Positions 1 through 64,000 of a DNA stretch of 64,000 nt are shown here, piece by piece. The stretch's first letter is position 1. Each line of letters starts with the position of its first letter. The DNA is from Eledone cirrhosa (lineage: Eukaryota). The stretch covers positions 188,170,001 to 188,234,000 of the forward strand of contig OZ024742.1 in NCBI GenBank assembly GCA_964016885.1. Direction: 5' to 3'. The notes below the pieces were generated by a model. It was not told the origin of the DNA, did not search any database, and saw only the letters and a program-made list of their open reading frames with translations. The translations under genes and the position numbers were made by a program.

Positions 1-461
1 ATTGCAAAATATGTTGCTAAAAATGTATACGGCAAGCCCAACTATTACGAGCGAGAAATAAAGGAGCCAGAAAGAATATAAATTAGAACAAAACAAAACA
101 AGAACTTACATCTTTAAATTATATTTCATATTTCGAGTTTAAATCTACTTAACACATGAATAAAATTGTGTATAATGGGAAATCAGACCGAAATCTCGCA
201 AAAAAATCTATTTGTTTGGAAGTTTGGGGAAAATACTCTCTTGTACGAGAATAACAGCTCAGTGGCTTCATTTGACACGCGTTTGCAGTTATTGATGAGG
301 TTTGAGAATTATTTTTTTATATATTTGTAAATGGTGAGAATAACTTCATATCAGTCTGTCTGCTTGTTTTTAACAGCCATCTTGAACTGACACACCCGCT
401 GTTAATCGACACCACTATCTCTCTTTCTCAAAGACACGCACTATATATATATATATGAATA

Positions 462-505
<44 letters not shown>

Positions 506-718
506 TATGTGTGTGTGTAAATATATATATATATATATATATATATTGTTATACTTTGGGGGGGTCATGTTACCAATAAGAAACACACGCACCAGTTGCT
601 TTCACTTCAATTTATTATATATTTATAAATTTATAAATTTACAAATTTACAAATCTACAAACTTATAAATTTCTGGTTGGTTGGTTGGTTCCACAACCAG
701 ATAGTTGTTTATATATAT

Positions 719-763
719 AGTCATAGTCCTTTCGTCACACACTCTGTGACCTCTTCAGTGACT
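719..763 (-). ncRNA. Hammerhead ribozyme motif, inverted-arm copy (family A)
   Basis: Exact reverse complement of 893-937. Confidence 0.65.
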
Positions 764-892
764 GGGGATTCCTTTCTTCGTTTCTGTGCCTTTCCTTTCT
801 TCTATCCTACGCCATTTTGTTTCTCATTTTGAGAAACAAAATGGCGTAGGATAGAAGAAAGGAAAGGCACAGAAACGAAGAAAGGAATCCCC

Positions 893-937
893 AGTCACTG
901 AAGAGGTCACAGAGTGTGTGACGAAAGGACTATGACT
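893..937 (+). ncRNA. Minimal type I hammerhead ribozyme motif (family A)
   Basis: AGTCA-CTGAAGA-G-GTCAC(agagtgt)GTGAC-GAAA-GGAC-TA-TGACT. Stem I AGUCA/UGACU, stem II GUCAC/GUGAC, one extra G after A9. Predicted cut after 932. Confidence 0.65.
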
Positions 938-1167
938 ATATATATAAACAACTATCTGGTTGTGGAACCAACCAACCAACCAGAAATTTATAAGTTTGTA
1001 GATTTGTAAATTTGTAAATTTATAAATTTATAAATATATAATAAATTGAAGTGAAAGCGTGTGGTGCGTGTGTTTCTTATTGGAAACATGACCCTCCCAA
1101 ACTATAACAATATCGGTTTCAACACACGATTTCAGATAAAGAATCTTGCTAAACAAATTCAGAAACG

Positions 1168-1245
<78 letters not shown>

Positions 1246-1428
1246 GTATGTGTGTGTGTATATACATATATATATATATGCCAGTATATGTGTGTATATA
1301 TATGTATGAATATTTATATATATATATATATATATGTATGTTTATGTATATATATATATATGTATATGTGTGTGTATATATATTTATGTATATATGAACA
1401 CACACACACACACGTATATATATATATC

Positions 1429-1633
1429 TGAAGGCGTGTCGCTGAGTGGTTAGAGAATTGGATTCACAATCTTGAGGTTGTGAGTTCGACTCCTGGACCG
1501 GGCGATGCGTTATGTCCTTGAGCAAGACACTTTATTTTACGTTGCTTCTTCTACATGGAGGTGCGACCGAAAGATAGTACAAGCATCTGGAAACATTGTT
1601 TCCTCGGTCCGATTTGGTCGAAAGTCGATTGAT

Positions 1634-1635
<2 letters not shown>
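1429..1635 (+). mobile_element. tRNA-derived SINE (second family)
   Basis: A-box-like GCTGAGTGGTTAGAG and B-box GAGTTCGACTCC, followed by TGTCCTTGAGCAAGACACTTT. A second copy lies at 61244-61458 (-). Confidence 0.75.
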
Positions 1636-1729
<94 letters not shown>

Positions 1730-2149
1730 CAAACAGACAATGTGTGTGTTCGTAACTAGTGGTTTATGAATATGCGATGAATGCGGGACAGCATGACCAA
1801 TGAATTTGTATAATTTGTACATACGATTACAATTCAGAAGTAAAAAGTATCAAAGAAATATTGAACGATGTACGACATGTAAGACATTCTGAAAATCAAC
1901 GAAACAGAAGATATTTGTTGAATAAAATGTAGCTTGGTAGTATTTACTGATTCATATCATATTGTGATTTACAAAGGCAATAACACGTAAATAACACTGT
2001 ATATTTTAATAACAAACTCAGGTACAGCTGTATATATATTAGTATATATACACACACACACACACAGGCACACACAGACACACATATATGTGTATATCTA
2101 TAAATATATATATAATTTGGGAGGGTCCTGTTACAATAAAATCACATGC

Positions 2150-2182
<33 letters not shown>

Positions 2183-2241
2183 TATACATATATATATATA
2201 TATATAATATAAGATGAAAAGATGGTTAAAAGAGTTCCAAA

Positions 2242-2313
2242 TATTTTATTATGCGCATTTCAAAAAACAAATATCATCATGGGATGATATCTGCGTTCTC
2301 ATCAGATAAAATA
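2242..2313 (-). ncRNA. Type I hammerhead ribozyme, inverted-arm copy (family B)
   Basis: Minus strand reads TATTTTAT-CTGATGA-...-GAAA-TGCGCA-TA-ATAAAATA with a perfect 8-bp stem I. Confidence 0.8.
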
Positions 2314-2410
2314 GGAAGACATGATAGGAAGCTTAAAAAACACTTGTGAACAGTGAATCTTTAAATCAACTGCTCACAAGTGTTTTTTTAAGCTTCATAT
2401 CATGTCTCCC

Positions 2411-2481
2411 TATTGTATCTGATGAGAACGCAGATATCATCCCATGATGATATTTGTTTTTGAAATGCGCATAATAAAATA
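2411..2481 (+). ncRNA. Type I hammerhead ribozyme with palindromic stem III (family B)
   Basis: TATTGTAT-CTGATGA-GAACGCAGATATCATC(ccat)GATGATATTTGTTTTT-GAAA-TGCGCA-TA-ATAAAATA. Stem III ATGCGCAT is self-complementary. Predicted cut after 2473. Confidence 0.8.
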
Positions 2482-2600
2482 CTTGGAACTCTTTTAACCA
2501 TCTTTTGATCTTATATGATATATACTCCAGTCCTATAAACTGTAGAGTGATACCTATCCTTTATTTGCATTGCTTTATTGTGATACAATAAAACTCACCT

Positions 2601-2652
<52 letters not shown>

Positions 2653-2826
2653 TATATAAAGTGATATGAATTTAAAATAACCAAGGTAACTATTAAAGTT
2701 ATAAATGTAGGTACGGTTGACATCAATGACCACTATAACCATACGACTGACATCAGCCCTATAATAATTGAAAGTAACTTTAATGTCTACGAGAATGATA
2801 ACTGAAAACTGCCACAATAATATTAT

Positions 2827-2982
2827 TGTTTCTACTTTTGAAACAAGGCCAGCAATTATCCTATAACGATGAATTGCAAAGTTAACCTCGGCGGGATTTG
2901 AACACATACTATAAAGGGCCGTACCTCTATGATGCAAAGCATGGTGTCCGACCCTCTATTGATACCGCCAATTCACCCCGCC
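2827..2982 (-). mobile_element. tRNA-derived SINE, main family (internally deleted copy)
   Basis: Reverse complement of the consensus seen at 35703-35890. Confidence 0.75.
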
Positions 2983-4518
2983 ACGATAATATAATAATAA
3001 TAGAATTGATGATGGAGAATATGATAATCATCATCAAAACAGCAACAATATTGATGATGATTATTATGATAATAATGATGTCTACTATTATTATGATAAA
3101 AATGATAATAACAATTAGAAGGAGAAGAAGAAAATGAAGAATTGTATTGATAGCTATCATAATGTTAATGACAATTATAATTATAATTGACATGTTAAAA
3201 TTGTAATAATTATAACTATAGACATAAGTGTTGTGTTCAAATAATGGTAAAGATGAAGAAAATCTGATTATTGTTGTATTATAGATGGAGACCACGGTGA
3301 TACCCTCGTCAGTCGTTGTAATGATGACTGTGAAGTCTATTACAATAACAATAATGATAATTCGACTTCATATCAGCAAATCGTGTTCTGGCAGAACATC
3401 TGCCGAATTCGTAATAGAAATGGTCTTACATACATCCTATCATCAACGCGTCTGGGGACCTTCTATTTCCAGAGAGGTGCATTCTCACAAGCTGGAGAGA
3501 ATAAGTTGCTGATCTTCTAAACCCGATCACAACAGAATCATCTGATGTACATGAGGTGGATCACGGAGCACTGACTAATACCTGGGTTTCAGAAGTGACA
3601 AGAGCAATTACAGAGCTCTAATGTGACGAAAGTACGGGGGAGGATGAGATTCGTCACGAAATGTTAAAAGCCATAAATAGAGAAGAAATATTCTGGCTGA
3701 CTCATGTCTGCAGGGAGCCCCGAATCTCTGGAAATGCTGTAAGTAATAGCAATCGGGAGTGTTGAACCCAAATTTCAAAAACGCAGAAGAAAGATTGGTC
3801 CAATTATACGGGGATCTCTTTCTTAAGTCTATGCTAAGTATCAAGCAAAGAGATATAGCGATATTGACGGTCGAAGCTATGTGTATAAAACTGAATATTT
3901 ATGTCTATGTATATATTTGTATGTATGAATATGTAGTGTGTGTGTGCGTGTCTTTGTGAGTCTATGTAGGCTGTATATACTTATATGAACAGATATCTTT
4001 TATTTTGCTAAACAACTTCTCCATTAACCGCCAAGACCAGAAGTTGCGTGGCATGAATTATTAAATGCTTTGGAATAAACTACAAAGCAAAGAAGTTCTT
4101 AAAACCCCCATCCTTCTCCTTACTCTCACACACCACTTCCACTTTTTATTCATCTCCTTGTCTCCATTAACACGTAGTTTCTTTTCTCCTCAACCTTCTT
4201 TTTCTTTTTCCTTCACTACTTCTTCATTAATTTATCCTATTCCCCCTCTACGTACTTCGTCTTCATTCCATCACTCACTTTCCTCTCTATCTAGATATTG
4301 CCCCATTACCAACCCACGGCCCCATTTAATCACACCTCTCAACATCCATTCCAATGAAACTATAAATATTGAAGCTAACAAACACAATGACTTTTCTGAT
4401 TTCTATTCACGTATAAGTAATTTGTATGATATAAGTATATATGAAAATATTCACTCTACTACTCCAAGTATCAATTAATCAGGTGGGTTATGGTCTACCT
4501 GGTATTTCACCACACCCA

Positions 4519-4580
<62 letters not shown>

Positions 4581-4584
<4 letters not shown>

Positions 4585-5208
4585 CTTTAGGTGGTTTTGG
4601 AAGCCTCAATATGCAAATGGGTAAACCTCCGGGTAACAAGATCCGGTGGTGAGGAGAGAGATGTAAGTGAATGTAGAATGAAATGTATAGTGTGTAGAAG
4701 AACGTAAGAAAGAGAGTAAAAAATGAAATAATATCACGAGATAGAGTTACCTTGGGAGAGATTTAATTGTCCCTATATATTTCAGATTCACATCCATCAA
4801 CTAGCGGGGGTGGGTCCGGCAGGGGGGGGGGTCGGAAACGTGTCTTCCGCTGTTCGTTGTTTTGAATATCTGATATTCAAAACAACAAACAGCGGAGGAC
4901 ACGTTTCGCACCTTTCCGACAGACAAACCCCCCCACCCGTTGATGGATGTTAATCCGAAATATATTGGGACAATTAAATCTCTCCCAAGGTAACTCTATC
5001 TCGTGTTATTATTTTTATTTTTTACGCTCTTTCCTACGTTCTTCTACACACTATACATCTCAATCTACATTCACTTACATCTCTCTCTCCACCACCGGAT
5101 CTTGTTACCCGGAGATTTACCCATCTGCATTGTTGAGGCTTCCAAAACGACCTAAAGGAATATACCTTATTATTTCACAATGCTTCAAGCAAACTTCAAT
5201 ACTCTCTT
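4581..5208 (+). mobile_element. PLE-like fold-back element, family C, in (TA)n
   Basis: Inverted repeat centred at 4871. Tail ...cacaatgcttcaagcaaacttcaatactctctt(AT)n. Hammerhead-like motif at 4932-4970. Confidence 0.7.
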
Positions 5209-5618
5209 ATATATATATATATATATATATATATCAATTAAAAATTATTTGTCTCTAATTTCTAGACATCTCTATCAAAGTATAAAATATACTAATATGT
5301 TAACAACTCAGAGAGGCGATTAAACTTACGCCAGAATGTTAATTTAGAAGGATACAAGCTAAGCCGGACAAAATATGCCAGTGTTACTCATATAGCTACC
5401 CAACCAAGGTTTCTGGAGTCAAAAACCAATATTAATTATTCCAAAATATTATATTCAATGTCTTCTCTTATTCCAAAGAATTCTTCCCCTGAAGATAGTT
5501 GTTCCAATGTTTTGAAATAATTAATCATGTTTCTCGATTCCAGAAAACACTCTAGGGGAAGATATGAGTAAGACTGACTTATTTTGGTCGGGCTATCTTG
5601 AATTCCCCCCAAATTGAG

Positions 5619-5660
<42 letters not shown>

Positions 5661-5718
5661 TAGATAGATAGATAGATAGATAGATTAATTGATCAACCCA
5701 CGTTTTTGTACATGAATT

Positions 5719-5780
<62 letters not shown>

Positions 5781-6713
5781 ATACATGTCTATATATAAGT
5801 ATACATGTAGAGAGAGAATTAAAATAAGTAAAATATTAGATAATGATAATAGTGCTGCTGAACTGTAGGCGGAGTAGTGAGATATACATAAAATCAATAG
5901 TAGGTGATAGTAGTAAACAACGTGTATACATTATTCAGCATTGTTCCATGAATTATTTGTTACTCTCTCCTATCCTAATATCTATCTTCGATTCTATAGC
6001 GATAATTTAGTTTTGTTTAAAATAATTATTCCATATGGTTGCATTCATTTTCCCCTAAGATATTAAAATCAAGTATACAATAAATAATGGATTTATAATG
6101 TGAACGGGAGTGTAGTGTTTTGACGTCGTATATAACCAAACTTGATTTCAGTCGTAATTCCCCTAATGCATTTGGTAATCATTAATTGAAGCTAAAGTCT
6201 TAATGTTTATAAAAAGTATAACTCTTCAGGCAAAAAATCAGAAGAATTGTTATGCAGGTCTCTCTCTTTGAATCGGTCAATGCTCTTAAATTATCTACTT
6301 AACTCAATTTGATGTGGGTTTTTTTTATATTACTATAAATTAATTTATTCCTTTTTATACTGAGTACAAAATAAAATGGTAACAAATGTTTGATTTTTGA
6401 ATAGTTTTGAAAATAATCAAAGACTCTTTCTGGGTGGGATATAGTAATATAACCAACTGTTGAGCTTAGCTTAACAATCATTCTTATATAAAAGTATGAT
6501 TGTAGAGTTTTAAATCAATAACAACGTCTTAAAATCTCAGTTTTGCATCATAGACACAAGGAAGTTTTCATGCGATTTGGTAAGAAAAGACACGGTTATA
6601 TCATATTTAAACGGACCTATTGTAAAATACACACGTAAGCGCATTGCTCCTATTACTTTTTGAGGTGCAGACGTTCATAAATTTCCGACTAAATTTGTAT
6701 GAACGATTATCAT

Positions 6714-6890
6714 CAGTATCGGTAGAGGGCGTGATGCCATGCTTTTCAGCAAAGAGTTACGGCCCTTTATGGTCTGAGTTCAAATTGCGCCGAGGTTAAC
6801 TTTGTCTTTGATACCTACGGGGTCGATAAAATAAAGTACCAGTAATAATAATCAATGGAATAATTGCCGACCTTGTGCCAAAAGGGAAAC
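6714..6890 (+). mobile_element. tRNA-derived SINE, main family
   Basis: CAGTATCGGTAGAGGG...GAGTTCAAAT...GGGGTCGATAAAATAAAGTACCAG...CCTTGTGCC. Confidence 0.8.
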
Positions 6891-7781
6891 ACTTGTGACA
6901 TCTTTAATCGTATTATACATATTTTACTGTTTTGTGTAAATAAAATAAACGAGCGAAGTATACACAATTGTTTGAAAACTTTATTTTTGAGGGGGGGTGG
7001 ACAAAGCTGCATCCTTACGTACCACATCAATACGCCACTGTTCTCCCCCCCCCACATAGATCATGAAGAAATATATGTGGGTATACCCACTGGGAATACA
7101 ACTATCATAATTTGTTTTCATTGTTATTTGTTGAAGGACAATGAAAATATTACACAGGAACTATGTCAGTGATCCGGTTATAAAGAGTGCGACAATCAGT
7201 TTGACAACAAGAAAGAAATGATAAATTACTTTAACACTTTCAGTGTTCTGTTCCTTGAACGACAGTAATAAATCTTTTATGTTGTAATAAAAATATAGAT
7301 GTGAGTGAATTTGACATATGGAATAGATAAAGTGTGGTTTTCTTAATAATGATCTATTTGTTAAAGTATATGTTTGCTAATCTGTAGAGAGGATGCACTG
7401 AACATATTCAGGTTATTTCCAATAGCCCAATGTTTATTTCTGACATGATTCCACTTTTAGTGAAATGCAATAATCAAGTTAAACTATCGATCAAAATAAA
7501 ATTAACCGCTCCAGATGAATTAAGTATCAATACGAAAGGCTTGCAGCTAAAACGATACCATTGTCTCTACAGCACAGTAGAGAACGAATAGCCGTACTTA
7601 TACTACTAAAATTACCACTAATATCATTATAAACTGACATTTACATCACTAGTTTCCAGCCTATGATGGAGCCTATTGCAGGTTGCTCGACCTTGTAGAA
7701 ATAGCTACCTAATCACCTTCAAATCATATCTCCACGTGACATTCCTATCTGATTTCATGTGTGTATATGAATATATATAGA

Positions 7782-8866
<1,085 letters not shown>

Positions 8867-9669
8867 ATATATATATATATATATAATATATATAATTGGA
8901 AATCAGTAAAATCGAATCTTTGGCGGTTTGCAAGTAAATTCGGCCTACTTATATGATATGATGAGTTAGCAAAGCAAATCACTCGATAAGATAGGACCTC
9001 AGAGTAATAATATACGTTTAAATAGCTTGACAAATCGAACATTGTGGTAGGCGAAACCAACACACAATACATTCCAAAGCAACGATAGAACTAATCAGGT
9101 TGTATATATATTTATATATATTCTTCATTTTATTAAGGCTAAATTGTCAGACATGTGACTCTGGAGTTTTGCCTGTTTATCATGTTGTCATACGATAATA
9201 CACACACACACACACACGCACACACACACGCATATATATATATATATAAAACACAAACACAAACATATGTGTGTCTGGGCGTGTTGTGTACATAGTTTGT
9301 ATAATTAATTTCGCAATACGATTGATGTAGATTTATGTTTTAGAAAAGGTTCATTTTATAATTTGGGAGCGCCATGCTTAAAATGTATTTAACACACACT
9401 ATTTTATTTCACTTAAGTTTATTATTATTCAGGTAACTAATCCATTCATAGGTTAATTTACTAACTGTCTGTTTATTTAATTGTAAGGGTTCTTTCGACA
9501 CACATTCTGTGGACTTGTCAATGAATATTCTCGCTCTTTCGTGCCAGCTCTTTAATTTCGTTTTGTTTCATATACTCCACGATGATGACTAATTGTAGCT
9601 GTAATAATAACATTAGTTTCTAATTATATTTTAACTTGTTTTCAATTTATTATCACAAAGTCATAACAA

Positions 9670-10072
9670 TGGTTTCTACTGTAGGCACGAGGCCAACATT
9701 TTTGGGGGAAAGGTAAAGTTGATTAAGTCGAACCAAGTGCATTACTGGTACATTATTTTATCGAAATCGTAAGGATGATAGGCAAAGTTAACCTAAAACG
9801 CAAAGGCCGTAACTCTATGCCGCTAAGCATGTTGTCAGACGCTCTACCGATACAGACAATTCAAAGTAATAATAATAATAATAATAATTGTTTCTACTGT
9901 AGACACAGGGCCAGCATTTACCCAGTGCATTACTGGTACTTTATTTATTGACACCGTAAGGATGAAAGGCAAAGTCACCATCGGCGGGATTTGAACTCAG
10001 ACCGTAAAGGGACGTAACTATGCTGGAAAGCATGGCGTCCGACCCTCTACTGATGCTGCCAATCCACCGCCT
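9670..10072 (-). mobile_element. Two tandem main-family SINEs separated by (AAT)n
   Basis: 9670-9862 and 9888-10072 are both reverse complements of the SINE consensus. Confidence 0.8.
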
Positions 10073-10359
10073 TTAATAATAATAATAGTAATAATAATAA
10101 TAATAATTGTTTCTTTATTAACCACAAGGGTTTACATAGAATAGACATTAAGAACAGTACAAGACAATACAGGACGGTACAAATTGTCATTTCTGCGTGT
10201 AAAAAACAAAAACAGAGGATGTAACAAAAAAAATAACAATGAAATATTCCCCAACACGGGGGAGACCTCCGAGGGACATTCGTGGAGAAAGCCCATTAAA
10301 AAGCCACAATGACCCTGACCACCAGGGCAAATGCCCTCTCCCAGTTTTCCCTCTATAAT

Positions 10360-13300
10360 TTACAGACACACACTCGGAGTAGGCCCATTCACTCGGGCCA
10401 TTCTTCCCTCTCTCACCCATCTTTCAACAAAATGCTGGGAAGAGAGCACTTCCCTCTCTACCCTGATTTTCCTTTTCAAATGAAATTTGAAAAAGTTAAT
10501 CAGGGCATCACCGAAGAGGTAAGTGCTCGTCTTCAAACCTTTCAAACGTGTCCACCATACTATCTCTTTCGCCATGGCCACCAGACAGATAAAGATTGCC
10601 TGCCCTTACCGGCTAAAGGAAGAGGGCGGGGCAATCCTCACGATGGACTCAACTGATAGCTGGATCGGTCTTACACGCGACAGCAGGTGTTCGACATAAA
10701 CCCAAAAGTTAGCAATGTTCGGACACTTGACGAGTGCGTGCAGGACGGTTTCGTAGCCCTGCGCACATCTCGGACATGCCCGGCTGACGGCACCTCCATG
10801 CCTGTAGAGTTTATCCCGAACTGGCAAAACTCATCGGTAGCACTGCCAGGCCAGGGATTTCTGGAAGTTGTCCATAGGCCCCGACCAGAAATTTCTTCCG
10901 AAGAGATTGGCTAGTTGATTATCGTCAACGCCTAGAGTTTCCCCAAGTACGTCGTCGCTCTTACCCTCCACTAATCCTCTATAGAACGCCGAGGTGGAGT
11001 TTCCACCGATCACATTGCCCGATTGGTCGAGGGCTGTGAGCGCCTGAAGACATTCTAGGCCCCAAGCGCTTCCTCTCGGTCTTCACTTGACCCAGGACCG
11101 CAGCTCCGTCAAGGAGGCGAGCTGGGGAAAGACGCGTCTAGCAAACGGCGACCACACCTGATCACCGTTGAGGAAGAGGTGGAGATGTCGTAGCCTGAGT
11201 GCGTGTCTGCGCATCATCAGCCACGGCATGTCCACCCCTCCACGTAGCGGGTGTTGACAGCAGATGGACAGCCTTACCATCGGAGCGCGTCCCTTGCACA
11301 AAAAGCGAAAGACCAAACGCTCCAGGGTAGTCAGGCGGGGCTTAGGACAAGGTACGACGGTCAGGCGGTAGTAGATGACGGACGCGATGTACGCGTTAGC
11401 CACATCCGCTCGATATGTCAGGGTTAGCTGCCTCTCCGCCCATTTCTGGGTGAGAGAAGCCACCCTGCACATCACCTCGTCCCAGTGTTTGTCCGTATGG
11501 AGGTCCGGACCGAACCAGACCCCTAGCAATTTAACCGGTATGTCCGCCCAGTGTCCCACGACGCTGTTGGACTGCATGGACCTCCCTCTCCAGGTGCTGA
11601 GCTGCAGGCCCACAGACTTTACTGGTTGATCACTGCTCCTGTCACCGCTTCGTATTCTCTTAGTGTAGTGCCGATCGCCTCAATGTGTTTGGAGTTTGAC
11701 ACCACTACGGTGACATCGTCCGCATATGCTGACACGGATCTTCCGCATCCTAGTTCGCGCGGGACCCCCTCAACGTCTCCAGCTTGTGCAGTAATGGCTC
11801 GAGAGTCAATACGTACAAGTGGGACGCGAGGGGACATCCTTGGCGGACCTAGCGCATGAAGTTGAACGGTTCCGAAATGTGACCGTTCACTCTCACCACA
11901 GAGCAGATGTCGCTGTGCATGGCAGCGATCCAGCCTCTGAAGACGGGCCCAAAGCCTGCCGCCTTCATGACTGCCGCTAGGTAACGCTGGTCGACCCTAT
12001 CGAAATCTTTCGACTGATCTAAATTGATCAAGGACCCACCCGTGCCTGGTTCCCTAGCTACCCTCTCTACGATGTATCGCATGAGGTGGAGGTTGTTGTG
12101 GTATGGATCTGTCGGGAATGGCGCATATCTGCGCCTCTTCCACCAGACCACCAACGACAAGCGCCAACCTCTTTGCTAGCACCTTGACCAAAATATTGAA
12201 CTCTGTGTTTAGCAGAGTTATGTCCTGAAATTATCTATGTTATCCCCCTTGTTTGGATCCTTTCTCAGCAGCGCCACGACTCCTCGGCCCACAGAGCTGG
12301 GAATTCTCCCGTTCTGTTGCCAGTTGCAGTAGACGTCCGCCAAGACGCCTCCGAACTAGTCTGGCATCTGTACGTAAAGTTCATAGGGCTGACCATCCAA
12401 ACCAGGCGATTTACCCCTTGTGCAGCCAGTCATTGCCTCCCGTTCTTCCGCCTCTGTTATCGGCTTTTCGCAACACTCCGCCTCAGTGGCCGAGAGCCGC
12501 GGCAGTCAGTCGAGGTAGACACTAAAGTCCATCCCTCGATCCGGCCCGCCGCTGACCCCGAACAGCTGAGCGAACTCTCGCTGAAAAGCTTCAAGCATTT
12601 GCCCGGGATCGAGTAGCATGCACCCGTCGTGGTCCACCAAAACCGGATCGTGGCTTTGTTGCCACGAGCGCCTCCGTCACTCGGACCCATTGAACCGCTT
12701 TCGTCCCCTCATATCTGAGAGCACGCACCCTAGCTCTGACAACGCAGCCTTCGTGCTTTGCATTGGTCAAGGGCCAATTTCGCCGCCAGTACGTCGGTCG
12801 CGATGGCTTTTCTGAACGCCTCGTCTAATTTTCCAACTAGTTCTCCCTCTGCTCTAGTTTTCCCCATAGCTAAAGCCTTACCAAACCTAATGGACTCTAT
12901 TGTAATCGTTCTTTTCAGAGCAAACCACCACTTGTTGTTGACGATAGCACCCGTCAACGCTCGGTTAACTAGTTCACTAATCCGGTCTCTGTAGGCCTTG
13001 CGCGCTGGTAAGGACGCGTTTAGCTTCCAGTAGCCGGGTCCTCGTCTATGAAGCCTATCTAAGTCAAGCATACAGATGACGAATTTGTGGTTCATGTAGC
13101 TAACTATCTTGAATTGTGGACAGCGTATGCTAGACCTATCTATTTCCCTACAAGATACTCTATCTAGATATGATCTGGATGACCTTATGCGGTTAGTCCA
13201 AGTCCACATTGGCACATTCGGGAAATTCAAAATGCCTGAGCAGGTTAGTGAGGCTCATGCACCCTCTCCTCTTATCCGCTAATCCCACATTGTCCCAGCG

Positions 13301-13744
13301 TGCATCTAAGATCCCGTTCCAGTCGCGCACTAACACTACAAAGCGGGACGTTCCTAGAATGTTCTCCAGATGCCTGAAGAATTCAGGCCGCCTTGCTCCT
13401 GTCGGGGAATATGCGGCCACTAGCCCGAAAGCTTGCCCATCTCCGCTGGTCACGTCCAGCACCACCAACTCACCTATGGGTTGAGGTAGATGGCCCGTAT
13501 GGCGAGATCCAAACCTCTCCGAAAAAGCGCAGCAGCTCCTTCCCCCGATCCAGGACAGCTGGGAGATGCGTACACATCGTAGCCGCCGAAAATCGGTGCG
13601 AAGGCCCGTGTTTCGGAGATTCTGGTCTCGCAGATGGCCACTACACTTATGTTTAGTGACCTGAGGTCGTTGAGCAGGTGGCCGAGCTTCCATGACGACC
13701 CCCAACCCACGCGCATTTATGCTGCCTATTATGAATGAGGTCAT
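10360..13744 (-). pseudogene. Tx1 ORF2 (APE endonuclease-reverse transcriptase-zinc finger), frameshifted
   Basis: Fragments: MTSFIIGSINARGL; VVAICETRI; AAYSPT; DWN; WTWTN..SYLDR; GPGYWKLNAS; LINLDQSKDFDRV; SAYADDVTV; KLLGVWFG; CPRC..ETVLHALVKC. Confidence 0.9.
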
Positions 13745-14089
13745 GTTTAAAATAGAGTGGAAAAGATGGGAAAGACCACTTACCTTACTTCTCGTAAAGG
13801 AAGGATGGAGAAACCATCCTTTTCCACTTGATCGTCTGGTGAAGGGACCGTTGAATCGTCCCTACGGCTGGTCGTCGGCTCTTCTGTGAGTATATACGAA
13901 TATACTGTCCGGTTGACTGTCCCTCCTAGGTCTCTGAAATCACCAACTGCGTTGGGGCATTTTATTTTAATGTTTGTGTATTGTTTCTGTGCTATCCTTA
14001 CCAGTCTTATGTTCGTTGGTGTTTTGATTAGTGCAGGTATTATGTAGTCGTGTTGTGAAATGTCTGTGTGTTCAATTATGTAAGTCATT

Positions 14090-15655
14090 AGTTTCTTGTT
14101 GTGTTCATTTATTGCTGTGCATTTCTTTTTCTGGGGGTGGGGTTTGGTTCTGCTATTTTCTTGTCGTTGTTGCTGGGTGTGTGTGTTTTCTTGTTGTGTT
14201 TGCCATGTTGCTGATTGTGGTGGTGGTGTTGAAGGTGTTGTTGCTGTTGGCGGTTGGGTTGCCGCCGGTGGTGATGGTGGTGCTAGTGTGGGTGGTGATG
14301 GTGTTGGTGGTGTTGCTGCTGTAAGTCTCTTTGCAGTAGAGTTTACCCTTTTTTCATTTCTTCCCTCACTTTTCGAAGGCCACGATGCGCTGTTTCAATA
14401 TTTGGGGCCTTTTGCCATCCCTCTCCCACCTCACACTCCATGTCCGATTCTGTGAATTCGGGGAGGGGTAACATTTCCACTCTTTCACTTGTTCTTGTTG
14501 GTGATGGTTGCAGTGGAGTCTCTGTTGCAGCTGCAGTTGGCATTACTGTTGTTGTTGTTAATACTTCCACTGCTGCTGCTGTTCTTGATTTCCGTGGCGT
14601 GGATATGGGTGCCACGGACCTATCCTTCCTGCTTGCCGCCTGTCCTGTTGCTGGTAGCAGTGGAGCCGGTTTCGGAAGGAGGGGGGGGGTTCTCGTTTCT
14701 CAGGGTATTCTCATTGCAGAAGGCCCTGAGGTGAGTCTTCGACCCATAGCGAAAGCATTTCGGACGTTTGCCGTCAACACTTATGGGCAGTTGAGTGCCG
14801 TTATCGAAGTCTATCACATCCGGGAGAGCTTCGATACACTCCTGGTCAGTTTGAATTAACATCTCAATAGAGGTGCCTACCCAATCTTCCCGTACTTTTT
14901 TTCTGTACATGCAGTACAGTTGTTTTGTGCTCGATTCCGACGAGGAAAGACGCGGCCAGCCAAGAAGGGGCCATCCCGGGTGGGACGTGGGTCAGTTTGA
15001 CCCTCACAATTTTTTGCCCGCAGTAGGAGTGCACCAACACCATTTCCTCGCTCCTTAGGGTCACTAAGGATTGAGCCTTTGCCTCCTGGGGTGTGGAAAA
15101 AAAGCACATCGACGGTGACATATTTCTTACGTCGGGTGATATGCGTTTTCCGCTGCCACACAGACCCTAAGCCTTTTTTGTATTTGAGCCTCTGTGGTTC
15201 TTTCAACGTGATTTTGTGCTTACTGTACGGTACGTCACCGTACAGTGCTGTTGGGTTTCGAAACATTCTTCGGCTGCCTTGCAGATTGCTCGGTGTCCGC
15301 TTTTCGTCACCATCTTCTTTGCTTCCTGTAATTCCTCATTTGTTATAAGGATGGTTTCCAGGATCTTTGCGATACCTGCAAACGAGATTGTTTTTTCTTT
15401 CTTGATGTTGTTGTTGTTGTTGTTGCTGCTGCTGCTGTTGTTGTTGTTGTTGTTGTTGTTGCTGTTGTTGTTTATGCTGCTGCTGATGTTGCGGCTGCTA
15501 CTAGTGTTTTCCTTGTCTCTGTTGCTGCTGCTGCTGTTATTACGGCTGCTGCTGCTATTCTTCATGACGTCAGACGAATGAAATGGCTTTCCGTATTTAC
15601 CGCACACATATTTCGCCGTTGTCGTCGTCGTGGAGAAATGTTCCACGGAATGCAC
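14090..15655 (-). pseudogene. Tx1 ORF1 (gag-like), frameshifted
   Basis: Degenerate CCHC knuckle RPKCFRYGSKTHLRAFC. RRM-like segment VRVKLTHVPPGMAPSWL. Low-complexity N/S and T tracts from trinucleotide repeats. Confidence 0.7.
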
Positions 15656-16059
15656 GTTCTCTTGGTGAAAGCTACCAGCAACTATATTTTTTCTTTTTCT
15701 TTAATGGCGTCGCTTGCGAAAGAGGCGACACCACATTTAGAGAAGGGAGGGAGAGAGACAATCTTCTCTCTGATGTAGCGACGATTGAGGAAGAAGAAGA
15801 CGGAATCAGTTGGAGTGACTTGTGAAAATTCTTTTTTGTAGCCATGTTTTTTTTACGGTTTAAAATGAATGTTGAGCACAAAACCCCAATAATCGGTTAT
15901 TTCACCCCGAGGCGCCAAATAACGGACATAAAGACCCCTCTCACGAGGAGGGGCGTGTTTTTATCTACAATTTGGTTCAAGTTTTAAACAATTTACAATT
16001 GTTATAGCGGTTAAACATTACTATAACTTACGGAGCCGAGCCTCCGTCAACCATGGCAT

Positions 16060-16105
<46 letters not shown>

Positions 16106-16235
16106 TACTAATATATAGGAATATTACGAATATTTATGAAAACATGACGTAAGTAACAATTTATTATTTTATGTATATATAGATGTATATGCATATGCAC
16201 CAATTTCAAGCACATAATGTATATATATACATATA

Positions 16236-16334
16236 CAGTCTGTGCCCTCGAAATGTATACATACTTTGATTACCTGTACAGGCAATATTTATTAGTATGC
16301 TGTTGAAGTGCGTATACATTTTGTGGGACATCCT

Positions 16335-16335
<1 letters not shown>
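16236..16335. mobile_element. ~100-bp Tc1/mariner-type MITE
   Basis: TA-flanked. Imperfect ~30-bp TIRs CAGTCTGTGCCCTCGAAATGTATACATACTT / CAGGATGTCCCACAAAATGTATACGCACTT. Confidence 0.65.
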
Positions 16336-16429
<94 letters not shown>

Positions 16430-16443
16430 AAATACATTTATAT

Positions 16444-16492
<49 letters not shown>

Positions 16493-16852
16493 TAATTACA
16501 TAATTATGTGTATGAAGACACTGACTAGGGGGAAGATATATATTTTGTATCAGTATCGTTTTGGTAATTCAAAAATTATAACGTTATCTAATAAACATAT
16601 TTAGAGAGGAAATGGAAAGTATGTAGTAGATTAATAGATTATTTTATAAAGTATAAAGAAATGCATTGTCTTTCTATCGACAGACAGAAAATGATTGAGC
16701 TCAGTACCAAGCGAAGATACTTTGGCCATATAATTGCTATTATAATCTAAATTTTATGTGCCATTGATTCTTTGAAGATTGTGCATTTTAAATTAATGGT
16801 TTTCTATATTCTAGCATCGTCTTTTGTATACCTTGCTTTTAAACATCTTTAG

Positions 16853-17093
16853 ATTCGGACACCGTTAAAAAACGCAACAACGTTACTTGAAAGTGTTTGG
16901 GTTAATTGGAGTATTTGGCAATAATTTCTTTTTTAATCTTGATTCCATCTCGCTAGCTAACTTGGGAAATTGTAGCAGAGATTCTGTGTTGAGTAATAAA
17001 ATTAATGTGGCGATGAAACGTTGAAACGGAGAATGGGGAAAATAGCAATACTCCGGAAACTTGTCTCGGTATCGTTGGTTTTGATATTCGTCG
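16853..17093 (+). other. Possible host exon encoding a signal-peptide-like start (MGKIAILRKLVSVSLVLIFV, phase 1)
   Basis: Acceptor catctttag| at 16852, ATG at 17033, basic then hydrophobic residues, donor G|GTAATG at 17094. Non-repetitive context, but no homology recognised. Confidence 0.2.
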
Positions 17094-17587
17094 GTAATGC
17101 CCATATATTTTCTACCGTTGTTGTTTCAATATAAATAAGAAATGGTTTGGTACAGACTTTCAGATGTGTCTATATATGGGATTTTGATAAATGTTGTTTT
17201 TCTTCATTTAAAAATGTTGCTTTCTTTTGAATACGTTGCACTATATGCCACCAATTTGAGGCGGATATAATCGGGTTATTAAACTGATCACTTCAAAATC
17301 ATAGGCTAATCATGTTACGTGACATCTTGGCTAATTGTCAGAATATTGTGAGCGAAATTGTGTAGAAGTGAACTATTTGGTAGTCTATTGGGCGGACTGT
17401 ACCTCTAATAGAAAGGGATAGTCTTGTCATCCACTGAGTCAAACAGAATCTCCCTGGTACTGACATCAAGGGTATAGTGTTTTGGTAATGTAAAACCACT
17501 TAAAACATATAAACTGGTATGTAATTGTACTTCCAAGGACCAGCTTTGCCTCATACTGTTTACAGCTGTAACTACCTGAGAATTATA

Positions 17588-17730
17588 TTAACCCTTTAGC
17601 ATTTAAACCTGCCATATCCGGCCAGAATTCTGTCACCACTTTCTGTTTAAAGCGGCCATAACTGGTTACACATATTTATGTTAAGGTACTGTTCTCAAAA
17701 TAATATAGAATCTATGAGATTTTGATATTA
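17588..17730 (+). mobile_element. piggyBac-like non-autonomous element end
   Basis: TTAA-CCCTTTAGCATT terminus. The partner end was not found. Confidence 0.35.
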
Positions 17731-19269
17731 TTTATGAGTGATAATTATGTGAGGTAAAGCCTTTACCATGAACACATAATAATATATATGGAGTAATATA
17801 AATGCTAAAGAGTTAAGGATACACGTTTTATCTAGAATGCTCTGCTCTTTACTGTATATGATGGTCTGTATATGTATTTCAAAAATGTATACATATTCTA
17901 CAATGTCATGCTGAATCTCCCATAGGATTCCATTAAGCGTGGATATATCAGTGGAATATTGTTCCTTGCACGCTAATTTCACGATCATACTATTCTGTTG
18001 ATCAACCGACGGGTACATTCTTCCTCCGACATGTCAGAGCTTCATTCCATCCTACATGCCAGCTATTGATTACGCATTGTATTTTCACATCTTGTTTTTA
18101 TATTATGTGTTCCAGCCGAGAACGGCTGAGGCCATGCTGGGGCACAGCCACATAGTTGTCAATATATTTGCTACAGTCTTTTCATTTAGATATTACTGCT
18201 CGAGTCCAGCCTTCACGAGAAACGATTGCCGGCATTTACACAAACTGCCCCACTAGTGTATTACCAGTACACTTAAATGAGCTGCAAATGTCATTCCGTT
18301 TCATTTTCTTTTTTCTTATTTTAAGTTGGCTTCTACATTTTGAAACAGTATAAAAATGAAATATATTTTCATCAAACACATCTGGACGAAACAACTGAAA
18401 TTGAAATAAAATGAATTTGAAATATTTATGAATTTTTATTCGATTCAAAGTTTCTGGAAGAAACAAATTATAATGCAGCATTTACATTGTTTATAAATGA
18501 AATTGGTTCTTTGAGAATGTTTAGGAACTCAAAACTGTGTTCACTTATTATTGAATACATTTGATAAACGTTTCACTTTATTCATACGCATTAAGAATTC
18601 ACCCATGAAGAGCATCACAAGAGAAGCGTGAGTTCGGTTTAAGGATCGGCAGTCCTGTTGTGTCATTTTGATTTAATTTCATGTTATTTCAGTCGACGCA
18701 GCTAGGAGAATGAACACAATAGACACCCGGTGGTTAATCCTACTATAGATTGATGAGAGTTCCAGGTAGCATCCTTCGTTAGCAACAACTATGATGTTAT
18801 TTGGTGATGTGTGGCTGGCAGCCATAGTCGACTGCTGGTCTTCTACACATTGCCCAATCTTGCACGAATGAGAGAATCTTTTCAGATGCAAAAATCATTC
18901 ATGATCAGAAGGATCCTATTTTTAAAGTGCCGTTTTTATGCTGTTGTTAATTTGATCGGAGAAACTCATGCTAGACGGCGTTATATCAATTAACCTCACC
19001 CTATATTGCTTATTTTAAATACAATACATGTTGATCTATCTTATCCAGTGTGCCCGTCATGACTTAAAACGGCAGTTGGCTACTTTACGGAATGCTTGAT
19101 TAATATTTCTAGCTGGTAAGACAATTACGTAGTGCTTCAGCTGTGTGTTTTATGGTATTTAATTCTTTAATTCTATAAGCTGATGCTCATAATTCTATAC
19201 GTTACGATATATAAAATTAAGGTTTATCATTATAAGTATAATCATTATAAGAATGTTTTAAAGGTTTAT

Positions 19270-20540
19270 CTCCTTATAATATATAACCAGCAATTTCTCT
19301 GTCTGTCTGTCCGACGCGTCGAGAGAGAGTAAGAGTGAAAGAAAGAGACAGACTACAAGAGGGGGATAGCGGGAGGGAGAGAGAGTGACGCTGGAAGAGG
19401 GGAAGGAAAGCTATGTCTTGCTGTCTGCATTACGAAACATATATATATATATACACACACACTGAGCGCGTCATAATGACGTAATGCAGACATCAGACAT
19501 ACAGACAGATATTATAAGGGCGCAACGTTATATCTATGTATCTATCTAAAAAGAAAGACTAAGAATTATATAGAGAGAACGCTAAATCGCCTAATGCGGT
19601 CCCTAGCGCATTGAAAATTTGAAATAATTTTTGCTCAAAACACTCACAGGACCATACGTATTACATGTCTAAAGTTTGAAAACAATCGGTTGGATGATTC
19701 TCAAGTTTTAGTGAGCTGACAGACAGACATTCTCTGTTTTAGATATATAGACTAGCAGAAAACCGCCCCGGTTGGTTTTCTGCTAGTCTATATATATAAA
19801 ACTGAGGATGTCTGTCTGTGTGTGTGTGAGTGTGAAAACTCGAGAACCACACAACCGACTGTTTTAAAACTTTACACATGTAATGCCTATGTTTCAGAGA
19901 GTCTTCTGAGCAAACGAAATTTCAAATGTTCAATGCCCTAGGGACCGCATTAGGCGATTGAGCGATCTCTCTCTATAATTCTTAGTCTTTCTCTTTTTAG
20001 ATAGATACATACATATAGCGTCGCGCCCTTATAATATATGTCTGTATGTCTGATGTCTGAATTACGTCACTTCCCTGAGGATGTATGTGTGTGGGGGGGG
20101 GGGGGGTGAATCCCTAAAACTCGAGAAGTACCCAACCGACTTTTTTCAAACTTTACATGTGTATTACTTATGTTTCAGGGAGTGTTACGCACATAAAAAA
20201 TTCAACTTTTCGATCCCGTAGGGCCCGCATTAGTTGAAAAACTGCGGTTTTTCAGGTTTTTAGGGCTTCTTGAGGTGTTACGTCAGACTGATTTCCTTGA
20301 AATTGTAACTATGTATTAGTCAGTCTCTTCACACCATGAGCAAAGAAAATCCAACTTTTTTATAGCCTAGGGCACGCATTGGGTGAACAATTTCCTTTTT
20401 TCAGCTTTTAATGGCTCTTTTGAGGCGTTATGTCTAGCCGATTTTCCCGAAATTTCAAGGGATGTTATGCACATAAAAAAATTCATTTTCTTGATCCCCT
20501 AGCTGAAAACTTGCATTTTTCCTGCTTCATCGAGGAAAAT
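19270..20540. mobile_element. Cluster of Helitron-like non-autonomous repeats including a ~590-bp imperfect palindrome (19477-20069)
   Basis: TCTATATATATAAAAC...GTCTGTCTGTGTG heads, a ...TGCTAG|T end, and a further direct copy with internal subrepeats at 20075-20540. Confidence 0.5.
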
Positions 20541-20903
20541 CTTAAAGATTATCCAGCCATCAAAGTATTCAGTTTATTTTCTTTACATATTGTCCATGTA
20601 TGCAGTTTTTCCACGATTAGGTCTGTTTGCGGACCGCGTTCCAAAATACCTTATCCCGTGCAAGAGGTTGTAGGCTACGTTGACCTCAATGAAACATAAG
20701 TTAACATTAAGTATTTTGTGCATTATAATTAGATGATTTATAAGCATTTGTAAATGTTTTATGTTTTTGCTAGAGTACTGTTTGTAGCCATGTGTATGGC
20801 GTAGACAATTTTAGAAGCTCACAGAATATCAGTTTTTCTCTCCTCTAAAAATGCTCCGATTTGTAGAAATCCGTTTTGTCAAAGTTTAAATATATTCTGT
20901 TTA

Positions 20904-20938
20904 GTTAATTTACCTTGGTTCTTTGTTTCCAGGTAAAT
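20904..20938 (+). promoter_or_regulatory. Candidate recursive splice site (AG|GT)
   Basis: gttaat...ccttggttctttgtttccAG|GTAAAT, junction at 20932/20933. Confidence 0.3.
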
Positions 20939-22166
20939 ATATAAATCTATTGAATTTATAACCAATTTCAATCTCGATATTTTCAACATTGTCTTTACAG
21001 ATGTCATCGCGTATGATTAAATATTTTTTGCTTCACTAGATTGAGGATTTTAGCCTGTTCTAAGCTATATCTTATAAACGCATATGTTCTAGAGTTTAAA
21101 GTGTTGGTTGACCTCAAGAACGTAATGTCGAAAATTCAAATCCGGAACCATGCTGTGCATTGTGTATTGAGAAAGACACTCCATTCACGTTGCAGCGACA
21201 ACTTAACTAAATATATATTCGATCATACTGCGTCGACAAATCAAGTGAAATACATTATTATGCTCCCATTTATTACTTTTTTTATTTATGGAGAACATTA
21301 TTAACCGGCTATTATACGATAGTGTTATTTTTCAAGACAAATTGTTCTGAATATTTCCGAAATGCTTTGGTCTTCATTAGACATGGGTTTAAGCAAAGTA
21401 TTATCTGTGAATCGAAGTGCAATTGAATCCTATTACAACAGAGTATAAGTGAAGGCATGTTTACATTCATATACGTTTGTATATATGTGTATAGGCGTCT
21501 GGATATGTATATATGTTGCTATTTATGTATGTATGTTGCATTGTGTGTATGCATGTGTATGGAAGTGTGCATATATTCAAGTATATAAGTAGGTATATAT
21601 CGCTCTGAGTATATTTGCATATAGATAGGTATGTGTGTGTAAGTATGTACACATGTATGTATGTTCATATAGTATGTGCATTTATTCATTTTAAATTCCT
21701 GCTTGTATTGATTAAGACAATGTAGCTGTATAATTTATTAATTTAAACCCCCGGCTGTGATAGTCTATTATTCTGGTGAAGTCTATCAAGCTACCTGGTT
21801 AGTCTGCATAGATATCTATTAAAGCTTATTGATATATAATTACTAAAATATTCCACATGGTGCTGCTGACATGGCTTTGTGGTTAACGACATTGTTTAGC
21901 ACCCATCATTTATTTTCACTCGCACTTGATGTCATATTGAGCGAGAGGTGTCTACCCTATCTGCGGGTTGAAAAAATACCTTGTGAATGATATATACGCT
22001 GGCGATTTCATACGGATTATATAGTTCTAGTCCTGTAGAAATCGTTTGTATATAGAATAAAGTTGTCTATACTCTACTAACGCGTTGAGCATTTCATTTA
22101 ACTGTGGTAACCTCCCGACACCCATCGGCAATCCACCCATCATACACCCATATGTATATATATATA

Positions 22167-22214
<48 letters not shown>

Positions 22215-22217
<3 letters not shown>

Positions 22218-22309
22218 AGTAAGTAAGACCCCGACGGCTGAGCTCAAGCCGTTTCGACGGCTAATTCTGTACGTTATGGTCCACTTGGTTCCTTACCACT
22301 TTTCCTTCG

Positions 22310-22310
<1 letters not shown>
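22215..22310 (+). mobile_element. (TA)n-inserted short element, family E
   Basis: Inverted segment joined to tail ...ccttaccacttttccttcgc(TA)n. Other copies at 24305-24497, 26178-26232 and 63441-63553. Confidence 0.6.
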
Positions 22311-22360
<50 letters not shown>

Positions 22361-23021
22361 GAAAATAAAAGTTACGGGCGAAAGAGGTTATTACCCATCG
22401 TCAGTTGCCTGCTAGGAATCATAGGAAATTCATTGCGTTAGAGACAAGATACCTCAGCCTAGGGCGAACAATAACCAAAATAAGTTATTAGATAAAAAAA
22501 AAAGGGCGGAGAGAGAGAAAAAAATGTAAATAGACACGAAGGGTGAAGTAACATAAAGAGAGGATATATATGTATATGTGTGTGTGAGTGCCTATGTGTG
22601 TGTGTGAGTGCGTGCGTGTGTGTGTGTGAGTCCCGGGTTTAATCGGTGGTGGGGCACAGTTAGAAATGGACACAATTCATTAGTAGAGTTTAAACATCAT
22701 ACTGAATATAGAAATGGCTTCTACGGGAGTAGAACATATCTCTACTTTTGTACTAGGTTTATATAGAGGTGTTCAATCTTCTGGAGAAATTGTTTAAACA
22801 CAGACCAGCGTAACGGACACACAATTTTCATCTTTCAAATCCACCGAAGTTAACTTTGCCTTTCATCTTTATGGGGGTTGATAAAATAAAGTACCAGTAA
22901 TGTACTGGTAATTGCTGGCCTTGTGCGAAAAGTAGAAACATTATTATTATGATGATGATGATTTCATTTCGTATCGAGACAATTGTAAGGAATCATTAAA
23001 AGAATGCCTTCCTCAATTTGT

Positions 23022-23127
<106 letters not shown>

Positions 23128-23148
23128 TTATATATATGTGTGTGTGTT

Positions 23149-23188
<40 letters not shown>

Positions 23189-23984
23189 CGCGTGCGCGTG
23201 GCTGTATATATGTATGTGTGTGTGTGCGCGTGTGTAATCTATCGGTCTGTCTTTCTTTATGCTCAGTAAAGTGGAAACTAGACGAAAATGTGGTCGATAA
23301 ATTAAGTATCGGAAATGAAATGATAAAAAAAAAACGATACCCTGTTTTCTAAGTATGGCTGCAGTCTAAAAGATGGAACTAGGAAACTATTTATTGTTAT
23401 TAAATTCCTTTATTCTTATGGGGTCTGTAGAATGTTGATCCTTCACAATATATCTTATTGTTACGAAGGTCGGCTGAGAACAATAAATTCTGACCAGTAT
23501 ACTTTAATGGAATGGCAAAAAAAGGTTTATTTTTTAGCATAGTCCCTGAAAAAGAAAAAAAGAATTCAGTTATTAATACGAAGAGTTGAAATAAATACAT
23601 GCAAGATTTCACAGCCTAGCATCACTCCTTCATAGTCAGCATATCAGATTTTCAGCCGAACCTCGATTAATAGATATTCACTATAACGTATTTGAAGCAT
23701 TACGATTATACATACGATTTCTTCCTATAGTTAAGGTTGATTAACTTTACATGTAATGTTCTATGTTTGAATAACGATGTATGTAAATAAACCTAAAGAC
23801 TAAGTATTGGAAATCTTCATCATTATCATTGAGGTTATTATTAATATAGACTTTTCATACTTACGGAGACGATAAAATATGGTACCAGTAACGCATTTGT
23901 GTCGATTTAATCGACTTTCCCCCTCTCTTTAAATTATTGGCATTGTGCCAAAATCAGACGCCTTTATAATTATTATAGCGTATT

Positions 23985-24200
23985 GGATTGCCAGTATCGG
24001 TAGAGCATCGGACAACATGCTTTGCAATACACAGTTATGTTGTTTTTCTTTCTGAGTTCAAATCCCGCTCAAGTTAGGTTTGCCTTTCATCCTTATGGGG
24101 TCGATGAAATAAAGTACTAGTATTGCATAGGTGTCTATGTAATGGACTCCCCACAACACAAACACGTTATTGGCCTTGTGCCAAACGTAATAACAATTAT
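23985..24200 (+). mobile_element. tRNA-derived SINE, main family (partial copies also at 22845-22945 and 23850-23965)
   Basis: Matches the SINE consensus motifs. Confidence 0.7.
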
Positions 24201-24254
24201 TTAGCTGATTTAGTTTGGAGAATTGATATCCAATTGTCTTTCGAAATGTACAAC

Positions 24255-24304
<50 letters not shown>

Positions 24305-24306
<2 letters not shown>

Positions 24307-24497
24307 CGAAGGAAATGTGGTAAAGAACCAGGTGGACCATAACGCACCAAAGTACTCAATACTTAGGGTAGTAGAGTGGGTAATAGGAACGAGTAGGACC
24401 CCGACGGCTGAGCTCAAGCCGTTTCGGCGGCTAATTCTGGACTGAATTAGCCGTCGAAACGGCTTCAGCTCAGCCGTTGGGGTCCTACTCGTTCCTA
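24305..24497 (-). mobile_element. Family E fold-back element
   Basis: Hairpin 24383-24497 centred at ~24440, with the tail on the minus strand. Flanked by (TA)n. Confidence 0.65.
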
Positions 24498-24528
24498 TAT
24501 ATATATATAATATATATATATATATACA

Positions 24529-25127
24529 TGCAGTTTGTTTACACGCCAACACAAGAGCAAGAATGGGAGGCTCATTCTACTGATATGCTTAAAAGAGGCT
24601 GTTTGCGTAATTGCAAACAAATCGAATATTAATATTAATATTCGAAAAGGTCAGATTACATTTATTGTATTCAGCCATGTAGAGGGATAACAATTTGTTA
24701 TTTATTTCAATTTTGCAAACCCGGCCATTAATCGGTCGTATACATGAAACCGACTGGCCTATCTGCTGATATCCAGATCTGGCTGATCAGTGGTGGATCT
24801 GCTAATATGCAGATCTGACTCATCAGACAGTCTGCTAATATGCAAATCAGGCCTATCAGTCATTGTATATTTCAGAAAATATCATATAGTTTCACTAGCT
24901 CTGACAGTTGGCAGGTGAGAAGTAAACTGCACCGATGAAGGGTAATCACCCAGAACCATTAGTGTCTGCCGTTCTGGTTTTATGTCGGCACAAGAGCAAG
25001 AATGACGGTGTCATTCTACTGACATGGCTTAAAAGAGATTGTTTGTATAATTGCAAACGAATCGAACATTATTATTAATATTCGATTACATTTATTGTAT
25101 TTAACCATGTAGAGTGATAACTACTTG

Positions 25128-25130
<3 letters not shown>
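24529..25130 (+). mobile_element. Hammerhead-bearing non-coding element, family H, with direct terminal repeats (retrozyme / non-autonomous PLE-like)
   Basis: 24529-24702 repeats at 24967-25130 (period 438). Decayed hammerhead at 24924-24974. Flanked by (TA)n. Confidence 0.7.
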
Positions 25131-25178
<48 letters not shown>

Positions 25179-25599
25179 TGTCAAAAGGAAAGCCAATCGC
25201 CAATAAAGCTGAGCACCAGTGTCTTCACATCACATTTTCATTCGATTAAACTGGTCTTGAGCAACGGGAAATGAGTTAACTTATACAACAACACATTTAG
25301 TCACCCGATCTGGGAATGGATCACGCAGTACTATAACTCCGAGCTCATCAACCTAACTACTAAGGCATACGCCTTCATGACCTCATAGTTTTACTACGAA
25401 AAACAAAGGTTGCCCTTGCAATGGTTTATTGTAGCAATATATTTATAACTTAACAAAAACCACTGATAAATTGGTATAGGAATGCGACATGTCCTCAGTG
25501 CTATTCCTTACTTCCACATGACCAAACACTGCATTGCAGAACAGACAGAAGATCAATATACCAGTCAATTGAATTGATCGATCTTCGAATTTTCATTGC

Positions 25600-25636
25600 T
25601 CTCTCTTTCTCTCTCTCTCTCACTCTCTCTCTATAA

Positions 25637-25700
<64 letters not shown>

Positions 25701-25719
25701 ATATATATATATGTAAATG

Positions 25720-25760
<41 letters not shown>

Positions 25761-25762
25761 GC

Positions 25763-25793
<31 letters not shown>

Positions 25794-25817
25794 CATATAT
25801 ATATATACATACATATG

Positions 25818-25882
<65 letters not shown>

Positions 25883-25948
25883 GTATATGTATATACATAT
25901 ATATATACATACATATATATATATATACATATATATGTATATATATAT

Positions 25949-25981
<33 letters not shown>

Positions 25982-25986
25982 CATAC

Positions 25987-26025
<39 letters not shown>

Positions 26026-26026
26026 C

Positions 26027-26119
<93 letters not shown>

Positions 26120-26170
26120 TGTGTGTGTGTATGCGTATATATATGTGGATATACGTATATGTGTATATAT
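25600..26170. repeat. Large compound (CT)n/(TA)n/(TACA)n microsatellite
   Basis: Direct inspection. Confidence 0.95.
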
Positions 26171-26615
26171 ACAAAGATATAGCCGTCGAAATGGCTTGAG
26201 CTCTGCCGTCGGTGTCATACTTTTTCCTATATACAAAGATAGAGAGATAGTTAGACACAAATATATATCTACACACAAATATATATTTTCTCAATCTCTG
26301 AAAAGATTATAATTTTCAACGAAGAACCATTCGTAAGAGTTTCTACTTTTTTACCTTTTGTAATCTCTATTTGTTTGTCTGTTTTCTGACCTCAGCCTAA
26401 TCTATTCCACTGAACATATCAATCACAAGACTCTATAATGTGTCATTCCTAAAAGAAGTTTACTCATCAGTTTTTAGTCTGTTAATATATAGTATGTTAA
26501 TGGTGTACGGGTGAGACGTAGACATGTTTAAAAAGTTCCGTTTGCTACCATACGATTTCGGATCAGATTTCACTGCATCGTTTCGTGGACAAGTGTCTCA
26601 TATTATAACAATGGG

Positions 26616-26830
26616 TGGTGGATTTACAGTATAGATAGAGCGTCGGCCAACATGATTTGCATCACAGAGTTACAGTTCTTTACATTCAGAGTAGAAATTC
26701 CGGCGAGGTTAGCATGGCATTTCATCATTACGGTGTCGATAAAATAAAATACCAGTAACACACCGGGGTCGGTTCAATCGACTCTCACCTTCCCTTCAAA
26801 TTACTGGCCTTGTACCTATATCAGAAATCA
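26616..26830 (+). mobile_element. tRNA-derived SINE, main family (diverged)
   Basis: Matches the SINE consensus motifs. Confidence 0.7.
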
Positions 26831-27282
26831 TGATAGTATTGGACCAACCTATTCTTTGTGAGTGAAATTGGGTTGACAGAGTCTGGTTGGAAGCGCACCC
26901 GTGGATTATGCCTGTAACTCAGAGATGCAGCCTTCTCAGACACTGAATCACGCTGGATCACGCTGAACCGCTCAGGGAATTACGTTAACGAAACAGGCGT
27001 CTACAGAATGCTCAGACACTTATAAATTAATTTCATGTGCAAGTTGTTCTGTGGATCACACAACTGGAAATATCATCGTTAAATGAGACGGTAACCATTA
27101 CCAGTCCATTTCATTAGCGTATGTTGATGGTTGACTTAAATGTCTCACATATATTACAAAGCAGTTACTGCTGTTGATATGTGTGAGTTGATATATTAAT
27201 CGATGTTGGAATTGTAATTGTGTGGCAAGTGATTTGCTCTGAAAGTTAGCTAAACTGATGCAATATCATTATTTTTAGACAT

Positions 27283-27820
27283 TTGGCAGTATCGGTAGAG
27301 AGTCGGACGCCATGCTTTCCAGCATAGTTACGTCCCTTTACGATCTGAGTTCAAATCCCGCCGAGGTTGACTTTGCCTTTAATCCTTACGGGGTCGATAA
27401 AATAAAGTACCAGTAATGCACTGGGATAATTGATGGCCTTGTGCCAAAAGTAGAAACAATTATTTTTAGACATTCAAATAATCAAAGTAATAGTTGTTTA
27501 TAGATTTGGCACAAGGCCAGCAACTATCCCAATGCATTACTGGTGCTTTATTTTATCGACCTGGTAAGGATAAAAGGCAAAGTTAACCGCGGCAGGATTT
27601 GAACTCAGAACCTAAAGGAACGTAACTCTATGTTGCAAAGCATGGCGTCCGACTCTCTGCCGACACTGCCCTCAAAGTAATCAAATTAATAATTGTTTCT
27701 ACTTTTGGCAATTAATAATTATTTCTACTTCTACTTTTGGCACAAGGCCAGAAATTATCCCAGTGCACTACTGGTACTTTATTGTACAGACCCCGTAAGG
27801 ATGACAGGCAGAGTTAAAAA
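27283..27820. mobile_element. Cluster of main-family SINEs: 27283-27462 (+), 27495-27670 (-), ~27725-27820 (-, partial)
   Basis: Matches the SINE consensus motifs. The first two copies form a tail-to-tail inverted pair. Confidence 0.8.
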
Positions 27821-27845
27821 GCAGCACTACGCACTCGTTTAAATT

Positions 27846-27943
<98 letters not shown>

Positions 27944-28026
27944 TTACATATATATACATATATGTATATACATATATATACATATATGTATATACATATA
28001 TATACATATATATACATATATGTATA

Positions 28027-28102
<76 letters not shown>

Positions 28103-28109
<7 letters not shown>

Positions 28110-28578
28110 CGTATTTAAGAAAGCCACAACAATGCAGAGCGAAATCTCGAGGTAGGAAGTGAAAGATAGATAGGAAAAACAGGTGAAAGTGAAAATTGAG
28201 AGAGACAAAGATGAAAACGAACCAAAGGTAGAAGGGTTACCGTAGTAGAGATTTAATCCCAATATTTCGGGCTCACGCCCATCAACGGGGGAAAGTTCCA
28301 AAAGGGGGGGAACAGGCCAAGCGGAGAAAGTTGTGATGCCGTTAAGACATGTCTTAACGGCATCACAACCCGAAATATTGGGATTAAATCTCTACTACGG
28401 TAACCCTTCTACCTTTGTTTTGTTTTCATCTTTGTCGCTCTCAATTTTCACTTTCACCTGTTTTTCCTATCTATCTTTCACTTCCTACCTCGAGATTTCC
28501 CTCTGCATTGTTGTGGCTTTCTTAAATACGTATTTTACACATTTCACAATGCTTCAAGCAAACTTTAACACCCTCTTA
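28103..28578 (+). mobile_element. PLE-like fold-back element, family D (related to C)
   Basis: Inverted arms, a perfect 38-bp palindrome at 28331-28368, a tail nearly identical to family C, and a hammerhead-like motif at 28257-28292 (-). Confidence 0.7.
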
Positions 28579-28637
28579 TATATAGTGGTGGAAAACTGCG
28601 CATGGGCCTTCGTACGGTTGTCCTTCCTGTTTCTATA

Positions 28638-28695
28638 ACCATGCACATCCCCATCTGAAGATCCACTAAGGTGAAACAATTCTTCTCGGCATGGT
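28638..28695 (+). ncRNA. Degenerate hammerhead-like motif in a (TA)n-flanked insert
   Basis: CTGAAGA-tccactaaggt-GAAA-CAAT-TC with distal pairing ACCATGC/GCATGGT. Stems I and II are poor. Confidence 0.3.
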
Positions 28696-28778
28696 GGACT
28701 AACTGTTGTGTAACCACTTCTATATATATATATATATATAAATATATACATATATGTATATATATAAATATATGTATA

Positions 28779-28856
<78 letters not shown>

Positions 28857-28881
28857 TGTATATATTTGTATATATTATATA

Positions 28882-28937
<56 letters not shown>

Positions 28938-28948
28938 CATATATATAT

Positions 28949-29146
28949 GTTAACTCTTTCTCGTGTTGTTATTTTTATTTTTATCCTTTACGCTCTTTGC
29001 TTCATTCCTCTACACGTTAGAGTCTTATACACGCCACGCATCTCAACGTACACCCACTTACATCTCTCTCTCCACCGCCGGATCTTGTTACCCGGAGATT
29101 TACCCATCTGCATTGTCGAAGCTTCAAAACGACTTAAAGAAATTTA

Positions 29147-29149
<3 letters not shown>
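28949..29149 (+). mobile_element. Family C fragment in (TA)n
   Basis: Near-identical to 8165-8365. Confidence 0.7.
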
Positions 29150-29198
<49 letters not shown>

Positions 29199-30544
29199 TT
29201 CAGTTTCATTGTTTGCAAGCTGAGTTGCAGAATAACATTTTCTGATCAGCTTACAGATAATAGGACGAAATTGTGAATATCAGGTAATATATAATAACAT
29301 CTCTCTTTCCCCTCCGTGTCTATTGTGGCCCACGAGCCCTTGCTTTTCCCTCATTTTCCTTTCATTTATGGCATTAATTGTCATTTCCTGTAGTTTCGCG
29401 TACAGCCAGATCTGCCCTTCTTTAACCCTTCCATTTTTTTCTCATTACTTAAATTTGTTTTTAATCTTTCTTTTTCCTATTTATGTAATTATCAATGGGT
29501 TTTTTTCGGCCACATTGTGAGTGAAACTCATGTATTGAGAATACACATTTATTAAAAAAAAAATTGTAATATTAATTCAACAATTTTTATGATTTTTGAG
29601 TAGTGAAAAGATTCTTCCATGATATAATTGTTTCAGCAATGCAATTTACAAGTAAATATTTAAATAGATTATTCGACTGAACAGGAAATATATTTATGAA
29701 CATTATAATTTAATCATCTTACTTCACTTACTGGATAAGTCACACAACACACGTGCATGCACACACTCCAACTCACACACTTACATGTACGTGTTTCTGT
29801 GCGTATATGTTTTGACCCAGATTTGATGGTCTCGTTAAAAAGTGTCCGGGGCCCAATTCTACAGGGCTCCACCCCAAGACCTCATTTTTCGCTATAATCT
29901 GTCGTTTACCTCTATATTGGAATTGGAATGAGCAGCATGTAAATTGGACTGGAGCCTCAAAACTATATCTACACACACACACGCACACGCACACACGCAC
30001 ACACACACACACACACCTACACACACACACAACACACACACGCATACACACACAACCACACACACATACACACACACGCACATATATATTAATGTGTTTG
30101 CGTGTGTGTGTCTATGTACATTCATGTCTGTTTTCTTCTTTATGTGAAATTCAGTTGTCCTTCAAAATCCATATTCGAAATACATAGATAGATGAAATAT
30201 GTACTGAGGTTTCAGTTATTGTGCTGCATGGCCACAGAACATTCAATGAAACCAATTAAAGAATATATTATCTTTATAGTGAATTACAATTGCAATCACG
30301 CACAATTGCAATCACGCAATCATACAGGACGCCGAATTACAATTTAGACAACGGGAAATACAAAATAATTTAATAAAGATCACCTAATCGAAAGAGCTCT
30401 GCAGGCACTTCAGAAAGTGTTAGCATAATCTTCTGGAACGTGTAAATATCGTTTATTATATGTTCGAAAATAATTTTAGTATATATATGGCCTCTAATCG
30501 TATATTCTCATAACTTTCATATCACACCTGGTCTGTTTTAAGCC

Positions 30545-30810
30545 AGAATGCTCGTTATGCCGGGGCTTATCTCGGTTTATATGGCGTGAAGCGAATGAGA
30601 GTACAAGTCTCCCACCTGGACAGAACGCCAGTCCATCGCAGTGTTAAACCCCAAGCTATTGCTGGTACTCATTTTCAGCTGAGTATACTGAGTATACGTG
30701 AAATGAAGTGTTTTGCTCAAGAACCCAACATTCAACCCAGCCCAGGAATCGAACCAACGACATTATAATCGTACATCAAACACCCTTACCACATGTTCAT
30801 GCACCTCCAC
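30545..30810 (-). mobile_element. tRNA-derived SINE (third family)
   Basis: Minus strand has B-box GGTTCGATTCCTGG, then TTCTTGAGCAAAACACTTCATTTC, AATGAGTACCAGC and GCGATGGACTGGCG. Confidence 0.65.
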
Positions 30811-32101
30811 ATATCAGCTCTAGCATCGTTAAATGCGAAATTTGATATTAGCAATATCCGATTCAAACAGCAATATTTCAAGCGACCCTAATAATCATTT
30901 TGAGCAGCGTCCTCACCAACTACAAATATCCTTAAACCTATCTCTATTGCTTACAATTTCTATAGTTTACATTGTTGTTATCCCACTTTCATTATCAGTA
31001 TTTTCCGCATTACTGTAGCTATTGCCTTCGTGGTGTAAAATAACATAGTATAATACCACCAGCATTACATCAGTAGCTATCCATGTTGAATAGGCTCCTA
31101 CGACATTCACTTCCCTATCATTAAAAATATCCATTAACACTCCTCTTTATTCCTTCCGCTTACTCTATCACCTTTGACTTATCATTAATTACAGCTATGC
31201 CAGATTCTTCGCCGTCCTATTCTTACAAATCCTATTCTAACGAATAAGATTACGTTTTTTTTCTATATTTTGAGGTCACAGATGGAAGATATATGCACTC
31301 TAAAGCTGATGTAATTTAATTAATTGACTGCTTTTTTTATTATTGCAGTTTTATTTTTTTTAATCAAATTCATTATGTTTAAAGGTTTAGCCATGTCTGC
31401 TAATTGTGAGAAAATCTATTTGTTTTGCGCTTCTTTTACATTCGTGTTTTATTTCGTTATATGCAAAACTGAACAAGTTGTCAAAACTAAAAATGAAATT
31501 GTAGCATATTTCTTCGTCATATATAGCGTTTCAAAAATATATATCTAAATTCAAAAGTAAAACAAGCCAATAAAATATTTGTATGTATATGTATATGTGT
31601 ACGTATATGTATGTATGTATGTTCTCTTTCTCTTAATTCCGAGTACATATTTCAAAGGCCACCTTCCTGGTGGCGAGGCTGTAAAAGAAAATAAGTTGTC
31701 ATCCCTTATATCGCAAGAATGTTTTGCAAATTTTGAATGTACTATATATCACGGCCATTTGTAATCTATGAATTCTTTCACTGTTGGCAATAATGTGGCT
31801 AACATCTTCAATCTTTGTTTTACTTAGCCTACATTTATTGTCGACAGTTGTGCCGCTTCTTTTGTGTAGTAGTTATTTGGTAGGGATTGTTGTTCCTGTA
31901 TGGAATAGAGATATCCTTCAAGGTGGGATTTTATAAACTTATCGGAACTCCATACCAGGCTTTTTGAATGACTTATCCCCTCTATACATAGTATATATGT
32001 ATACCTACATCCTTGAAAAGGCTTGCTGAACACACAGACAAGTCTCACTAATTAGTCTTAATGAATGAAACAGCTCTAGTCCTGTAGAGCCATGACTATA
32101 T

Positions 32102-32144
<43 letters not shown>

Positions 32145-32479
32145 CAATAGCAGTAAGACACACATATACTGTTTTCAACAACCGTGTCATTGTTTAATCT
32201 TCGTTACGAGCAGAAGCGAAACATTAAGTAATTCTCCATACTTATTGCTTGTAAGAATGTTATATATATATGTCACCAAATACTGTCGTTATGATATTGT
32301 TTGTCGTATATTCTTAGGTCTGGAGAAAGAGGCAGAATTTATGGCCTCAGCAATTTTCTAAAACTACACTTAGCTAGTTAATTTAAATATAAAGAAACTT
32401 CATATGAACGCATAATGTAGGGGATGAGACTGTAAAATTCTTCATTAGCCCCTTGATTTCAAATACTTACAATATATAG

Positions 32480-32668
32480 ATTCTATATTTGGCACAAGGC
32501 CAGCAATTTTTCCCCAGCGCATTACTGGTACTTTATTTCATCGACCCCCGTAAGGATGAAAGGCAAAGTTAACGTCGGCAGATTTGAACTCAGAACGCAA
32601 AGGACCATAACTCTATGCCGCACAGCATGGTGTTTCACGTTCTACCAATACTGCCAAACCACCGCCCT
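32480..32668 (-). mobile_element. tRNA-derived SINE, main family
   Basis: Matches the SINE consensus motifs. Confidence 0.8.
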
Positions 32669-35600
32669 TACCATATACTCATAATATGAGTTTATGGTAA
32701 GGGCGGTGGTTTGGGAAATACTTATATGAAAACTTAAATGAATCTTCTTAGAATGTTGGTGACTACAGTTGTATAAACTAACAGCATTGTATGTGGTATT
32801 CCTTGATATCATAGGCACCTGATGAGTGCCCCCTTTGTTGCTCGGAAACACCATTGCGATAATCAATCTCGGAGTGCTTTTGTGGTCACCTTGTATTATG
32901 ACACTGCATTATCTGAGTCTTTTAATTACAGTTGGTATTCTAATAAGGAATGAATGTGTAATCCAGAAGAATTGAAAATTTAATTAAGTTTATAATGCCA
33001 TGTACAGAAATAAGGCAACAATTCATTGTTAAGTTCAATAATAAAGACTTGTTTCCATGATAGAGACATTTATTATATATTATCGCATCAGATTTATATC
33101 CTAAGAAGTGTTTACCTTAGATGTCCATATTGCTGCTACATGCATTTATTGTCTATATTGGCATGACAATGTCGATAATTAAGATAGCAGTGTTATGTTT
33201 GCTTCTGAACTATCCTGTCAATTTGATTGTATGCAAGTTGGAGTAAACTATCCTGGCATTTATTACTCATTTCCTAACGTACTTGTAAGGTCATACAGAT
33301 GCCATATAAGAGTTAATGGTCAGCATGCCTTATATATTTAATAATAAAGTCTACCGAAATATGTTTCCTTACTAATACCCTCTTTTGATGGAGCTAGCAA
33401 GAGATTTGAAATGACCTGCATTAGAATCAGATATTCATAGCAATTCATGCGTAAACAAAACACACTACTCTTTACAAAATCAGCGCCGGAACGGAAATTA
33501 CTTAAATATAGATGCACAATATGTAAACAAACCACAGCTATATTCCTTATCTTAGCGCACAACATAAATTAGAGAAGGAATATAAACCTATCCTTGTCAG
33601 TCAACGGTTAAATTGTATGTATGCATGTATGTATGTATGTAGGTGATTGTGTGTGTATCTCTATGTTATTGTATTATATTTATTCATCATTTATTTTGTA
33701 TTTTATATTGTACTTAGGAAGTTAGTTTGGTAGTTTGCCATGCCAAGTCCCCGCACGTAGAGGTCATTTTGCAGACTCCTCTGTACCTCTTACCAAGCTT
33801 TCCATCTTCAGTTTATTGATAGATTCGAGACCAGTATCCTGCTACAAGTCCATGTATGTGGGCTGATTTCCACAACACATTTATACTCCAGTCCATGTAT
33901 CCCTCAATGTCATCACAGACAAAGATATGTTCACTGATCTTCTCACTTAGACATTCATGTGTAACATAATGCTACTCTCTCACATCAATTCACAACTACC
34001 ATCCTTTTATTTCAACTACCATGGTGTTTTTCTGTTCGTTTCGTGTCTACATGCGTCTCACTGACATACGAGACCACATGCAGTACAGTGACAAGTAACA
34101 ATGTTAGGTTAGTTATCAGTTAGTTATCAGTCTTGATTGTTCATGCTATGCTATCCATGTTCGTGCTCTTCTTATTTTTTTATTTCAGCTTCAGACCTTT
34201 GTTTCTATCCTTCCGACATTTCATATTCATCAATGGAACAAGTAGATTCTTTGACAAAGAAAAATAAAACACTTTAAAACGACATTTCATTCCCACAAAT
34301 CTTAGAACAAAGAATTAATCATCAACAATACAATTGACAAACACGATGAAATGGCTTTTCAATAAATAAAATAAAATAAAATGACTAACGAGAATGCCCA
34401 ATGATAGTACATCGTTGACGTAGCCAATGTTTCAAATAGATAAGATACCTCTTATGTTAACATTTATTCCAGTTATTTTACAAGGCAAAACCTTGCGGGA
34501 AATCAATAAAAGAATCAAAGAGTGGGTGGGGGTGGGGGTGGGGGGATAAGAGCAAAGGAAACAATATATCAATTTGAGTGTTAAAAGTACAAGTGACATG
34601 TGTTGTAGCTGTAAATATATTGTATTTTATATATTTTATATTTTACATCCCTCCTAGAAATAGGTTAGAATTAAATGAGATTTACAGTTGATTTAATGTC
34701 AACCATCATATCGCAATTAGTAGTTAAAGCGTTTATAAATTAATTCAAGATAAAAATATTGAAACATTTACTTGGAGGGAAATCTTCAATATTGGTGTTT
34801 AATTTCATTAACTTAAATCTGATATCGTTTCTCATGCTGCTCCCAGCTATAGAAGCATCGTTTCCTAACCTTCCTTTCAATGACCTCACTTTCTCTCTCT
34901 CTCTCTCTCTGCATATATATATATTATATGTATGATGTATGTGTGTGTGTTTGTTTATCGTTGATTTGTGTCTATATTTATTAATTTTATTATTTATTTT
35001 TGCAATTAAATATCAATCTTGTTTCAAAGTTCAAATTTCTAGATTAACTTTAATTTCCTCCATAGATATTTTATATACTTTCAAATTATATATGTATTTA
35101 GTGTAACGTAATCTGTCATGCCGTTTTATTCATATGAATACATTCTACATAGCTTCGATAATTCTGGCAGTGTTAACAGTTCAGTCTCATACTATATTAC
35201 TCTATATTCGGTCCCTTCCATTCTCTGATGTCATTGTCAATGTGAACACACAAATTTGTCGCAGGACAGGATTAGATAAGGCTTTTCTAAACAACGTAGT
35301 TGCCTATGCTTGTACGCCTTCCTTCTCCACGGAACACACCTAATTTAGGAGAGGACCAAATCAATTTGGTACCAGTACCATTGCATATATCGCTGGGATG
35401 GTACCAAAACTGAAGTAAATCCCGTTAGTCAAGACCCCTAGATTAATACTTTTTAATACTTTCCAATATCATAATAACGTTATTGTTTGCAATATTTGTT
35501 AAAATAGATGTTGGTTAAATTTTGCAAGGGTCCTTTACGATCTGAGTTCAAATACCAACGAAGTCAACTTCGCTTTTCATACATCCGGGAATATAAAAAT

Positions 35601-35702
35601 ATTGTACTTGTTAGGTACTGGGCCAATGAAATCAACTTCCATTTTTCCCAGAAACTGTTGTTTGTGTGTGAATTAGATATAATTATTAATCAAGTTATTA
35701 AG

Positions 35703-35890
35703 GGCGGTGGATTGGCAGTATCAGTAGAGGGTCGGACACCATGCTTTGCAGCAAAGAGTTACGGTCCTTTATGGTCTGAGTTCAAATCCCGCCGAGATTA
35801 ACTTTGCCTTTCATCCTTAAGGAGTCGATAAAATAAAGTACCAGTAATACACTGAGATAATTGCTGGCCTTGTGCCAAAAGTAGAAACAA
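35703..35890 (+). mobile_element. tRNA-derived SINE, main family, reference-quality copy (Nin/Deu-like core; octopus OK/OR-type)
   Basis: GGCGGTGGATTGGCAGTATCAGTAGAG...GAGTTCAAATCCCGCCG...TTTGCCTTTCATCCTT..GTCGATAAAATAAAGTACCAG...GGCCTTGTGCCAAAAGTAGAAACA. The family name is from memory. Confidence 0.85.
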
Positions 35891-36146
35891 GTATTAATCA
35901 AGTTATTAATCAATCTACCACTTTGATAATAGCTGATTCATTGATTAACAAAGTTTTTCATCGCACAGCCTGTGACCTTAACAATGACATTTCCTCTCCA
36001 CTTTGAACTGGCTCCAAGCGCACTTCATCATATTTTTTTCTCATAATAAAATTTTTATTTTTAATTGTCAGCGGACTCTGATTTTATTTTTTATTATGTA
36101 TTCTTTTTTATGTTCCTGTCGCCCTATTTCTAATTATCTCGCCACC

Positions 36147-36215
<69 letters not shown>

Positions 36216-36237
36216 ACACGCACACACACACAAAGAA

Positions 36238-36272
<35 letters not shown>

Positions 36273-36718
36273 TATACACGGTATATATAGTAATTGGAGT
36301 AAATATTATTTATTTAATAGGTGTATTTTAGCTCAATGCAATGATAGGATCATGCAGAGCCTGTATACAGTTTTCATGAGTGATTTGTATTAATATTGAA
36401 TTAGTTCTTTGGATTGTAATTCAATTCTGATGACACCTATCCTGTATGCTACCTAATAGCAAATTGCTAAATAAAATAATTTTCTGTCTGTCCTAAATTA
36501 CTAAAGGAAAAAGACAATTGTCAATGATGACATGCCTTGAACTTTCAACTTTAGTCTTAAAAATAAATTGTAACTATTCACACAGTCACATGTACCCCCC
36601 CCCCCCCCCCGCACACACACACACGCACACGCAGACAGACGCAGACACACACACACACATATATATATATATTAACCATTTTCTTGGAAAATATAAAGGA
36701 AAGATATATATATATATT

Positions 36719-36821
<103 letters not shown>

Positions 36822-37349
36822 ATACTAGAGAGCGAGAGAGATAGAGAGAGAGAGAAAAAAGAGACAATGGAGGCAGAAAAGGAATAAAATATAGAGATAC
36901 AAAAGATATTATAATATATCATACTAGAAGTTCCCGTACAGAATCCCATACATTTGTAAAAGATTCCTGGATTGGAATAATGTAGAAGTTGATCGAATGA
37001 GCTTCCGTCATTTTCGACGATGAGTTTTATCTTGTGCAACAGCCTACCCGTGAAATAAATGTGTAAGTGGCTAAGCATTTCACAGGTCTATACACCCATA
37101 AACTAATTCTCAGTGAAAGTCAGCATGTCTCAGTATGTGACTTATATGGCTCTTGTAATTAAAGGTATAGTCCATTCAACTAAATTTCAAATAGTTTCCG
37201 TCTGCCCTGTTACACCACAAGGGTCGATCCGAAGCTATGGCAAATGGCACTTTTCCAAGGTTTATAATGATTGCAGAGAGAACTCTTTAACCATTCAGAG
37301 CACGCACATAGCTATGGATGTTCAAGTTAACAACACATCAAAATAATAA

Positions 37350-37563
37350 TTGTTTCTACTTTTGGCACAAAGCCAGCAATTTTGGGTGAGGGGGGGAGGG
37401 AGTCGATTAAATCGACGCCAGTGCATTACTGGTACTTCATTTTATGAACCCCGTCAGGATGAAAGGCAAAGTTAACCTCGGCGGGATTTGAAATCAGATT
37501 ATAAAGGCCGTAACCCTATACTTCAAAGCATGACGTCCGACCCTCTACCAATACTGAGAATCC
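37350..37563 (-). mobile_element. tRNA-derived SINE, main family
   Basis: Matches the SINE consensus motifs. Confidence 0.8.
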
Positions 37564-38630
37564 ATCTAATAATACCAATATGTTACATCAGCAGTGTTTC
37601 TACGAAGGGATAATAAACTGTGCTGGACTGCTAACTGTCGTGTTATTTCAACAATGTATCAAATAACTCTGCTTCATTATAGAAAGTCCCAATGCTTATT
37701 CCTTTATAACACTTCCTTATATCAAATCATATGTATGATGAATACTATAATTATGTTGTAACACACACGTAAGATCGATGGAAGGATATTTCGTTGCCAG
37801 ACGTTGGCTCGTGACTTGAATTAGGGTAAATGCCAATAGTCACATGTTAATGACAAGAGGAACACACACTTTACAATTAGGTCGATTTGAATATTGATTC
37901 TTTCATCCAAGGAACAATTATGACTTGTGTGTACTTTATTTCAATATTTCCGCTAACTGACTTTATAATTTTCATTATGACAGCTCCATAAAGCCATCGT
38001 AGTTCGATGCCACAGACATCACAAATTATAACGTATCAACATATTTTACATCAGTTTCTTGGCTTGTAAATGCTATTATATTTTGCCTCTTACAGTTCAT
38101 ATCATTAAGTATCATATTTTATGTATTCTTCCCTCCTTCCTCCCTGGCCGAGCTGCCTTTGTTAATATATAATGATATAATCGAATTTGTTATAATTTAT
38201 TAGGCTAATTATTACACGGTCTTTAGAGCACAATAAAGGGAAAATTGCTATGAGGACAATAAAGGGACAAAATGAAACCTAAGAAGTTCCTTAACTTACC
38301 GTTATTTGTTTTGCATCTAGTCTTCTCATTATAGGAACAGAATAGTTTCATATAAACCTACTTTAACAACATATGTACACCTCCCTTTAAATACAAACAC
38401 ACACACACACATGCACACACACATACATATATATATATTTATATTACCACAGCAGAGGTCCGACGAGCTTTTGATTTAAGAGTCGGCCCAGATCGATAGA
38501 AATCGAACCTTGAGCACGTCACTACTCAATAAACGTAATGAAGACATAACAAATCGTCCTTTCTTTTATTTTTACTGGGTCGATAATAGCTGGTCTTGTG
38601 CCAAAAGTAGAAACAATTATTATTACTACT

Positions 38631-38845
38631 GTGGTGGATTGGCAGTATCGGAAGAGAGTCGGAGACCATGCTTTCCAACATAGAGTTACGGCACTTTACG
38701 GTCTGAGTTCAAATCGCGCAGGGTTAATTTTGGCTTTCATCGTTACGGGGTCGATTAAATAAAGGACCAGTAACGTACTGGGTCGATTTAATCGATTTTC
38801 CACGCCCCGCCAATTACTGGCCCTGTGCCTATACTAGAAATCATT
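38631..38845 (+). mobile_element. tRNA-derived SINE, main family
   Basis: Matches the SINE consensus motifs. Confidence 0.8.
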
Positions 38846-38867
38846 ACACACACACATACACACACAT

Positions 38868-38961
<94 letters not shown>

Positions 38962-39816
38962 GTATATATATGTATAAATATATATATATATATATATATG
39001 ATAAACTTAAATCATACAATTCGGAAAAAATGGGGCCCAGATAATTCTACGTGGAGAGGAACAGTGTATATCGTGTTGACCTGTACATATATTAAGTTTA
39101 TTATTCATGAAATAAAAATAAATTAAGGGCCCGCGGATACCGTGAATATAGGAGTTGTGAGAGCGCAATCTCTTTTAAGAAAGTAAAGTAACTAAAAGAA
39201 ATACATTTTAACTGAAATTGTTTATGAAATCGATAAACAAATGACCATGATATATTGGTATTTAAAACCATAAAATACGTCAATCAAAATAAGCCCAATC
39301 GAGAAGGACACAGATTGTGTAAATATAATTCGGAAAAATGAGTTTTATATAAATTGAGATTACGATAATCCAGACAACGTTTATTTGTCTTATTAAAGGT
39401 TTTATCTTGTAACTACTGGCAAATGAAAAGTAGCTAATGATAGAAACGTAGATATGTTAATACTCGTAGAAAAGTGCATATATGTTTCATCATGTGTAGT
39501 ATATATATTTACAACTCAATATTGAAAGGGACTTAATACCAAATAAGATGAGATGTACTAAACGGCATATTACCAGGAACTTTTGCCTTTGTCATTAAGG
39601 CGTACTCTTTGTAATCTCCGTGATTTTCGGCCTCGGATCTGCGGCGTCTAATCTCGGGCAGAGTATATTAATGCTTCTCTGATCAATAATTTAAGATTAA
39701 TCCCAACAAATCAAAGAAGAGAATATGACATAATTATGCAGCTATATATATATATATATATATATATACAAATAGTGAAAACAATGAAATTAAACAAAAG
39801 ACGGTTAATTCATAGT

Positions 39817-39964
39817 AAAACTAATTATTTTACGATCGTTTCTCGGGGATAGTTCCCGTATGTCCATTCTATTATTGATCTATGTAAAATATATTACAAA
39901 TTATCATAGTAAGAAAATATACATACGTCTTATCTACCCGCCGTCTTCAGAAATAATGACTTTT
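39817..39964 (-). ncRNA. Hammerhead ribozyme with long stem II, inverted pLTR copy
   Basis: AAAAGTCATTATTT-CTGAAGA-~100 nt-GAAA-CGATCG-TA-AAATAATTAGTTTT. Confidence 0.7.
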
Positions 39965-39989
39965 GTTTATTGAAGAATACATTCTATAC

Positions 39990-41022
39990 ATACCCAATAT
40001 AAGAATAGAAAATCAATTAGAAACCATAAAAGAAACGTAACATGGTATAACGCTCCATTTAACTTGCAAACTATGGGCCAAATCCCTAAACATTTTTTTG
40101 CAATTCCCGACAAACGTTTCCCACCTAACCACAAATACCATCAAATCTTAAACAGATATACAGTAAAATGTTCTTACTCCACATCGAGCAATATACAACA
40201 AACAATAAGTGCATATAACATCTATAAATGTATACCATATACAATAGCACACCACATACAAGCTAACTATAATAATACTACAACGCATAACCAGAATATT
40301 ATTAAATATCCCCCTGTTACAACCGCTCAATCACCTCATCAACACAATACATCAGCCGACAACTAACTACCATTTTTCTCATCCTTAATAGGGTCTAAGA
40401 ATTACATACAAAATTTAACCAATAACTTCCAAAACAACCATGATTCTATAAACGCTATATCCAGTATAATTTCACCAACTAACAACCCTTCGGGCCGTCA
40501 CCATCCAGCCGCAAACCCTTCTCTCCCATATAAAAAGTTAAATAGATATACTAGCCCTATTATTGGGAATATAGCTAGCACATCTGAAACCCTATGTACA
40601 AACGGTTGTAATTGTAGAGTAAAAAGTAATTGCCCCTTAAATGTAAATTACTTAATTAATAATATAAATGTATAATCACCACTAAGGACTCTAATCAATC
40701 CTATATTGGATACATTTCTAATCCGTTTAAATCGAGATTTTATGCACACACCCACAGTTTTCGAAACACAAAATTAGCTAATACCACTTCTTTAGCAGAA
40801 GCAGTTAATAATTGTAAAAAGAAGAATATTGATTATAACCTAACTAGGAAGATTCTCAAGAGAGCCATTTCTTATCAGGGCAATAGAAGGGAGTGTGGAC
40901 TATGTTCCCAAGAAACTTTTGAAATTACTAAATCGAAGGACATTCTATTAAATAAAAGACAAGAATTGATTAAGGCATGTAACCATAAAATTAGAAGGAC
41001 ATTCAAATATAAATACAACTAA
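39990..41022 (+). pseudogene. PLE C-terminus: linker + GIY-YIG endonuclease (tentatively Nematis-type)
   Basis: Hand translation: RNVTWYNAPFN..FPPNHKYHQILNRYTVKCSYS; CNCRVKSNCPLN; SYIGYISNPFKSRFYAHTHSF..ECGLCSQETFEI..LLNKRQELIKACNH..YN*. Contains stops and frameshifts. Confidence 0.85.
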
Positions 41023-41050
41023 GAAAATATAGAAAGAGATATAGGAGAAA

Positions 41051-41154
<104 letters not shown>

Positions 41155-41958
41155 TTATATATATGTGTATATATGTGTATACATAGGTGTGTGTCTCTAT
41201 ATATATATGTGTGTGCGTGTGTGTATGTATGTGTGTGTATGTATATATGTATGTATATGTATGTGTATATATATTTTTTTTTTCTGCTATTTATCCATGG
41301 GTTAAATCCTAACTGTTTTAAGTAATTAACTATTAATGAGCACTAAATATTACATTATATTCAACAATCTAACAAAACTTTTAACGGATATGCATTTAAA
41401 CCCCCCTTTAAAAAAAAAACAACAGATTATTAATGAGATTTCTTATTCGAAAATATAATTCCCTACAAGTAAAACTTATTTCTGACCACTCTAACACTAT
41501 ACAATACTTACACACACTTTAGTATTTTCTTACCTATATAGTATTTTATCTATTTTTTATCTAAATTTTACTTTCCTTTGGTTCCATCTATATTCCTCCA
41601 CTTGTTCTATTTTTAGAACAAATTAATCCTCTCGAACAAAGAAATAACAAATATTTAGGATAGTTCTATACTATTCTACTTGATGTAACACACTGATATC
41701 TGCACCCCTTTTCCTCCAACTCTTATCTTCTTTGACTATCCAAACTTTTCTATACAATATGTCTAAATTCCTTTACACTCTCAACTTTCCTTTTTTTCAT
41801 AAAAGTCATTTGATACCTCATCCCCTGACTGCTAATTTATTCATCTACTACCAGCTTAATGATATATATTGCCCCTTCCTATTTTTAGTATTGGTCAATC
41901 TCAACCTTGTTTATAAAACGTTACATATTCATATGTTATTTTGTATTCATCAATAAAC

Positions 41959-42091
41959 AAAACTCATTATTTCTGAAGACGTATGCATATTTTCTTACTA
42001 TGATAAGTTGTAATATATTTTACATAGATCAATAATAGAATGAACATACGGAGACCTAGCCCCCAGAAACGATCGTAAAATAATGAGTTTT
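41959..42091 (+). ncRNA. Hammerhead ribozyme with long stem II in PLE 3' pLTR
   Basis: Perfect 14-bp stem I AAAACTCATTATTT/AAATAATGAGTTTT. CTGAAGA at 41973, GAAA at 42066, palindromic stem III ACGATCGT. Predicted cut after 42077. Confidence 0.75.
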
Positions 42092-42275
42092 ACTATGAAT
42101 TACCCGTATTTTGTTTAATTTCATTGTTTTCACTATTTGTATTTTTGACTCTGTATCCAATGAATTATATCGTTCAAATTTTGTATTTTAAACTTTGCTT
42201 GACGACATTTTCAACATACGGATTACATTAAGTTCTTCATACGGCTTATACCCTACCATTAATTGGTGGATTTAG

Positions 42276-42326
<51 letters not shown>

Positions 42327-42329
<3 letters not shown>

Positions 42330-42795
42330 TGTTTTGCTTCGGAAGGGTCTTGCCGCCAATAAAAATACATACCCCTGTTCATTTCAATTTACTATCAATT
42401 TCTGGTTGGATGGTTGGTTAGATAACCGGAAGTGTGTTTATATATTGTCAAAGCTCTTTCGTCATACACTCTGTGACCACTTCAGTGACTAGATTTTTAT
42501 TGTGTGTCTCTCATTTGTTCTGTTCTAGACCTACAAGAGGGTGTAGGACAGAAGAAAAGAGGGACACAAAATAAAAGCATGTCATTGAGGAGGTCACATA
42601 ATGTGGGACGAAAGAACTTTGACAATATATAAACAACCTTCCGTTAGTTTTCGAAGCAACCAACCAACAGGAAACTTATAATAAATTAAAGTGAAAACCG
42701 ACAGATGCATGCGTTTTTGTTGGCAGCATGACCCTCCCAAAGTATAGCAATATCTGTTTCTGTTTTCAGTCAAACAAATTCAAAATCGAAGTGTT
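42327..42795 (+). mobile_element. Family A fold-back element (older copy)
   Basis: Diverged inverted arms with decayed hammerheads at 42447-42490 (-) and 42581-42623 (+). Confidence 0.7.
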
Positions 42796-42821
42796 TATAT
42801 ATATATATATATATATTGTAT

Positions 42822-43150
42822 ACGTTACTCGATAAAGTGCATAGCTCGGAGATCAGAGAGTAACTCCAGGTAGAGCCGCTACTTCTCCGAATTGTGAGAT
42901 CACAGCTACGATACTATAGACATGTGGTTAGAATGTCTCCGGGAAAAATCGCTGGATAAATTTAACGTGCAAAACCATCCGACACCAGACACAGGGTTAG
43001 ATCCCGAGGAAGATGTTTGGATAACAACCAGCAGCTTGAATGGTTTCGCTGGGGTATCCAGCCGGGTCAGTTGGAGGGTGTGTTTGAGGCTTCTGCCCGA
43101 CCACCCACTTAGGAATAAGTGGGCGACAAGGAAAAAAGGAAGAAGAGCTT
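42822..43150 (+). pseudogene. RTE-clade (Expander/Rex3-like) LINE 3' fragment
   Basis: Hand translation TLLDKVHSSEIRE*LQVEPLLLRIVRSQLRYYRHVVRMSPG resembles the RTE C-terminal VEPLLL.IERSQLRWFGH..RM motif. Confidence 0.7.
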
Positions 43151-43311
43151 AACGCAATTGTTGTAATTTAGCACCATGAAATTCAAGTCTACTATTTCAG
43201 AACACGACTGGGGTTGATTTGTAACTTCGCTGCTATTTTTAACAATTCCTCTGACTACATAGATGCTGGTAGGTTTGATTGTCGCCTATAAACGGGATTA
43301 TCGTAATATAA

Positions 43312-43445
43312 TTGTTTCTACTTTAGGCACAAGGCCAGCAATTAGCCAGTACATTACTGGTACTTTATTTTATCGACCCCGTAAGGATGAAGGGCAAAGT
43401 TAACCTCGGCAGGATTTGAACTCAGATCGTAAAGGGACATAATAT
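43312..43445 (-). mobile_element. Main-family SINE, 5'-truncated
   Basis: Matches the SINE consensus motifs. Confidence 0.75.
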
Positions 43446-43815
43446 AATGTTGTACAATGAGAAGAGGCGATATGGGCGTGTATATTCCTTAACGAACAAT
43501 ATACTCTCTGAAAGATAAAAGTTTCGCGTGTTTGCAAGTAATGAAATATTTACTTCAGTAGCAGCATCAAAAGGCGTCATAGAAGACACGTAACGAACAC
43601 AGTCAAACAGTAGAGATTATAATACCAATAATACGCAATGTTCATGTAATTCATGATGCGTCGGCCATCAATCGGACACGAAACTTCAAATAACATTCAC
43701 AGGAAGCTGTTCTATTGTTCAGCCAAAGTTTATTATGTGAGTACATGTTAGCCGAGGAATATCTCCATAATATATAGGAAAATATGAAACGAAACATATG
43801 TATATACACTCAATA

Positions 43816-43903
<88 letters not shown>

Positions 43904-44559
43904 ATGATTCTTAATATATAAAATCAAATACATGTATACGAAACTTCATATTTTTTTCAGTACATATATATTTAGAAATATATATATATATATGGGTGTG
44001 TGTGTGTGTTTGTGACTCTGTTTCCGAGTATATATTTGCGTGTTTATGCATTTTTAATGACTCAGTAGAGGAAAAATATGATTATGTTCAAGAAAAAGGG
44101 GGCAGATGCAGATTAAGTAAAAGTCCTTGATGCAGCTTATGAATTGTTGGTTAAAAAGATCACAGGCTAGAACACGCATGCACACATAACTATAAACCAT
44201 TAAAATTAATCACAGAGGAATCGTAGTTGTGTATGACATATGGAAGTTAAACATTCACAGACTGGCACATACGCTAGACAGAAATAGAAAAAGTAAAAGA
44301 AAAAGACAATAATGACTAGCGGCTTCACACTCGTTACACTTGCTAGAAGTAACACAGAGTAACAATCACAGAGCATTCATTGTTTTATAGAGTATTACCT
44401 CGTGATCGTTGTCTAAAGCATTGTTTGAAAGACTTCGCAATATACTGTCATTAAATGAAACCAGGCTTGAGCCAATACTGACCCAAAATTTCAACGTTAT
44501 ATATGTACTCACATACATTCATTTATACACAACTATATAAACACACACACACACACACA

Positions 44560-44653
<94 letters not shown>

Positions 44654-45789
44654 GACACACATATATATATATATATCTGTGTGTCTGTGTTTGTGCGTAT
44701 GTATTACTATCGATTTAGTGTTGTAAAGTAGCACGCTCCTCTAAGACGATTTTTGGGGAAGTTAGATCTGCGACACGTAACTCTAACCTCAGGTCAACGG
44801 AATGTTGCGTTGAAATTCGAATTCATGTATTGTTCTAAAAGCCGTATAATGTACTTGGTTTATTTTATTTGGATTATTGATATTCGATTGCCCCTAGCTG
44901 GAAATAATAGAGGTATTTATAGGTCTTTGTAAACTAAACGTTACTTATCAAAATCGTTATGGTTTCTTAAGTATTTACAGAAATTGCCGTTCTATTTCTG
45001 TTAAGAACCAAAATGGTTTCAAGACGTTTCTGTATATTTCATAAGTTCATAAGGCGGACATAAATATATATTATACGTATTTCCTTGGGTTCATTTCTGA
45101 TGAGAGAATGCGATAATGGCCAACGCCACTTGTACAGAGATATGAACAATTTTTGTGAGAAAAGAATAATGATTGAAATGCATAAAAAAATATTGTTTTA
45201 TGTTTGATTTTGTTTTCTATCTTCGAAGAAAAGAGTTAAGTGTTTACACATCACACTGCAAAGATTTATACTTCCTAAATAGTTGTTATATCTAAATATA
45301 TCTTACATTCGTCAAATAACGCCCTGTATAAAGTCTTTCTTGCATGTTTTAGGAAACTGGCTGACGCCGTCCTTTCTTGAACAAATCATGTGCGAGATGA
45401 AAAGAATCATATCCTATAGAATGTTTATTCTTCCCCATTTTTACTAGAGAGAGTTTTTAGAATCAATGAAATTGGTGACTATGAATTGGAATGTTTTAAT
45501 TTGAAGCGAATTCATTCCATCTCATAAATCTTATAACATTTTCACGGACGACAATTCATAGAACTTTCTAAATACATTTCATTCGTCCATTTAAGCAGAT
45601 CCAGAATGAATATTTATCTATCAATATCAATTATCCCAGGACTCTCTATTCAGCCCTAACAGAGGAAGACATGAATTAATACTTCGTTCAATGAATTCCT
45701 CTTGTGCGGTAGATGCAGTCTTCGGTTTTAGATTTAATCTTGGCTCGTATACTTAATCCGTCACTTGATTGAATATCATCACGTTGTAA

Positions 45790-45960
45790 CGGTAGAAGGT
45801 CGGACGCCTTGCTTTACAGCATAGAGTTACAGCCCTTTACTTTCTGAGTTCAGATCCCGCCGACGTTAGCTTTGTCGTGTATCCTTACGGAGTCGATAAA
45901 ATATAGGACCTGTAATGTACTGGGATATCTGCTGGTCTTGTGCCAAACGTAGAAACAGTT
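45790..45960 (+). mobile_element. Main-family SINE
   Basis: Matches the SINE consensus motifs. Confidence 0.75.
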
Positions 45961-47069
45961 ATTTCTTGACTATATCAAATGACATTTACAGGTGGGACCT
46001 CTTCCAGTTTCATAGGTGTTTTAATGATACGTGCTTAGACGTGTCATGAAAAACAACGGCAAATGAAATGTCCTCTTCAAGAACACAACTCGCCTCTCAG
46101 TCCAGCAGTTGATCTCACTAATATATTATCATATGTCAAACAACGAACCCATACGTCACGCGTCCACCGGGTGGGCTTTGGGTGTATTTAGGGATGTCCT
46201 GTTTGTTGCAAGGGTTAGGGGCAGGTTTCTTGTTTCAGGAAACCTTCCACTTTCTCTGCTTTCCTCCGCCAACTTCCTCAATTCCTTTCCCTTCCGTTGC
46301 CAAACGTTAAGATGTTGTGATTTAAAAATTACAGAAATGCTGTCTGAGTGTGTCAAATACTAGAGCAGCCAATTTGTTCCTACTCAAACTTTGTACTACT
46401 TTTACTTCCTCTATAACGAAGCATTATTGTTATAAAATTTGAATTGAGCTGTATTGATGTAGATTAATTTCCTTGCTTTGAATCCACTAGTCAATATAAT
46501 GCCACATATATGAATTCTTATCTAAAATGAAACATTCTAATAAAATATTATTACCCAACACATATTATTAGTTACAAAAGCTATTATAGGCGTGATAAAA
46601 CATGAATGCCGTCGTTCTCCGTTTCAGGAATATGTGATTATATCTATTCATCTGTACACTATGGTAATCTAAGTCCCTATCCACTCTTTACCTGTTTAAC
46701 ATATTCCCTTTCATTGTATTTAATTATCACTGCCTTTCAAAGTATAATTTTTAAAGCTTGAATTGAAAACCATTGTTATTCATATCATTTTCATCGTTGA
46801 GGTAGAAATGATAGTATTAATAATAAAATAGTAACGATAATAATAATCGTTTCTGATTTAGGCACAAGGCCAACAATTATGGAGAAGAATAATGATAATA
46901 TTAATGACAGAGTAAACCAAACTACTTTGGTACGCCACTATACATACGTTCCGCTGATGTGAACACAACAGATTTGATATTGTAACAATGCTCAGAAATA
47001 GGTGTGAAGTTAACATACACATAGACGTCAGCATACTCAATAGAAATGTATAAACTTAACACAATATAC

Positions 47070-47290
47070 TGACTTGAAGATCAAAATGGAAGGAATATGT
47101 TCAATACCTCCTAAAGAAATCAAAGATAATTCCGGTTGCTATCCGGAGATTTAGTCTGCGTACCACTAAAAGTTGAAAGGATAGCTGAAGGAAATATATC
47201 TCGAATCACAAGACTGTCTTCTTGGGAACTGCTGATTTACTCATGAAAATACTGAACAACTAAGAGCCTTGTTGAGACACGCCAGGCAGT
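47070..47290 (+). pseudogene. Old R4/Dong-type 3' fragment
   Basis: KIIPVAI... and HKTVFLGTADLLMKILNN* resemble the RLE-LINE terminus VVPIVIGALG..QKACLLGTARTLRYVLNI*. Confidence 0.5.
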
Positions 47291-47810
47291 AGAATATTAT
47301 GTACTTGTATTTACTGCACAAACAAACAATTCTGTACAAGTACACCATAGTCACCACCACGACGACCACGACCAACATCATCATCCTCATCATTATTACC
47401 ACCACCACCCTTCTTCTTCTTTTTCTTCTACTTCTTCTTCTTCTTGTTCTTCTTCTTCTTCTTCTCCTTCTTCTTCTCACCCCCTCCTCCTCCCCCTCCT
47501 CCCCCTCATCCCCCTCCTTATTCTTATTCTCCTTCTTCATCTTCTTCTATGAATATTATTACTATTTATATTTATTGTTATTGTCATATGTAAATTTACT
47601 TCCCTCTACTTGAAATGAACCTGACTTTTGGGGTTTTTTTTCGTCCTTATCCAATCCTCAAAGTCCTGTGCCATTTTGGCAAACAAAATTTATCAATATT
47701 ACCATCGGTGTTGTTAATATTATTATTATTATTGTTCTTTGTGTCTCACTCATTGATGTTAGTTAACTGGAAAGTTTGTTGAAATGAATAGCAAGCCACT
47801 ACCTGCAGCC

Positions 47811-49493
47811 TCAGATATTCAGGACGTATCGGAGGGTTCTTGCTGTTCCTAGCAAGCATGCCTTTTGAAGCGTTCCAAAAAGCGTGAAGGGGCCAATTTT
47901 CGTTAACCATCCCTGGAAACTTTTTGAGATAGTACCTAGTGCGCCTATGACAATCGGGACCACTTTGACTTCATGGCAGTTCCAAATCCTTTTTACCTCC
48001 CACTTTAAGTCCTGGTATCGGTTAATTTTCTCCCTCTCCTTCTCTTGCATTCTCCTGTCGAATGGGCAGGCCACATCCACAATCAGGCACGATCTTTTTT
48101 CCTTGTCCAAAACCGCCAGGTCAGGTCTATTGAGGGCCTGCTCTTGCGCAGCCGCTAACATTCCTTCTGTAGCCTTTTTAAGGTCTCCTCTTTTCAACCA
48201 GTTCCATGTCTGTGGATCTCTTAATTCAGTTTTCTCAACGAAGGTACTATGAAGGGATTTTTCATGAAGTGTGATCTTTCTCCTTGTTGTTATTTCCTCC
48301 TTGCACATCCCCTGGTCTATTGTTCTCTCCTTCAGTACAGTTCTGAGCATTGGCTCCTTACTATCAGTCACGTATTTGTGTAGGTTGTTTTTCTCCATCT
48401 GAACACAGTCCCCTATGCTGATAAGACCTCTTCCACCTTCAGATCTCCTTAAGTAGAGTCTATCGACATCACTCCTCTTGTGGAACATGTTGTAGATAGT
48501 CAATAGCTTCCTAGTCTTCCTATCCATTTCTTTTTGTTCAGCAACATTCCATCTCAGAATTCCCGCACTGTACCTAATAATAGACACAACTCGGGAATTT
48601 ACTGCACTTATGGCATTCCTACTGTTCAGATGTGTCTTTAATACGCTCCTTACTCTCCGAATGTATTCAGATCTTCTCAATTCCTTCATTGTTTTATTCT
48701 TGATGTCATCAGCCTCCAGAACACCTAAATACTTGTATCCTTCTTCAGTGTCAATTTCCTTTATCATCTCACCTGTTGGTACCTGGATTCCGTTGCTTCT
48801 GCTCAATTTACCCCTCTTCATCACAAGGACCCCACACTTACTAATACCAAATTGCATACATATATCATTGCTGAAAATACGGACAGTGTCAACAAGCACA
48901 TCCAACTCCTTCTCACTCTTCCCGAAGAGCTTAAGATCGTCCATGAAGAGGAGGTGATTGATGGTAAGCTCTCCCTTTCCCAACTTGTATCCTGCTCTCA
49001 CTATTCGCAGTATAATGGTCAGGGGCATCAGGGCAAGGACAAACAACAGAGGGGACAGACTATCTCCCTGGAAGATACCTCTCTTGATCTTCACGCCTCC
49101 CAAGGATTCTCCAGCTGATGTTAACTCTGTTTTCCAGGACTTCATACTTTTGCCCAACAACTCTCTGATGTTATCTGCCACCTTGAAGATCTCTAGGCTT
49201 TTGGTGATCCAAGAATGAGGCACCATGGCAAATGCCTTTTTGTAGTCTATCCATCCCATGACAAGACCAGTGTTTCTCCTCTTGCAATTCCTCATTACCA
49301 TCTTATCAATAAGTAACTGGTCCTTTGTACTACGGGACTTATTTCGGCATCCTTTCTGTTCGTATTGTAACAAGTTGTTTGTGTGGAGGTGATGGTAGTT
49401 TTCCTCAGACATAATGCTTGTCAACAGTTTCCACATTACAGACAGACATGGTCTATAGTTGGTAACATCATTACCCTTGATTCGGTCTTTCAT
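47811..49493 (-). pseudogene. RT-RLE open segment (560 aa) of the Dong-like element
   Basis: EQKGCR, DQLLID, WIDYKKAF, RGIFQGDSLSPLLF, HLLFMDDLKLF, YKYLG, RPDL..IVDVACP, VVPIVIGALG. The CCHC/RHD segment is absent. Confidence 0.9.
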
Positions 49494-50002
49494 TACCAGA
49501 ACTGTGGTACCTCACCTGAAATCAAGCAGTCATTGAACATGGTTGTCAGTTTCGGTTGGAGGGATGTTATATTTTTAATCCAATACCCCTGCACACCATC
49601 TGGGCATGGTGATTTCCAGTTGGTTAGTTTTTTTGGCCTGCCCCTTAAGAGTTTCAACTGTGATACTCAAATCAGTTTGTTGGTGTGCCTGTTCACTAAT
49701 CTCCGTTTGTACTGTCTCAATCCACACTGCCTGGTCATTATGTTGAACATCCTGCTCCCATATTCACAGAATGTTTTAGTTTGTTCCGCCTCAGGGATCA
49801 AGTCGTTGCCTCTTTCTTTCCCTTTAAGCTGTCCAAACAGCATCTTCTGGTTGTTGTCAAACATGCGGTTCTGTCTATACTGACTGACTCTGCTCTCGTA
49901 TCGCCTAATTTGTGCACGTTTGCTACAATGCGTTGCTTCAGTTCCTCTATGATAATATTTAGCTTTTTCCTTTTAGTTTTGTACTTTATTTCGAGTCTAT
50001 TT

Positions 50003-50868
50003 TTAGTGTCTATGTTTTTTTAGTGTCCCATTCAGTAGGGATTCAAGCTTTCTAATGTCATTTCTTATTTCCCTGATTTGACCATTCAGTCGTTTCTTCC
50101 ACCAAGGCTCTGATATTTCTTGTTTGTTCTTTCCTCTCGCTTTTATACCAAGTAATTTCCTCACCGCATTTGCTGTTGCTTTGAGGATATCGTTGCACTG
50201 GTGAAGGCTCCTCACCTCAATGTATGGGATGACTTTGTTTACCTTAGCTGTTGTTTCCTTTAACTTTTTCCTGTCTACAAATCTTAGGTTTATAGGTTTC
50301 CCACTATCGTTGTTCAATTCATCTACCACTAAGTTTAGGATATCAACCAAATCCTGTCCTAGCCCGTCAGCATTCATCTCCTCAATGGCCGTATCTTTCT
50401 TCCAGGTATTATTTATTTCAACATTCAGATCATTGTCTGCTTCGGATGGTTCCTCCGTTCTCTCAACCTCTTCACCTTCATTTCCCACTGGCTCGTTTGC
50501 TTGCATACTCCACTCTCCATTTCCAAGCTAATCTCTCTGCTCAGTTCCTCCAGTTCCAGCTCGCTTATCCAACCATTAGTTCTTATTACCCGAGCCTGCC
50601 CGGCCAATTTTTGTTCATCTAATTTAAATAGACCAATCTCATTCCAGATGTTATGCATCCGTTTCTTATAGCCTTTCTCCTTTGTGTTACTCTTCAGGTA
50701 ACATTGCATAACAGTTCTATTCAATTCTTTCGTCCAGTTGGTTCTGGTCCCTTTCCTTCTTCTTCTTCCTCCGACACCAGCAGTATTTGGTTGACAGCCA
50801 GGTCCCTGATGCTGAGCCAGGGAGCAACTGCTGGGTGAGAGTCTGTCACATGACATTCTAGTCTCCAC
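50003..50868 (-). pseudogene. N-terminal part of the Dong-like ORF
   Basis: RTNWTKELNRTVMQCY..GYKKRMHNIW..EQKLAGQARVIRTNGWISELEL and EPWWKKRL are typical of R4/Dong N-termini. Confidence 0.75.
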
Positions 50869-50939
50869 TTCACCGTTATTCTAACTGTTTAGGTTCGACA
50901 TTTAAACACTCATATCGAGGATTCGTGAATGTAAGGTTA

Positions 50940-50993
50940 CATAACCACCGGTGATTTCATGACCTCCGGTTATTTCATCACTCCCGGTGATTT
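50940..50993. repeat. Three 18-bp tandem repeats in the Dong 5' UTR
   Basis: CATAACCACCGGTGATTT / CATGACCTCCGGTTATTT / CATCACTCCCGGTGATTT. Confidence 0.8.
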
Positions 50994-51108
50994 TTGTGTG
51001 GCACTATCACGCTGTAGACGAACATAAATAAACAAACAAACAAATAGGCAAAAAAAATAAAAAAATAATAATAATAATAATAATTATTATTATTATTATT
51101 ATTGTTGT

Positions 51109-51238
51109 TATTCCTTGAATCTCAGTCATTGATGTTGGTTAACTGGAAAGTCCGTTGGATTGAATATCAAGCCACTACCTGCAGCCTCAGATATTCAGGA
51201 CGTATCGGAGGGTTCTTGCTGTTCCAAGCAAGCATGCC

Positions 51239-51289
<51 letters not shown>

Positions 51290-51491
51290 GTATTGTTCTT
51301 TGAGACTCAGTCATTGATGTTAGTTAACTGGAAAGTTTGTTGAAATGAATATCAAGCCACTACCTGCAGCCTCAGATATTCAGGACATATCGGAGGGTTC
51401 TTGCTGTTCCTAGCAAGCATGCCTTTTGAAGCGTTCCAAAAAGCGTGAAGGGGCCAATTTTCTTTAACCATCCCTGGAAACTTTTTGAGAT

Positions 51492-51495
<4 letters not shown>
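51109..51495 (-). mobile_element. Two 5'-truncated 3' ends of the Dong-like element (51109-51240, 51293-51495) separated by (TAT)n
   Basis: Near-identical to 47733-47935. Confidence 0.9.
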
Positions 51496-51577
<82 letters not shown>

Positions 51578-54073
51578 CATTCCTGTTTTGTTTCAAATTC
51601 ATATTGATTAGAAAAAGAAATCAGTTGATTATTTTTTCTTATCTGAAAAATAATTCCTTTTTTATTATAAAAAAAAAATACTGTTAGCTTAGATAAGAAT
51701 ATTATTGATTGATGTAAAAATACTTTGTCTTGAAAATAAGTCAAAAGTGAATGAAAACAATGCATTGATTTTCTATATAATGTCATCTCGTATACGTAAT
51801 ATAAAACGAAATGCATTCAGTTTCCTCATTTGATATTTCACTTAAATTCAAGTGTACTTTCCTTTTGTAACTAACTCAATGGTATTCCTATATTAATATT
51901 TGTTCTTTCGTTTTTTAATGTCGTAAGTATTGATTGGAGACATAGTCGCTTCAACAAAGCATCATAGTCTAGAAAGTTTCTCTTCATTTTTAACAATTTA
52001 ATTCATTCATTTTATTCAATTCTGAGAGTATAAAACTTTATTTAAGAAGTTCTGTGTTCATTTTGCGGAGGCGGGTTCCTCAATTTAGCATGCAACTGGT
52101 TTCGATTCATAGATGTTTATATCAAGGATGTACTTTTAGAAATAGTATGAACATTTTGTATCTGATTTCAAATATTTATTAATCGTGTAGCTCCATGTTA
52201 TAATACTATTTCAGTTAAACTCATTTGTTTTACATTTGACTTCCTACTCTGGCTTCAGTCGGATAAAAGCCAGGGTTTATATTGGTTTCATTTAGTGCTT
52301 AACAACTGAGAATACGATAAATCCCTTTCACCAGGACAGTACGTGAGACTGTTGCAAGGTAAATCCAGTCTTATCCTGGGATTCAGTGAAGTAGTTTGCT
52401 TAATTAGACGGGATCAGTTTCTGGGATTCAAACCTAAAAGAATTCAAGCTGTAACAAAAATTGTGTTTTTTTTAAAGATAAAGTGTATCTCCGACAATAT
52501 CCTTTGCGTACTTTTATCGTCTTAGATGTAGAAGATTCGCCAACTTTTTCTAGAATGAAACGGTAAAGGCAAATTAGCATTATAATAAAGACATCTCAAC
52601 TCTCCCCGTCTGATAGGGGCATCTCCCTATTTGGCTCATTTCATCCCGTCTCCCCTTTTTGTGAAAATGAGTATAGCTTTCATTATGTAACATTTTCCAC
52701 ACGCGAGCAATATTTTCAATGGAATGTTTTAGTTCAATTCACTAGTGTTGTTAGTATTTTCTATTGGCCTTAAAAACAAACATATTTCATAATACCACAA
52801 CGTTACATTATGAGAACAATGAGATCATAGTTCTCCTCATTCTGATCCTTCATCCGCTCTAATTATGAAATCATATATTTGTCATTTTTTATTGACGAAC
52901 CTTGTTTTCGTATATGTGAGGAAAATATGAAATAAATTTAAAAACAAATTCACAAATTATAATCAAATATTAGCAATTCAATCCTGACTAAAGGAAAATA
53001 AAATGAAATATATTATTTTTTTTCTTTTTATTAGTCTGGCCAGAAATGTGGTGTTGCAACAATAGTATGTTACATTAGTTAATTCACTCTGTTGATATGC
53101 TGTTTGCTATCTAATCCATTAGTTTGGTCAAATGATATATGAGAACGTGCTGCTGGTACCTGTTCTCTGTACCCTCGTAGTCGTTGTAGCAGCATACAAT
53201 AAACAGTCGACTATAATCTCTGCTTTTCCTCACTTCAAATATTAACCTGACATTCATCGAAACAAAATCAATACAACATGTATGTACGAATGAAATACTA
53301 GATTATTTCAGAAACGATTCTCATTCTACCACAGTTTCCCCGAACCGTTTTGGATTATAGAGAATATATATCGCACCTCCATCTCCGTATACTATATCAT
53401 GTCCACCAGTAGGGCTATTGAATTTACCCGATACACCAGGAACGGGAGGGGGGGAGTTACATCCACATTGGGAATCACTGTTCTACACCTTATAAATATT
53501 CAATTTAACTCTATATCAAATATATGCTTTCTGCTGATTCTTTACATTTCTATGATATGTTTATTATTTTACTCAGATTGTAGTCCTGTTCTCTTAGGAA
53601 TAACTGTTTTGATGAGAGTGTTGATAATGGAATAAAGATTTAAAACGATTCTGAAAAGTTTTGTTTGTATAAAGTACGTAAGTGTTTGCATGTTGATACC
53701 AATTAAGATTACTCTGATTCCTGAAAGAAAAATTTGATCTATCTAACGTTAACACACACACCCACACATACACACATACACACAAATATATAACGTAATA
53801 CACACATAAACGCGCGCACAAACACGCCACAAACACACGTGCGCGGACTCACCCTCAAACGCCCCCCCCCCCCCCCCCCCACAACACACACACAAATACA
53901 CACGCACACCCACAGGCCCCCCACACACTGTGTTCCTGAAGGTGCGGCTTCCGTATTGCGGCAATCTAATGAATAAGGCAATTGGAATATCTAATTAAAA
54001 AAAAATATTTAGCTTAAGGATTTGGGATGAATTTCAATATACAATATATCTCCGTGAATCATTTAGTTCCGTA

Positions 54074-54116
<43 letters not shown>

Positions 54117-54120
<4 letters not shown>

Positions 54121-54318
54121 GGATGTGAGTTTTATTGTAGTACAATAATGTTGATTTAAAACTGCACTATTCACAAGTGTTTTTTAAACTTCATATCATG
54201 TCTCCCTATTTTATCTGACGAAAACGCAAATGTCATCGCATGATGATATTGGTTTTTGAAATGCGCATAATAAAATACATGAAACTCTTTTAACCATCTT
54301 TTGATCTTATATATTATA
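54117..54318 (-). mobile_element. Family B element, with hammerhead at 54207-54277 (+)
   Basis: TATTTTAT-CTGACGA-..-GAAA-TGCGCA-TA-ATAAAATA. The reverse-complement tail is at 54117-54148. Confidence 0.75.
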
Positions 54319-54330
54319 TATATATATATA

Positions 54331-54484
54331 TAAAAAGATGAAATCGAAAATGTAACTGGAGTCTTATTTTTAAAAAATTAAGACTGCAGTTACATCTTCG
54401 ATTTCATCTTTTTTTCTTTATACTTTCACTCGTGAAGGACACCTCGGTTATTTTTCATTTTGTAAAAGAAAACTCACTTTCTAA
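54331..54484 (+). mobile_element. Short fold-back + tail insert in (TA)n, family F
   Basis: Hairpin AAAAGATGAAATCGAA..GTAACTG.AGTCTTA / TAAGACTGCAGTTACATCTTCGATTTCATCTTTT followed by an unpaired tail. Confidence 0.55.
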
Positions 54485-54485
54485 T

Positions 54486-54558
<73 letters not shown>

Positions 54559-54630
54559 ATATTCATGAATCTACAATAAAAATGATTAATTGAAAATTCG
54601 ACATTTCAATGATATCATTGTTTGTTCTCT

Positions 54631-54716
54631 TTCTAACTCTCTTATTTTCTATTTTCAGGTAAGTTTCAAATTAATCAGAATTGATCACCTGAAATCCTAT
54701 ACGTGGTAAAGTAAGA
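54631..54716 (+). promoter_or_regulatory. Candidate recursive splice site with 52-nt cryptic exon
   Basis: Branch-like CTAAC, polypyrimidine tract, TTTTCAG|GTAAGT at 54658/54659, and a second donor AAA|GTAAGA at 54711. Confidence 0.45.
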
Positions 54717-54951
54717 TATATTTATATTATTAAATTTCTGTTGTATATCATGTCATCCAGGTCCACCTAATAATGGAATATTAGTGTACAAAGGATTGAT
54801 TTGTGTGGTTTATTTATTTATGTGAATGTATTATATTTTAGGCTCCATTGAAAATCTTGCTGTGTTGTTCTGAAAAGGATACAATTTACATGTTTGTAAT
54901 AACACAAAACGTGAGCGTGTGATTTTCAAGTAACTATATTCTAAAAAGAAT

Positions 54952-55028
<77 letters not shown>

Positions 55029-55092
55029 CTCTGTGAGAGCATCGACTGCTCAAACGGCCTACCGCTTACGGACGCTTTAAGAATCACACACC

Positions 55093-55154
<62 letters not shown>

Positions 55155-55174
55155 CACTATTAACGAGGATCACT

Positions 55175-55208
<34 letters not shown>

Positions 55209-55565
55209 ATATATATATATAAATGTCGCTCTATGTGGCTGAATACAATAACTATAATCTGAGTTATTCGAATATTAATAATTGTTTCTACTTTTTGGCA
55301 CAAGTCAAGCAATCACCCAGCGCATTACTGGTACTTTATTTTATCGACCCCGTAAAGACGAAAGGCAAAGTTAACCTCGGCGGGATTTGAACTCAAAATG
55401 GCAAGGGCCGTAATTCTATGCGTCAAAGCATGGCGTCCGACCCTCTACGGATACTGCCAATCCATAACATTCGATTCGTTTGTAATTATACAAACAAGCC
55501 TCCTTTTTATAGCCATATCAGTAAAATGAACCGTCCAGTCTTGCTCTTGTGTAGGCATGGAAACA

Positions 55566-55615
55566 GAACTGCAGACACTAATGTTTCTGGCTATCACGCT
55601 TCATCAGTACAGCTC
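55566..55615 (-). ncRNA. Type I hammerhead ribozyme, inverted-arm copy (family H)
   Basis: GAGCTGTA-CTGATGA-agcgtgatagcca-GAAA-CATTAGTG-TC-TGCAGTTC. Confidence 0.7.
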
Positions 55616-55888
55616 ATTGTTCACCTGCCAACTGTCAGAGCTAGTGAAAATATATGCTATTTTCTAAAGTATATTTGATTGTGGCAAAGCCGGCCATTTA
55701 TCGCTCGTACACAGGTAACTGACTGGCCAGTCTGCTGATATGCAAATCTTGCTGATCAGTGTATCTGCTAATATGCAGATTGACTGATCAGCCAGTATGC
55801 TAATATGCAAATCAGGCCGATCAGTCACTGTATATTTTAGAAAATAGTATATACTTTCACCAGCTCTGACAGTTGGCAGCTGAACAGT

Positions 55889-55938
55889 GAGCTGTACTGA
55901 TGAAGAGTGATACCCAGAAACATTAGCGTCTGCAGTTC
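55889..55938 (+). ncRNA. Type I hammerhead ribozyme (family H)
   Basis: GAGCTGTA-CTGATGA-agagtgataccca-GAAA-CATTAGCG-TC-TGCAGTTC. 8-bp stem I and GUC triplet. Predicted cut after 55930. Confidence 0.7.
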
Positions 55939-56068
55939 TGTTTACATGCCAACACAAGAGCAACGATGAAGGGTTCATTCTACTGACATGGCTTTAAAAG
56001 TAGGCTTGTTTGTTTAATTACAAAGGAATCGAATATTTTTATTAATATTCGAAACAAATAAGATTACT

Positions 56069-56111
<43 letters not shown>

Positions 56112-56287
56112 GTTCAAGAGTAACCAATCTTAAAGAGATAGATGGAGATAGAAGAGGAGATAGGAGAGGAGAGATTGGTGAATTAGTTAGAAGCCAAAGC
56201 GTAAAGGCATGTGCTCAATCTGCAATATGCAGTAGAAAGCAGCTAGGTGGCTGGGTTCATGCAGAAGTTAGGTGCGCAGAGCTGGAA

Positions 56288-56598
56288 ATATTCATTAGTT
56301 AAGCAAAACAAGACCACAAATTTCACAAGGAAGACATTATTAAAAGATTGTCAACATATTTTAGTTTGATGTATAGTCATCTGCTCCAGAAATATTATAT
56401 GGAGTAGCGAAACAATTGTAAACGGACATTATTATTATTTGCACTGGGTAATTGCTGGCCTTATGCCTAAAGTAGAAACAATTATTATTAATATTATTAT
56501 TATTATTCTCTACATTCTTTACATCAAACTAAAATATGTTGACAATCTTTTAATAATGTCTTCCTTGTGAAATTTGTGGTCTTGTTTTGCTTAACTAA

Positions 56599-56640
<42 letters not shown>

Positions 56641-56665
56641 TTAGTTAAGCAAAACAAGACCACAA

Positions 56666-56670
<5 letters not shown>
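56288..56670 (+). mobile_element. PLE-like fold-back element, family G, with truncated hammerhead (56381-56427)
   Basis: 56288-56373 is inverted at 56520-56605. Reads CTGCTCCA..TGGAGTAG-C-GAAA-CAATTG-TA (palindromic stem III ACAATTGT) but lacks the CUGAUGA half. A SINE tail is nested at 56440-56482. Confidence 0.55.
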
Positions 56671-56718
<48 letters not shown>

Positions 56719-57105
56719 GCAGCTGATTACATCGCCGTCTACTCTCGGGTCCCAAAATAATAGTGATGGCGTGGAAAATCGGTAATTTGTCTAGGTTTTC
56801 TCCATTGATTATTAAAAAAACAAAACACAATTAGTGCTTCATCCTATTTATCTTATGTACATTTTTGTCATGTATAATATATGTTAAAATATTTCCGAAA
56901 AATCGGAATGAGCGTAAAAAAGAAAGCAGAAAAAAAAAATTCGAATCTAATAAAATAATATATTTAGTTAATTCAGATGTAACACCTATTTATTGTGGAT
57001 GGCTTTAATATCGAATATCTATAATTGTGTAATTGCATTTTGTATTGTGTGGCTTTGACTAATTCAGGCATCCTGTATTTAATTGGTGGGTACAATTTTT
57101 GTGAG

Positions 57106-57155
<50 letters not shown>

Positions 57156-57346
57156 ACTCACACTGTGTGGACTATGAAAGGTCTAAGGTACAGATATATG
57201 TTTTTCTTATCGATTTAATGTGTATTTTGTGATGTGAGTTGTGGCTATATTAAGCTTGTTGCATTTAGGTAGGATCGTTCATGGGTAGAATGTTGTATAT
57301 ATATATATATACTGATTCAGTTTTTTTATATGTATGTACACATATG

Positions 57347-57418
<72 letters not shown>

Positions 57419-57422
<4 letters not shown>

Positions 57423-57665
57423 AACAAAAGATGGTTAATAGAGTTCCATGTATTTTATTATGCGCATTTCAAAAACAAATATCATCATGCAATAATATTT
57501 GTGTTTTCATCAGATAAAACAGGAAGACATGATATGAAGGTTAAAAAACACTTGTGGATAGTGCAGTTTTAAATCAACATATGAAAAGTAGTTTTAGATT
57601 GATGTGTTATATTGGGAAAAATATTTGCATTGCTTTATTGTACTACAATAAAACTCACCTCCTAC
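57419..57665 (+). mobile_element. Family B element, with hammerhead at 57451-57521 (-)
   Basis: Minus strand reads TGTTTTAT-CTGATGA-..-GAAA-TGCGCA-TA-ATAAAATA. Same tail as 2560-2603. Confidence 0.75.
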
Positions 57666-57868
57666 ATATATATATATATATATACATATACATAGATGAT
57701 CATTCAATAATCTAATTTAGTTTATTTATATGCATTTAGATTAACATACATGCACACACAAATGTGTATATATGTATATATATATCATTACATAATCTAA
57801 TTTGATTTTAATATATATATGTGTATACATATGTAGATATAGAAATGTGTATGTCGTTATAAACAACG

Positions 57869-57936
<68 letters not shown>

Positions 57937-60659
57937 GTGTATACGTATATATTGACATTTGAACAAACACACATATGTCTAAAATGTGGGATGTAATTCT
58001 TTTTATATATATATACATACATTTCCTTTTACCTGTTTTAAGATTCTTATTCTATCTCATGCTAACCGTCTTCGAGATAGGCTACCTGCGGGCGAATGAC
58101 TTTTTAATCTTAATAAATATCTACATTTATAGTCTGTCGCAAAATAAACGAATCAAATATCTTTGAGGAATGGGGAAAATATATTCATAAATATTCATAG
58201 ACGTATTTATATATGCGGAAAATGAACGAAACTTATAGATCGATAGATAAACTGTTACTATGCCAATAACATTTTCTACAGTATAATACGTACATATCTG
58301 TTACTGAGTATAGAAGATTAGCAATGCTCATATAAATAACAAATAATTTTTACATATGTTATTCTAAATTTGTATTAATTTCGCATCGAACATTTATTTC
58401 GTGGACAAGCCTTGCACACTGAGTAAGAATTTCGCTAAGTTGAATCTCACAGCTATATATCTTGGCTAATGGCAAGTATTAATGAATCAGCTTGACCCAA
58501 ATCTTGTGGATAAAATTCAGTAGATGGAAACTGAATGGATGGTATCTGTAATCAAATGGGTCACCTTTTGTCATAACTTTAAAGCTGAATCTCCATGATA
58601 ATTTGTTCATGTTTCACATGTGTGTGAAATGCTCAGCTACTTGTGAATCTCTCATTTTAGCTTTTCTGTTGGTCACAGAATTGGAAAAGTATCTTCGAAT
58701 TTGACAAATTTCACATTATTTCAAACTAAATTGAAATAATGTGAAATGAATCATATCAATAATCAAAGCCCAACAAATTATTTGTTGTTGTTTAAACATC
58801 CATATTTATAAAAACTATTAATTGAAAAATCGAACTGTTGGCTTCTAGACTTAGAGATTTTGAGATGAGCGATTTGATCAAGGTGACATGAATATATATT
58901 ATAACACAAAACAATATCCACTTCCCAAAAGCAAAGCAATATGAATTCGAGTGGCTCTTTCAGCGCATTTCCCTCACTATCCTCTAGAGTATCGCATTCG
59001 CAGTTTTTCAGCTCGAACAATGAATCAACAGACATCTGATTTGTAAATTTCATGAGATAATAGCCTTTTCAATTTATGATATTTGATGCTCATTTAGAAG
59101 TTATTTGTACACTCATCCCACAATTTCAGTATTAATTTCTTGTATAGTGTATTAAATCGTGCACTCAACATATGAAGTGTACTATAAATTTGTATATATA
59201 GTGAAAGAATGCAGGATTTAATGAAAAATGCGAGAGATATGTATGTAATTCCACAAAATTGTTTACGTAAATATCGTAGTCCAAGGTGAAATACATAAAG
59301 AAGATATCTTTACAAAGTGTCGGTAAAAACCGATACTGTGCGGACAGATACCAATTTGTAATAGATATATATCCACCTAGTAATTCTCTCATAAGATTGT
59401 TTATAAGTAATGTGTGTAATGTAAGATCTCCTTCAATTTCGATGAGGAGTGTTTCAGTTGTTAGACCAAAGAACGAGCGTGCTTTTGAATATTAACCTCC
59501 ATATGGCTGAGCATTTCAAAGAAAAATGTACATTTAACATAGTTCTCAGCGTGATTCAGCTTGACACAATGTGTGATAAGCTCAGTCCTTTGGATTACAG
59601 ACACAACTCAGTTATTTTTAGCTGAGTGGACTGGAGTGACGTGAAACATATTGTCTTGATTAAGGACTCAACGAGCCACCCACTGCTAGAACACATACAT
59701 TTATGATCCTTATCCTATGCCCGTAACACCTAAGTCACACGCCTCCAATATTATTGTCAGTAAGTATGTGATAACGACCATTATTAATTTTTCTTACGAT
59801 CCAATCTACTGCACTTAAATTGTTACAAATAAGAATCGCTGGGAAACATATATAAAGTAAACTTTTGTCAATTTAGTGCGGTTTTCTCTATATCTTATAA
59901 GTTGTTTAACTAATCATGAAATCAATAATGCGAAAAGATGCATTGCTTTACATTCAGAATGAAATGTAGTGGATGATTCTTCATAGAAACAATCGAAAAC
60001 ATAAATATACAGTAATAAAAGAATCAAAACAAAAAGATGATTCAAAATAGAAAATCTATATGTGAACATAAAATATACAAATATGTATAATTAAATTATT
60101 TGATTAAATAATAAAAGGAAAATTCTAAATGGAAATGCATTTAGCTAAATGGGGAGGTTTGATTATAATACAGGGAAAAGTGAGATGCAGATACGACTCT
60201 TTTGGTTAAATGGGTCGTTTCACAATCACACGAGTATATTTTTATAAATGTCGGGGTTGAAACAATCACATTTGAATGATCGAAGAAAACTTTACAGAAG
60301 GTCGTTTTTTATATATATTTACGTATTTGCTTACATCTTAGACAGGGAATTGATAAAATAAGTACCAGATTTGAAAAACGAAGTACTGTGATAAATAGAT
60401 TTTACCAAAGCCCTTCATTTTGGTGCCCCAGCATGTATGTTGCAAAACAGTTTTAAAAAATCCTATACAGAATGAAGAGCGAAATGAAATGAGCAATGAA
60501 TCAACACTAATGTATTTTTAATTTCTTTATTTCAAATATAGATGAATAATGCTTTGCTATAAGAAATGTCTTCTGAAACATTTTAACGAAGTATTTAAAT
60601 AATGCAGTAGTGCATTAACACCCAAGAAAGGATTATTATTATTTTTATTTACACAAAAA

Positions 60660-60885
60660 AAACCACACTCTATCGTCTTTAATGTTTCCTTAATGTGAGC
60701 CCTGCGTGGCTAATAAAGAAATCATTATTATTATCAATATTTGATTTCAAATTCCGCCGAGGTCAGCTTTGCCTTTCATCATTACGGGGTCGATAAAATA
60801 AAGTACGCGTAAACACTTGTGTCGATTTAATCGATTTCCCCTACCCTTCAAATTGCTGTTCTTCTGCCTCTAGTAGAAATCATTA
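60660..60885 (+). mobile_element. Tx1-like 3' end fragment (60660-60732) followed by a main-family SINE 3' half (60740-60885)
   Basis: CCCTGCGTGGCTAATAAAGAAATC(ATT)n resembles the 3' end of the 10108 element. SINE core motifs follow. Confidence 0.6.
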
Positions 60886-61243
60886 TTATTATTGTTCCTG
60901 AAACAGAAACCATTATGGTTGTTGTTGTTGATATGGATTGTTAATAATATTGGACATTAAACTAGCTCTACATAATATTTCAATTAATCATTTATTTACA
61001 ATCGATAATAATTTCAAAAGAAACTTAAATACGATGAAGAGTTTGGCATTGCGAATATCGAAGCTTGATCGATATAATGCATGTTTGAATGGCGATTTTA
61101 TCGCTGCTCCCTTACTCTTCACCTGAAGTTCCACGAGTCAGAATGAGAACAAGGGAAAGAAAGAACGTAAAATGCTTTCATTGTCTGTTTCGTGTTGTTA
61201 CTATTGGTTACAACTTACGTACATACATATCAAATATAGACAT

Positions 61244-61458
61244 TCGATCGACTTTCTCCAAATCGGACCGAGGAAACAATGTTTCCATTGGTCTTTCCAA
61301 TTTCTAATACTATCTATCGGTCGCAACTCCAGGTAGAAGGAGCAACGTGAAATAAAGTGTCTTGCCCAAGGACACAACGCATCGCCCGGTTCGGGAATCG
61401 AATTCACAGCCTCACGATTACGAATCCAATTCCCTTACCACTCATCCACGCGCCTTCA
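61244..61458 (-). mobile_element. tRNA-derived SINE (second family)
   Basis: Reverse complement of 1429-1635. Confidence 0.75.
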
Positions 61459-61639
61459 CGCTATCAAATATGTTGTGGCTTAAAAAATATATATTCTGGA
61501 ACTATTTAGGCAGAAGAGCATCAGTTGGTGTTTTATTCAGACCGCTGAAGGATGAAAGTTGGTCTGAAAGTGTCAAAAGCTGTAACCAAATATCACAAAG
61601 AATTTTCGTCGGCGTTTTCACGATTCCGTCAGCTTCTAC

Positions 61640-61865
61640 AGTGCCACAAGTTCCTCTACTACAATACATGTCATCGCAGAAAATCAGCCCTGTATGTGAC
61701 TGTGAGGATCCTGACCAAACAGTACTGCAAGTTGTTCGTGATTGCCACCGCCAGACGTTTGCCAGTGGCTTGGAGGCAAACCATAATGTTGCAAATGTAG
61801 CTTTGGACTGGCTCGCTGGGCTCGACCTGTTTCTCTAAATTTTGTGCATATGTCAAATAATAAGG
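61640..61865 (+). pseudogene. Non-LTR retrotransposon C-terminal Cys-motif fragment
   Basis: SPVCDCEDPDQTVLQVVRDC..F.SGL..ALDWLAGLDLFL* followed by a short UTR and a TAA tail. Confidence 0.55.
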
Positions 61866-63440
61866 AGAATAATCGCATATGATAGATTGAAAATCAATGA
61901 TTTCTTTTATACAATCCATATATTATTGTTATAATATATTTAGAATGGCCTACAATAAAAATTACTCATCATTCCTTTTCCTACTGTACAGGGAATCTCT
62001 GTGATACTTCAAGTTAGTTGGTTTAGAAGCTTTCGTAGCTGGAGAACTAACTGGTCACGCGAATTGTTCTCGATACAGGATAAATTACAGACCAGTACTG
62101 TGATTCAGTATATTATTTACATATACAACATTTAATACAGAAGAAATACGCTTGTTGTCTATTTTAATGTAAACGCTAATGAAATGCTGAGTCACATTTA
62201 AACAAACCAACTCTTCCTACTTTACCTTGACTATCTCTTTGTTTCTTCGTCTTTATCTCTTTCAGTCTCATCGTTGACTTATGTCTCTCTTTCTATATTT
62301 CTCTATTCTCCTTTCCTTCACTTTTCCTCTCGCATATTTTATTACATATTACAACATTCATAGTGATTCTTCCTCTCGCTCTCTTTCTCTCTCTTTATCT
62401 ATCTCTGTCACTTTCTCTCTATCGCCCCCCCCCCCCTCTCTCTCTCTCTCACACACACACTAAACAACAGCAGAGTATCTTTGAATGACAAGAAGAAAGG
62501 ATTTATTGCAAACATCGTAAGCTGCACAAAGAGGCAAGGAGAAAAAAGTTCTGATAGCAACACAGTGAGGGAGGAAGAATTTAAAACAGAATTACGCCTG
62601 GGAAAAATAAATATATACGCAGGCATACAGATACACGATGGCTTTGTGTGGATTATATGGGGATAATAGAGGATTATATGAAACCATGTGGATTATTCAA
62701 CATTGATTATATAATTGTGAATGTGTGGGACTGATTTCTCATTAGTGAAGTCCGTGACATTGTATATCACATTCTCCAATATGAAGGCACAGAGAAGGGT
62801 TCTCTATGCTCAGTAAACCTGCTAGAAATAAGAGGCACATTGCCTACATACCCGAACTCATATCCGATTTCTGAAAGGTGTACCAGGTGATTTTGTTCGC
62901 CAAAAGTCATTTCATCCTTATTCAGCACCAGGAAGAATTATCTCGGTGCTAAGATAGTCTCAGGTGAGCTGGATAGCAGATGGTCTTCGGAGAAAAACCC
63001 AACCCGCTCAGGCGAGTGTCAAGCTCTTAATTTCTTACAATCTAAGAGGGTTGGCTCGCATTCGGGACACGATTCCTGAGTGCGCTTCTGCTGAAATTTA
63101 GCCATTCGAATACCGGAGACATGCTCTAACAAGTCCATATAACATCAAACATCAACGTTCAAATACATTGCTATATCTCATCTGGAATTTATATGTAGCA
63201 GTTGTCTAATTTCCCCGTGGTAAATTAGTAGACATCGACATTTGCTAGTACATCTAAGGTAGTATATTTTGTGGACTTAAACTGACACTGTATCTCTGAA
63301 GGCATAGAAAAGATATAGTGGACAGGAGTTTTCTTAAATACGAACATAATTCTGTTTGGGGACATGTTGAGATGATAAGGAAATATTCAATTGAAGGAAA
63401 TAGGAAATACTTAATTATGTACGGGTATATATATATATAT

Positions 63441-63553
63441 AGGAACCAGTAAGACCCCGACAGCTGAGCTCAAGCCGTTTTGACGGCTAATTCTGGTATT
63501 GAGTACTTTGGTGCGTTATGGTCCACTTGGTTCCTTACCACATTTCCTTCGTT
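63441..63553 (+). mobile_element. Family E element in (TA)n
   Basis: Same inverted segment and tail as 22215-22310 and 24305-24497. Confidence 0.65.
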
Positions 63554-64000
63554 ATATATATATATATATATATATGAGTTTATTGCGTTTACTCTTTGCG
63601 CAACTCTATCTTTAGAATCATTAACATAACTGGGATTTGTAATTAATAACTTTCCAGCATACGTTGCTTCACCGGCCAACTGTACTAACGATCCTGCTCA
63701 CGCAGAGCATGAGCCTGCGGTGACTGTGCAGCCATTATCTCAGTAGCAAACGAATGACAAGTCACACTCGTTTCTCTACATCCCAAACACACAGTTGTGG
63801 AGCTAGACCTTTTATTAAGAATATCAAATATTTGTTTTTATGACTATCAAAGATATATTTAAATTTTATTTAATGTTTATATAAATGCATCCTTCTCCTA
63901 AATCTTTAATAAAATCTTTAAATATCAATTTTTAATCTTTCATCTTAACTTTAATTTTAACCTTAACAATCTTTAAATTCTGAATTATCAAATTCACCCC

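Follow-up and report, generated by a model that had tools for sequence, protein, structure and literature searches.

The element at 24529 of the window (the whole stretch of 64,000 nucleotides of Eledone cirrhosa DNA analysed here, G000:C3:188170001-188234000, from a microsatellite-rich 3.0-Gb genome) is best read, with a probability of roughly two in three, as a partially tandem member of a dispersed hammerhead family with a non-coding 438-nt unit, likely copied in trans by a Penelope-like element (PLE), the family's pile-up of 5′ ends at the predicted cut likely coming from a minority of self-cleaved templates. Positions within the repeat are numbered from +1, the first base 3′ of the predicted cut, with 0 being the C that precedes it.

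A left (TA)n tract and CA were followed by TGCAGTTTG from 24529, and the element ended near 25130, ahead of (TA)22 (Table 1). The sequence-only reading had placed the start of the element exactly at its ribozyme cleavage site, and 24529 was indeed the first base after the predicted cut, the same motif also standing 3′ of GTC at 55930/55931; the leading T may derive from the microsatellite, which would put the start at +1 or +2. The recurrence of this sequence at 24967 was likewise confirmed (after a GTC ending at 24966, 438 nt from cut to cut, with 81% identity between the two repeats over 157 nt), as was the absence of coding capacity, the longest ATG ORF in 24529-25135 comprising 47 codons. 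A lone start at the cut carries little weight by itself at a background end rate of 0.54% per nt. The only ribozyme of this copy was mutated in its core (CCGATGA at 24932-24938, GAAC at 24953-24956), so that the copy would be unable to release a monomer itself. The 3′ end of the second tail repeat is likely the start of reverse transcription, and the (TA)22 flank is likely the insertion target. Directly to the left of the element, between (TA)n tracts, lay a different, internally inverted repeat (24305-24499) with relatives at 22180-22358 and 63426-63575.

Table 1. Coordinates of the copy at 24529, of the head-to-head family pair and of other hammerhead motifs in the window
Feature	Position	Strand	Description
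(TA)n microsatellite, left flank	24496..24528	.	
First tail repeat	24529..24705	+	+1 to about +176, from predicted cut; GAG/CTC hairpin subfamily
Leader	24706..24907	+	Three 33-nt repeats; predicted long hairpin
Octamer-like motifs in leader	ATGCAGAT 24807; ATGCAAAT 24840	+	Promoter role only putative
Degenerate type I hammerhead	24908..24989	+	Extended stem I; predicted cut 24966/24967
Second tail repeat	24967..25130	+	Long-tail class; TGCCG, GAC/GTC hairpin subfamily
(TA)22, right flank	25129..25172	.	
Inverted partner arm	55226..55673	-	5′ end -99, long tail (+165); hammerhead 55607-55574
Family arm	55672..56073	+	5′ end -259, short tail (+144); hammerhead core to cut 55897-55930
Further hammerhead motif	54215-54269	+	
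Further hammerhead motif	57513-57459	-	
Further hammerhead motif	2305-2250	-	
Further hammerhead motif	898-932	+	
Further hammerhead motif	758-724	-	
Hammerhead of 39766-42142 remnant	41973-42077	+	
Hammerhead of 39766-42142 remnant	39950-39831	-	

Genome-wide, two anchors gave 2,910 and 4,279 exact matches (4,279 for the tail anchor), which, being exact, are lower bounds. A total of 362 arms, a pooled rather than random sample, were mapped from 415 loci and one stretch of the window. Their 3′ ends fell into two fixed classes about 35 nt apart, with 156 short (+134-150) and 121 long (+160-190) tails, and 85 ending elsewhere. An inverted partner accompanied 201 of 339 pooled arms, and a dinucleotide repeat followed 247/362 (a raw count in a genome itself rich in microsatellites). 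Ninety head-to-head pairs were fully mapped, 31 with an unclassifiable end and 59 with both ends classifiable; 56 of these 59 combined one long and one short tail, where 29.5 would be expected (P = 6e-14). The arms of pairs also shared subfamily markers (389/429, compared to 59% when shuffled). A fold-back origin of the pairs was rejected, as the long arm reached further 5′ in only 20 of 56 cases (the short arm in 36). The partial tandem (pseudo-LTR) of the 24529 copy was one of 95 more-than-unit arms in the family sample. This anatomy of tails, inverted pairs, microsatellite flanks and tandems strongly indicates PLE-type mobilisation, in agreement with the earlier suggestion that PLE machinery is used. 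One locus (L245, G000:C1:93441254-93441295) was a perfect head-to-head fusion of two arms at a CTGCAG palindrome across the cut site.

In the mechanism that we favour, a Penelope-like reverse transcriptase/endonuclease would nick both strands of AT-rich or (TA)n DNA, priming internally at +143/148 on one and at +165-181 on the other. It would usually read through the uncut hammerhead, whose own loop III is predicted to block it, and would run off where the RNA had already been cut; a one-unit template might yield more-than-unit copies if the enzyme jumped or worked on a circle. Counting against this mechanism, no sequence shared with an autonomous partner PLE, beyond an inserted copy, was found at the 77 (73 + 4) GIY-YIG loci compared, a small part of the many thousands of candidates. 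GIY-YIG elements are many in this genome, some with hammerheads of their own, and PLE fragments lay near about 25 family loci, a raw count to be read without a background rate.

The window itself holds, at 39766-42142, a remnant of a coding Penelope-like element with inverted terminal repeats, which belongs to a large family in the genome. A GIY-YIG-like frame was recognised by eye at 40663-41022, and three ORF pieces at 39974-41019 matched no Pfam family above threshold; each terminal repeat contains a hammerhead with a roughly 100-nt insertion in stem II and a palindromic stem III. LINE-type reverse transcriptase frames were also recognised by eye at 47811-49511 (566 aa open) and 11083-13861 (broken), and at least two more hammerhead-motif repeat families, several of them as inverted pairs, were present. 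The inverted partner arm of the family pair is interrupted at 55283-55464 by an abundant SINE-like repeat, seen at many loci, which enters family copies at one ATTATTAAT site (+109), was flagged in 17/100 tail-anchored arms and was also found inserted in a U6 promoter (L287, L290).

For the analysis of 5′ ends, the first 100 contig C1 matches of each of the +17 and +116 anchors were used, with a union of 155 unique arms; arms interrupted by another repeat (4 and 17, respectively) were left out, as were the 30 best DNA matches, which are biased to full units. The end rate per nt in these 155 arms rose from 0.20% (+115..60) through 0.73% (+59..18) and 1.65% (+17..4) to 2.32% (+3..-1), and upstream of the cut was 0.50, 0.50 and 0.57% as far as -240. 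The first 100 matches of a +3 anchor, a sample overlapping the other two, included 27 without the upstream GTGTC, of which 13 were point mutants and 14 ended at -3..+3. With junctions judged individually and chance matches allowed for, 12 of the 100 copies reaching +3 ended effectively at -1..+1, compared to 1.6 expected in 3 nt (P about 2e-7), and four of the 12 had non-inverted flanks. Whole-genome nested counts (1408/998/832 and 1418/990/780), which combine mutation with truncation, gave excess losses across the cut of 15% and 11% (P = 8e-13 and 8e-7). The 5′-end footprint at the cut is real and belongs to a minority of copies. Since the excess loss was only 11-15%, most templates would have been uncut, with 85-89% of copies running through the cut, and the pile-up was likely left by the smaller share of RNA templates that had cleaved themselves. 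The enrichment of ends predicted from the 24529 copy was thus found, but in only about one copy in eight, and its explanation as a footprint of self-cleaved RNA would hold for a minority template rather than for the family at large. An apparent subfamily-specific cutting in the chromosome sample (8/31 vs 1/34, P = 0.011) was not borne out genome-wide (15% vs 11%). We found no earlier report of a 5′-end footprint of this sort in the literature searched, which included few subscription papers.

Several features of these ends count against cleavage and would suit an inert ribozyme that leaves no footprint, with the reverse transcriptase falling off in the extended stem I (+23..+1, paired with -58..-34) and junctions drawn to the TGCA at +1. 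The zone of raised end rates, which takes in +17..+4 as well as the cut, coincides with the 3′ arm of a 22-bp helix (stem I); several cut-site junctions use TGCA microhomology, and four inverted pairs are joined at TGCA-like sites; and of the 11 ends at +3..-1 in the 155 pooled arms just 2 are non-inverted. The monomer is, moreover, predicted to be blocked. This explanation nevertheless appears unlikely, because the peak stands at the exit rather than the entrance of the helix, other predicted helices show just 0.57-0.73% per nt, and ends at +1 (8/97) exceeded those at five other TGCA sites (6/275, P = 0.012), while non-inverted ends at 0/+1 do occur (4/100, plus the 24529 copy).

The commonest core, CTGATGA/GAAA/TC, was the most frequent form position by position across about 270 projected rows. 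Stems I-III are paired in it, stem II (4 bp) is flanked by an A on either side, stem III has 2-3 bp and is closed by a UUAG loop, and the cut follows GUC; core positions are cited below in hammerhead numbering (9, G12). Compared with this form, the hammerhead at 55897-55930, described earlier as intact, retains the motif and the cut site at 55930/55931 but differs by a single change in each of stems II and III. Stem I is extended, to about 22 bp, and subfamily changes mostly preserve its pairing by exchanging Watson-Crick and G.U pairs; a pair in the tail hairpin covaries (A-T 153, G-C 61, C-G 13, n = 261). On the other side, changes at -40/-41 break stem I pairs (17 T.T, 35 A.C), A faces A at the base of the 4-bp stem II in 247/269, and Rfam gave no hammerhead among the matches listed, all of which weigh against the favoured mechanism. 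The assignment as a ribozyme was accordingly made from the motif, its pairing and its covariation. In predicted monomer folds the blocked form, with the core paired with loop III, was favoured over the active one (-35.4 vs -28.3 kcal/mol); the stem III region is self-complementary, yet a dimer is not favoured by predicted energies. Because the predicted fold blocks the core, we would expect weak cleavage, as for minimal hammerheads (min-HHRs) of PLEs (PMC4209133).

The 438-nt unit is non-coding, with a GC content of 0.37-0.39, and exact two-cut dimers of it numbered 65 genome-wide, 46 of which extend past -41 and so span two ribozymes. The two repeats of these dimers agreed at 349/390 marker comparisons (56% when shuffled; n = 64 dimers, several subfamilies) and had 19 shared rare alleles against 3.2 expected. 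Because dimer repeats share subfamily markers, a one-unit template is a likely stage of the cycle. These observations would also fit a classical retrozyme cycle, in which the enzyme mainly copies a 438-nt circle and rolling-circle reverse transcription makes the more-than-unit copies, a scheme compatible with the favoured mechanism. The predicted circle is strongly self-paired (z -4.6 to -10.9 in 7/7 monomers, 20 shuffles each), and the end rate climbs about 2.5-fold after roughly one unit (to about 1.4% per nt beyond -240 in the 155 arms), as if the enzyme had met its own primer. However, none of the 64 two-cut dimers reached a third cut or passed -245 of the first cut, where 17 would be expected at the first-lap rate, so that free rolling is not supported. 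No longer arrays were among the 65 matches to a pair of cut sites spaced by about 438 nt, the longest of the 362 arms was a single 2.3-unit case (L111), and a lap-completion test gave no clear pile of short tails at -290. Since the only pairs closing the predicted circle are those of stem I, which linear RNA also contains, its fold does not separate the two forms; the repeats of the 24529 copy are, besides, discordant. We therefore regard the circle as a rather doubtful main template. The proposed monomer of ~440 nt stands insofar as a one-unit template is implied, but 438 nt is the unit length in any register.

Among the 95 more-than-unit copies, the 24529 copy was the most discordant (5/11 markers), and it was the only AAA/CG combination in 28 old-type rows. 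Its first tail and ribozyme 5′ arm belong to one old subfamily and its second tail to another; as the ribozyme 5′ arm matches the first tail and not the second, the switch falls between -40 and +4 (43 nt, about 24926-24970). One circle would give identical repeats, which disfavours a single circle here. The simplest reading, drawn from this one case, would be that the enzyme left one cut RNA and resumed at the cut end of another, a 438-nt monomer: the cut 3′ product of one subfamily would have been joined to a cut-to-cut monomer of another, which would then have been copied to its own cut 5′ end.

It is quite possible, if short of probable, that the chimerism and the exact start are coincidental, the former due to a heterodimeric source-locus transcript or a later gene conversion of the second tail, the latter to random 5′ truncation. 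This is a single, old copy (81% between repeats) with few informative markers, and linkage across the cut is otherwise kept family-wide (r2 = 0.76 between -98 and +70), so that chimeras at the cut must be rare; a family-wide recombination hot spot there was not seen. The chance of a breakpoint within the 43-nt interval is about 1 in 10, which, like the retained linkage, counts against the favoured reading. Coincidence has, however, to account for both borders of the first-subfamily segment falling on cut sites, and no sibling with the same mosaic was present among the 95 more-than-unit copies.

A very unlikely alternative is that the unit is a U6-type Pol III gene, starting at the first base of stem I, with an octamer 75 nt and a TATA 30 nt upstream of that start, and ending at the T-tract (+170-181). 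In two host U6 genes ATGCAAAT lies at -76/-77 and is followed by a TATA at -30, the U6 array has ATGCTAAT there, and the repeat unit has the same spacing to G(-50); the U2 promoters (3/3) were without an octamer within 400 nt. In the U6 genes L281, L282 and L283 the octamer is found at -76/-77, with the adjoining TATA at -30, and not at a distance upstream. Yet no U6 upstream alignment beat shuffles (5/5), and most copies include the upstream leader, although a transcript of this kind would begin downstream of it. A transcription start at -50, suggested at first by 8/30 dimers, was dropped since no 5′-end peak occurred there in all 64 dimers or in the 155 arms, and a Pol III terminator as the long 3′ end was rejected because the T-tract is absent from the old subfamily.

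The family resembles metazoan non-LTR retrozymes (Cervera and de la Pena 2020, PMC7229834; Li et al. 2026, 10.64898/2026.07.22.740005) in its short, non-coding, low-GC unit, in a type I hammerhead whose stem III has 2-3 bp and a tetraloop and whose stem II is weak at its base (axolotl HHR_Amex2 has U.U there), in its predicted self-paired circle and in the presence of PLEs in the same genome. Unlike these retrozymes with their multimer arrays, it is dispersed, mostly 5′-truncated and of about two units at most; it also has a clear PLE anatomy of tails and inversions, and most of its copies read through the cut. A pattern scan of metagenomes gave 0 matches.

With Poseidon PAc (Frangieh et al. 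2024, PMC11167929) and PLEs in general (Craig et al. 2021, PMC8557442) it shares two internal reverse-transcription starts, a 30-40 nt tail at one end only, AT-rich or microsatellite targets, extension of both strands, partial tandems, inverted 5′ copies and uncut RNA as the main template, but the family has no ORF. For PAc, which has two internal priming sites and elongates on both strands, no strand difference was reported in vitro (PMC11167929), whereas long and short starts are strictly paired per insertion here (56/59). The same study reported that uncut RNA was used and that no RNA reads fell at the cut, which counts against our explanation, while a minority of genomic ends marks the cut in this family. 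Like MRC1 of Chlamydomonas, a non-autonomous PLE, the family is non-coding and pLTR-forming; non-autonomous PLEs of that kind share 3′ sequence with an autonomous family (PMC8557442), and no such partner was found here among the 77 GIY-YIG loci. The min-HHRs of PLEs (Cervera and de la Pena 2014, PMC4209133) have in common with it an extra nucleotide after position 9, a self-complementary stem III suited to dimers, opposite-strand pairs 100-700 bp apart and low expected activity, but the family departs from them in the great length of stem I (about 22 bp), in a short stem II and in a second extra A before G12.

More tentatively, and possible rather than probable in our view, germ-line hammerhead cleavage may be recorded in this genome, with cut linear RNAs, 438-nt monomers included, serving as templates for a Penelope enzyme that jumps between RNAs, from the cut 5′ end of one to the cut 3′ end of the next. 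The 24529 copy would then be a fossil jump, and the family would link retrozymes directly to PLE machinery, with one long and one short start per insertion. Thousands of copies yield a figure for cut templates of about 11-15%; the insertion anatomy connects a retrozyme-like unit with PLE machinery, and the pairing of long with short tails is a testable constraint on the priming of both target strands.
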